A DNA stretch of 63,966 nt, counting the filler, from Reticulomyxa filosa (Eukaryota > Protista > Foraminifera): the NCBI GenBank assembly GCA_000512085.1. It is 22 parts of 22 records of this genome, joined end to end, with 100 filler letters (N's around TTAATTAATTAA, not from the genome) between each part and the next. Parts side by side here need not be neighbours in the genome. Positions count along the whole stretch, not along the records: positions 11,356 to 14,538 come from ASPP01035094.1; 21 more parts are not named here. The stretch is one strand, 5' to 3'. Below are positions 1 through 63,966 of this stretch, one piece after another. The notes below the pieces were generated by a model. The model did no database searches, was not told where the DNA came from, and saw only the letters and a list, made by a program, of their open reading frames with translations. Within the stretch, counting starts at the first letter, position 1; the number at the start of each line of letters is the position of its first letter. A program made the translations under genes and the position numbers.

Positions 1-46
1 ATTTCAAAAGATACACCAAAAACACACTTTTGTAGAACTTGAAAGC

Positions 47-162
47 AAAAAAAAAGCAAAGGAAGACAAAAGCAAAAAGAAAAGGTGAAATTGGGCGGCG
101 CCTAAGGCGCCGCCTTATTTCGCTTTTTCTTTTTTGCTTTTCCCTTCCTTTGCTTTTTTTTT
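47..162. repeat. Long imperfect palindrome (foldback) with GC-rich core, copy 1
   Basis: Core GGCGGCGCC-TAA-GGCGCCGCC (94-114). The A-rich left arm (aaagcaaaggaagacaaaagcaaaaagaaa) is nearly the reverse complement of the T-rich right arm. A related copy lies at 11058-11190. Confidence 0.8.
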
Positions 163-1149
163 AAATTTGTTTTAGTACCCTTATTTGCTTTGACAGTTTT
201 TTTTTTATGTGTTATTAACTTGTGCAAATTTTGCGTTTATTTTTAGTTTTTGGTTTTAATTTGAATTTTATTTTTAAAGATTTGTTCGTTGAATGAAATT
301 TTGTTATTTTTTGAATCGTTCCATTTTTTTTTCATTTGCAAACTTTCCGCACGTTGTTGAAAACTTTATTTGTCTTTTTTTTTTATCCATTATCACTTAT
401 TCAGTCGGTTATTTTATACTTTTTTTTTATTTAATCAAACGTACAATTTAAATAACACGCAATTCACTTTCCCTTTATTGCCTTTAGTTTGTATTTTCTT
501 TGAATCCTATTCAACAAAGTTCAAACATTTTTTGTATTTTTTCATTTTTTTATATCTTTTTAAATTTTATTTTTTTTACATGCAAGAGCTTTAAGTTCAC
601 AAATGTTCGCACAAAAAAAAGTGTCAGTATGGAATATTTAAAAAACTCTTGCTGTTATTTTTCTTATTGTGAAATAATTTGCACTTTTTTTAAAGATTTA
701 AATAAAGCAAGCAAATACCAATTTCCTTGACGCAATTCAATATCTTAGTATTTTTACTGCTTTAAAGGATTTACATGTGAAAGACATGTGTTAAAATTTT
801 ATTTTTGCAAAAGGAAAAAAAATCTTGAACTTAATGCCTTTTTAAGCTGTCTCACTCAACCGGAAATAAACGTCTTTTGGGTATAATTAAGACATGACTA
901 ATTGAATTCGCCGAGGTTGTATGCGAGACACGCCGCCTATAATCAAACAAGTAGTACTAAACTGCATGTGTAATATACCGTCAATTCCTTCGTGAAGGCT
1001 ATCTTTGCAAATCTTTTGTCAACTCGACATTCGCTTTTTCGGCCGAGTTGCAAGAATAAAGATCGACGTCCACATCAGTCAATGCTCAGGTCGTACTTAA
1101 CCGTCCGTTCCGCGGTGAACACAAAGTTTGTCAAGTTGAAAAGTTCCAG

Positions 1150-2193
1150 ATCATAAGAGGGACTTGGTGGAGTAGACATACTACAACAAAAATTTGATAC
1201 TTTGTTGCGCCAAGGAAATTATGCAGGTGCAGCAGAATTTGCTGCTATTGCTGCCTTAAAAAAAAGTTCAACCCCCCAGATTTACAGTATTATCAACTGC
1301 TGTCGAAACAAGGGCTATTGAACAAATTGAAAAGTGTTCAATTATGTCGCGCATTTTTGCAATGTACACCACTTATTGACCGTAATGATGTAAAGCATTT
1401 ACCCAAAGCTTGGTAGATCAAAACTTTTTGTCTGCCATTGATGTTATGACTGTATGGTTGATAAGTGGCTAAAACAATGTCGAAAAACAACTGAATTTTT
1501 GCTTGATACTTGAGAAATCGTGGTGATCGAGGAGAAATGCCGAATTGCAAACAAATTATTGGAAATCAATTTGCAAATACCCAAGCTATTTTAGAATCCA
1601 AAGATTACAAATTTACTCATTACGATAAGACTTATATTGCAAATTATGCGAATCCGCTCGCTTATTTGATCGCGCTTTGAAACTTTACAAAGTTTAGTCA
1701 AATTAATTGTTGCGTGTTTTGTAAACAGGATTGAGAAAATTTTTTGTTGAAATTCTTTGGAGGTTTGACACCAGAAGATACATTGAGTTGAAATATTCAA
1801 ACACTGGCACAAACTTACAGTTGGTTGTCGAAGTTGCCAAACGATATTCTGAACAATTGACAGTTGAAAAATTGAGTAATTGTTTGAAGACTTTGAATGG
1901 TTTGTGTTAACACTTTACTTATTTTCCCTTTTTTCGACAGTTGATGTTTGTTTTAAATTTTAGTTAATAAATAGACTGTCCGGACTTTATTTGTATTTGT
2001 GAAGTATGTTAAATTCCACCGAATGCTGATGTAGTTTTCAAATATATACAAGCTGCTGCCGAAATTATACAAGTGGCACTAATTGAATTAATATGACGAG
2101 AAAATAACCATTATGATCCTGAGAAAGTAAAGCATTTTTATTTGAATCAAACAAAATCAAAGATCCTAGACATTTGATTCATGTTTGTGATCG
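1150..2193 (+). pseudogene. CHC: Clathrin heavy chain fragment, decayed
   Basis: Manual translation across frameshifts gives QQKFDTLLRQGNYAGAAE, LQYYQLLSKQGLLNKLKSVQLCRAFLQ, AILESKDYKFTHYDKTYIA, NLQLVVEVAKRYSEQL, ADVVFKYIQAAAE, HYDPEKVKHFL and DPRHLIHVCDR. These are collinear with the clathrin heavy chain linker/ankle region, with stops, frameshifts and internal deletions. Confidence 0.9.
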
Positions 2194-2383
2194 TGCCCAT
2201 GCATACAAAAGAATAAGAAATGCTAGAAGTTGTACAAATAGTTGGCAAATGTCCTAACGAAAGACTTTTAAAAAGTGGTTTTTTAGATAAAAATTTTACC
2301 ACTCGTCACAAAACAACTAAAGTTTTTTCCTCAATAATGACTCGAAAAGGGACCAGTTGCATTGACAATCATGCTTTTTCATA

Positions 2384-2543
2384 CAGTAGATTGCAAAAAA
2401 AACTGCCATACCTAAATGTCATTATATGAATAGAATAGATTTTCTCCAAGAAAAATAAGATTTAAACCTATTTTTAAAAAAATATCTACTAATCTTGTAG
2501 TTTTTAAATATTAAATTGGTTTTGTAATAAGTTTTTTCTACAG
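2384..2543 (+). mobile_element. TA-flanked MITE (Tc1/mariner-type ends), degenerate right TIR
   Basis: Begins TA|CAGTAGATTGCAAAAAAAACTGCCATACCTAA, nearly identical to the 10737 copy. Ends ...TCTACAG|TA. Confidence 0.7.
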
Positions 2544-2578
2544 TATGTTGCAAAGAAAACTGAACGCCTAAAACATAT

Positions 2579-2678
2579 NNNNNNNNNNNNNNNNNNNNNN
2601 NNNNNNNNNNNNNNNNNNNNNNTTAATTAATTAANNNNNNNNNNNNNNNNNNNNNNNNNNNNNNNNNNNNNNNNNNNN
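2579..2678. other. Artificial contig spacer (N44-TTAATTAATTAA-N44); 21 such spacers in the window
   Basis: The same 100-nt spacer, with stops in all six frames, recurs throughout (e.g. 11256, 14539, 15813, 30482, 32076, 62867). Confidence 0.99.
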
Positions 2679-2719
<41 letters not shown>

Positions 2720-2775
2720 AGTGTGCTGACAACCGAGGATATTTCGCTCGCCGTCGATCTGTGGCCAGTGTAGTG

Positions 2776-5700
2776 ATGGAAGACTTGGTAAATGAAGATC
2801 CAGTGACGAAAGAAAAAAAGAGACGAGAGAAGCGAGTGTATCGACTTAAAAAGCATTTGCAAGACATTGAACGATATGAGAAGCGCTTGACGACCGGAGA
2901 ACGCCTTCACAAAAATCAAATTGAAAAAATTACACGCAAAGACAAGTACCGAGAGGAACTCGAAAATTTACGAAATGCACCTCCGCCGACCTTGCAGGAC
3001 TTGGCGCGAGAGCGAGAATACGAAGACGAAGCTCCGGGACGCGTTGGAAGCGACGACGAAGCCCACTTGTCAGAGCCACAAAACAAAGGAAGCGAAGCCA
3101 ACAGTGACGAAGAAAACGATAACGACAAGTCTCTTGAACCCGAAACGGATGAAAAAGCGCGAAGGGCAAGCGTTGTTGAAAACATGGTTGAAGTGGCCGT
3201 TGGAGACAGAGTTCGAGTCATGGGAAACAAAACCGGCATTGTACGATATCTCGGCAATGTCGAATTTTCCACTGAAAAGCTCATCGGCATTGAGTTGGAC
3301 CATTGGCATCCCAATGCAACAGATGGCACCGTGCGAGGGAAGACATATTTCAAAGTTGAGTTGGCTCTATTTTTTCGTTTGTCTACTTTTTCTTTGTCAC
3401 TTGCACGGGAGAGGAGCATGTCTTGTAATCAATAGTGCGCTTCAGGCCGTGCGTTTTTTGCAAGACCTAATTTAATCCAGGAAAATTTGGGACCAGCAGT
3501 ATGCATACATATATGCATTTTTGTTTACATTTGTTTGAATGATACCTCGTATTAAATCTTGCAATGTTTGTAACTGAAAACAGGGAAATACCGACAAAAA
3601 AGAAGAAAACGAAGACGAATCAACTCCTCCACCACAAGCCCCGTTGCCCAAAATTCAATTCAAAATCGGAGATTATGTGAAACTGGCCCGAGGAAAAACC
3701 GGAGTAGTAAAATACATTGGAGAGACGGCATTCATGAAAGGAGAAATCATTGGATTAGAACTGGACACATGGACTCCTTATGGACACAATGGCACCATTC
3801 ACAATAAAAAATATTTCGAGGCCAACAATGGACGCGGTTATTTCACAAGACGTAACTCGATTTCTCAAGTAGTAATACCGCTGGTGAAGCAATTGGATCC
3901 AAAGGCCGCCAATGCATCCTACCAATTGCGACCTTTTAAAGCTGGTGACCGAGTGATCCTCAAGGAAAGTGGAGAAACAGGTGTCGTCAGATATGTTGGA
4001 TTCCCTTCGTTCGCTGAGGGTGAAGTCTTTGGCATTGAATTGGACGAATGGTCGATCAATGCCCACGACGGAACAGCAAATGGTGAAATCATTTTCGATA
4101 CCGCACCTGGTCACGGCATCTTTGCAAGACGAGACGAAATTGACAAGTACGACCCCGAAAAAAAGAAATTGGAAGAGGCTAGAATTCAACTAAAGATTGG
4201 TGATCGAGTTACGCTGACTAGAAATAGAACCGGAGTGATCAAATACGTTGGTACAGATTATGTATCGGAGGAAGAGATCGTTGGCGTGGAATTAGGTTAT
4301 ATATACATATGTATATATAGTTGTAGGAAAAGGGGTAGAAATGAAGATGGGAGCAAGAAGATAAACATAAAACATAAAACATAAAACATAAAACAAAAAA
4401 ATTAATTTTTTTGTTTTCTAATGATCTTGTTCCTTTCTTTGATCCTAGATGTTTGGACTCCTGGCGCTCACGATGGCACTCATCGCGGTTATAGATATTT
4501 CAATTGTGCAAAAGGAAGAGGTTTATTTGTTCCGAGGAAATTTATCATTCAAGTCAATCCGATTGCAGATACTGATAACAAGACAGCAGAAGACAGCGAT
4601 AATGAAAAAGAAGAGTCTGGATATGGCATCGGAACCCGAGTGCAAATCGACACTGGCATGAAAGGAGTTTTGTAATTGCATGCAATTGTCTTTGTTGTCT
4701 TCAAATTATCTGTTGACTGAACATAATTTGATCGCATAGACCATACGCTATGTCGGTCGCGACACCCAAGGAGAGGAAGTGTACGGAATTGAAATGGATG
4801 AAAAAGTTCCAAAGGGTACTGATGGCCGTCACAACCAGATGAGATACTTTGACTGCAGGTTTGGTTTTTTTTTTTTGTCACTGTTGTCTCTTGTTTTTCA
4901 AAGAACATAAAGTAAATTGCTATTGGAGAGAGAAACACTTGATGTGCAATTGAAAGACCTGAACGCGGCATATTCGTGCGAAAGCATGTAATTGTGGGAG
5001 TAGTTGAAGAAGATTACATGACAAAATACACCGTCGGCGATCGAGTGAAACTAAATCGAGGACGCTATGGTCTGATCAAATACATTGAGGAAACAGAAGA
5101 AGGCGAAGTATTTGGCATTGAGATTGGTTAACTTATACATTACATACAACTATATATATATGTACATATATGTATGCATATGTACATATATATATTTTTT
5201 TTTGTATGCAAAAGTATTTATTCTCACTTTTGAAAAGAATAATGGTTCACTTGGTAAAATACAGACTCGTGGAGTGGCGAGGTAGCCAATGCCGAAGCCG
5301 GCAGAACCAGACGCTTTAGTGTCAAATATGGACATTCGATAACTCGATCCAAGTTCAGTGTGTCAGGAAATCCGATGCCAACAGAATCCGAAACAGACAA
5401 CAATGGACGAACGAGCATTAAGAATGAAAAAATCGAAGAAGATGACAATCAAGACTTCCGTTTGGGAGAAACGGTCGAATTGAACAATGGTTTGATAGGA
5501 ACAATTCGATTCATTGGGCCTGTGCACTTTGACAAAGACGATTGGATTGGCGTGGAGCTGCACGACGGAAGAGGACAGCATGATGGTGCATATCGAGGAC
5601 AGAGGTACTTTACTTGTCCGCCAAAACGTGGTGTCTTTGTGAAGACTGTCAAGGGTCGTCGAAAAGACGATCCCAGCCGACAATATCTAAAAACGTCGAT

Positions 5701-8700
5701 GCCCTGAATGTGAAGGCGAGTTTTTGAAGTTGCGTAATCCCCCTGGAGCCTATCGCGGAGTGGGCATGGTATGCGAGCATTGCTATCGTCACGGAAGTAA
5801 ATTCTCGGAAGATGATTGGTTCTTCCAATGCTCGAAATGTGAGCAAGTTGATTTGTGTATGGAGTGCATGCTGAAGTTGCGCCCCATGGACGACCGAACA
5901 GAGGATGATGCAGATACACGAGCTCGATATTGTCAGGTGGACGGCCACTGGATATTTGAAGAAATTGACATTGATGACGCCATCTCTGAATTGTCACACA
6001 AAGACCAGGAAGACAAAGGGAAATCTACCGACACAAAACCACATTCTGGTGTTGAGCCTATTGCCGAAGAGGAAGAGGAGGCCGACAATGACGAATTTGA
6101 TTCCAATGACAAGAATAGCCAAGCATTTGACCCATCTATAGTTTTGAACGCCAAACAAATAAATATGAAAAAAAGTTGTATCTTTTTCTTTATTCGTAAA
6201 AATATTTGTAACTTATGACACAGATCAAAGATTTATTTGAATTCTTTGATCGTGACGACGATGGATTATTGCAAAATGCAGACATTGAAGAAATGTGGTC
6301 CGCGTCACAGTATCAATTGAATCGAGACAAGTTCAAAGCGCCATTGGACTTTAGAGAGTTTCAAGACGCGTGGAAACAAGTACCCACCAAAATAGCAGAA
6401 GCTATATGGCAATTTTTGGAAAAAAAACAGAAGCAGGTATGTGCAAATCATATAACACATTTAAACATATATTCTCCAGTTTTTCTCATTGCGTTTCTTC
6501 CTTCAATGCGCTTGTGTTGATACATAGAAAAACTCCCATCGTCAGTCGGTAGTATTTTTAGAGAGAGTGCGAGACATATTCGAGTATTTCGATCGAAATA
6601 TGGACGGAATATTGGCAGTGGATGATATCAATCGAATGCTGCCTTTGGTCAATGTCACCTTTGGCGCAGATCAAGGCAAAAAGTGGTTTGAACCCCCTTG
6701 CGACTTTATCAAGTTTTTGTCGCGATTGCAGACAATGGAAGAAGACCTATCGAGGGAAGTATTGGACCGTCTCGTGCACCACATTCAATTGCGTGTAAAA
6801 GATGTATTCCACTTTTTCACGAGTGAAACGCATCAAGATATGTCGGAAGAAGCATTCTCGCAAATGTATATGTTTTCATTGAAGAAGGAAACACAGTGGC
6901 AAAAGTACTATCGTTTTCCTTGCTCAGAAGTAGATTTTATTGATAATTGGAGACACTTGGGAGTGTTTGAACAGCACGGAATTTTGGCTGAGGCGGACAA
7001 ACGATTGATGAAAGAAGTTATTGTGGAGAAAAAAAACAACTTTGTTTTGTCTTCCTTGCATTGTGTAGCATGTTTGTGTGTTATTTGTTATTTCATTTTC
7101 AAACAGTTACGACAAGTATTCAATTTTTACGACATTGACAATGGACGTTTGAGTCGAGAAGTCTGTCAGGAATTGCTGCAAGCCGTTGGAGGAGATCCAA
7201 ATCAAGTGAACATTTTATTTTCTCCTCCTTGCTCATTCGACCGATTTTTATTCGGATGGAATTTGTTGCAACGCCCACTTAGCACTGATATAGTTCCTGC
7301 TCTACAAAAGCATGTCCAAGAGGTAGCCACTTCATTTTTTGTTTTAATCTTTGCAAAAAAAAAAACAACACACACACAACACTGAATTTTTTTATGATGA
7401 TTTGTATTAGATTGTAACCGATGGTGAAAAACGCACTTCAACGTACAAAGTCCTTGATGTGAAACCAACGACACTATTTAATATTGTTGTTGAGCAAATG
7501 GAGAAAAAAGATGAAAATCATTTCGTCTTTCTTAGAAAGGTTTGTTACATTTTAAAAAAAAAAATGCAATTCATCTACTCTTCTTTTAATTGTCGTGGTT
7601 CACTTTGCTTTGGTTTTTTTTTTTCCATTTGCAATAGCCTTCGAAAACAGCGAAATTGATAAGTGCAGATATGGCGGTATGCGTTTTTTTAATTTTATTT
7701 TGTTTTATCATTGAGATTAGACAAAAATTAATTTTGAGAAGCAATCTTTATTTTTTTCTTTCCTACCCATATAATCTTTTTTTTTATTGATTATGTGTTT
7801 GCTGGTTATTGATAATAACAGAAGTTACAAGAAGAAGCCAACGTAGTAGCTAATAATGTTAAGGGCCTTTTTTTTTTTGCCTTGTTGTATGATGTGCTTG
7901 CAAATATATTTTTTATTGAATGATAGCCTCCACCACCGAAGGGAGGTGTTAGTTCGAAACGTAGAGAATCGCAAATTATCGAAGCTTTCTTGCCAAACCG
8001 CCCGACTCGTGAAGACATGGCGGCAAGACATATTTTAGACAATCTTGAAATTGTTAATTTTCTTTTTGCGTGTTGCTTCGTTTACATTATCTCGACATTT
8101 TGTTATGTGTAAATATGTATAAAGGATTCGGAGACCGCACAAGCAATGAAGAAACTAAAAAAAGAACGAGACGTTATTATCTTAAATCGTCGAATGTTAT
8201 TGAGACCAAAGCCAGAAAACTTGTATCATAGAAACATTGCTCCTACAGGCACATTCGGCGATGAAGTTGAGATTGCTTTGTTAGATCCATTCATCTTCAC
8301 AGTTGTATACAATGTGATGTGATGACTAATTTGATGTTGTTAGGGATATCAAAGCGCACTGAGAGAGAAACAAAACGAGTTTAACAGGAACATTTTAGCT
8401 TTAGAAGAAAGTTTCAAAGGACGTCCAGGCATGGAACACTTATTGGAACAGGGAGTCATCGATCCTGTCACTCTCACCATGGTTGGTTGCTTTTATTTAT
8501 TTAGGGAATGTTGGGGCTTCATTTGTTTTATATATGTGTATATACATATATATATTGAACTTCTTAGTCTCGAAATCAAATATTGCGACGTAACGAATTT
8601 GGAACCGAGGAAGACTCGGACATACTGAAATCGCAACCAGCACGTGGAAGATTTATTGGTATGTTGTTTTTTTTTTTTTTTTGAGTGTGTCAAGAGTGAT

Positions 8701-10050
8701 ATGCTGATTGTTGTGTTATCTTACAATAGAAAATGACTCAGGTTTGGGCAAGGCATTGCGACGACGACCTTCGGTTACAGATTTGATGGTAAAAAATATT
8801 TTGTGGAACGATCCCTCCATTGATGCACAGGCACAAGTGACGGAGCGACGACAACACCGACGACGAACAAGCGAATTGCTGGACCAAAAATTGGCAGAGA
8901 GACCCGACATCAATTCGTTGGTCGAACGGGGTATTATCATCGAGACCAATGATATGTTTGTTGCAGAAGTAGCCACTGCAATGCAACGTGTACAAAATAT
9001 GGGCATGAGCGATCAACACAAGCGGCTCGTGTCAAAGATAATCGCCGATCTGTTGACACAGCACAACATTACTGTACACGATATGAACCAAAGACATGTG
9101 GAAAAAATGAAAGAGTATAAGAGAATGGAAGACGAGGCACATAAAGAATCCAGACGTAGAGAACGAAAATTACGAACAGAGCTGGACAATCGAGCGCGAT
9201 TGATAGCACATAACAATGCAGTTATCGAAAGATATGAACAAGAAAAAAAAGAGGCGCAGCAAGAGATGTCAGAAGAAATTAAAAAGATGAAAGAAGACTA
9301 TGAGGAGCAGCTCCGAATCTTACAAGAAAGCACACGAATACCAATATCCACGTCTGTCCCAAGCTTACAACAAATGAATGCAGATTTCAATCAATATTAT
9401 CGAAGCTATGTGCAATCGTTGCAACAGCTTCAACAATCGATATCCCAATCGAGAGACACCAACTCTGCTGCTTTTATGAACAATGTAGTCCAGCAGACTA
9501 CACAATTGAACACAGCACATAATAACCAAATTGAAAAGCAAAAGAAAGAACTCACTACTGCGTTCCAATCACAGATGAATGCCCGCAAACAAGCTCATGA
9601 CGAAGAATTTGCTAAACTGCAAGAACATCACAATGAAACTTTAAAAACCAAAACAGAAGAAATTGAAAAACTCAAACAGCAGAAAAAGGAAATGTCACAA
9701 ATAGTCACCAAAAAATTGCAAAATTTGCAATATACACACGAAAAAGAAATTGAAAAAGAACGCACTATTGCTACTTTGCTACAACAAAACTTGAAAGAAC
9801 AAAAGAAGCATTTTTGAAGCAACTAGGAGAACGACAAGCGGAGATGGAACTCTTCGTTGCAAGAAATCAAAGAAATAATGCAACCAATGAAAAAGATGCC
9901 GAAATTGCACAACTCAAGGCACAGTTGCAGGGTATGTCTCAAATAAACAGACAAATTCTGGCCGAAAACGAAAAACTGAAAAAATCAAAGAATAATTTAG
10001 AACAACAAATTATTGTTTTGAGTGATCAAATCGTACAAATGTCTATGTGA
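2776..10050 (+). CDS. Multi-exon giant protein: N-terminal helical motif, 7 CAP-Gly domains, ZZ-like Zn finger, EF-hands, RPEL repeats, C-terminal coiled coil
   Basis: CAP-Gly signatures (GDRV..G.V+Y+G..GIELD..DG..YF..G.F) at about 3200, 3665, 3940, 4195, 4625, 5030 and 5460, several split by GT-AG introns. CPEC..CEHC..CSKC..DLCMEC at about 5700-5870. EF-hand loops FFDRDDDGLL, YFDRNMDGIL and FYDIDNGRL. RPEL-like motifs RPTREDMAARHIL, RPKPENLYHRNIA, RPGMEHLLEQGVI, RRPSVTDLMVKNIL and RPDINSLVERGII. Two probable homopolymer frameshifts (about 5690 and 9805). The start may be incomplete. Confidence 0.8.
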
Positions 10051-10736
10051 TGGCTGTTTTTTTTTTTTGGGTTTGTACAGTTGATGAAGTTTGATTTTGT
10101 GTTGCTGAAAGTATTTCATTTGAGTTTTCAACACACAAAAACACCACAGATTTTAGGTTTCGTCTGTGTCGTTTCTGTTCTAAAATGTTAACAATTGTTG
10201 AAAGGAGTTTTATGAGTTTATTTCACACAACCAAAAGTGTGTACAAAAAACCCTTTTGGAAATGTTTGAGGTGTCATCGAACAGTGGTTGCAGTTGTTTT
10301 GTGTGATGATTTTTGCACTTATTTCAATTTGATATCGCAAGAGCGTTTTGTTTTTCGAGTAAACATGATATTTTATGAAAACTCATTTAAAACATTAAAC
10401 AAATGTTTGATTTTGATTAATACATAATTTTTTGTGCTTTACTTGAAAAATATCTTTTTGAATACATTCGGAGAGATATTAAAACGTTATATAGATCTAA
10501 TGCAAGACTTCTATTTGATTATATCCACGAATGATTATTTCGCTTTGTATGCTACACATTGACAGTGAAAATAAAACATTTGCAAAGTGAGATGCATTAT
10601 CTGTAGAAATAATACTTTGTTACAATCCATTTTTAAGTATTTGCTTGCGTGTCTTTTTCAGATTCACTTTCATTCGAATCTACTTTTGTTGTTTGGCCTC
10701 CCAGTTGAATTGTTATAAAAACTTTTCCCGTCAATA

Positions 10737-10881
10737 CAGTAGATTACAAAAAAACTGCCATACCTAAGTGACACCTCTATAAAAGAATCGATTCTCTCCA
10801 TGAAAAATAAACAATTAACACTAAAAAAAAATCTACAAATCTTGTAGTTTTTAAATAAATTTATTTTTCTGCAATCTACTG
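10737..10881 (+). mobile_element. MITE with TIRs and TA target-site duplication
   Basis: TA|CAGTAGATTACAAAAAAA ... TTTTTCTGCAATCTACTG|TA. Confidence 0.85.
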
Positions 10882-11057
10882 TATAATTGGCATGAGTTTA
10901 TGAATAGCTGATGAAAGAAAAATCTTTTGATAGTTCAGACTGCTCAGTTACTAAAAACATAACACAGTAAAACACGAAAAAAATACAACACCAAAGCAAA
11001 AAATAAAATATTAAGCTAAACATTATCTTATTGTCAAAATACTAAATCTGCAATATT

Positions 11058-11190
11058 AAAAAATAAAAAAAAAGGAAAAGAAGGAAAAAGCGAAAAAGAA
11101 AAAATTTAATCCAGGCGGCGCCCATTGGCGCCGCCTGGAACAAATTATTTCTTTTTGCTTTTGTCTTCTTTTCCTTTTTTTTTATTTTTT
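11058..11190. repeat. Long imperfect palindrome with GC-rich core, copy 2
   Basis: Core TCCAGGCGGCGCC-CATT-GGCGCCGCCTGGA (11110-11139). The roughly 50-nt arms are mutually complementary and similar to copy 1. Confidence 0.8.
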
Positions 11191-11355
11191 CCATTGCACC
11201 GCAAAAAAAAACTGGATGCTAAATATCTTTTTCACATTGGAAAGATAATGAAAACNNNNNNNNNNNNNNNNNNNNNNNNNNNNNNNNNNNNNNNNNNNNT
11301 TAATTAATTAANNNNNNNNNNNNNNNNNNNNNNNNNNNNNNNNNNNNNNNNNNNN

Positions 11356-11702
11356 TCATCATCATCATTATTATTACAATTATTATTACAATTAACAGGG
11401 ATCATTTCATCTCCAACAGCCAAGCATCGAGGATACTTATCACTTGGTTCGACACAGCAATATGTATTCTTGTTTTTTACAAAAATGGGATGGTTGACTG
11501 TTGTCGTCAAAGTTTGGCCATTTGATAAATGAATGATGGCATATTCATTGACTTGATAAGTTTCCACGAGTCGAACGACTGTTGGTTCCAACGAATTCGT
11601 GTTGCAATTGTATGACATGATGGCATCTCCAATTTTGACCTCTTCAATTGTCTTTGTGTCCTTTTCGCTGATTGTGACCTATTTTTATTTTATCAATCCA
11701 AC

Positions 11703-11734
<32 letters not shown>

Positions 11735-12957
11735 GAAGTAGGTGCAAAAAAGGTCACTTAGTAAAAAAAAAAAAAAAAAACTCGAGTGCCAGCAAAAAAA
11801 CATCCTCCTCTTAGTCGAAGGATTAAATGAACAATACAACCAGTTCGGAGTTTGCAATCCACAATAGTGAAATGGTCATCCAGTTGTCTACCAGCGAATA
11901 CAAGTCTCTGTTGTTCTGGAGGAATGCCTTCTTTGTCTTGAATCAATGCTTTGGTTGCAGCAATGGTAGTGTGTGGGAACACAGAAATGGACATATCTTT
12001 GCCGGTCAATGTTTTAACCTTAAGGATGATTTCGCTTTGATCCATAAGCACCGGCACTTGAATAATCGCAATGACGCTCTGTTGCTTTTCTTTAATTGTC
12101 ATTTCACCTTCATTCTTCTTTTCGTCGGTATTGTTCATCTTGCGATGTTCGGTTAGTCGCTGTCCCAAGAAATCGGCTTTTATGCCATGTTTGTTGAAGA
12201 ACAGCTTTTGATTGCGACATCGAATTAGCTGTGCCGATGTGCCCTTGCTTGTGCTTACAATAGTCAGCACCGACGGAATGTTCCGAGATACTTGATAATT
12301 GTAAAGGGATATATTGAAAGGGACTTCTACATTATCTCCACTTGCTATTGGCAACATGCAACACTGGGATGACATGATCACATGTGTATCCTCCTTTTCA
12401 TTAAACAGGTTCATTTCCATTATCTTACCCGATCCATCTCGCAATGGATACGACATGTAATCGTGGTACTTTTTTAAATATTCACTCAGCGTTATTGTCT
12501 TAAATGTCTTCTTTTTGTCACTACTATTATCTGGTGCAATCAATTGCTCATTTCCTATCACCAATGGAATCTTTTCCATTCTTACATCCCAAGTCTTGTC
12601 GCTGAAATTTGGGTATCGAATCACTGGCATTCTGGCCTTGCCCACTTGCAATGTCATATCTGATATGTTCGGTCCCCAACTCGATTTCTTATTTCTTGCT
12701 GTATCTTCCCATGATACATTCACAATATCCAGTCCGGCTTTAATCGCACATGTTTTGGCCTTTGATGAACCTGTGGGAATGAAAGATTTACGTATATGCA
12801 CTTATGTAGATTTTTTTTTTTTTCACGCCTTTTTTTTTTTTTTTTTTGTGTAGAAAACTCTTCGTGTTTCTGTTTCTTAGTTTTACTTACTTGAGGCCAT
12901 TTCTTTTACAAGGTTAACAACATCTTGCTGGGATTTATCTTTAGGAGCTTGCGTCAT
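11356..12957 (-). CDS. Uncharacterised domain + ubiquitin-like domain (RLRGG) + intein-like Hint domain; 3' truncated by contig end
   Basis: Exons 12957-12891, 12770-11782 and 11678-<11356; GT-AG introns 12890-12771 and 11781-11679. The spliced protein reads MTQAPKDKSQQ...SWEDTARNKKSSWGPNISDMTL...IILKVKTLTGK...HLILRLRGG/CFFAGTRVTISEKDTKTIEEVKIGDAIMSYN...LSNGQTLTTTVNHPIFV...LAVGD. It contains Hint block A (CFxxGTxV) and block B (TxxH). Confidence 0.9.
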
Positions 12958-14404
12958 TTCAACGCTCGGAGGAAATATTCAAAAAAAAAATGTAACCAAA
13001 CAAAACAAGTCTTTTTGTTGTCTAGGGTAGTAGCTGTTCAACACATCAAGTACACCTTCTAAATGCCTCCCAATTTTACATTCCATATTCAAATGTTTTA
13101 TAAGCTGAACAAGGCGCAATAGAATGAAAAATTAACATTGATGTATTTATTGTCACTACTTGCCAGAAAGAACTTAGTTTAGTTGAAAAGACTGTTAAAT
13201 TCTATTTTGTCTTTTTGGAGCAGTGTACATCCTGCATGAGTGAGGGTGTTAATTAAATTAATTGGAAACTTTAAGCAAAAAAGGCTTTGCTATCGTAAAT
13301 TCAGTAAAAGAAAAAGCAATTCCAATATTACAAAATTTCACCATATTCATTTTCATGGTAGAACCAGTATGTGATATCTATTATAGATACAAATCAAACT
13401 GTTCTGACTCTAGAAGTTAAAAACAACCTAACAATAATTAAGTTGCTTCGAATAATATTCTGTGATATCCTTGTAGGATGTTCAAAAATTAAATATATCT
13501 TGACAATGTCTGACACATTGCTTACTAACAACAGCAGTAAACTCTTTGCTTGATTTGTATTTAAAAAACTGAAGAACATCACATATATCTGGTGTCTGAC
13601 AAACAACCAGATACTAATTTTGGTCTTGGATTATCGTTGGTGTTGTTGCATATGTAGAATGGGCCAACCAAACACACCAGCAATATTGTAATACAAAACA
13701 ATCGAAAGTATAAATAGAAAAAAGCTCAGAATTTATTGTGATAAAATTGTAATCTTTTCAGAATAAATTCATCTTTAATACAACATGCAATGTGGATACT
13801 TTCAAGGATACAAAAAAAATACGATTTATCACATTTTCAGCTATTTTTTGTTATTATATACAAACTGTTTGTTCTTTGAATACAAGTTGATACATTTTTT
13901 ATTGCAAAATTTGCTTACGCTATTTGCATATTTTTCCCTAATATGTGTAAATAATTGTAGCAATCTGCTGTACCGAAATTTCCATCGACTGCTTCCGAAA
14001 ATCAGTCTACATCATTGGCTGCTTCCATGCTAAATCTGTTGAAATATCGTTCCACTTCTTATTATCAAAATTTTCGTCTGCAATCACTTAAGCACGTACT
14101 CATTGTTTCAAATTTCTATTTCATTATTTTGTCTCTAAAGAACATGCAACCAATTTTCGACATAAATTCAGACTCAAATGTAGTAGCTTCTGCATTTAAT
14201 ACAGTTTTGTTACTGTTCCGGTATATTTCTGAAAATTCCACTTTCAGTTCGGAACAATCTTGACATGTGCTTTTTCTACCAGATGTTACAATTGATCCAT
14301 TATTGCTGCGGTCAAATTATTGATACTTGCATTGTGGTGTTTGGCTATATCCAAATAATTCTGATCATATATTGCGTCGCTATCATCTTGGATGAAAGCA
14401 GTTA

Positions 14405-14538
14405 CAGTAAGATAAAAAAGAAAGTTGACACCTAAAATGCAACCTTATAGAGATGATTGTATTTCTCCATGAAAAAATAACATTTAATCAAAATTTTTTT
14501 AAAAAATATATACAAATCGTGTAGTTTTTAAATATCAT
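14405..14538 (+). mobile_element. MITE family copy truncated by contig end
   Basis: TA|CAGTA...aaagttgacacctaaaatgc...tttctccatgaaaaaataacat...tacaaatcgtgtagtttttaaatatcat, similar to the 26981 and 10737 copies. Confidence 0.7.
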
Positions 14539-14954
14539 NNNNNNNNNNNNNNNNNNNNNNNNNNNNNNNNNNNNNNNNNNNNTTAATTAATTAANNNNNN
14601 NNNNNNNNNNNNNNNNNNNNNNNNNNNNNNNNNNNNNNATATATATATATATATATATACATATATGTATATATATATATATTAAAAAAGACCTTGAATA
14701 GCATTAAAATCTTTCCCAAAGGCATGCTGACAGATTTTGTGACATTGGTACGAGACGCTTTGGCAGGGTACATATCGTTTTTTAAGAATGAAGTATACGT
14801 AAAAGTTCTTAAAGTTTTGTATGCATACTTGCTTACTTGTCGGTCTGTTTGTTTGTTTGCTTGACCGCAGAGTGTATACAATGTTATGAAATATCACTCG
14901 TTATTGTGTTTGCAATAGTGGCTGAACCATCTGTATGGCACAAGAGCGCACGAC

Positions 14955-15218
14955 TTGGACACGGTGACATTTATGTCGATGCTGCACTTGGCAATGTTTC
15001 TGCGACACGACGACGCCCGAGAGAACACGGGACGGTCGATACTCAGCTCGGTTTTGCAGCAATCGAAGCATGCCCACAAGTTGACTCAAAAGCGCGAATA
15101 CGTGGCGGTCGATACCGACGTGAGTGAAGTGTCATTGGATAACGACGACATTGGTGTCAATCATAAGAAGCTACCATCTGTCATAGCGACAACGGCAACG
15201 GCAACAACAGCGACAGCG

Positions 15219-15289
<71 letters not shown>

Positions 15290-15710
15290 AACAACAACGG
15301 CGACGACCTCGACGACAGCCTCAACTGCAACAGCAACGACGATGATGACGACAATGGCGGTGACAACCACAACGGCCGTGGCTTCGACGCTGGAAGATCA
15401 CATGCGCAAAATTGTATACGGCGCGATTGAACATGTATGCATTGTCAATGACACCGAACAAAGTGTCATTCGCTTCTTAAACTGCAAAGCCGTCGATCAA
15501 CCCTTCCACGAATGGGTCGCGCAATTCATCGACTCACGCTTTCACAACCACTTTGATCGCTTCATCGTCGCCGCTGCTTTATTGCTTGCCAAATTTGCCT
15601 CACAAACTTTGCCCACGAGATTGACGCCCAAATCCGAAGCAATTAAACGCAGAATCCATGCGTTAAAATTGCTCGCCTTTTTTTTAGAAGAAGCTCAATC
15701 TTTTTTTAAA
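14955..15710 (+). CDS. Internal exon of a hypothetical protein with a Thr/Ala low-complexity tract (partial)
   Basis: GC-richer open frame with coding-like composition. No recognisable domain; boundaries are approximate. Confidence 0.45.
15187..15372 (+). repeat. (ACA/GCA/ACG)n microsatellite encoding poly-Thr/Ala
   Basis: gcaacagcaaca... and acgacaacgaca... runs. Confidence 0.9.
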
Positions 15711-16439
15711 GTTATTGTGTTTATCAATCAATCAACCAATCAATCAATCAAATCAATACATTTAACAATTAATAATAATAATAATAATAATAAATAATAT
15801 TTATTATTATTANNNNNNNNNNNNNNNNNNNNNNNNNNNNNNNNNNNNNNNNNNNNTTAATTAATTAANNNNNNNNNNNNNNNNNNNNNNNNNNNNNNNN
15901 NNNNNNNNNNNNGAAACTATTTCTATTTTCATTTGATAGTAATTTTTTTATTATTATATGTTTACTGCGATTATATTATTTGAATTTTTGTTGTTTCATT
16001 TGAGCTGGATATTGCACAGCGGAAAATGAATAATTTGTATGTCAGAATTGATCAATTATTTACAAGATGTTTATTTACTTGTAATGTACAGCCAATAAAA
16101 TGTATTTATTTGTTATTTCATTCTTTTTTGTATGAAATTTTTTATTACTTTTTCAAATTTGCTTTGCAGACACGATGATTCGGTTTTGTAAACTGTTCTT
16201 CGTTTTGAAGAAAGACAATGGGGAAGATTGATATACATTTAGGTGACAACTTTGTCATTCAATATCAATGCCTTCTTCCACAGTCTGAAAGAGCAATAAT
16301 TTATAATATGTCAAATGATTTTTTTCTTTAGTTATGTTGTTTATATTTTATTAAGATAAATACATGACATTATTTTTTGCTATAAGTATTATAAGACTAT
16401 TTAATTTCTTGATTTTAACTGTAACATGTTTACTTTTGT

Positions 16440-16548
16440 ATGGCAAACCCTTATCACACATGGCTGAACTCTTATGGAACTGAGGAGCTCCATTTGGGTT
16501 AAACTTCATCAACCAACTACTTCTTACTTCCTTGCTTTGCTACTACTC
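16440..16548 (-). repeat. Dispersed repeat shared with the region upstream of the 1612-aa ORF
   Basis: atggaactgagga...taaacttc.tcaaccaactacttcttacttccttgcttt occurs here and at about 62697-62760. Confidence 0.75.
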
Positions 16549-17470
16549 CCAGGAACCAATTCAGGCTTAGTTCTGACACTAACACTGGACTAATCACATT
16601 GTATGACTGCATTCTCTTTGCTTTTCAGTTTATTAAACTTCTTTAAAAACTGTTTTTTGACGCAGAAGGAGTAAGTGTTGTAAACATTTTTAAAGAAAAC
16701 ACTTTAAATAAATTTCATTTTATTACTTTTAGGAATAAACGCTTTGAATACAAGAACAAACGTTAACAAGAGAGTTAATTCGCAACAGACAAAAAGAAAC
16801 TTATAATTTTTAATCCCTTAAACGTGTGTGTGGGCACGATTTCAGTAAAAAATTAAATAAATTAAATAAGCAACGAAACCAGTAAAACAAAAAATAAGAA
16901 AAAGATACAAGGCTCTGAGGTTGATGTTGCTAATGGTATTGCAGCCTTTTGAGTACTCAAGTGTTGCCAAGCCGATAGTGAAAGATACTTGCTTCAGATA
17001 CCCAAAGATGAGACAGACAAAGCACAAAGCGCTCTTGACAGATATCACCAAAAAACAAGAATATATCACTCTTTTTATTGCAGCAAATCACCCAACAAGG
17101 AGCAGTTCCTACTTACCGTTATTCTTTTTTAAAAAGTTTTGGACACGCTTGTTTCCTTTTTAAAGCTCACATAAATTGAGAGACATAACCAAAATGATTT
17201 TTTAGCTGGTCTTGCTTTTTTTTTTTTGGAAAGGATATAAGATAAAAAAGTATATCTCAAGAATATATTACAAAAACATTCTACTTTTAAAATAATTCGT
17301 AGATTATAAGCATGCCATTGTGTGACACAATTAATATTGTAATCTTATCATAAGAAAATCATAATTTTTGTTTTCCTAGTCAAATTATACACTTTTTTAC
17401 TTTTAAAAAGGGTAACTTTTTCATGTTTAAAAAAATTTAAACTACTTCGTAGTTCTTCAACTTTAACAAC

Positions 17471-18507
17471 ATAAGCAACCTAATTTTTCAAACTTTGAAG
17501 GAGTTGTCTATTCCACTTTCTCAAGTTCAATGTGTACTACACAAACATGAACTCCTCATTTGTGGAGGTTCTGGTCAAAGAGCTTGCTATTCTTACGATA
17601 CAATCAAAAACGAATACAAGTTTATCTGTGAGTATCCAAGTGATGCTGAATTAGTCGGACACTGTATAGTGAAACTGGTGGATAACAACAACAATAAAGA
17701 CACCAATCAAATCACTTTACTATCTTTTGGTGGAGATAAAGATTCAAGACATACATTGATAATGAAATATGTAAGTGTTTGGAGTGATATATCAAACAAA
17801 TTAAAAAAAATCAAATAATTACAATCGATGGATTCCTTTCACAGACAATCATAATCATCCAATTATCATTGGAAGAGATATTGATGATTATGGAGGAGTG
17901 CGTGCAATGACTGGTGGGGGCAACAATCATTTATTATTTATCACTTATTATCCAAAGAATATTAGTGTGTTTGATTTAAATACATTTCAATTTATTAAAC
18001 ATGACACTATACCAACTTATGACAATATATGGTACCATTGCTTTGTATCAAATTCAGAAAATAGACAAAGACAAGAAATGATGAAAGCGAATGAAAAAAA
18101 AAAATAAACGAAATTGTCAAATGCTGTTATTTTGTAAAAATACCGGGTTATCAATTGAATATGATGAAGATAATAATACTTTTCAATTTTATAAACTACC
18201 ATTCTATGCATATGCATATGTGCATATCAATGATATTATACTGTTCTTTGGCGAATCTAAGGAAATTTTAAGTAGAATTGTTTCAAAATCAGTGTTCAAG
18301 TATTCAATTCGAGAAAACAAATGGGTAACATTTCAAAACACTTTACCTAGTCCTTTGTATTATTGTGTTACAATATTGAGTGAAAAAGACAATCATATAC
18401 ACATCATTGGAGGAAGAGATTATAAACATGCATCAGTATCAACTCACATAAAGACTAAAGTGCGTGTATTGGATCCTTCACAATTGGTAATGATTTGTTT
18501 ATTCTGA
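17471..18507 (+). pseudogene. Kelch-like repeat family member (start lost, frameshifted)
   Basis: HKHELLICGG..RACYSY..KNEYKFICEYP, LLSFGG, FDLNTFQFIKHD, KYSIRENKW and IHIIGG. The start is ATA where the paralogue at 44662 has ATG. Frameshifts in A-runs at about 17810 and 18100. Confidence 0.8.
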
Positions 18508-19470
18508 TAAAACACAAATATATTTTATTGTATAAAATAAATGACAAAAAATAATAATACAAAAAGTGATCGAAGTAGAATTATGTCGATAATTCGATGG
18601 CGACAAAGAAAATATAAAACAATACTTAAATGTAAATGTTATTTACAACTTAAAATATTACGTCACGTTGTTTCATAAGTAATTTTTGTTGATAAATCTC
18701 GTTTTTTGGAATTAAAAAAAATAGTAATTTTTTTAAAGTTTAGACATTCTCCAATTTTTGTGATTTAAATACATATTTTGTTTGTTGAAAAATCTAGCAA
18801 ATCAAAAAAAAACAAATCCAATAAAGAAATATTCAATGATCCCAATGCAATTTCTTTTCTTCCTTGTTCTCTATCTCTCTTTTTGATATGCAAATCAATT
18901 GATTGAAATTTTTTAAAAACTTGATTGTACTGGAAAAAATGTCAAAATTTTTTGACAAGGAGGTAGTTATATATGATATAAATATTCATAACATAGTATT
19001 TTTATTCCAAGCTTTCTTGTACTGCATTTTTTAGCGAATAAACGAGAATATTCCTAGCATTCCTATTAAAGATTTAAACAAAAGTGGACTCTTCACACTC
19101 TTGTACCATCTTAGTTACAAGAATATTTATTGTTGATCAATACATGAACCTATGAATTCATCAATACCAAGATAATGTGCATCTTGTGATATGCACTTAG
19201 ACAAAAAAGTATACACAAGTTTAAAACACTTTGATGTCAAATTTTTTTGGTAGTTGTTTTATGACGCAAAAAAAAAAATTACTCCATTTAATGGAAACTC
19301 CAATAAAAAACTTTTTATAAATTAGAGAATCGAAAAACCAATCTTTTTTTTAAACTTGTTGATTTCAAATGTTTTCGAAAGAAGAAAATTTTACATTAAT
19401 ATAACAACACTTAAGTGGTGTTACAGGGTTGAACGGGGTCTTTGAACTTTAACTCTAATAAAAAAAAACA

Positions 19471-19838
19471 ATGTCGTCATTGAAAAAAGAAGTAGAAGAA
19501 GAAGCAATAAAAAAATTGCTACTTGGCGAATGTTACAATAAGAACTGGGTATCATTTCTTCATGAACAAGACTCTCTAAAAGAGTTTGAGTGTTTAGTGT
19601 GTAAGCAAATTACAAATAATGCAATGAAACTGGCTTGTAAAGAACACAAGAATGATAATGAGGTAATGCTTGTTGGTGAGGAATGTCTGAATCGATACTT
19701 GGAAGAAAATGACAATCAATGTCCAATCGATGATCATGATTCTTGTAAATACAAGAAAGGGATATCAATACGTAAAAACGTAAAGAATTTAAGAGTGATA
19801 TGTCCCCGACAATTTGCCAAAAATGCAAATGCGAATTC
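19471..19838 (+). CDS. TRAF-type RING-finger protein, N-terminus (3' partial)
   Basis: GECYNKNWV..FECLVCKQITNNAMKLAC..H..VGEECL..QCP..H..C..LRVICP. Confidence 0.75.
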
Positions 19839-20580
19839 NNNNNNNNNNNNNNNNNNNNNNNNNNNNNNNNNNNNNNNNNNNNTTAATTAATTAANNNNNN
19901 NNNNNNNNNNNNNNNNNNNNNNNNNNNNNNNNNNNNNNACATGAAATCGAAAGCAGTTACAAACATTTCACTTTCCCCCTTGTGTTTTCCTCCGCTGTTC
20001 TCCTTTTCAAATGAAATTCAACAAATACACAAAATATGGGAATGGACGTAACACCAAAAGTTAGTCAATAGTGAAAGACTGGTTGCTTACTGTGAAGTAA
20101 AGTACAATTCGTGGTGGCCTCAATCGCGCATTTCACGCACGTCTGTTTCTGTAACCGAATTGTGCATAAATAATGGAAAAATATATGCTGTGACAGAAAG
20201 TAAAGGAAATGTGTTGCTAATAGAGGATGATCTGAAGGTATATCTGTCTACACAAGTTTTTTTATCCTTTTTTTCTCCTCAAGTGTAACACCAATCACAA
20301 AACAATAAAAGACCCCCGAGACCAGCCGCTGGATTGACTTAGTTTCGGCCAAATAAAAAAAACAAAAGAAAACAAGTTTTGATTTGTAAAAAAATGTTTC
20401 TGATGGTTTTGTGATTGTGTGATTGTGTTGTTAGAGCATACCAAATCAGACATTAATTGAAGAAAAATACCAGTTAGAACTGAATTTACCTTATTATTTT
20501 TCACGGCAAATAAAAAACAGAATGTTTTAAGTACGGTGGATCAAAAAATAATACAGTAAAAAAAAAAAAAAAGAGAGCAA

Positions 20581-21300
20581 TTGACAAAAGTGCAAAAAGA
20601 ATTGGAAGATGAAAAAAAAAAAGCGAAACAGCTCGAAAGTGCACAAGAGGATTTGATAAAAAAAAAAGAACAATTAAGGACAAAAAATGAGGAAAACGAA
20701 GAATACATTAACGAAAAGAAAGAAAAATTAAAACGCTACAAAACTGGACATGATAATTTGGAGACAAAGTGTAAAAGTATTGAAGAAGAAAACAAAGAAC
20801 ACAAGAGACAAATCGATACCCTAAAGGAAGGAAATATCAAACAAAGGAATCAAATCACCGACTTGGAGAAAGAAAACAAACAACAAATAAAACAAATCAC
20901 TGATTTGAAGGCAGAAATTAACCAGTTCAAAAATGAAAGCAAGAAACAAACAAAAAAAATAAATGACTTAGAGCAAGATATGAAACAAATCGATTCTTTG
21001 AAGGCAAGAATAAAGAGCATTACTGAAAACAACGAACAGCTTTCTTCTGAACATGCCACACAAAAAGACGAAATATACAAACAAAAAGTTGAACTAAACA
21101 AATATGAAAATCAAATTAAACAATTGGAGTCTGATTATCAACAGCAGAAAATTCAATTCGAGACAACTAAAATGAAGTTACATGAATGCATGACAACAAA
21201 CGAAAAATATCGATGCAAATTGAATTCTTTGAATTTGGAAAAAGATGCTTTAATCAGCAAATTGGAAAATTGCAAAAAACAGTCCGATGAACTTAAAGAG
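20581..21300 (+). CDS. Coiled-coil protein exon (partial)
   Basis: Long K/E/Q/N-rich heptad ORF. Boundaries are approximate. Confidence 0.6.
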
Positions 21301-24300
21301 TATTACTTATGCTTCGTTTTCTATTTTTTTTCACTTTTTTTTGAAGAAAGCAAAAATATGACGCACACGTATGTATGTCTTCAATACTACAACGGATACT
21401 CAATGTNNNNNNNNNNNNNNNNNNNNNNNNNNNNNNNNNNNNNNNNNNNNTTAATTAATTAANNNNNNNNNNNNNNNNNNNNNNNNNNNNNNNNNNNNNN
21501 NNNNNNACTACTGTTGTTGCCGACGATAACAGCGGCGGTGCTATGTCGCGTCTGACTCCATTTGCGTCCATTACTACCGTCCGACTTCTTTTTTAGTATC
21601 GACTTCAACGGTAGACGCACTTGTCCGTGCGTCACTGCATTCTCGTCCAAACCTACGAAGGGGGAATATATCGCTTCGTTGCTTGTCTTTTTTTTATCGA
21701 AAGGGACGGGTCTGTATTTGTTTCGAACCACACAACACACATACATATATAACAAGGCATGGCTTTTTATGCTTTTTTTTTTTTCTCTTGTCTCCACTGC
21801 CCCTTTTGCTAATCTTGTTTTTGTTCTGCTGTTGTTGGTTTCTCTCTCACCAATTTATTTGTATGTTTTGTTTATTCCCTTTGCTCATGTCAGTTACTGG
21901 TTTGAATGAGTCTTCTACCGACTTCTTTGGAGGGGATTCAGTGCTCCCTGAGGAATGCAGATCGGATAATGATCGCTTCATTATTTCTCTAAGCTATTGG
22001 GGAACCTCCACGAAAAACGTGCCATGTGCGTTTTTTTTTTTACCAACTCTGCAAGTATCCAGTTTTGGTCTGTAAAAACGTCTCTCTTTTCACTTTTTTT
22101 CTTTTTCTTAATATTCAGTCACACTCATTGCAACATGGAATTGCCAAGTTTTTCATGTGGATTGGACAATAAGAGAAAATTATTAACGTTATGTTGTTAT
22201 CTCAAAATCAACTTAACAACGACAATAAAACAAAATTGAAAGTTTATATGTATTTGTAAAACTAGTTGATCAAATTCAACTACTTACGTCTTCTACCAGA
22301 ACTTTTTGTTGTCTCCGTTGTAAAAAAAAAAATGCTTAAGTAAAAGTCGGTGCAACTACCAATTAAATTTACGTGTAGTGAATGGATTGCGCTCTCTAAA
22401 AGAGTGTGAGTAAAAGCGTTGACGAGAGCATGGCAAGCCCGTCAAAAACGTAGTGCACCTTCAGCCCTGTCTCCTTGTGAAGTTGTACATAATATTCTTT
22501 TTTGGCGTTGCACTTAAAAAAAAAAAAATTGGATTGTTTTTTTTTCTCCTTGCGAAAGACATACTAAGTATATTATCCAAGTTTGTTTCGACGGCATCTA
22601 AAATTTAACTTTCATCTTGCGAAAGGGAATTTTTTTTTAGAGGGAGACAAATAGGGAGAGGGAGGAGAAGAAGAAGAAAGTAATATATGTACACAAAAAC
22701 GAATTCTCGGACAAAGCCACTTAAGAGTGAATGTTGCTAATCAGAAAGAGGAATGGGTGAACAGAAACCTCCACATGGGTTAGAGTGTCAAATACATACA
22801 AAGGCCAAACAAACATGAAGAAAGGGAGGGATGATGAGAAGAAAAAAAAAAGGAAGATGAAAGAAAAAAACATTGTCAACAGTTGGAAAAAGGGGGAGGG
22901 GGGGGGAGAAAAAAAANNNNNNNNNNNNNNNNNNNNNNNNNNNNNNNNNNNNNNNNNNNNTTAATTAATTAANNNNNNNNNNNNNNNNNNNNNNNNNNNN
23001 NNNNNNNNNNNNNNNNAAAAAAAAGGACTCTTTTGGCCGTCCAGCAAAAGACCTCCAAAAAGGAAAACACAAGCACGTACCAATGCCAGTGATGATATGG
23101 GCATCGACTATGAAGATAACGATGAAATGGAAAGAGATAGTGGCATTGGCGGCCATACTGAACTTGAAAATGTCTGAAAAGTCAGTTCGATCCAAGTTAT
23201 AACTGCCAAACCAAAAAAGAGAAAACTTTGGGACATGTAATGTTAATTTTTTTTTTAGTTTAAAAGCATACAATATGCTTTCTGATTGTTTTTTCCCAAA
23301 ATATGGTAATATAAAAGTCTGTGGATCTCACATTTTCATTTTCTTGATTAATCTTTCAAAATCTTATCTATACACTCTTTCAAGGATCAATCTTCTTTGT
23401 TTAAAACTTATCTATAAACTCTTTCAAGGACACAATGAACAAAAGTAATACTTTGATTCAAGTTTGAACATTATTAAAAAAGAATATTAATTTATTATGG
23501 ATTAAAGCAATGTAATGAATTAATTATAAGTTAACGTTTGTCCATGCGGATTACAGTTATATTATATTTGTAATGTTTTAGTTGGTGTCCAAGTGTTCAC
23601 CATTCATTAAATATTGCGAATATCAGTTACAATAGTCTGTCCCCACTCCTAGATTATCAGCAGGTGTTACGCCGAGTGTGATTTAGTGATTGCAAGACTT
23701 GGTTGGGGTTCAATCTGTTTAGCAAAAGATTTCATTGGTGCTCAAATATGTGTTTGTCATTTAGTAAATCTTGAAAGATTTCTTGGGGCTCAAATATATT
23801 TCCCATTAAGTCTTCAATCATGAGTATCCAGTTCCGCGTACAATACAGCGCCATAGTTTATGGTATGGGCTGACATGTAAGTGGATTGCGACCCACCTGA
23901 CGTATTATTTATGAAAAAAATAGTACGAAAAAACATTTGCGATTAAATTTTAATTTGAGATCATTTCTAAAACACTAATAATTGTAGACAAATATTTGAC
24001 TGTTGGGGAAAATTGTCATTGTGTCATGGATTTTGACATCATTCGAAAAGCAATTTGACACATTAAGACAACAGTAATGCAATTACACGATCATCATGTG
24101 TTTTAAACATTTCTAGGCCCAACAAAAAAAAAATAAAAAAAATTACTAAAATNNNNNNNNNNNNNNNNNNNNNNNNNNNNNNNNNNNNNNNNNNNNTTAA
24201 TTAATTAANNNNNNNNNNNNNNNNNNNNNNNNNNNNNNNNNNNNNNNNNNNNTTTTTTTTATATAATTGACGCTGTTTGTTTTTTCATTAACAGCCTCAA

Positions 24301-24574
24301 CCTGTATGTTAAAAAAAATGTATACGTTCCACTCCCAACTACACACAAAGAACAATTTGGGGTTGAAGCCACCCAGCGGCGGAAAGAAAATGAAAGAGTT
24401 TGTATCTTTTATTTATTTATTTATTTTTTTTTTTATCAAATGTTTGTTTGCTTGTCAATAGGCATGCCCCCATCAACAAAAAATTTTATCTACACTCACC
24501 ACACAAAAGAAAAAATATGTATACAAATTGGAATTAGAGCTTTTAGCTCCGTTTCAAATGTGTTATTGTTTGTT

Positions 24575-24846
24575 TTTTTTAAATGAAAAAAGGGGGAAAT
24601 AAATGAGAAAAATTTGGAAAATAAATTGGGGAAAAATTGATTTTGAAAAATTTTTATTTAAGAAAATTGAAGAAAATAAAAAAATGAAGGAAAAAAATGT
24701 AAAAAATAAAAAAAATGTTGAAAAATTTAAAAGAAAAAGAAAATAAAATAAAGAAGATAATGAAAAAAAAGTAAAAAAAAATTCAAAAGAGAAAAAAAAA
24801 GATAGAAAAAAAAGCGAAAAAAGAAAAAAGAAAGAAAAAAAAAAAG
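24575..24846. repeat. A-rich low-complexity tract
   Basis: Runs of A interspersed with G and T. Confidence 0.7.
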
Positions 24847-25352
24847 TCATATCATGTTGGCTTTGTTTGAAAGAAAAAAAAACAACCAGTTGGCAGAGAA
24901 ATTATTGTATTTTCTATCTCCGTCACTGCAAGGGCTGTGTGACTTGCGTTCGTCAAAAGAGCGTACGTCATCCAAGGCCAAAGTGTGTATCTCATTACAA
25001 GTATGACAATAGCAAATGAATTTGGTATTTAGAAAATATCCATGGTGTATAACTGCATTGGAACAATCGAAGCTTTAGAGGAAAGTATGATAAACTCTTG
25101 GCAACAAAGAATCATTGCATAAAGACAACAACGATAACGACCCCGCAATCGACGATCCTCCAATTAAAAACATTCAATCCAAACAATCGCACAATCTTCG
25201 TCAATGGAAACAACAGGCGTTGTCAAATACATTAGTTATCCTCTTTTTTCCTNNNNNNNNNNNNNNNNNNNNNNNNNNNNNNNNNNNNNNNNNNNNTTAA
25301 TTAATTAANNNNNNNNNNNNNNNNNNNNNNNNNNNNNNNNNNNNNNNNNNNN

Positions 25353-25390
<38 letters not shown>

Positions 25391-25397
25391 AAAATAG

Positions 25398-26285
25398 CTC
25401 AAACACTTTAACTTATTAAAAGTCTTTCAAGGACATACCTATCACGTGAGAAGCGCAAAATTTTCACCAAATGCTTCCCTTATTGTTTCAGCTTCCAACG
25501 ACGGGACTGTCCGATTGTGGAATACAGAGCAAGGAACTGAAATTAAAAGCTTGGAAGGACATTTACATAATATCAATGATGCACAGTTTTCACCAGATGG
25601 TAAGATGATTGTGTCATGTTCCGATGATCACACTATACTGTTGTGGGACGTAAATACCGGGGTAATATTAAAAATGCTGGCGGGACATACAAGCAATGTT
25701 ACTAGAGCTCAATTTTCACCAGATGGCCAGACTATTATATCATGCTCAAGTGATGATACTGTTCGAATATGGGATGTGAAATCTGGACAACAGTTGAAAA
25801 AATTAGAAGGGCGTATATATGGTGTAAATGATGCACAATTTTCACCAGATGGCAATTATGCTGCAATATCCTTCCATGACAAAGTTGCTATCTGGAATGT
25901 GAAAACTGAAGAAAAATTGCAAAAATTGAGTAAACATTATGACTATGTGATAAGAGCACAATTTTCTCCGGACAACCTTTCTGTTGTTTCTTGCTCGAAA
26001 GATAATTCAGCTCGGATCTGGAATGTAAAATCTGGAAGTGTAATAAAAGAATTTGAAGGACATTCAAGTTGGGTAACTGATGTGAAATTTTTACCGGATG
26101 GACAAACTATTGTGTCCTGTTCAAAAGACAAAACAATTCGATGGTGGGATGTGAAATCAGGAGAGGAAATACAGAAATTAGAAGGGCATTTGGATTTTGT
26201 AACAGGATTGGATATATCACCCGACGGTAATACTATAATATCGTCTTCCAATGACAAAACAATTCGGCTATGGAGTCGAATATAA
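25398..26285 (+). CDS. WD40-repeat protein (7 repeats; terminal exon, 5' partial)
   Basis: Acceptor aaaatag|ctc. Repeated GH..V....FSPDG..IVS.S.D.T+R+WD motifs; stop TAA at 26283-26285. Confidence 0.92.
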   Translation, partial: LKHFNLLKVFQGHTYHVRSAKFSPNASLIVSASNDGTVRLWNTEQGTEIKSLEGHLHNINDAQFSPDGKMIVSCSDDHTILLWDVNTGVILKMLAGHTSNVTRAQFSPDGQTIISCSSDDTVRIWDVKSGQQLKKLEGRIYGVNDAQFSPDGNYAAISFHDKVAIWNVKTEEKLQKLSKHYDYVIRAQFSPDNLSVVSCSKDNSARIWNVKSGSVIKEFEGHSSWVTDVKFLPDGQTIVSCSKDKTIRWWDVKSGEEIQKLEGHLDFVTGLDISPDGNTIISSSNDKTIRLWSRI

Positions 26286-26980
26286 CTACAAAACTGGCAT
26301 TGTTAGTTTTGAAAAAATTTGTTAGTTATTATATAAAATTTAATTTGATCATTAGATTAAAAATATAATAATTTACTATCTTTTATTGTAATGCCTTTTA
26401 CTTGAAAATTCACACTGATATATATTGACTGGAGATATCACGTAAAATAGTTTGATCAAAATGATTTGCTAAGTTCAAAATCTTTAGCAGTTAAATATTT
26501 TTTTGCTGTTAGAAACTGCATCTATCTTGCCACTCACAACGATAAATTTTTCTTAAATCTTGATTTTAACGTATTTTCGTTTCACTTTTTAATTAGTCTT
26601 GTAATCGGAGCTTACAATTAATTACTTGTCACTAACCACTTTTATTCGATACAAAAATACACTTTTATATTATTTGCATATTCATAATTGCAACATCAAT
26701 TTTAATAATTACTTATTACAAAAAGGGTTGTCCCTTTTTTGTTTTGTAAAGACAGTAGCATATTCATAAATTAATATTTGATCAAGATTTAATCATAGTA
26801 ATCCTTTGTCTATACTAATACAACACTTAGAATATGGTATGTTGTTATAGTGCAATATGCGATGGGCACAGAGATTTAATTGATTACATCATTTTATATG
26901 AAGAAATTTCTTCTTTTTCTAACTCTTTAAATTACAATCTAATTCGGACATACTTTCAGCCTTAGTTTCCCTACATTATA

Positions 26981-27401
26981 CAGTATAATGCAAAGTAAAG
27001 TTGATACATAAAACGTCACCTTAAAGAGATGATTGATTTTCTTCATGAAAAAACAACATTCAAACATAATTTTTTAAAAAATATACAAATCGTGTAGTTT
27101 TTAAATATCATTTTGGTTTTTTATTACATCTTTACTAATTGTTTAAAAAATTTGAATATTTTATTCATTTTTGAAAATTTTCAAGAAAAAGTTGATAATC
27201 GTGACTATGTCGTAACCATGAAATTTGCCAACTTTTTTTAAAGCATTTTCAAAAGTGCTCAATACGTAATCATTTCAAAAAAAAATAAAAAATGATTAAA
27301 AAAACACAAATATTGAACTATGCTGAGCTAAAAAAAAAGACGAAATGTTGAAATAATTATGAAAGATTTAATAAAAAACCACTTTACCTTGCATTATACT
27401 G
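26981..27401 (+). mobile_element. 421-bp MITE with 21-bp TIRs and TA TSD
   Basis: TA|CAGTATAATGCAAAGTAAAGT ... ACTTTACCTTGCATTATACTG|TA (one mismatch). The subterminal sequence is related to the other copies. Confidence 0.9.
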
Positions 27402-27886
27402 TATTTGAAAAAGTATTCATTTATTGCGATATAGTTTGAATTTATGATTTTTAGTTTTCACATTGAAATAGAATTGTATTGTTGAGAAGATACTATGAAA
27501 TGTATTCGGATAAAATATTCACCAAATTGATATGTAAGAAAATGTAAAATTTAAAAATCAAAATATTGCATTTAAAAATTTTTCAAAACTTTTACTGATT
27601 ACCTGTTTATAAATGTAATTAACATATCTCTTTGCTTCCTGGATCGTCAGTATTTTATTTTGTAAATTAACGGACAATAATAAACATCTTACTTAGAATT
27701 TTAAATTTCTATGTATACTTTATAAACACACCGTCCGTGTTTTGTTAACGCTGTTCGTTAGACTAACAAAATGAAGCACTGTTGTTTTTGGTTTTTCGTT
27801 TCAGAGTGGAGAAGTGGACAGAACCACGCGACTACCCTTTAGAAGAAAAAAAGATATCAAAGAAAGCTATTCGTGAGTTAGTCTAT

Positions 27887-28645
27887 ATGGCGAAATTACG
27901 TGTGTGTTATGATGATGTAGTGGAGTTACAAGATGGGAAAAAAGGGACAGTAAAGTATATAGGGTATACTGACTTCCTTCCAGGACGTACGTGGTTTGGA
28001 ATTGAATTGGAAAAAAAGGAAGGCAAGCATAACGGAAAGATAAAAAATCGAGTATATTTTGTATGTCCAGAGAACTGCGGTGTATTTGTGCAATCGAAGG
28101 ACATTGTAACAGTTTTGAAAAGTTTTGCTGAGATAAAAAAGATTGTTAGCAAAAGTGTACGTGGGGGGGAAGGGGGGCCTTCGATCACAAGTTTAAAAAT
28201 TTTTTTTTTTTTAAAAAAAAAAGGGAACAATGGACCACATCAGATTCCGTTGAACGAGATTGCAATGGTAAATAACTACGGAAAGGGACGTGTAAGATTT
28301 ATAGGTCAAACAAAGTTTGATGAGACGGGGATATGGTATGGGATCGAATTGGTGGAGAAGGGGGGAGAAAAAGCAATGAAAGGGAACAATAACGGAAGTA
28401 TTGACAATGTAGTTTATTTCCGTTGCGATAACCAGTGCGGAGTGTTTGTGCGTCCAGACCAAGTGAAGCCCATTGGTGAAAAAGCAGACACCATTCGCAC
28501 CTCCAATCCATCGACAGCCAAGTCAGCCAAGCGTCACAGCACCGGAGTGATAGCCATGCCAGCCATCCGCTCTTCGGCTCACATGGCCAACCGAGGAAAG
28601 CAAGCGCAGTCACAGAAGACAAAGAACCAAAGTAAGCCTGGAAAA

Positions 28646-28678
<33 letters not shown>

Positions 28679-30366
28679 GCTAGTCCAAGCAATCCAAAAG
28701 CAAGTAGTAATGCAAAGAAAGGTCCCCATTTGACCCCAGCCTTGAAACAAAACAGCAGTGCCGATGACACGACCTCATCTGCAGAGCTGTCATCGCAATC
28801 GCCATCGCCATCCAAATCACACCAATTGAAGGCGCCATATTCGTTGGAGAATAAAGACGCGGAGACATACAACTCAAGCGAGGAAGACGAAGATGAAGAG
28901 GATGAAGATGATCAAAACGAAGAAGAAGAAGAAGAAGAAGAGAAGATGAAGATGAAGATGAAGAAAAAAGAAAGGGCGCAAATGCGGCAGTTGATGCTTC
29001 ATCTCAACAAAGAGCACTGCATCGCAAAAGTGACAGTGCAATTTTGGCTCTAAACGCGTTACAACTCGATGCCAAGACATTTGCGGAAATTTCTTCGGAA
29101 GAAAAGGGAAATGGAAAAGGAAAGGAAATGAGAAAAGAAAAAGAAAAAGAAAAAGAAAAAAAGGGAGAACAGAATACAAGTGCAAGTGAAAGCAAAGCGG
29201 CGATTGAAAAAGAGCCCACACAGCCCGCAAATCTGACCAATCGAGCACACTCAACCAAGTCTGTGGTGACAATAAAACCTGCGAATCCAATCAAAGCGAC
29301 GCCGGCAAAGTCAACCAAAGGCACAAAAGCAACTGCGATGACTGTCACTCGCGCCGAAACGGACAAAGTCAAACGCAAAAGTTTGAACGGGGTGTCACTG
29401 TTGACAACAAAAAACCCCACTTCGACAAAGGCTGGTCAACAGCAACAAAAGTATTCAAGCAGTGGTCAAAATACCCCAAAGAGGTCACCAAAAGGAAAGG
29501 AGAATGAAAAAGAAAAAGAAAAGGAAAAAAAGAAGGAAAATCCAAAAGCAAAGACGAAACCAAAAGCGACAGTTCCAACTTCAAGCAAGCGCACAAGCAT
29601 GATAGTCGCAACTAAGCTCCAAGTGGCCATACGAACGGAAAAACAAGGTGACACGTCCACAGTAGACAAAGCAGCCACAGAAGACCAATCCCATGAAGCC
29701 AAAACCCCAGTTCAAGTCAGAATCTCGCATACCGAGTTGGCCAATGAAGCATCAGATAATGACTGTCTTGACGGTTACTTGAGAGAGAGAGAGAAAGAGA
29801 GAGAGAGAACACACAAACACAATATTTTTAAGACGCTATATGTACATATATATGTATCTTTATATATTGTAGTGTATTGCACACATACACACATAACGTA
29901 TACTGCATACATGAAGCATATGGCATTGCATTAAAAAAAAAGAAAAAAAGAAAAATCGCCAATGGCAAAGAACGTGTCAAAAAAAAATGGTGAGTCTCGA
30001 AAAAAGGGCCACAATGGCGACAATGAAAAGCGCAAAAACAGGGGCGCAGAGTGGCACCACACTACTATGGTCCCACAGACACGAAAGGAGAAGTTGGCGA
30101 ATCTCGAAAAGGTAAAGCGCAAGCGGTCAGGAAGTTATGGTCATGCCTCTGATGCACTACGTCGTGACGTGCGTTCAGCGGACCAAAAATCGGAGACGAC
30201 GAAAAAAGGAAAAGGAAAAGAAAAAGAAAAAGAAAAAGAAGCAGAAGCAGAAACGGAAACAAACGAAAGAAAAGAAGAAGAAATAGAACGCAATTGGCAT
30301 CGCCGTTCGGCGATGACATCGAGCGAGTACGAGGATGCATTTTTTGTCACCAGTGGTAATTTGTAA
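27887..30366 (+). CDS. Protein with 2 N-terminal CAP-Gly domains and a long low-complexity basic/acidic tail (multi-exon, end uncertain)
   Basis: GTVKYIG..WFGIELEKKEGKHNGKIKNRVYFVCPENCGVFV and GRVRFIG..WYGIEL..GNNNGSIDNVVYFRCDNQCGVFV. Poly-Q, poly-E and KEKE tracts; frameshift in the GAA/GAT repeat near 28940. Confidence 0.8.
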
Positions 30367-30441
30367 CAAGAGTTGGTTTTTTGCCTCGCAAAATCCATTT
30401 GTGTGCAAAAAAATTGATGGTATTTAATTATTGTTTGCACA

Positions 30442-30481
<40 letters not shown>

Positions 30482-30581
30482 NNNNNNNNNNNNNNNNNNN
30501 NNNNNNNNNNNNNNNNNNNNNNNNNTTAATTAATTAANNNNNNNNNNNNNNNNNNNNNNNNNNNNNNNNNNNNNNNNNNNN

Positions 30582-31667
30582 CTAGCTTTTTGCGCCACAG
30601 TTCAGGGCGCGTTGCTGTCGCATTTCTGCATCATCTGCTGTTGTTATCCAGCCACCAAGGTTGGCCGCAACCAGCTCGGACAGGGCTGAAATCCATGCTG
30701 GGTGTTCGTTCAGGCAAGGGATGTAGCGGTACTCCTTGCCACCGTGCGTCAGGAAATCCTCTTTTCCTTCCATGGCAATCTCTTCCAGCGTTTCCAGGCA
30801 GTCGCTGACAAAACCCGGACACAGGATGTCCACTTTCGCTACGCCGGCTTTGGCCAGCCCGGTGAGTACTTCGGTCGTGTAGGGCTTGATCCACTCTGCC
30901 TTGCCGAAGCGGCTCTGGAAGCTGACGACGTATTCGTCCTTGCCAAGGCCCAGTGCCTCTGCCAGCAAGCGACCGGTCTTCAGGCATTCGCAGTGGTACG
31001 GGTCGCCTTTGTCCAGCGTAAAGCGCGGCACGCCGTGAAAGCTCATCACCAGCTTGTCGCCACGGCCATTGACGCGCCAGAACTCACGCACATTCTGCGC
31101 CAGTGCCTGGATGTAGCCGGGATGATCGTGAAAATGGCGGACCGTGCGCACCTCGGGCATGTTCCGCATCCTCATCAGCGTGCGGAAGACATCGTCCAGT
31201 GCGGTGGCGCTGGACGAGCCGGCGTACTGCGGATACAGCGGCACCACCAGCAGGCGTTCGACGCCGGCTTCGCGCATTTTTACCAAGGTTTGCTCAACCG
31301 ACGGCTGGCCATAGCGCATGGCGTACTCCACCACCAGGTTACGGTGGCCTTGCTCGCCCAGCAGGCCTTTCAACAGCGAGGCCTGTTTACGGGTGTGATC
31401 CAGCAATGGGGAGCCGTCTTTGGTCCAGATCGACGCGTACTTGGCCGCGCTTTTGCGCGGGCGCACATTCAGGATGATGCCGTTCAGAATGAACCACCAG
31501 ACCGCTTTCGGAATCTCGATAACGCGGCTGTCGGACAGAAACTGTTTGAGGTAAGGCCGCAGCGCCTTGGCGGTGGGGGCGGCGGGCGTACCCAGATTGA
31601 TCAGCAGGACGCCGGTTTTCGGGGAGTAGTCGTGGCGGAACGCGGGTTCTTGCAGTAGGGCAGGCAT
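30582..31667 (-). CDS. hemH: Ferrochelatase (bacterial)
   Basis: [58 protein letters not shown] and [14 protein letters not shown]. Likely start MPALLQEP at 31667, preceded by GGAC. GC-rich and intronless. Confidence 0.97.
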
Positions 31668-31714
31668 GATTTGTCCAGTACAAAACGGTGGCGCAAGCTT
31701 AACCGGCTTGCAGC

Positions 31715-31748
31715 AAAAAGCAATGGCTGCCGTGGCAGCCATTGCTTT
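31715..31748 (-). terminator. Rho-independent terminator downstream of ftsK
   Basis: Perfect inverted repeat AAAGCAATGGCTGCC-gt-GGCAGCCATTGCTTT, with a T-run on the minus strand. Confidence 0.85.
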
Positions 31749-31782
31749 GGAACAGGAACATATAAGGTTGGCCGCAGCAGCG

Positions 31783-32075
31783 TCAGTCTTCGCGAGCCGG
31801 CGCTAGCACCGTCCGGTTGCCATTGGTTTCCATGGCGGATACCACGCCGGCAGCTTCCATTTGCTCGATCAGGCGGGCCGCGCGGTTGTAGCCGATGCGT
31901 AAGTGGCGCTGTACCGACGAGATGGACGCCTTGCGCGTTTTCAGCACAATGGCGACCGCCTCATCGTACAGCGGGTCGGCCTCGGCATCGCTGCTGCCGC
32001 TGGCGGTGAAGTCGCCGCTGGCGCTGTCTTCGCCTTCGGCTGCGCCGGTGAGATGCCCTCTATATAGTCCGGCTC
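31783..32075 (-). CDS. ftsK: DNA translocase FtsK C-terminal gamma domain (5' partial)
   Basis: [75 protein letters not shown]. Absent from the ORF track; one frameshift near the contig edge. Confidence 0.93.
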
Positions 32076-32175
32076 NNNNNNNNNNNNNNNNNNNNNNNNN
32101 NNNNNNNNNNNNNNNNNNNTTAATTAATTAANNNNNNNNNNNNNNNNNNNNNNNNNNNNNNNNNNNNNNNNNNNN

Positions 32176-34765
32176 CCAAAATAATGTCAGCACAATGAAC
32201 GGAAATAGCACTGTTGAAAATTAAATTAAATCGAACATAAAATTTACCTGGTAGATTTAATCTCATATTTTTGCCCATGTTATACAATGAACGAAGGGCT
32301 GTAATCCATGCTTTGTGAACATTGAATGTTTGTCTGTCTGTATTCAATTTGTGCAAGATGTTATGGGCTTGTGTGTATTGCCCAGATCGCAAGCTTTCTG
32401 TGACTTCTTCCAATCTGGAATATGCACTAATAGATACTTCATTATTACTTATCATAGAATGTAGCTGTTCAAATTTTAAACGTATATTATCTAGCGACGC
32501 TTTTTCACTCTGTTTTTATTTTTTGTTCGTGTGCTTTTTAATTTTTTTTATGTGAAAAAGATGGTGTGTGTGTCGCTTGTAAATAACTGTATTGAAAGTG
32601 TTGGATACTACTCTTTCGACTTCATCAACATAAGCAAAGAGCTTATTCACTGTTTGAATTGCATCATCAGGAAGTGGTTGATTGTCGGCATTGCCCTTCA
32701 AATTTGTTTCTCCATAAAATCCAGAGCCAGTGGTTTGCTTTTTGGGCTGTTCTTTGGGCTGTAATGGTTGCTCTACACGAGATTGTCTTGTCATGTCTTG
32801 TTGTGGTAATCTCTGAGCCATGATATTTTGTTCGGGCACGTTTGGTAAAGCTCGAGAGTTGGGAAATTGTATCGGCTGGGGATTTGGTATAGTTCTTGTC
32901 TGGACACCTCTCTGTGTTAAATGTATCACAAGAAAAAAAGTTAAAAGATCAAACAAAAAAAAAAATCCTTCTTAGATATTGGAAGAACACAAGTTATATG
33001 CAAAAAATAAAGTATGAACATAAATGGGATTACATCCAGTGGAAATTGTCTTGTAGCTCCTCTAATTGGGAAACCGGGGATCTTCCAGCAGATCGGAATG
33101 GCAAATGTTCGGTTGCCGTGCTCTTGGATGAAACGTCTGGTGGTGGTGGATTGTTAGCAGTATCATTAACAACAGGTGGATAAGAAGGCGGTCGTCTAAT
33201 GGTAGGGAAAGAGGGTGGAGGTTGAGGCCTTGTGTCAGGATTGGCAAGCGATCGACGCGCTTCTTCTGCAGTAGCTATCGGATTAGGCCTTTCTTTGGGA
33301 ATACTCCTTATTGGAGGACGATCTGGCCGCATGAGACGCGATTCATTTTGTGATTGTGGCTGTTGCACTTGTGGTTGAGCTTGTTTTTTCAAATCGAAAG
33401 GCGTTGGTTGATTTAACTCATTAGGATAAGTAGGCGCCGATGGCAGTTGCGATGAAGTCGTGTCATAAGCAGGAGAAGGCAAGTGCGCTTGTCGAATTGG
33501 CTTGGCAGGCTTAGTGCGCGATATAACAGAATGTCTTGACGTAGCATCTTGAGTGTATGGTGGTTTGGGCTGAGCATGAAGAGCTGTGGCATTGCCCGAA
33601 GGAGTGGCTGTGTTCATGAAAGTCGTCGTTGTAGCCGCCGCCGTGTGCTGAACATCGCTTTCGCTAATGGCGATTCGTTGCAACAAGGCTTGGGTTTCTT
33701 CATTGACATACGTGCCAGCAGGACATCGAGCATCACTGATAAACTTCAAAAACTGAGCACTCACTTGCAATGAACCTTGGCTTGCCAATAAAGTCGCATA
33801 TTTGCTGAAAATGTCTGCCAATGCATTCACGTTTTCTTTGCTTTTGGGCACGCTTGGAGCGTTGATAAACACAAGGACTTTTTCAATGCATTCGTGCAAC
33901 ACCAAGTCTGGACTGACTTGTTTGCTTAACACTTCCGCGGCTTTGACTTCCTCATCTTTTTAATTGTTTTGTTTTCGTTGCTGTACATTTTGATGAAGAT
34001 ATATAAATATATAAACATATGTATACATGTTTGTGATCCCAACAAATCCAATGTCCACAAGTTAATGAGCTCAGCTACATTGTGACTGCACAAATAGCAT
34101 GTCACAGCACCATGAACATTTTCAGCCTCTCGAACTAGTCGTTGTCCTAACAGATTGCACAACTTATTACCGGCATCTCCTTTGCAGAAGCTCAAAATTA
34201 TTGCCAATGTTTCTTTCCAATTTTTCAAATTCCTTTTTTTTTTTTTTTTTTGTCAAATGCACACAATTCACAAAAACGTTATCATTTTATATATACATAA
34301 ATACATTTACAGTTTTTTAAAAGTTCATTCAGTTTGACTCCTCTCCCCCTTTTTTTCTTCTGCCTCGAATCCATTGTTTTTTGAAAGTTGATAAAAAGAG
34401 TCGAAAATGTAACTGAAGTAAGCACCAATTGGTCGTGCTGACCATAGGACAAATGAGAGTAAACATTTTTAAAGAAAGACGATCGATGTCGTGTATAAAA
34501 AGACTTTCGTGTGGTTTCCCACAAATCGTCACCGCCATCATAAGCGAGTATCAAGGCATCCGCCATACGACCGGCCTGCAGTGCAATTTCCACTGCCCGT
34601 TTGTAGTTGCCACCAACAAGAGCATTCTTAATACCAATGTCAACCTCCATATCGACCTCCTGAGCTTCATCCTTTCTTTCTTTTTCAGTGTCTCTGGTTT
34701 TATGTTTGCCTCCTGGCCCAGCTCCATTTCCTTTTTTGTGCCTTTACGTACTTGATCCCGGTCCA
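32176..34765 (-). CDS. SEC31: COPII coat protein Sec31, C-terminal half (multi-exon, partial)
   Basis: IKNALVGGNYKRAVEIALQAGRMADALILAYDGGDDLW, NWKETLAIIL..LCNLLGQRL..AVTCYLCS, YATLLASQG, then a Pro-rich region and a C-terminal helical domain ending HKAWITALRSL. Confidence 0.88.
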
Positions 34766-37244
34766 NNNNNNNNNNNNNNNNNNNNNNNNNNNNNNNNNNN
34801 NNNNNNNNNTTAATTAATTAANNNNNNNNNNNNNNNNNNNNNNNNNNNNNNNNNNNNNNNNNNNNACTTTAATGTTTTTTTTTCCATTTTTTGGAAAAAA
34901 AAAAGGTGAAGGCCGCATTTCGGCAATATGGAAACTTTTCATGTTTTCCATCGTCGTTTGTGTGTCTCTCCTCTAAAAACTTTAGCTGTATGGCTTCATT
35001 TTAAGCCAACACTCTCTAATTTCTTTACTTTCTTTTAGTTCTTTTTTTGATGTTGTGGTAGCGAAAGTGTCATACGTGGTCAAATGAAATGATGTTATTT
35101 GTACATAAGCCAAACTTCCGTTCCAAACTTGTGTGTATGTTGAAGAAGATTGCGTTGGTATTTAAAAAGCATTATCAACGAATGCATGAAGTGTTTTTAT
35201 TAATGAAATGATGTTTTGTTTAATCTATAGTTGGAAGTAAAGAAGTTATTGAATGTTGCCACTGGCCGTGTAAGTATAAGTGCTGGAGCGCTTATAGAAT
35301 ATGTCACAACCCAGCGATTCATTGTTGTGACAACAGTACGTGTATCAATGTTTAACTTTGTTGTCTTGTATTCGTGTAGACATAACTCAGTACCAACTGC
35401 CACGCATTTGACGTACAGCTCTCACGATGCTTGGTTGGACACAATATAAATAACACTGTGCAACTCAACATTGTTACTATCCACAGCGCCGACATCAATG
35501 TCAACGGTGCTCCCATCAGCAATGCCAGTAACACCGACATCTACACAAATACTCTCCCCAAAGTCAACTCTGGCCACCAAATCAGTTGATTGCGCTCACC
35601 AAACTTCTAACGCTAAGTCCCATTGGCCGGGCGAACAGTATGATAAGTGACTTGACCTCTGTCGTGACAGAAGATCATCAGCGTATCATCAAGAAGAGCA
35701 CGGAGGCTCATGCTCCAATACCTTTTTTTTTTTTAGATTAATTGAAAAAAATATTTGGCTGGCTCCACTCTGAATTTGGAGGCAAAAGATTTATCAAACG
35801 AGAAAAGGGCCCTTGGTATCACAAACAAAAGTATTAATTCTTTTGTCGCTGCGACTGTGCTTTGCCAGGTATATTTGTCGTAACTGTTTTACTTTGTGAT
35901 GAATGAGTGACACAGTGAATACTTGTATACAGATATCACTTTGACAATTCAATGCAAAGTTGTTGTCATCAAACAAAATAGGTGTGCGTATTGACACTCC
36001 ATCTGCACTTCCAATGTCACTGTCTCACCGAGTGCTTTGGAGTATAGATTGATTATTATGGCGAATGTGAGGTCCCCAACTGCAGCAATGTAGTGTCAGC
36101 AGCTCTTCCTCCGACTCTAACTCCAACTCCAACTGCCGCATATTGTTGGGGAGAAAGGAGGTCCATCAATGCACCTACTCGACGACAAACAGAAACCTTT
36201 GGTAAGATTGGGCGTACTCGCATATATCGAACGTGGCAGTTGTAATGGAAGCCATTGAATTTTATGAATGTAGCCACACTTAGCCGAAAATTTGTCTTCG
36301 CGAATTGGCAACCGAGGCACATGAAGCCACAGGAGTATCGACTAGTGGACGCAACAATACCATCAACATGTGACCAAAATGGAGCTCCAATACACATCAT
36401 AAAGTTTCAATTAAGATTTCCAAAAAATTTAAACATTATTATGAAATTCTGATTTCTATTCTATTGTGACCAATTCATTGATCGAATGAAATTTCTCGAT
36501 TATAAAAGTAACACTATGAACTGTTTAACATGACTCGTTTTGCTTCGAAAAAAAAAAAATAATTGAAAAGCAGTAATTTTCCCAAAAAAAAACTGTGATG
36601 AATGATGCGTGGATACTGAAAAAATTATAATGTCAATAACTCTTGTTCAGCACATAGCTTGCTTGCTACAATATGGTGCGTCTGGCAAGAGCAACTCGTT
36701 CTTTTTATATGGCACGTCGTTGCGTCACGTCGAATAGTCAGAAAAGATAGTAGTGTGATGGCGACGCAGCACCAGAAGCAAAGTGGTCCAAATGAGCCAT
36801 TGAAAAAAAATTATGCGAAATTAAAAGAACGGAAATCATATGCTCACTACTAAAGTAACAATTTTTTTTTTGTTGCTTCAAAGCACCGGCAAAAGTGGTT
36901 TAACATTATCACTGTCAATCTTCATATTCTTTTTTCACATGCATATGCATTTGATTGAAGTTTGAATTGTCAGTCAAACAAAAAATAAAAGAATATGCAC
37001 TCAACTCAATAGGTTTTTGCAACAGCTAATACAACACAAACAATAATTTTTTTTTGTGTTTCTTTATGATAAATTTAAAAAATCATTTTTGAATGGCAAC
37101 ACAATAACTCGTTCAAAAAAGATAAAGACCAAACATTTGTCTGCCAAATCGACTGTAATTAGAAACGAGAAGTTGATATAATCGAAAAGTAACACCAGAA
37201 AAGGGAAGGAGTAAGAAAAAATTCAAGCCCATCTAGATATCAAA

Positions 37245-38458
37245 ATGGGCACTTTCGAATTTGTTTTTCCAAATCCATTTGCAGATGCCTTATGCTTACC
37301 ATATTTCTATTTAGTGGTACCATTCATCTTCTCCTCACTTTTAATAGCGTTAATATTTTCCAAAGTGACTCGAAAAAGTATCCCGTTGTTTCACCAATGG
37401 ATGGACGTGGACTCATTTTCTCAATTCAAAGTGGAATGGAACAAAGAAGCTCATTATGAAGTGGTACAAATGTTGGAGGAAAAGATGCCCCAAAGTGGAG
37501 TGGGTGAGCTGATACTTTCATACCTTCCCCATTATTCCGAAATATATGAAGTTTACTTTCATTGAAATGTTCGGACTCTACCATCAGATCGATCTTGTAA
37601 CATTGCACAATAAAAATAAAAAAATTATTTTCAAAACAAGGTCGGTTGGTGGAGATATCGAAAAGGAGGAGAATTAGAAAGATGGAAAATTGACGCAGAT
37701 TTATTGGAAACCAAGTTGTCAATCTATCCATTGATACGTCCATTATGGATGCTTTTGGCATGGATCGCATTATTGTCAGTTTATAGTAATTGGGCTGCCA
37801 AACAGAGCTCTTCATGGGATCGTTATGCAGGTTATATATGTACATATATTATTTACGTATACTTATTATTTGTATATGTATGTATTGGAAAAGGCTTGAC
37901 GGTGGCAATGTTGTATCATCCCTGTCATAAGATGGTGGGTGTGTCATTATGGTATTTTTTGCACAAGCACTATGTCAGCGCGTTCGATGGGGAGTTTCGT
38001 GTTTCTTCTTTTTACAAGCGAGCAATTTTGGCAGTGATGACACGAGTGAATGGAATTGAAAATGCAGTTGGAAGTTTTCTCATTGCCGGCATTGGCATTG
38101 CAGTGTATGCCACTGGATTTTGTGTATTCATCCCACTTATCTTATTAATGCTCGCTGTCGGACTCTTTTTTTTTTTATTGCTCTTGCTTTGGCCAATCTA
38201 TTCCCTCGTTTTGATTCGTTTGGATTTGATCACTTTGTCAGCACTATTATGTCTATTGTTGTTGTCTTCTGTCTTTGGGTCAGTGCAGCGACAGCCATAC
38301 CTTTCACTGCAGGAAAGGGCTACAGCAAAGTTATGAGTTATAGTTTATATGGACAATACTGTGACTACAACGGTCGCGAAAATGCAAAGGTCATTTGGGA
38401 TGTCAGTAACATGGATTGGAGACATTGGGTGATTGTCGTTGGATGGCTTGTTTTTTGA
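37245..38458 (+). CDS. Hypothetical multi-pass membrane protein (multi-exon)
   Basis: Exon 1 ends EIYE|gtttac and joins aag|VGWWRYRKGGELERWKIDADLLETKL. Several hydrophobic segments; probable poly-T frameshift at about 38170. Confidence 0.6.
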
Positions 38459-38770
38459 AAGGGAATATAAATTAGTACTTTTGACCGCACTGCATGTGCG
38501 TTTTCTCATTTGTATTTTTGTACATTTTCAAACCCTGCAAGGTGACAGTTCTTGTATTTTCGTTAAATAAAATAATGGACCAAGTTTGTACTATTTTTGT
38601 CTAGTTTGACACTTTTTTTTTTAAAAAAAAAAAACCAAACAAACACAAAAAAAAGCCCCCCTTTGCAAGATAATCAATATTGGATTTGCAACATTCAGAT
38701 TAATTTTTTTTAGCTTCAATTCGCATGTCAATTAGTAGCAGAAGAACTCATTATAAAAAAAAAAGAAAAA

Positions 38771-39400
38771 ATGACTGAAGAGAAGGCCGCAGACGAGAAG
38801 GAAGTATACAAAAAGAAGGAGAGACCAGAAGTGGATGAAAAAGCAAAGATAGAAGAGAGTACGTGCCATGTGAAGTTGGTAAGAAAAGAAGAATATACAA
38901 CCGAGGTGACAAAGGCGAGTAGCAAAGGGTTGGTAATCTGCTGTTTATTTGCACAATCGCAAACCGAATCAAACAAGATGTTGCAATGTTTAGAAAGTTT
39001 GGCAAAGAAGTTTAAAGCATGTAAATTCGTGAAAATTCTTGGCCACGAATGCATTGACAACTATCCGGATGAAAATTGTCCGACTTTATTGTTATATAAA
39101 AACCAAACTGCCATTGGACATATCAAAGGTTTGCAATGCTTTGGAGGCTTGCGTGTCATTTCACCCGATGTCATCGAATGGGAGTTTGCAAGAATCGGCG
39201 CTTGGAAGTCACAATTGACTATCAATCCTCGAAACATATCCCTCTCTCATACCAACTCAAATTCTCTTTCACAACAACGACTACAACAACAGCGCCGATA
39301 TAAAAACACTCTCAAAAGCACTGATTTGCCTTACTCTTCTGATGATGCTGAAACTTTTGATGATGAAAATCTTGCTAGTGATTTGTCCGACTTGGACTGA
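38771..39400 (+). CDS. Phosducin-like protein (PhLP2/PDCL3 type, thioredoxin fold)
   Basis: EYTTEVTKAS..LVICCLF..CLESLAKKFKACKFVKI..CIDNYPDENCPTLLLYK..GLQCFGG, with an acidic C-terminus. Confidence 0.85.
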   Translation: MTEEKAADEKEVYKKKERPEVDEKAKIEESTCHVKLVRKEEYTTEVTKASSKGLVICCLFAQSQTESNKMLQCLESLAKKFKACKFVKILGHECIDNYPDENCPTLLLYKNQTAIGHIKGLQCFGGLRVISPDVIEWEFARIGAWKSQLTINPRNISLSHTNSNSLSQQRLQQQRRYKNTLKSTDLPYSSDDAETFDDENLASDLSDLD

Positions 39401-40659
39401 ATAATTTTTTTTTTTTTTTAAAAAAAAAGGGGGTGCAATGTTCTTAAGTTTTTTTTATACGGGAGATGAAGCCCTTTTTTTTTGAAGTGTAGCCTTGTTG
39501 CTCAAAAAAAATATGATTTGTGGTCGAAAGTTCTATTAAGTAGGGATACAAATAAAAAGTTACAAATTTTTATATTTTTTTTAGTGTTAGAATGATGTTT
39601 TGCATATCTGTTAATGCTTTCTTTTTTGTTGTTGTTTTTGTCTTTCATGATAACTATTCGCTTCTTCCCGTTTCATGAACCTCTCTATTGTTCATTTGAA
39701 AAAGTAAATAACCAATAGAGTGACTTTCATTGAATTTTTTGAAATTCGGAAAAAGTAAATTGTTATTGTTGCTGGTGTTGTTTCTGAGCGTATTACAAAA
39801 AAGATCAAGAAATATGTCGACTATATCAAATAAAGGACAACAACAATAACAACGATTGTAATAATAAACAGAAAATTAAAAAGGGATACTCGATATTCGA
39901 TAATACATTGTTGCAGTCGTCGATCGTGAGGTCGTAATCGAAGACATACGACAGAGCTTGAATTTAGCTCAATTCAGGACACCCGAATTTTAAACATTAC
40001 ACATTCCATTTGATTCTGCTCGTAATTGTTCAACTGAACAACATGTTATGAGATCTTTATGTTTGACTTCATCATCTCTATCGCATGCTCTTCTTTCCTT
40101 GTCAACTTCATATCGTATGTGCTCCTTCTCTTCTCTGCTTTTTTCTTGTCCATTTTTAGCTCTTCCTTTTTGTGCAAAGAGCTCTCTTCTGAAATTTTCT
40201 CTTCCTTCATGTTTTGAGTTAAAGTTAAAAAACTAACAGATCTTGTTGCCGATCTTTAAGTGCTTATCTTGCAAGGGGGCTCTCTATTTTTTTTAAACAT
40301 TACAATAGTCAGACAATTTTTGAAAAACTGAACACAAATTCTAAGTACTCTGAAATAAGTTATTCACATTATCATACTAAATTGTTCTTGTATTGAACAA
40401 GTAAATGCTCCGCAATATAAAAAAAACCAACATTGATGAACAAAAGAAACAAACTTTTTTTAAAGCAAAATACGTAACCAAATGAAAAAGCAAAAATACA
40501 ATATTATCATTGAAATTCCTGATCATTATAATTTGACCAATAATGAAATAAAAACTTTTNNNNNNNNNNNNNNNNNNNNNNNNNNNNNNNNNNNNNNNNN
40601 NNNTTAATTAATTAANNNNNNNNNNNNNNNNNNNNNNNNNNNNNNNNNNNNNNNNNNNN

Positions 40660-40870
40660 GTGGTTATTGATACGTTTATGAGAGAAAAAGTAACAACGGT
40701 TCATAAATACTCAATGACTGAAAATAAGTGGATGGGATATACGCAATATTTGCCAACTTCATTGAGATTTCGTATTGTCGTACGTTATTCACTAAATATA
40801 ATGCATATTTGGACTTTTTTTTTTTGGAGTGTTTGCTGAAAAAGCAAAGCATTTTGAAACAAAAGTAAAT
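40660..40870 (+). pseudogene. Kelch-like family remnant
   Basis: VHKYSMTENKWMGYTQYLPTSLRF resembles KYSIRENKWVTFQNTLPSPL in the 17471 copy. Degraded. Confidence 0.5.
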
Positions 40871-41039
40871 GAAAAAAAGAACGAAAGTTGATGGTAGAAG
40901 ATAAAAATGAAGTAGAAATTGAATAATGAGAAGAAGTAAAACCAGAGTCAGATATTAAAAAAGTGAAAGTTGCGAATATGAATTGAGTACACTTTTATTT
41001 ATTTTCAAATTTCAAGTCATATCTCAATTCTTCCAAACT

Positions 41040-41990
41040 TTCTTTTGTGTCCAATGTTTTCCAATCTAATTTCTCATAACGTGTTATTATAAACTGTATA
41101 TGCTTCTTTATAATATTCAAAAGCTGTTTTTCTTATCATTTTGAATCACCAACTGGTCTATCTGTATCTCCAAATATTTGCTTCTTATTTTTAATGACTC
41201 CTTATGATGTTCTATTGTTTTATCATATCCATCTTCTCGGATGTAGAAATTACCTAGATTAAAATACGAATTAGCAACATTAGCACGTATCAATTTAGAT
41301 ATCTAATCCGATTTCTACTGTCTTTATATACCATTTAATTGCTTTTCCAGAATTACCATTATCATCCATACGCATTTCCTAAATTGAAATATGAATTAGC
41401 AACATCTGTGTGGTTTATTCCTAAAATATTTATTCTGATCTTCAATGCCCTTTTATGACATTTAACATTTTTATTATTATCATAGGCATTTCCTAGATTA
41501 TAACACAATGAGCCTAGCAGCATTATTTTCATTGTTGATCAATTTCTTCGTCTCTTCCTGTCAATAGTCCCGTCTGTTGTTCTATCATTTGTTTCTCTTT
41601 TTCAACCAACTTTTTTCTTTGTGATTCAACTTCATTACTATATTTAAGTTTTTCTTGTTATACTATGTCGATTTCATTGTCTTTTAATTTTATCTCAGTT
41701 TGCAATTGTTCAATTTCATTATTATTATTTTTTTAAATCGAAAGTCTGATACCAACATGCAAATTGCTTTGCTGTTTTAGACAATCCTCTCCAACAATCA
41801 ATGTCAACTGGATGATTTGCAACTTGTTTGCAAATTAAGCAAATGAAATGATTGACTTGCTCTTCTTCACTCAACTGCAATATCCAATGTTTGTCAAAGC
41901 ACGGCCAGGCTAGAAGAAAGTAGAGGCACTCCAGTTTTTAGCGTCTTCCTTTTTTTTTTTTTTTCATCTTCTGCTTTTCTCATCTTTTCT
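41040..41990 (-). pseudogene. Decayed TRAF-type RING + coiled-coil + TPR-repeat gene
   Basis: CFDKHWILQLSEEEQVNHFICLICKQVANHPVDI..VGEDCLK (about 41780-41905). TPR motifs LCYNLGNAY and ALKIRINILGINHTDVANSYFNLGNAY (about 41250-41510). Many frameshifts. Confidence 0.7.
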
Positions 41991-42497
41991 TTTTTTGTTT
42001 TTGCCTTCAAATCTATATCCTGTCCACTTTTGATACAGAATAAATAAACAAATCACTTATGAAGGATAGTTATTGTGATTGGTAGAAAGCGTAATAATTT
42101 TTTACTTCATCATTATACTACCCAGATAATCTCTGAAGTAAAATAGTTTTCTAGTATTATAGGATAATAAAGAAATATTGGGAATGTGAACCAAAGATGA
42201 TATTTCTGATCGGTGGGATCTTGGAATCATTTTGGAATACTTTAACTCCAGGATTCTCTCGTATACATGAACGAATAAAATTGCACCGAAAATGTGTGTT
42301 TATCAAATCTTGCCTTATCTTTTTAATTCCCACATAAGAGGAAAAATGGGAACTATAACAAACAAATATTTCATCGAATCTTTATTTTTGAACTTTTGAG
42401 TACATAAATGACCAGAGAAAAGGAATTCAACGAACAAAAAAAAAATATGCAACAAAAACGTACTTTTTTTTTTATTAACAAAAAAAAAAGAAGCTGA

Positions 42498-43599
42498 TCA
42501 CACAAATTTTCTTTGTTGAAAGATGATGTCATAATCAGTAGTGTCCTGACTTTCTACACAATACCATTCACTACTTTTATTGTTGCGAATATGTGTCCTA
42601 ATCTCTTGTAATATTTGCTTGAATGGCTGTCCATTTTTATATTTTGACGTGACAATATTTTTCATACTTTTGCTCAGTAATGACAGATCAGCTACTCGAT
42701 ATCCTTTTGTGGTTGACCAAATTATCAAAAATCCATCATCGCAGTGTCCATATCGCACTTCTTTTCCTCGCGTTGCAACTTTGTGTGCTCTCGGGATATT
42801 TTCACCACGACAAACGTCAATGATAAAAATTTTCGGAATATCTTTGAAAGACTCCATTTCGTTGCAATTCAAGGACGAGCGTATTTTATCAATTGACAAA
42901 CGCTTTCCATCGCTTGCTATAAACATATTTTCATATTCCCCATGTCCACAAAAAATCATAATCAATCCGTCGTATTTTTTGGTATTTTTGACAAGGTCAT
43001 GTTTGTGAATAGTCTGATCTATGAAATCTTGAATCTCTTGTCTTGTCATGCTTGGATGTGGATTGCACTCCATTTCGTAATTCAACTCTTGTTTAAATAA
43101 TTGTTCGAAATTCTTGGAGTCTTCTTTTTGCACATTTGGGAGATCTCGCCACATTGTGTCTTCTGTATATTCACTTATGGCAACCATCACCACCAATGCA
43201 TTTTTAATTATCTTTCGCTTTCCGGTTATCAGTTGAAATGGAGTCCAACAAATGTGAAAGGTAGGGTCATCACGCTTGAATTCTCGTTTCACATCTTCAT
43301 CCGATTCAACATAATTATTCTCCTCATCCATCAATTGCAGCTTTACATTTTCTTCATTGATCTTTTGAAAATCTCTCGCTTCCAAACAGTGATAGCTTTG
43401 CCAAAGAAGTTCCTTGAATGTCAATTCTCCCATTCTTATCAACTTTTTGTTTTCATCTACTGTCACATAGGCGGTCAACTATTTATATATTTTTTTTTTT
43501 TGAGTTATTGCAGCTCCCATTAAAGATGGAAATGAGAAAAAAAAAAAAAGAGCCACATGATCAATTAACTTCTTCTTTTTCTTTACTGTCTTGATTATC
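42498..43599 (-). CDS. Caspase-like (clan CD, C14) protease with N-terminal PB1-like segment (5' partial)
   Basis: NALVVMVAISEY; DGLIMIFCGHG (His at 42942-42944); KDIPKIFIIDVCRG (Cys at 42810-42812); p10-like FLIIWSTTKGY. Small upstream exon 43599-43570 (DNQDSKEKEE), then acceptor tag| before 43478. Confidence 0.88.
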
Positions 43600-43743
43600 C
43601 TATTCGCCAGATAACACAAACATGTTAATATCAATAACATGTTNNNNNNNNNNNNNNNNNNNNNNNNNNNNNNNNNNNNNNNNNNNNTTAATTAATTAAN
43701 NNNNNNNNNNNNNNNNNNNNNNNNNNNNNNNNNNNNNNNNNNN

Positions 43744-44662
43744 TATATAAGTGTTATCTTCATTCAATATTCCAGAACAATTATGCAATGAAACAGACAA
43801 AGTATATTCAAATATAATCTATGGTTTTTTTCTCGAATTGAATATTTGTGCACTGCCTTTGAAGATGCAAATTTACCATTATTCCATCCACCAAAGAGCA
43901 AGATGGTATCATTAATATACACATATGCATATCTATATAATGATGCAATATCATCACAAATAGGTAGTTGACGAAATTTAAAATTGTTGTTATCTTCATC
44001 ATATTCAATTGATAATCCTGTCTTAGCACAAAACAATAGCATTTTATTATTTTGTTGATTTATTTTCATCATTTCTTGTCCTTGTCCATTTTCTAACGTT
44101 GATACAAAGCAATGATGATCGATATGATTATGAGTTGGTAAAGTATCATGTTTAATAAATTGAAATGTATTTAAATTAAACACACTAATATTTTCTGAAT
44201 GATATGTGATGAATAATAAATGACTGTTTCTTCCACCAATCACTGCACGCGCTCCTTCATAATTATCTTGATTTCTTCCAATGATAATTGGATGTTTGTG
44301 ATTGTCTGTGAAAGGAACCCATTGATTATAATTGTTTAATTTATTTGATAAATTATTCCAAACACTTATGTATTTCATCACCAATGTATGTTTGCTTTTT
44401 CCATCATAATTAGATCCAAAAGATAACAAAGTGATTTGATTACTGTCTTTATTGTTATTATCTTTCAGTTTCACTGCAAAGTGTCCCCATTACTTGGATA
44501 ATTACAGATAAACTTGTATTCGTTTTTAAGTGTATGATAAGAATAACAAGCCCTTTCGTATTTACCTCCACAAATGAGGAGTTCGTGTTTGTGTAGCACA
44601 CGTTGAGATTCACCAAGTAGAATGGGCAAGTCCTTCAACATTTGAAAGGCTTCGTTGCTCAT
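43744..44662 (-). pseudogene. Kelch-like repeat family member (frameshifted)
   Basis: Paralogue of 17471-18507 with a conserved upstream leader. Frameshift/deletion at about 44480 and another frameshift at about 43830. Confidence 0.8.
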
Positions 44663-44960
44663 GTTGTTAATGTTGAGGAACTATGATGTAGTTTAGAGTT
44701 TTTTAAAAGGGGGGAAGTACATGAAAAAAAGTAGTCCTTTTAAATTGATTGTGTGTAATTATTCATTTAATCAATTTAAGCATAGTTTTAAAAAATGAAA
44801 AAAAAAAAATCTTTTCAATTTCTGGTTGTTATAAATAAATTTGACAAAAAAATCTTTTTTTAAACGTTGAAATTGTCATATGTGTTTTTAGCTCTTCCTT
44901 CCACGATTGCTTGTGAAAAATGGAAAAATGGGCGAAAATTTTGATTTTCCAGCGTTGGAC

Positions 44961-45147
44961 AAACGACTTTTACTGACGAGTTATGGACTTATATTCCACC
45001 TGATCCCTGTCTATGAGATAGAGCCTTTGGAGAAGATCACGGACGCATATTTGGTTTACTACTTGTAGTGTGAGGCGGATAGACGTTGCATATTTCCAAC
45101 TAGGTCAAGCCAGTCGACAGTGAGCCTCTGTATCTGTGGTGTCAATG
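44961..45147 (+). pseudogene. PRP8: Isolated PRP8 (U5 snRNP) gene fragment
   Basis: KRLLLT..MDLYS(H)[40 protein letters not shown]..YLWCQ matches the conserved PRP8 segment [40 protein letters not shown].EP. Contains stops and frameshifts. Confidence 0.88.
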
Positions 45148-45624
45148 GGATTGTCGATAGCAGACTTGAAGACCTTGTTCAAATTTTTCAAAAAATAAAA
45201 TAAGAAAATTTACACTTGAAATAGTTGAATATTATTGATTAACAAGTATTTGTGATGATAAAACTTCATTTAAAATACGTTATATAACCGAAAAATACAA
45301 AGTATTTTCCTTTTTGTATGATTGTTCACTAAATCACGCCAACATTTTGAAAAAGTGGTATGTGTAAATCCTCCAAAATTTGAAAGGGAGTTGAAGTACT
45401 AATATGTTGACTCTGTTCAGGAGAATTTGGTGTAGTGGTTCGATTGGCCATGTTACCTTTTTTTTAAAAAGGACATTTTGAAAAAAAGACAAATTCAAGA
45501 GTTAAATTGATGTCTTTTTTTTATTTTTTCTTATCGTGAAGACAATCAAATTAAACAAGTTTACATTTTTATTGATCAAATTTTTCAAAACAAAATACCT
45601 TCATTTCTTATTTTTAAAAAACAA

Positions 45625-46188
45625 TTATCCACAAATGCGAATGGGGCCATTGACCGAACCATAACACAAGTTTAAATCATACGAGCTATTCTTTGCGTCT
45701 TTGTTGTTCTTAGCTTTCTTTTTCAATTCAATAAATTTAAGATATGTTATTCCACAATCTTCTTTCTCAATTCCCTTCATTACATACAGTTCCTTCTTAT
45801 TTGACCGAATATCCCAAAAACGAATTGTATCATCACATGATCCAGAACATACCACATTTGAATTACCATTAATTTTGATATTATTTACTACAAGTGGTGA
45901 ATATTCAACACACATCACACAATCTGTATGTCCATTGAACATTTGAATTTGTTGACCAGATCGAATATCCCATAAATGAACACTTTTATCATATGATCCA
46001 GATAATATTGTATTTAATAATTCATTTGATCCATATTTTACACTCCCACATAATGTTCATGTCCTTTGAATACATTCAATTGTTTTGTTGTTTCAATATC
46101 CCATATTCGAATAGTTTTATCACCTGATCCAGAACAAATTGTATATCCATTTCCACCAATCACACCAATATTATTCATTTTATTATTA
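45625..46188 (-). CDS. WD40-repeat protein C-terminus (5' partial; one frameshift, possibly a pseudogene)
   Basis: TICSGSGDKTIRIWDIE, ILSGSYDKSVHLWDIRSG, GHTDCVMCVEYSP and CSGSCDDTIRFWDIR; frameshift at about 46045. Confidence 0.8.
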
Positions 46189-46662
46189 NNNNNNNNNNNN
46201 NNNNNNNNNNNNNNNNNNNNNNNNNNNNNNNNTTAATTAATTAANNNNNNNNNNNNNNNNNNNNNNNNNNNNNNNNNNNNNNNNNNNNAGAAATTTTACT
46301 AACTTTTGTTCGTGTATTTTTTTAATGACACATCTGAAAAAATCAATTTTAACATAAATTTCAGCAAAATTAACAAATTTTTCAAATGCAAATTCGATAT
46401 GTTTTAAAAAAATATTATGAAAAGTGATTAATGTGATATAACCAGTACATATAAATTAAATTCATATTTTAGTTTATTGCATGAATAGAATCAATTGTTG
46501 CCAAAGTCAATGGCATTCCATTTAAGTATATATTTATTTTTTCATATTTATCATAAGTACAGTATAAAGAAAAAGATTTAACATATATACTATTTTCACT
46601 TTATGTGCATGAAAATCCTTTTTTTGTTTTTTTGAAATTTTACAAATACTTTTTTACAAATA

Positions 46663-48063
46663 CAGTTGCAACCACGAAAAGTGCAGCCCACTAAAAAAGC
46701 GCACTACCACCAGATTTTTTGGTAAATTCCAATCGCAATACAAAAGTAAGCAGTTTTAGTCATGAACATTAGCACTTTCAGTGATACAGATTTTTGATCT
46801 AAGTAATTTAAAAAGAGTTTATCAAATAAATCTTTAACACAAGTTGTTTTTCCCAAAAAGTTCAACAAAACCTTCCACATTCAAAAAAGTCTAGTTCATC
46901 CAAGCTAGTAATTGTTTTTTATTTCACTTGTAGTTTGAGCTATTATACTAATTTCACCGTTTAAAGACTTATCAGCACGTGATGTACTGGAAAATGTCAA
47001 ACTAAGTTAGTACGAAATCAGTCTGGCAACGGGACGATTGGAAAATGATAATTATTTAACTAGATGTTGGCAGAGAATTTGGCATTGATAAGAATATTAT
47101 CAGTATGCTACATAAAAAAATTGCAGTCACTGGGTGTGGCCAAGACAAAAAAGTGGTCTGCATATGATGATATGCAAATGAAACGAAATATTTGTACAGA
47201 TAAATGCACGACTGCTATAGATATTGCCAGACAAAGACAGAAACTGAACATTTCAAAACTAGGTTTGACTATAATAAGACGAATTTTAAATTGCAAGGCT
47301 TGAATAGCTTTCTTAAAGTTAAGAAACAATTTATTACAAGTCGACATTGTCGATTGCGCCTTCAATTTGAATTAAAGTATCGAAATTGGACAAAAATTAA
47401 TTTGCACTATTATGGACTCCACAATTGTACTGAGATTTGCTTAAAGATGAAATGAAAAAAAAGTGTAGTAAATTGTGTTGGTAGTGGAATTTGAAAATGA
47501 ATACATATATAAGCGGGATAATGTTCAGTGTACAATAGCGACATTGGTAATGTAATATTTCACAGATGAATGCACAGCATTTATTGAGTATCCATCACAA
47601 TCTACAGATCTTAACTCTATTGAAAATTTGTGGTGTATCCTCAAGCTCAAATTACATAGCAATTGTAATATTCATAATCAATAGAAGCTGTCGGAAGCGT
47701 TCGCAAAAGAGTGTTATAGTATTTATGCTGATTTATGCGCCAAACTTGTTGACTACACGCTTCGTCGAATCAATGATGTTATCACAGCTATATGTAGTCC
47801 TACTAAATACTAATACAAACAAATAATCTTAGATTTTGTGTTTTTTTTTTTTACTTTAAACTAAATAATAAGTGTAATTGGTATAATTCCATTTACTATT
47901 GCAAAATTATTTCATTCATAACAAAACCTTGACTTTTACGGTGAACTTTTTGGGAAAAACAACTTGTGTTAAAGAGATATTTGATAAATTTTTTTTGAAT
48001 TACTTACATCAAAAATCTGTATCACTAAAAATGCTAATGTTTATGGATTAAAACTGCTTACTT
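46663..48063 (+). mobile_element. Tc1-like DNA transposon relic with long TIRs (right end cut by contig)
   Basis: Starts TA|CAGTTG. 46744-46864 is the reverse complement of 47942-48063 (about 120 bp). Internal transposase remnants: RLRLQF..KYRNWT, IEYPSQSTDLNSIENLWCILK (Tc1 WPSQSPDLNPIENLW motif) and RRINDVI..TKY*. Confidence 0.9.
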
Positions 48064-50213
48064 NNNNNNNNNNNNNNNNNNNNNNNNNNNNNNNNNNNNN
48101 NNNNNNNTTAATTAATTAANNNNNNNNNNNNNNNNNNNNNNNNNNNNNNNNNNNNNNNNNNNNACAAAAAAAAAATTAAAACTGATAAAATCTGACTTGG
48201 ACCAGATTAATAAATAAATAAATATGAAAAGCATGTTAGCATTTGAATGCAATATAAAGCTGATCAATTGAACAATAATGTAAAACTAAATAATAAAATG
48301 ACTACATTGTATGTGATTATCTTCTAATGAACTAATATTAATAATTTTGATTTCAGATTCAAATCACACGTGATCTCTAGTATATATGAACAAAAAGATT
48401 ATAATTAAATTCTGAATATTGATTCAATAAAGGTATTAACTTGTTGAAATATTGAATAATTTTTTTATTTGTCGCAAATGCATTCTCAGTGTTTTAATAT
48501 GCTACAACGGAAAACATTGGAAATACATTTACGTTATTTTACTGCACTGACAATGTGGTATTACTTTAATTCATTGAAGTTAGTATTTGTACTTGTGTTG
48601 TCATGTATTGTTATAGTGATTTGCATTATTTTATATATATGCTATATTTTGATATATGTTTGTATTCATATACATAAATTTCACAAAATGTGAGCTTTAG
48701 TACAAAACTAGATAAAATTCAGGAAGAAACTTCTAGTTTTGAGTTGTTTGTTTTTTTTGGTGTTCACAAAAAAAGTAACAACAATGACAGAATGTGCAAA
48801 ATGCAAAAACGAAGAGCATATTGACACATGTGACTACTGTTTACGATAAAAATCATTCCAAGTATGACGGAGTTCATGACTGCCTTGATTGGCCAATTTG
48901 TTTCACAAATCGATGACGTCACATTCTAACTAGGTGACAACTTGTGGCAGTGGACAATGGCGATCGAATCTCTCATTCAGCTCTCCCATCGGTGGTGATT
49001 GCGACAACAACATCAGCTGCTCCTCCGTTGTTATCTCGGAGCGCTTTTCCGATTTCGACTTGGGTTTGATTGATGAAAAGGGATTAGTATATATAATGGT
49101 AAGTGTATGAAGAATAAATAAGAAAGTTGTTATAGCGACTGTGTGAGTGATGTGTTGGCCAAGCAAGAGAGTCCCGAGTAATGTTTTATCGATTGCAAAT
49201 GCTAGTCACATGAACCTCCATTTCCGGAAAGGCATCTATCACTTCTGTGCCTCCGTCGTCAATCACCAATTAAAAGATGTTAGCATTGGATCTGTTGAGA
49301 ATGAGACAGCGGAAGCAGGAGTGGCAAAGGCGAAAAGGATAGCGATGATGTTATCATATAATCAGTCTGCGTGCTTTCGAATCAAGCGCATTTCTGCAAA
49401 CCCTTTCTTTTGGACATTTCTTCTTATGTTTCTTATTTTTTTTTTTATTGGATACATTGTTGTGATTTCAACGACGGTCCTACTGTTCAATAACCGTCTT
49501 GCTTTGGCTTTGGTGATATCAAGTCTCTTCCAAATTTTATATGCCATTGGTTTCTTTCGCTTTCTTTTTTTCACTCTGGATATTGTCTCCGTGACTGCAG
49601 TAGTGATCGCCTGAACCACCATTGCAGCCGCTGCTGTTACGGCACTTGTGAGAAGAGTTTGCTACTGTCGTATGGAACTGCCCATCGCTATTTGCAACTT
49701 CTCTCCAGACATGCGCAATTCTACTATTCACGTCTTTGATTGTTGCTTCTGTCTTCCCTCCACAATCCAAGCGTTTAAAAATACATATACAAATTTATAT
49801 ATACATTTTTTTTTTTAAAAAAGTGCTATGTGAACAAACTTTTAAACAAACTTGTCAAAAACAGTGTCGATGAATCGTTGATACTGCATCCAGGTAGGAG
49901 GGATGCATGCCACTTGATCAGGTCTTGTTGGAGTGTTGGACCTTTGGTGACACTAGCGTTGGAATATGGAGAATCATAATAGTACTTAGCCTTTTCGTAC
50001 AAGTACTTGGTAATGTACATTTGACAGTATTGCAAGATACAAGTACAAACACATTCACAAATGATTCTTGTTGAATAGTGCTTGTAACTTTGCTACTAGC
50101 TGAATGATAATATNNNNNNNNNNNNNNNNNNNNNNNNNNNNNNNNNNNNNNNNNNNNTTAATTAATTAANNNNNNNNNNNNNNNNNNNNNNNNNNNNNNN
50201 NNNNNNNNNNNNN

Positions 50214-51308
50214 TATGGTAAAAGTTAGACCGCAATCAGTTTTGTCTATGTTATGGGACCTTACGTGAGTATAACTGAAAATTGACTTATGATGAAATTG
50301 TATTGATAATTATAAAAATCCAAAAGTATATTTGAGTAGTCCAAGTGTCCCTCTTTCAAAAATGTAATTTGGTTGGATTATATGATTTTTAGTTTTGTAT
50401 TACCCTAATGAACAATGACTCAAGATTTAAGGGTTTATAAAAAAAAATGAATACAAATTTGAAAAATTCGAAATCACAAAACCACTCTGGGACGATAGAT
50501 AAATGAATTGCAGACACTGGGGTGAAATTCCGGTGAAAAAATATTGATTTGGTACAGAGTTGGACCGCAATCAGTTTTTATTCGGCTGTAATGGCCTTAA
50601 TTAAGTATAAATGTAAATTGTCTTATAATGAAATTGTATTAATAATTATACAAACTTATAAATATATTTGAGTTGCCCAAGTGCTCTTCTTTTTAAAACG
50701 CCACTTGGTTGGGCTGTGTGATGTTTAGCCTTGGAGTACTGTAATGGGGGATGAAGAAACAATTACGGGGCTATAAAAGGACCTAAGTGTTGATAACAAA
50801 ATGAAAAAATATAAAAAACATAAAATGACCAAACCAATTTAGGATGATAGGCCAATATATTGCAAACACATTTGTGAAATTCCGGTAAAAAAATATCGGT
50901 ATGGTAAAAAGTTAGACCGCAATCAGTTTTGTCTATGTTATGGGACCTTACGTGAGTATAACTGAAAATTGACTTATGATGAAATTGTATTGATAATTAT
51001 AAAAATCCAAAAGTATATTTGAGTAGTCCAAGTGTCCCTCTTTCAAAAATGTAATTTGGTTGGATTATATGATTTTTAGTTTTGTATTACCCTAATGAAC
51101 AATGACTCAAGATTTAAGGGTTTATAAAAAAAAATGAATACAAATTTGAAAAATTCGAAATCACAAAACCACTCTGGGACGATAGATAAATGAATTGCAG
51201 ACACTGGGGTGAAATTCCGGTGAAAAAATATTGATTTGGTACAGAGTTGGACCGCAATCAGTTTTTATTCGGCTGGTAATGGCCTTAATTAAGTATAAAT
51301 GTAAATTG
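50214..51308. repeat. Satellite: 687-bp higher-order unit of two diverged monomers (335 + 352 bp)
   Basis: Anchor GACCGCAATCAG at 50228, 50563, 50915 and 51250. Alternate monomers are near-identical; adjacent ones are diverged. Confidence 0.92.
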
Positions 51309-51408
51309 NNNNNNNNNNNNNNNNNNNNNNNNNNNNNNNNNNNNNNNNNNNNTTAATTAATTAANNNNNNNNNNNNNNNNNNNNNNNNNNNNNNNNNNNN
51401 NNNNNNNN

Positions 51409-52550
51409 AAGAAAAAGAAAAAGAAAAAGAAGAAGAAAAAGAGGAAGATAAACAAATAGTGACCACGCAAAAACTGGAAAAAGATGTATTGTCATTTGAA
51501 AACAAAACAAACGAGGAAAAGAAGATATTCACAGCAAATTCACAAAAAAATACAGAAATAATCATTTGACATGGACTGATGTGAAATTGCCAACGAACAT
51601 TCCACAAACTCATTTGTTACAGCAAATCGACAATCCTTATCAATGTGTGTTCATTTTTTATCACAAGTACGTCCCCGACACGGCCAAGTTTGCTTTGAAC
51701 TTGCCTCATCAGTTGAAAAAGAAGGTCATTGCCACTTTTAAGGCGTTTCAACAGAACATGCGCACCGTGTGCAAACAACTTCACGCGCAAGACAACTCTG
51801 CGCAAGCACATGCCAATCATGACCCACTCACTCCGTCTACTCCAGCCACTTGGAAACAAAAGCTCTTTTCTTCTCGCCATTTCTCTGCTTATTCTTCCAA
51901 TCTCCAAAATCTTGTGCATGTCAACTCCTCCTCTTCTTCTTCTCATCACGCAAACTTGCTCGATCACTCCGCAAATCAACCCTCCAGGAGTGCCTCCATC
52001 TCGGCCTCCACTCCTGCCACTGCTCTCGCCCCTGCTCCGTCTTCCGCTGTCACCAATGCTACCTCCGGCTCTTCTACCTCGTCCACGTTGTCCGACTTTA
52101 GCGTTCGAGGTGACCAGTCGAGTTTGAGTTCTGACACATCTTTTTTTTTTCTCTCTCTCTCTCTCTCTCTTTCATGGCATGCAATAGTATAAATACATTT
52201 TTTGCTTGTTGATGAACCCAAAAAAGCCGAAATGACGTCGCTCCAACGTATCGCAATGCAAGATACAGCAATGAAAAGTTACACGCTGTCTGTGCTTGTT
52301 TGAGAAAAGGAAAAATACACTCCCCTTTTTTTTTTGCAGATTTGCTGTCCGAGCTAATTACATTATTTGATGAAATTGCAGAGGAAGCATTTGGATTGAT
52401 TAAAGATGCTTTTCGTCGATTTACTGGCCGAAAAGTTATGTGCTTTTGTTTGTTTGTTGGTTTGGTTTCAGTTTAACTTTGGTATTTATTTATTCTTTAC
52501 TTATTTTGGGGCGACAGGAGTATAAAAAGTTGATCGAGGCAAGGAAGTAA
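51409..52550 (+). CDS. RGS-domain protein C-terminus (5' partial, multi-exon)
   Basis: IFYHKYVPDTAKFALNLPHQLKKKV, then a Ser-rich insert, then LFDEIAEEAFGLIKDAFRRFTGRK|EYKKLIEARK*: the RGS I..KY+...A..+N+ and F.......LM.D.F.RF pattern. Confidence 0.75.
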
Positions 52551-52977
52551 GAAAAGGAAAGATGATCCGATAATTGCAACTGCCGTCAACCTAACAAAAC
52601 GAAATAATTTTTTTTTTATCTTTTCACATTTTTGGTGTATACACACAAATATTCCGCACGTTATCAAAGCGTGCAAGGTCAAAAGTGTGATTGAAAAGTT
52701 GAACAAATAAAATAAAGTATAAGTAATTAATTTTTGGAATGTTAAAAATAATTTTTTAATCACTTAGCCTTATCAATTCAAACACAAATCAAAAAATTAT
52801 GTGTCTGCTAATTTTTTTTTTTTTTTGCTCTCAGAGGACCTCAGAGAACAATGCTTTTAATAACCGAAGGTAATGATTTTAAAAGTTTTGAATTGATTCG
52901 TTGAAATAGTGATAATAAGCAAATTAAAAGAGCAGAACTTTAAAAAAAAACAAAAGTTTTTTCCAGTCTCTTTTATG

Positions 52978-53637
52978 TCACGCTTTAAAGTTGTAAAGAA
53001 AAAAATTGAGTGCTCCAACGATAGTAGTAATAGATTTGTCTTTTGAGGCAAGGTCGAAATCCTTTAAAAATTGGTCTTTATTGGAGGACAGTTGAATAGA
53101 TGACGAATTGGTGTCTGTGGAAGATGGTTGCGCGAGGTCAATTTGCATGCCATTGTCATTTTGTTGACCACGAACACTACCATACTTTTCCTCATCAACA
53201 AGGACAATAAAATGTGGGGCGATGGAAGGGTCAAAAGTGATTTTGACTGTATGAATTCGATCCATCTTGGAAATGAAAACTTGGACTCCAGATAGTTTGA
53301 GAAATTGTAAGTCGTCAACAAGTTGGATATTACTCGAATGAAATGCTTCCAGTTCCAATATCACTTCCGTTTTCTCTTCTTTATTTTCATTGTCAACAGC
53401 AGAATAATTGTTTGACACCATATTCATTACATCTTTTGCTATCTTCAATATATCACAGCATTTATATATATACACATATATATGTAATATTATTGGAGAG
53501 CAATAGAATACTTTTGTGTTTGTAATTTTTTTTTTTTTTTTTTTTTTTTTAAGAAATCTGTAATTGATGTTCGAGCTTTGCTTTTTCAAAATGTTTGAGG
53601 AAGTGATCAAAGCCAGCAGGGATTTGGATATTCCTCA
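52978..53637 (-). CDS. Hypothetical protein C-terminus (partial, intron-containing)
   Basis: Coding-like frame from about 53450 to 52978; no recognisable domain. Confidence 0.4.
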
Positions 53638-53737
53638 NNNNNNNNNNNNNNNNNNNNNNNNNNNNNNNNNNNNNNNNNNNNTTAATTAATTAANNNNNNN
53701 NNNNNNNNNNNNNNNNNNNNNNNNNNNNNNNNNNNNN

Positions 53738-54235
53738 AAAAAAAAATGAAAAACTTTTTTTAAAAAGAATTTTATTTTTTTTTCCGAAACGATGCTTCGT
53801 TTTGGGCTCTCCAGGAGCTGGAAATCTTGGGTCCCTTGACTGAAACTCTTGGGAAACTCTGAACCTTGCGTTCGGAGGGGTTCTTCTTATTGGAAGCTCT
53901 TGTGGCGCGCTGCCTTTAGAATTTTTTTTTTTAATTAACTTTTTGGGCTTGCTTGTTGCCACTGCTATTTCTCGCTCAGTGGACTCTGGCTTTGAGTCCG
54001 ATGGCTTGTGTCGGTTTTCCAACGTCTTCTCAAACTTTCTTCGCTGCTGGCGAGACTCGATGTCGTCGTATGATTCTCTTAGCTTCTCCCCAAACGTTGT
54101 AGGCTCCTCGTCGGAATATTTATCGAGGATTGACTTTCTTATGCTTTCCAGTGCAAAAAAACCATTACTTTCTGGATCATCTATCCCATTGCTATTCAAA
54201 AACTCTATGTCTGTTTGTTCTTGATGATCCTCCAT
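53738..54235 (-). CDS. Probable rRNA biogenesis protein RRP36-like N-terminus (3' partial)
   Basis: Acidic then basic N-terminus followed by KGSAPQELPIRR..RFRV..SRDPRF, resembling the Rrp36 P.E.S....RDPRF motif. Confidence 0.5.
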
Positions 54236-55324
54236 TATCTAGACTTTTTTTGGGATTGGCAGGCTTATAATATAAGTAAACATTCACAGCTCCCTTTCAT
54301 CTTGGAGGAGCTCATATTTCCATTTTTTGCTACATTAGCTCTTTATGATTATTGAAACTTTAAGCAAAGACAGGCTTGTCGGACAATGAAACAGATTAGC
54401 ATAAGTAAATGGTTTCAACAAAAAATAAAAAAAGTAATCTAAGCCTTTCTTTATTTAAACTACACTTTTATTCACACAAAAAGTCTTATTTCTTCAAAGG
54501 TTAGAAACACTAGGTTTCGTCCGCGAGTGTTTTGTTTTTTTGCCAGAGGTTACGTCCCATACTTTAACCGTGAAATCGAAACAAATTGCTTCTGTCTTTT
54601 TTCTCATTAAAAAAAAAGTGAATAATATTCTGTTCCATTATTTGAACAAGATTAGAAGTAATGATTAAATAGAAGAAAAAAAAAATGGTGGTATTGCCCA
54701 CCACAATACATTCACGTACGCAAGCAATTTTTTATTCATTTCATTTATCTATTATTGATGACAGTTCTTTTTTTTATATCTTTGTTCTCTTTTTAATGAA
54801 CTTTGTTTTTTTTTATTTTTGGAGTGAAATATTACTGAATGTTTTTTTTATGAATGCTGAGTAATTATGATATTTATTTATTTTGATGTCACTTTCTTTG
54901 TTATAATCTTAAAATAAAGATTATCGCCGGAATTTACAATTTACTTTTGTCTTTGGAATATTTGATTTGTGATCATATTCATTTCATTAACCAATGAATA
55001 TTCCAATTCGTAGAAGTGTCTATAAAAATGTAAAGTCGATCTATTTCTCATTTACTTGAACAAGACTTCCTTTTGCTACAATTAAGAGAAAAATTCAATC
55101 TAAAAGGAACGAAAGTATTTCTTTATGTGCTAAATTTGATAAGATAGAGTTTTGTTAACAATCATTTGAAAAAACTCTTCTAAATTGTATTTTAGTTTTG
55201 TAACAAAGATTACAAATTGAAAAACTGTGCCGTAATTTTAAATCAAGGTTCTAACAAAAGGAGAGACAGTAAACTTCTTAATTTAACGTGTCCCCCGTAA
55301 TACTCTTTTTTTTGTTAATTGAGA

Positions 55325-55564
55325 ATGACTTCAAAATACAAGCGGGGTAAGGTCTCAGAGCAAATAGGAAACAATAATACATGGCTATTCCAACAGAATT
55401 TCCCTGAGATTGAGAAAGAAATCATTTTACAAGTATGGAACTGTTGTGACGAAGATATTGACGAAACAAATGAAATATTGCACTATGTCAATGATAATAG
55501 GTTGACCATTAAATCTACGTGTTTAATTATCTTTTTTCTGAAGTGTATCAACTTTGTTCTTTCA
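55325..55564 (+). CDS. Protein N-terminus with CUE-like motif (partial)
   Basis: FQQNFPEIEKEIILQVWNCCDEDIDETNEIL fits the CUE FP..+..+I..+L.....+D..+..L pattern. Confidence 0.45.
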
Positions 55565-55689
55565 NNNNNNNNNNNNNNNNNNNNNNNNNNNNNNNNNNNN
55601 NNNNNNNNTTAATTAATTAANNNNNNNNNNNNNNNNNNNNNNNNNNNNNNNNNNNNNNNNNNNNTTTTTTTTGCAGAATTTAATAAATT

Positions 55690-55819
55690 CAAAATGATAT
55701 TTAAAAAGTACACAATTTGTAGATATTTTTTTAAAAAATTAGATCTGAATGTTGTTTTTTCATGTAGAAAATTAATAATCTCTATATGTGCCGTTTATGT
55801 GTCAACTTTACTTTGCATT
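55690..55819 (-). mobile_element. MITE family copy (reverse orientation, partial)
   Basis: The reverse complement reads aatgcaaagtaaagttgacacataaacggcac...catgaaaaaacaacattca...tttttaaatatcattttg, matching the left end of 26981-27401. Confidence 0.75.
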
Positions 55820-57807
55820 CTCCTCGTTTTCTTTAAACTCGAAATAGCGAGTGATCGTTCGAGAAGAAGTAAAAGGTTCGTCATATGCTTCATACTCTAG
55901 CTTTCTTCGCTTACCAAATTTTGAGTAATTGAAACGGTTGATATTCCTTGTCATTTGTAATGAACAAAGTTAGGAAGTTTGAAACTTTTTTTTTGGACTT
56001 ACCACCATTTGTTTTTTTAAAAGTTAAACAAAATTAAACCATTTTATTTTGCATAAATTTCATTTGTCCAATTTTCAAAAGGCCATCTTTTTTTGGTATA
56101 CAAACTTATGAAATTCTAATAAATAAATTAGAATCAGAAATACTTACAACGACAAAGGATAAGTCAAATATTATTTTAAAAGTTTAATTCAGATAAATTC
56201 GGACTAATATCAAAGGATTATGTAGCGATCTGTAATTCGTTCATAAGAAGAAATAAGAATATAACAAAGCATAATATTATTAATCTGTGTTATAGTGCAA
56301 ATTCACATTTGGTATAGTCTAATATTTCCATAAATAAAATTTGTTTGAATGATTTACTTTTTATGTGAATTAAATAAAACAAATTTTCTCAACTAATTGA
56401 TATTTAGTGTTTCTATCATTAGCATTTAATTTTCACTTGTTCAAAGACTATTGTCAAATAGTTCTTATTCTAATCTGATTTACACCTTTAGATGCTGTCA
56501 TTTTTACAAAATTTCAGCTTAATTGCAATTGTCAATTTTTTTAACAGCTCGAGAATACACAACTCTAAAAAAAAAAGTACTATTTCTTTATTGATAATAA
56601 GAAACATATTTAATACATTTTAAAATGTAGAACGTTAGAAGTTTGCTTGAAAAAAAATATCAAATAGAGATAATGTTCTTCCAGTTAACGGCCATTATTT
56701 CTCTAGGAACGTGTGATAAGCAAGGTTCATCAATTTGTTAACACTACAATTTTTTATAAAAAATTTCAACTTTAAATAACAATATTTAAAAGATAAGGAC
56801 AAAACCATTTTCATTTGGGATGTTGAGAGAACTAAACAATTGATATAAGATAAAAGTATCTGTTTCTGTGATATTCGATCAAATAAGAATAAATTGCATG
56901 TGATGATAATTACGATAATGTGATAAGTTGTTTTAAATTATTACAATTAAAAAGAGCAGAAAAAGCAATAAATCATAGCTGTGATATTAGTCAATTTACG
57001 TAATATTTCAATTATTTTTTATTCTCTAATTAAACAGCTTGATTGCATTTTGTTTATAAATAAAAGCAAAAGATTAGTTTATGCAAAATATTCCAAGTAC
57101 TAACACAGTTTTGATTAAATTTCTTGTTATAAACTTAGCATTTTCTAATTCATGTTGTACATCTATTATATACACAAAAAAAGATAATAATAATTGCAGA
57201 ATTGTATAGTTCAATTTTTTTACTTATATTACCTGGATGAAAGGAAATGATAGAGGAAGTAGTGAAATATATTGTAAATTTGTTTATGTTTTTATAGATG
57301 ATTAATACATTGAAAAAACAGAAACAATGATTAACTGCAAATAACAAATTAGTTATTTTATTTGTCAATGTTCTTTGTCTTTTTTAACTAAAGTAAACAA
57401 TAAATAATACTGTAAGATCAATAAGCTTTTGTTTATGATATCTTTCAGTCAAATATTTTTTGTTTTAAATATTATAGGGCTATTCAATTTCTTGATTTAT
57501 CAAGCGTAACATATTTACATTTATTCACAGAAGAGCAAAATCTGAAAATGGATTGAGTTGAAAAATACCCATAATTGATTTGTCTTGATCTTGAAACATC
57601 TTCATCATAGAATTTTTTTTGACATCATTTATTACAAGTTCAATTTAAAAAAAAAGTGAATGTAAAAATTAAAGGAATTTCAATCTTTCTTTTTGATAAA
57701 ACATATTTATTCTTTTCCATTTCAAATCTTAAATTTTCGATTTGAAATTTCTTCGCATGTTTTATTTGATTAAATTCCAAAAAGAAATTTTTTTCTTCTT
57801 TTCTATC

Positions 57808-60800
57808 TTAAAATTTTTCTAAATCAATAAGATCTCTGACCGAGCTGCAACCCATCATCCCGCTCGAGATAAGATGATATTTTTCTTCTCCCTGATATGG
57901 TTGGTAGTGTACCATTCTGTATCTTGAAAGGGTAGGACCGTACCGGACCGAATGATAACTCATTCTCTGAGGGGCAAGCACCGTTCCCATTTGATCCTCT
58001 AAATCCTTCTCTTCCTTTACAATCCAGCTTCTCTCCGCTTCCAGTTCCGTCAATTCCATTTTCCTCTTCTCCAAATCCACTTTCCTTTTTTCCTCCTCCA
58101 ATTCCTCTGGGATACCAAGGTTTCTCATAACCTTCTTTTCCAAAATATTTCCCAATTGTCGATTTTTGTTTTGTTTTGTTTTCTTTATTTCCTTTTCCTT
58201 CTCATCTTTCTTTTCCTGTTTTTTCTGAGAAGAATAACTCGAATTGTTTTTTGAAATACTGTTTTTAGTTAAATCGTTCAATTCTAAAAAATTTTTTCCC
58301 ATTAACTCCATCTTTTTTTTAAATTTTTTTACTTTCGCATCTTCACAACCTTTTTCCATTTTCTTTTTTCTCAAAATATTTCTCCTTATAATAGAAGAAT
58401 ATGCTGCTCTTTTTTTCCGTGGTTTTCCAAGGGCGGTATCAACTCCATCAGAATGATTGACATCTTGATCAGAATGATTCAGTTCCTGACGTTTTCTTTT
58501 TTTCTTCTCACGAAGAGGTAAATCAATTTCCTTTGTTTTATTTTTTTCTGTTTCTTCTTTATTTTCCTCCTCATTTTCCGCAATTTTTTGAATTTCATTT
58601 TCATCTTCATCTAATTCACTTTCAATCTCATTATCAGTAGTTTCCATAACGGAATTTTCTTCCGTTAAAAATTCATTGACCTTTTTCTCCACGTTTTCCT
58701 CGAGTGCTTTTATATACATTGCAACTCTATTTTTTATAAATAAAATAATAGACGTATCCTTTCGAACTTTCGACAGTTCCTCGTACATTTTATTTCCAAA
58801 AACAGAGCCCCACTCTTCTTCTTTTACATTAAAAAATCTTAAAATTCCACAAACAACCATCCCAGTTCGATGAATACCAGCGTCACAATGAATATATAAA
58901 TTTTGACCATTTTTTGTCAAATTTTTTACTAATTCCAAAATTGTAATTAATTGTTCATTTGTTATATTATACGATTTATCAATATTAAAATGAAAGAACT
59001 TTTTTCCATTTCTTTTTGCGATATCACTTGATTGTTTCATTGAATTTTGTGATAAACATATTATTACATCAAATGCACATTCTTGAGACCGAACAAAATT
59101 TCTTGAAGGAGTGCCTCCAAAATAAATTTTTCCATTTTGAATTTTAAAATGTGGTCTCTCTTGAACAGCAATCTTATTTTCTTGGCAAAAGTTCTTATGA
59201 TGGTTTTTATAACATATCGAACAAATTGCATTTGGACAATCTAAATCCCAATGATTTCCTGTACAAAAGAAACAATATCCATTCGGTAGCTGTTTTGCAT
59301 ATTTTTCAAAACAATTTACAACAATATGTCCTCTGTTTCCACATCTTTCACATATTGTATTCCCAAATATTTCTTTTCCAACTTCTTTAAGAATTTTTTC
59401 CTCCTTTCTGTGATTTCGATCCTTTTTTGCGACATCAAAAGCAGGACGAATATCATCAAGAACATTATTTTCACTTTTTCCAAAAATCGTAATTAAAATG
59501 TTTGCAACACTTTGTTTTGTTGATTTTCCTTTTGATTCAAGCTCATCTAAACCAGCCATTATTTTTGTACCATAAATAATATAATCTGAAATTAAACCAT
59601 TCACTTCAATAATATTTACTTTCATTTTCATCTCCTTAATAGTATCGGAACAATTTTTTTGAACCATATTTTGAGAATTTGCAAAAAAAACTTGAACCTC
59701 GGGCATTTTTACATGCCATCTTTCTTTAATGCCATTCATTCGTAATGCAATAATTTTTTTAATTAATAAAGCTCGACTGATTAATTTTTCCGCATAATCT
59801 GCAATATTTCTTTTTACTTTTAATATTTCTTCCAATTCTTGTTCATTTTTTTCATCGTTATCTTCTTGTACACAATTTGAAAACTTTTCAATTGCTTGAC
59901 AAATCTTTAAAGAATAAGAATTTGCTATTTTTGATAACTTTTTTGATTCAGCAATCAATTTTGCATTGCAACATCGAAAAATAATTAACCAATATCGAAT
60001 TGATAAAAGTCGAGCACTTTTTAAAAAATTAAATGAAAGATTTTCCAAATTAATAATATCGTTTTTATCTAATTCATTTAATGCTTTTTCGACTACGTTA
60101 TTTCTTGCATCCCCAGACGTAAATACCTTTATACTACTAGTAAATTTTTGATTATATTTTAAAGAATTACATGGAATTATCGAACAGTAATGTAAAAGTT
60201 GCATAAAATGCAGACACTGAATATTTTCAATATTGCGATCTTTTTCCGCATTTGCAATGAAATGGTCAATTGCAATACAATTGGCAGTAAGACGATCGAT
60301 AGGTAAATCACTTGCATCATCCCTTAAAATTCGATCAGCACACAAATTATTATCAATAATTAGATTATAATTTGCAAGAATTGCATTATCACGTTCCCTT
60401 TGTCTTGCTCCTTCAACAAAGTCAAAAATAATTTTTTCCCTTTCAGAATCCGAATCACCAAGATTATAAATGTCAGATTCCGTATTTTCCACATTTGTTG
60501 AAACAAATTTTTCTAATAAGGTAATTCTTGATGAAATATCAAAACCAACCTCACTATTACGAAATTCACGAAACCAACCATCCTTATATTCCCCAATTGT
60601 CTCCGGATTTTTTTTTAACAGTGAATTTTTACTCGATTCTAGTAATTCCTCTTTCATTTCCTTTGGGACATTTATGTTGTCACCATTAAAATTCATTGTT
60701 GTTTGATTATTTTTTTTCATGTTTAATTCTTTCCAAGCTTTTTCAATTTGGAAGACCTGATTGAAAGGACACTCGCGTTTATTACACAAAACGTGTTTAT

Positions 60801-62646
60801 TTATTTCCTCATGTAACATATTTTCATGCGCAAAATTTAAGTGAAAACAAATTGCACAATGATCTCTTTCACATCCAATTTGTCCGTGAAGTTTTACTTT
60901 TTCCATCAATAGATGATCATCACACATAGACTGATCTTTACATTCGTCATCGTGAATATGTGTCAACATATTAAAAAATCTCTCTATTGAATAACAAATG
61001 GAACAATAAACAATCTCGCATGTTTCCGAAGAGTGAATTTTTTTTAAAAGTTCCAATTCCTCCAGTTGTTGATTGTTACTTTTTGATAATTTATTCCCAA
61101 CACTTTGCCAATTTGATATATCCGTTTCCAACTCATTCGAAAATGTCACGTTTTTTTCTTCTTGTAATCTGTCCTTTTTGTTTTTATTTTTACTTTCCAT
61201 AAATTTACTAGGATCCAACTCACCAATTACATGATGTTCCACACTTGTTTCCGAATCTTCAATTTCACTTTCAGTTCCTAAACCCACAATTTCCGAATTT
61301 TGGATAGGATTTTTCTTATTTACCTTTGAGCCAAGCTTTTTTTTTTTTTCATTTTTTTTCTCAATATAATTTTGGAAACCAGATTCATAATTTCTAATAT
61401 TACTTATTAAATTCTTATCAATTTTTCCACAAAAAGGACATTTCTCTTCATCCTGATCAAATGACGTTTTACACTTACTACACTTGTTTGCAAATTTCAC
61501 AGTATTTTCATTTTGAGGATTGGGATTTCCTACTTCACTTTCTTTCCTTTTCTTTGGGATTTTAATAAAAAAAGAAAGCAAAGTCTTTGATTTATTCTTT
61601 CCTTTCTCACGGAGCAACTCGACATCATCAATATTTTCAGAAGAATTTTTTTTTCCTCTTTCTTCTTCATCTTCGTCAGATGAAGCAATTTCGACATATC
61701 GATTGATTTTCTTTTTCTGTTTTTCCTCGTCTTTTTCATTTTCCTCATTTTTTTCATTTTTCTCGTTTTTTTCATTTTTCTCGTCTTTTTCATTTTCATT
61801 TTCATTTTCATTTTCCTCATTTTTCTTTTTCCTTTGGATCAATTTTACAAAACCAGAAAATTTTTTCCTTTTTTGTGCAGAGAATGTATCGATCATATAA
61901 CCCGATGGTTTTTCATTCAATTTTTCAATAAAATAATTTGAAATTCTTTTTGGATCCAAATTTTGTTGCAAAGAAATCGTATCATCAATAATATTTTTTT
62001 TCATATTTTGAATATTAACAATTTCTTCTGCGAGGACTTTTCGTAAGCCCACAGGGTTTTCATCCCCAATTAAATATGCAATAAAATTTGTATGAGAAGA
62101 TTTGTATGTTTGAATTTTCCTTTTATCCGATATATAGATTGAACCGAATACTTTCATATTTTCTTTTTTTGGTATCAAGTTAGCAAACCAGTCAATTCTC
62201 TCTTCAACTTCCTTATAAGGAGGGTTGGATTGTCTCTTTAACCGACATAAAATCCATTTTTTCCAATTAAAAAAATCCCATTCTTCCATTGGGACAACAG
62301 AATTTTGAACACGGCGAAATATTCCAAAGGCACCAAAATTTCTCATGGCTCCAGATTCAAATTGCCAAAAATTTCTTGAACCACTTTCCAAGATTTTTAA
62401 AAATTTTGAAATTTCTTTCAAAATTGACATACAATCAAGTTCCTCAATTTTCATGGCGATTAAAGCTAAATATCCATCCCTTACTTCAATATGGAACGGA
62501 ACCAACACTATGGAGCAAAATTCTGGAAAGAAGAAATCCATCCATTTTTGCAACGTTTTTCCACTATTAAGCCACGCACTAGTCGTTCGAGTTTGATTTG
62601 TACCGTTTTTGTTCTGGACAACACCGTCGTCGAACCCAGTTTCCAT
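57808..62646 (-). CDS. Intronless 1612-aa protein with Zn ribbon, His/Cys clusters, three Gag-like CCHC knuckles and a CX5R (PTP/DSP-type) phosphatase domain
   Basis: CSKC..CPFC; HSSETCEIVYCSIC and HGQIGCERDHCAIC; CERCGNRGHIVVNC, CFFCTGNHWDLDC and CSICYKNHHKNFC (about 59185-59352); LYIHCDAGIHRTG (about 58861-58899). Confidence 0.8.
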   Translation of the reverse strand: METGFDDGVVQNKNGTNQTRTTSAWLNSGKTLQKWMDFFFPEFCSIVLVPFHIEVRDGYLALIAMKIEELDCMSILKEISKFLKILESGSRNFWQFESGAMRNFGAFGIFRRVQNSVVPMEEWDFFNWKKWILCRLKRQSNPPYKEVEERIDWFANLIPKKENMKVFGSIYISDKRKIQTYKSSHTNFIAYLIGDENPVGLRKVLAEEIVNIQNMKKNIIDDTISLQQNLDPKRISNYFIEKLNEKPSGYMIDTFSAQKRKKFSGFVKLIQRKKKNEENENENENEKDEKNEKNEKNEKNEENEKDEEKQKKKINRYVEIASSDEDEEERGKKNSSENIDDVELLREKGKNKSKTLLSFFIKIPKKRKESEVGNPNPQNENTVKFANKCSKCKTSFDQDEEKCPFCGKIDKNLISNIRNYESGFQNYIEKKNEKKKKLGSKVNKKNPIQNSEIVGLGTESEIEDSETSVEHHVIGELDPSKFMESKNKNKKDRLQEEKNVTFSNELETDISNWQSVGNKLSKSNNQQLEELELLKKIHSSETCEIVYCSICYSIERFFNMLTHIHDDECKDQSMCDDHLLMEKVKLHGQIGCERDHCAICFHLNFAHENMLHEEINKHVLCNKRECPFNQVFQIEKAWKELNMKKNNQTTMNFNGDNINVPKEMKEELLESSKNSLLKKNPETIGEYKDGWFREFRNSEVGFDISSRITLLEKFVSTNVENTESDIYNLGDSDSEREKIIFDFVEGARQRERDNAILANYNLIIDNNLCADRILRDDASDLPIDRLTANCIAIDHFIANAEKDRNIENIQCLHFMQLLHYCSIIPCNSLKYNQKFTSSIKVFTSGDARNNVVEKALNELDKNDIINLENLSFNFLKSARLLSIRYWLIIFRCCNAKLIAESKKLSKIANSYSLKICQAIEKFSNCVQEDNDEKNEQELEEILKVKRNIADYAEKLISRALLIKKIIALRMNGIKERWHVKMPEVQVFFANSQNMVQKNCSDTIKEMKMKVNIIEVNGLISDYIIYGTKIMAGLDELESKGKSTKQSVANILITIFGKSENNVLDDIRPAFDVAKKDRNHRKEEKILKEVGKEIFGNTICERCGNRGHIVVNCFEKYAKQLPNGYCFFCTGNHWDLDCPNAICSICYKNHHKNFCQENKIAVQERPHFKIQNGKIYFGGTPSRNFVRSQECAFDVIICLSQNSMKQSSDIAKRNGKKFFHFNIDKSYNITNEQLITILELVKNLTKNGQNLYIHCDAGIHRTGMVVCGILRFFNVKEEEWGSVFGNKMYEELSKVRKDTSIILFIKNRVAMYIKALEENVEKKVNEFLTEENSVMETTDNEIESELDEDENEIQKIAENEEENKEETEKNKTKEIDLPLREKKKRKRQELNHSDQDVNHSDGVDTALGKPRKKRAAYSSIIRRNILRKKKMEKGCEDAKVKKFKKKMELMGKNFLELNDLTKNSISKNNSSYSSQKKQEKKDEKEKEIKKTKQNKNRQLGNILEKKVMRNLGIPEELEEEKRKVDLEKRKMELTELEAERSWIVKEEKDLEDQMGTVLAPQRMSYHSVRYGPTLSRYRMVHYQPYQGEEKYHLISSGMMGCSSVRDLIDLEKF

Positions 62647-62659
62647 AAATGATGGTTCT

Positions 62660-62770
62660 GTAGGACAAGTCCCTACTATAAATACTTGAACATAAATGGA
62701 ACTGAGGAATCCCCAGTAGGCTAAACTTCCTCAACCAACTACTTCTTACTTCCTTGCTTTTCTTACTTTC
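62660..62770 (-). repeat. Dispersed repeat immediately upstream of the 1612-aa ORF (homologous to 16440-16548)
   Basis: Shares the block tcaaccaactacttcttacttccttgcttt plus flanking similarity. Confidence 0.75.
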
Positions 62771-62966
62771 CTTTTTGTCGTTTTGATTTATTATTTAATT
62801 TACTTTGTTTTACTGAAAGTCACTCTCATTCGAGTAAAACCTTTTCGTATTACATTTAGTGTAGCTNNNNNNNNNNNNNNNNNNNNNNNNNNNNNNNNNN
62901 NNNNNNNNNNTTAATTAATTAANNNNNNNNNNNNNNNNNNNNNNNNNNNNNNNNNNNNNNNNNNNN

Positions 62967-63966
62967 AAACCAATTTCATCCAATAACAACACTGCCCAAA
63001 TGGTTGGATCGTTCGAAAACTGCTTAGCTTGCTCCCATCTCTCAATTATTCCAAAAGATTTACTGTCTTGAGTACATTGAAAGGACACAATATGAAGAGG
63101 TTTCACAGTCAAATTGAAGTTTTCTTCATTCAATTTCGCTTGAAAGTCTTTAATATTGGACTCAGACAAATTATGTCGAAGAATTTCCAAGGATAAGGTT
63201 TTCGAAGTTCCAGGTTCCCCAACCAGTACAACTTTACAACAAACCATTTTTTTGGAATCAAAGCATTTAGATGTATGTGTGTAATGTAAATAAAATAGAT
63301 ATTGAAACGAAACTGGGGGTGGTAGAACTGATACACACAAATAACATAAATAATATCTCATTCAAAATCAAAGTCTTTGCAATGCCTGAGTTTATTCGTT
63401 TATTCATTTTTTGGATAAAATGTGAAGATTTACTTTTTTACAAGAAAAAAGTACCTGAAGGATAAGAAAATATTTTACAAAGTCGATCCACTTCTTCATA
63501 TAGAATATTCTTAAAAGTGGTATTCTTTATCTTAATAGCTACGCTGTATTGAATCCTGTCATTCTTGTTCAAACGAAAGTAATAGCATAATCCCATTGAA
63601 ACAACCAAAGCGTGTTGTATTTGTTCGAAGAAAGTGGCTTGTCTACAAAAGTGATTCAAAATCCAAACAAAAAATGTCAAACATCTTTCCACATCTCTCA
63701 AAGACACCACTGCCACATCTTGCAATTTCTGACGAACAAATTCTTGTGAAATGCAAAGTTGATCTGTAATAGTTATCAATTCCTTTTCAAAAACCTCTTG
63801 AATAGACGGATCCAATTCATTTTTTCGCTTTTTAATCATTTCCAAGATGTATTGTCTTTCATCTGAACTTGGCAATGATCCAAATTGCCAAATGTGCAAT
63901 TTTATACTTTCACATAATGGAGAAACTCGATATACATACTTTGCCAAACTATCTCCTCTAAACCAA
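62967..63966 (-). CDS. RNF213/mysterin-like AAA+ ATPase fragment (internal, multi-exon)
   Basis: YVYRVSPL..IWQFGSL..ERQYI, SQEFVR..VSLRDVERC, GLCYYFRL and LFMLFVCI; Walker A LVGEPGTSKTL; SFQC; Walker B VLLLDEIG. Confidence 0.82.

Follow-up and report, generated by a model that had tools for sequence, protein, structure and literature searches.

A putative ubiquitin-like–Hint cassette within a host protein of the foraminifer Reticulomyxa filosa

Based on sequence comparisons of a gene from Reticulomyxa filosa (Eukaryota; Protista; Foraminifera; assembly GCA_000512085.1), a single precursor protein is proposed with good confidence, in which the N-terminal half of a host protein would be followed by a ubiquitin-like (Ubl) domain ending in di-glycine, a BUBL-type mini-Hint domain running from Cys1 to a terminal His-Asn, a Gly-Ser step with a linker, and a Cys-rich finger together with the C-terminal half of the same host protein. 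The Gly-Ser step with its linker and the finger with the C-terminal half are read from R. filosa paralogues and would be shared by the present gene. What appears to be new in this arrangement is the placement of a Ubl–Hint cassette inside a host protein with a downstream partner that is not a Ubl.

To our knowledge, ATP-free, Hint-driven attachment of a Ubl has so far been documented for one ciliate locus only. The R. filosa gene and the foraminiferal arrays described below show that the Ubl-GG/Cys-Hint module is widely distributed within another of the major eukaryotic lineages and that it can be moved, as a cassette, into a loop of a protein unrelated to it. With an active cassette, a large cargo domain may serve as a covalent modifier; alternatively, the gene may be a natural case of a nuclear eukaryotic protein that is processed in intein-like fashion with no nucleophile at the +1 position. 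Either outcome would bear on the origins of ubiquitin conjugation and may be of use in protein engineering. Through the cassette, a large protein family without known function or fold also becomes accessible to study.

Gene organization

The window, meaning the whole stretch of DNA that was analysed (63,966 nucleotides, including filler between its 22 parts), contains a piece of record ASPP01035094.1 at positions 11356-14538, in which one recognisable gene with three exons lies on the minus strand; searches of this piece for Rfam families and tRNA genes found none. Exon 1 (12891..12957, 67 nt) starts with the ATG at 12957-12955 and encodes MTQAPKDKSQQDVVNLVKEMAS and the first base of a Ser codon; its translation matches the N-terminus of the paralogue P0002, and the donor GTAAGT comes next. 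Removal of intron 1 (12771..12890, 120 nt, GTAAGT...CACAG, with long A runs) restores the frame, A and GT together giving Ser, and the same intron is present in L002, a second, near-identical contig of this gene.

Exon 2 (12770-11782) consists of three coding parts. The first (12034..12770) encodes about 245 amino acids that make up the N-terminal half in a protein family which is widespread but uncharacterised, the second (11803..12030) encodes the Ubl domain of 76 amino acids, which ends LRLRGG, and the last seven codons (11782..11802) encode CFFAGTR, which is Cys1 with the opening half of Hint block A, CGA at 11784-11782 being the final codon. Gly76 (GGA, 11805-11803) is followed by Cys1 (TGT, 11802-11800) with no linker between them. 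Intron 2 (11679..11781, 103 nt, GT...AG, phase 0) carries T19/A29-type homopolymers and an in-frame stop, read-through giving VFFFFFY and then the stop codon. The earlier note placed Gly76, Cys1 and the ends of this intron at these same positions, all of which hold on the minus strand.

Exon 3 (11356..11678) starts at 11678 (VTISEK...; it reads VTISEKDTKTIEEVKIGD...), completes block A, carries the IEEVKIGD strand with block B (TVNH, 11501-11490), and reaches into a low-complexity N/D insert. It is cut by the contig edge at 11356, and roughly the C-terminal third of the Hint domain is missing from the window. The best database matches for the gene are RFI_04247 and RFI_14112, both of R. filosa.

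Splicing of intron 2

The joining of exon 2 to exon 3 in one protein by removal of the 103-nt intron 2, which the earlier note had proposed for what an open reading frame map presents as two unrelated frames, is shown by comparative sequence evidence. The exons were searched one by one, and the join was judged from the alignment coordinates of the adjoining exons. In the foraminifer Nonionella stella, one stretch of a Ubl-Hint protein derived from a transcript (P0121:500-700) is covered by the two exons in turn: residues 6-84 of the stretch match the closing portion of exon 2, and residues 85-179 match exon 3, with neither gap nor overlap. Hint block A is made whole across the junction, where CFFAGTR of the window aligns to CFIEGTK of N. 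stella. The boundary is also kept in the paralogues of R. filosa. RFI_14112 ends ...RLRGGCFFAGTQ, after which its contig reads GTTTC and poly-T up to the contig end, while a paralogous contig opens with poly-T, continues with ...AAAAAG and then reads VSVNEKETKAIEE (VSVNEK), with the acceptor at the same position as in the window. The paralogous contigs with this exon boundary are L001 and L004, and the seven residues that end exon 2 are identical in P0002 except for the final one.

A comparison of exon 3 with the paralogue that shares its acceptor gave a pN of 0.21, a pS of 0.65 and a dN/dS of 0.16; exon 3 is thus under purifying selection and has been maintained as coding sequence, for which intron 2 with its in-frame stop must be removed. 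Interpretation of the two open reading frames as separate genes was ruled out, since no in-frame start lies upstream for exon 3 and the intron splits block A.

A gene without a functional fusion was also considered, in which either intron 2 is retained, so that a deubiquitinase would trim a short tail from a product made up of the N-terminal half and the Ubl, or the locus belongs to a multi-copy family and is decaying as a pseudogene. The donor GTTTTT of intron 2 is indeed weak in comparison with the GTAAGT of intron 1 (the intron of the paralogue opens with GTTT too), the intron is rich in homopolymers, and the paralogue on contig L003 is internally deleted, from which decay of some gene copies may be concluded. 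However, block A is complete only after splicing, the dN/dS of exon 3 is low, the exon boundary and the RLRGG/Cys junction are kept in paralogues, and the visible catalytic residues are intact, all of which make this explanation highly improbable.

Ubiquitin-like domain

The domain that precedes Cys1 matches the Pfam ubiquitin family PF00240 with an E-value of 8e-21; its score of 74 bits compares with a cut-off of 25.4. Its alignment to residues 4-76 of ubiquitin is gapless, with 42 identities in 73 positions, and it ends in RLRGG. Because of this degree of identity and the replacement of Lys48 by Arg, Lys63 by Thr and Lys29 by Leu, the domain is by its sequence ubiquitin-like, with a C-terminal di-glycine, and not ubiquitin proper. 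Between paralogues the body of the Ubl has diverged, whereas the junction RLRGG/CFFAGT is strictly conserved. The direct fusion of Ubl-GG to Cys1 of a Hint-like domain, as the earlier note described it, is thus borne out by the linker-free RLRGG/C junction, together with the Pfam match of the Ubl and the Hint-superfamily matches of the downstream exon.

Hint domain and its catalytic residues

Exon 3 alone matches the Hint, Intein_splicing, PT-HINT, Vint and intein_Nterm models with E-values of 3e-6 to 6e-3; these scores fall short of the curated gathering thresholds, since the exon holds no more than a fragment of the domain. With PF01079, for example, the fragment scores 27.5 bits (E 2.7e-6) against a cut-off of 29.7, a threshold that the paralogue P0271 passes with 34.6 bits. 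Among PDB sequences, the best single match of exon 3 is 2LWY, a bacterial BIL domain (E 2e-4), and BIL2 of Tetrahymena (6Y75/6TMM) is matched with an E-value of 0.011. An exhaustive HMMER search with exon 3 returned 326 proteins at E<=1e-3, the best of them Ubl-Hint proteins at 1e-41; a word-indexed search with the same exon gave no match within its length range. A profile of related Hint domains matched 6Y75 with an E-value of 6e-41, a value that arises by construction since the profile includes Tetrahymena sequences, followed by 2LWY (7e-16) and then mini-inteins.

The catalytic residues were assessed in an alignment with 21 related Hint domains (A2). Cys1 is present, CFFAGTR and the following V...IEEVKIGD align with block A of 20 homologues, and Thr60 and His63 of block B, which are nearly invariant in the alignment, are both kept in the window. 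All the catalytic residues visible in the window are intact, in agreement with the intact block A, IEEVKIGD motif and TxxH of the earlier note.

C-terminal part as supplied by paralogues

The C-terminus that is cut off in the window can be approached through the R. filosa paralogues that reach the end of the Hint domain, namely P0271/P0122, which are 65-67% identical to the window over the Hint domain, P0275 (contig L005) and P0128 (contig L003). In three of them (P0271, P0275 and P0128), the Hint domain ends FANGVLVHN and is followed by Gly-Ser, and the +1 residue is Gly in all three that reach the junction. After HN/GS, the linker of these paralogues varies; it is followed by a Cys-rich finger, then by a conserved segment with RVTLQYYKATSNG...ADFIGSLV and lastly by a helical tail. 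By phmmer, this downstream part is the C-terminal half of the host family, the N-terminal half of which stands before the Ubl; no Ubl follows the Hint domain in the R. filosa paralogues. Judged from these paralogues, the Hint C-terminus and the downstream part of the window's own gene would be of the same kind. RLRGGCFFAGT and HN/GS are conserved while their neighbours vary, which argues that both junctions are under constraint.

As for splicing to a downstream extein, one of the fates that the earlier note had envisaged, a downstream protein part does exist in the paralogues, but canonical intein splicing is unlikely because Gly at +1 provides no Cys, Ser or Thr nucleophile. A Hedgehog-like transfer to a sterol was ruled out, as the paralogues end in His-Asn without a sterol-recognition region.

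The whole precursor is found on no single contig because the contigs break in the homopolymer-rich intron, and a search for the continuation of the window's contig found none. Contig L005 was tried as such a continuation and rejected; the last 30 nt overlap at about 88% identity and the sequences then diverge, which marks it as a paralogue.

Host protein family and insertion of the cassette

The first part of exon 2 has 347 homologues at E<=1e-3, and searches of Pfam and NCBIfam with this N-terminal half gave no match. An AF2 model of the half reached a pLDDT of 83.6. Comparison of the host models with known structures gave no clear match by Foldseek against the PDB (best E 0.23 for the N-terminal half and 0.04 for a full-length member) and, by VIA-align wide, at best generic FN3-like sandwiches (Z 6.0), with a Z of 4.1 in a further comparison; in the ESM Atlas, TM values were below 0.3 by structure and no usable match was obtained by features.

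Full-length members of the family that do not carry the cassette (P0005, P0287 and P0312) have both halves joined by a variable loop. Such cassette-less members occur in R. filosa itself (P0300), in N. stella, Bolivina argentea and Elphidium margaritaceum, and in several Amoebozoa; further members of the family come from a Marseillevirus and a planctomycete. The AlphaFold model of a full-length member (pLDDT 85.5, pTM 0.82) has a single low-confidence segment, residues 274-284, which sits between the halves at the site that the cassette occupies in R. filosa. The model suggests that both halves probably fold together and that the site of the cassette corresponds to a disordered loop joining them in the cassette-less relatives. 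Because the C-terminal half follows the Hint domain in paralogues and cassette-less relatives exist, the Ubl–Hint unit is regarded as a cassette in an interdomain loop of the host protein. On the evidence of the paralogues, the unit in which the earlier note saw a candidate self-activating modifier is thus such an inserted cassette, and not a precursor of a free-standing modifier. Within the length range searched, cassette-bearing host proteins were found in R. filosa only. One relative, P0039, carries a Ubl without a Hint domain in the same loop.

Relation to BUBL genes and other Hint systems

The BUBL architecture was reportedly described in ciliates by Dassa and co-workers in 2004. The comparison with these ciliate genes, drawn in the earlier note, proved apt, since Tetrahymena BUBL1 itself is among the matches of exon 3 (P0218, E 1e-6). 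Of the closest Hint matches, at least 20 clusters have the junction RLRGG/CFxxGT, and their named sources are N. stella, B. argentea and Tetrahymena thermophila (BUBL1, Q236S8); wherever the end of the domain is present in these BUBL-type matches, HN is followed by one residue and then by MQIF, the start of the next Ubl. In a maximum-likelihood tree, all Hint domains linked to a Ubl form one group with moderate support (89/81), which takes in the R. filosa copies and the two BILs of Tetrahymena and leaves out the Hint-only tandem proteins.

Among the closest known systems is BIL2 of Tetrahymena BUBL1 (Q236S8; 6Y75/6TMM), in which a Ubl ending in RLRGG likewise directly precedes Cys1 of a mini-Hint domain of about 145 amino acids that ends in His-Asn. 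Both have a TxxH block B and, with the +1 residue of R. filosa taken from paralogues, neither has Cys, Ser or Thr at +1; they also fall in the same group of the tree. In contrast, BUBL1 is an array in which each Hint domain is followed by another Ubl, with an ADP-ribosyltransferase domain in addition, whereas R. filosa has a single cassette between the N-terminal half and (from paralogues) the Gly-Ser, Cys-rich finger and C-terminal half of an unrelated host.

The closest relatives of the R. filosa Hint domain are in BUBL-type arrays of the same phylum (P0121, P0130, P0146 and P0155 from N. stella and B. argentea; 37-44% identity, E 1e-41), which share the GG/CFxxGTK junction. Unlike the R. 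filosa gene, they are tandem Ubl-Hint-Ubl proteins with near-canonical ubiquitin units, in which the Hint domain is followed by Ala/Ser-Met-Gln-Ile-Phe; no host-family domains were found in these arrays among the matches listed. Since the transcriptomes of Nonionella and Bolivina carry many arrays of the form Ubl-GG/Cys-Hint-HN/Ubl, the architecture, of which the earlier note was aware of no case in Rhizaria, does occur there. A search of the available literature for Hint or BUBL genes in Foraminifera found no paper.

A-type BIL domains such as 2LWY resemble the R. filosa domain in being mini-Hint domains without an endonuclease, in lying in a variable region and in lacking a +1 nucleophile, but they are bacterial and have no link to ubiquitin-like domains. 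Canonical inteins and the Hog-Hint domain of Hedgehog belong to the same superfamily and share its first step, the N-to-S acyl shift at Cys1. Canonical inteins, however, occupy conserved sites in essential proteins and depend on Cys, Ser or Thr at +1, and Hedgehog has a sterol-recognition region in place of the His-Asn end; the paralogues show neither feature.

Proposed mechanism and fate of the thioester

By homology with inteins, BIL domains and BIL2 of Tetrahymena BUBL, the following catalysis may be envisaged. Cys1, assisted by Thr and His of block B, would undergo an N-to-S acyl shift, by which the peptide bond between Gly76 and Cys1 would be converted into a thioester. The terminal Asn could then cyclise and cut the HN/G bond, and the Hint domain would excise itself. 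The transesterification step of canonical intein splicing would be excluded because the +1 residue is Gly, and for the same reason the thioester would have to pass to water, to the Gly α-amine or a lysine of the C-terminal half, or to a foreign lysine. Resolution of the Gly76 thioester by water would amount to cleavage with a free GG end; resolution by an amine could involve the α-amine of the new Gly, a lysine in the C-terminal half while this is still associated, or one on a different protein. The Hint domain is likely to be catalytically active and, given activity, cleavage, cis ligation and trans conjugation are assigned roughly equal weight.

According to the providers of the structure 6Y75 (PMC8616854, section 2.4, which cites Chiarini 2021), BIL2 forms an isopeptide bond, conjugates the upstream Ubl to other proteins and needs no ATP. 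The idea of the earlier note that Gly76 could be activated without E1 is chemically sound, although its principle is not new, having already been published for Tetrahymena BIL2 (PMC8616854). If the main function of the R. filosa gene were E1-independent conjugation in trans, the N-terminal half with its Ubl would pass from the Cys1 thioester onto foreign lysines, an E2 or a small nucleophile, and the host N-terminal half would act as a self-charging protein modifier. This function is considered rather unlikely. The junction is the same as in the BIL2 for which conjugation is reported, and it has stayed strictly conserved between paralogues even though the body of the Ubl diverged; against it, the cargo would be a half-protein of 245 amino acids whose other half is encoded downstream, and the loss of Lys48 and Lys63 indicates that the Ubl is not a chain-forming ubiquitin. 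Because the two halves are predicted as one body (pTM 0.82), cis reactions or simple cleavage would be favoured over reactions in trans. The broader proposal, in which a Hint domain taken over from polyubiquitin genes of the BUBL type has made a self-charging modifier out of one half of an ordinary two-part protein, and in which the N-terminal half and Ubl leave as a Gly76 thioester that is joined, without E1, E2, E3 or ATP, to lysines of other proteins or to its own C-terminal half, so that Foraminifera run an expanded Hint-driven conjugation beside the canonical ubiquitin pathway, is put forward as a rather unlikely but specific possibility.

Dassa and co-workers are also said to have described, in 2004, an aminolysis route for BIL domains without a +1 nucleophile. 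In a splicing-like ligation in cis, the α-amine of Gly+1 or a lysine of the C-terminal half could attack the Gly76 thioester after Asn cyclisation, which would rebuild a single host protein with an internal Ubl in the loop. A ligation of this kind has been proposed for A-type BIL domains without a nucleophile at +1; by its title, Dassa et al. 2004 (J Biol Chem; reference 69 of PMC7765530) reports splicing by such domains. This outcome is considered unlikely, and aminolysis is slow without a thiol or hydroxyl at +1. It would nevertheless agree with the probable folding of the host halves as one body and with the conservation of Gly-Ser after HN in three paralogues, in which the linker that follows varies. 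The relative P0039, with its Ubl but no Hint domain in the same loop, resembles the product expected from such a ligation, but may instead be an independent insertion of a Ubl.

The host protein family

The N-terminal half of the host protein, encoded on the minus strand at window positions 12034-12770, belongs to a large, uncharacterised two-part family of at least 347 clusters, whose members include the full-length, cassette-less proteins P0005, P0287 and P0312. Its sources comprise Amoebozoa, Foraminifera, a Marseillevirus, a planctomycete and a Bacteroidetes MAG. The family possesses numerous invariant residues, for example in WED..R, GP.ISDMTL and RVTLQYYK, together with an invariant Cys in the motif SSQAC.LP. 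No Pfam family was assigned in a Pfam search, and structure comparisons gave no convincing match. The domains fused to family members are CUE, PB1, SAM, Ubl or a Cys-rich finger, and these fusions hint that the host family is linked to ubiquitin signalling.

Introns, annotation and the upstream region

Long A and T homopolymers crowd the introns of the Ubl-Hint host gene family, as observed at window positions 11679-11781 and 12771-12890, at the end of the paralogous contig L001, and at the start and positions 655-720 of a further paralogous contig, L004. Several assembly contigs start or stop inside these homopolymer-rich introns, and because of such breaks no contig carries the complete gene and the public annotation cuts it into partial proteins. 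On the near-identical second contig of the gene (L002, ASPP01003861.1), the public annotation of RFI_04247 additionally treats 16 codons (VSRNIPSVLTIVSTSK) at about 905-955, corresponding to about 12215-12265 of the window, as an intron. This call looks wrong, since the excised residues take in P165, V167, L168 and I170, which are conserved across the family in the host-family alignment A1.

Another paralogue, RFI_35660 (positions 78-995 of L003, ASPP01037429.1), is an internally deleted copy in which the middle of the N-terminal half joins the middle of the Hint domain almost directly. The Ubl and Cys1 are thus gone, and the His-Asn end of the Hint domain with the following Gly-Ser is kept along with the C-terminal half; RFI_35660 probably reflects either a copy in decay or an assembly error.

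The AT-rich region upstream of the gene (window 12958-14538) contains only short ORFs of at most 82 aa. Neither an Rfam family nor a tRNA was found there, and promoter matches, scored with a bacterial-type model, were no better than chance.

Related Ubl-Hint and Hint-only arrays

In the Ubl-Hint-Ubl array proteins P0121, P0130 and P0146 of the foraminiferan Nonionella stella, one extra residue (Ala or Ser) lies between the HN of the Hint domain and the Met of the next ubiquitin. Insertion of one residue where polyubiquitin units join has been described as a character ancestral to Rhizaria (PMC6133090), and the match to it suggests that the foraminiferal arrays come from native rhizarian polyubiquitin rather than from ciliate contamination. 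The metagenomic or Logan proteins P0123, P0129, P0131 and P0243 contain up to seven Hint domains in head-to-tail tandem without intervening ubiquitin-like domains, the Hint-Hint joint (slash) reading …VHNKGG/CF…, and in the tree these Hint-only proteins fall into a group of their own.
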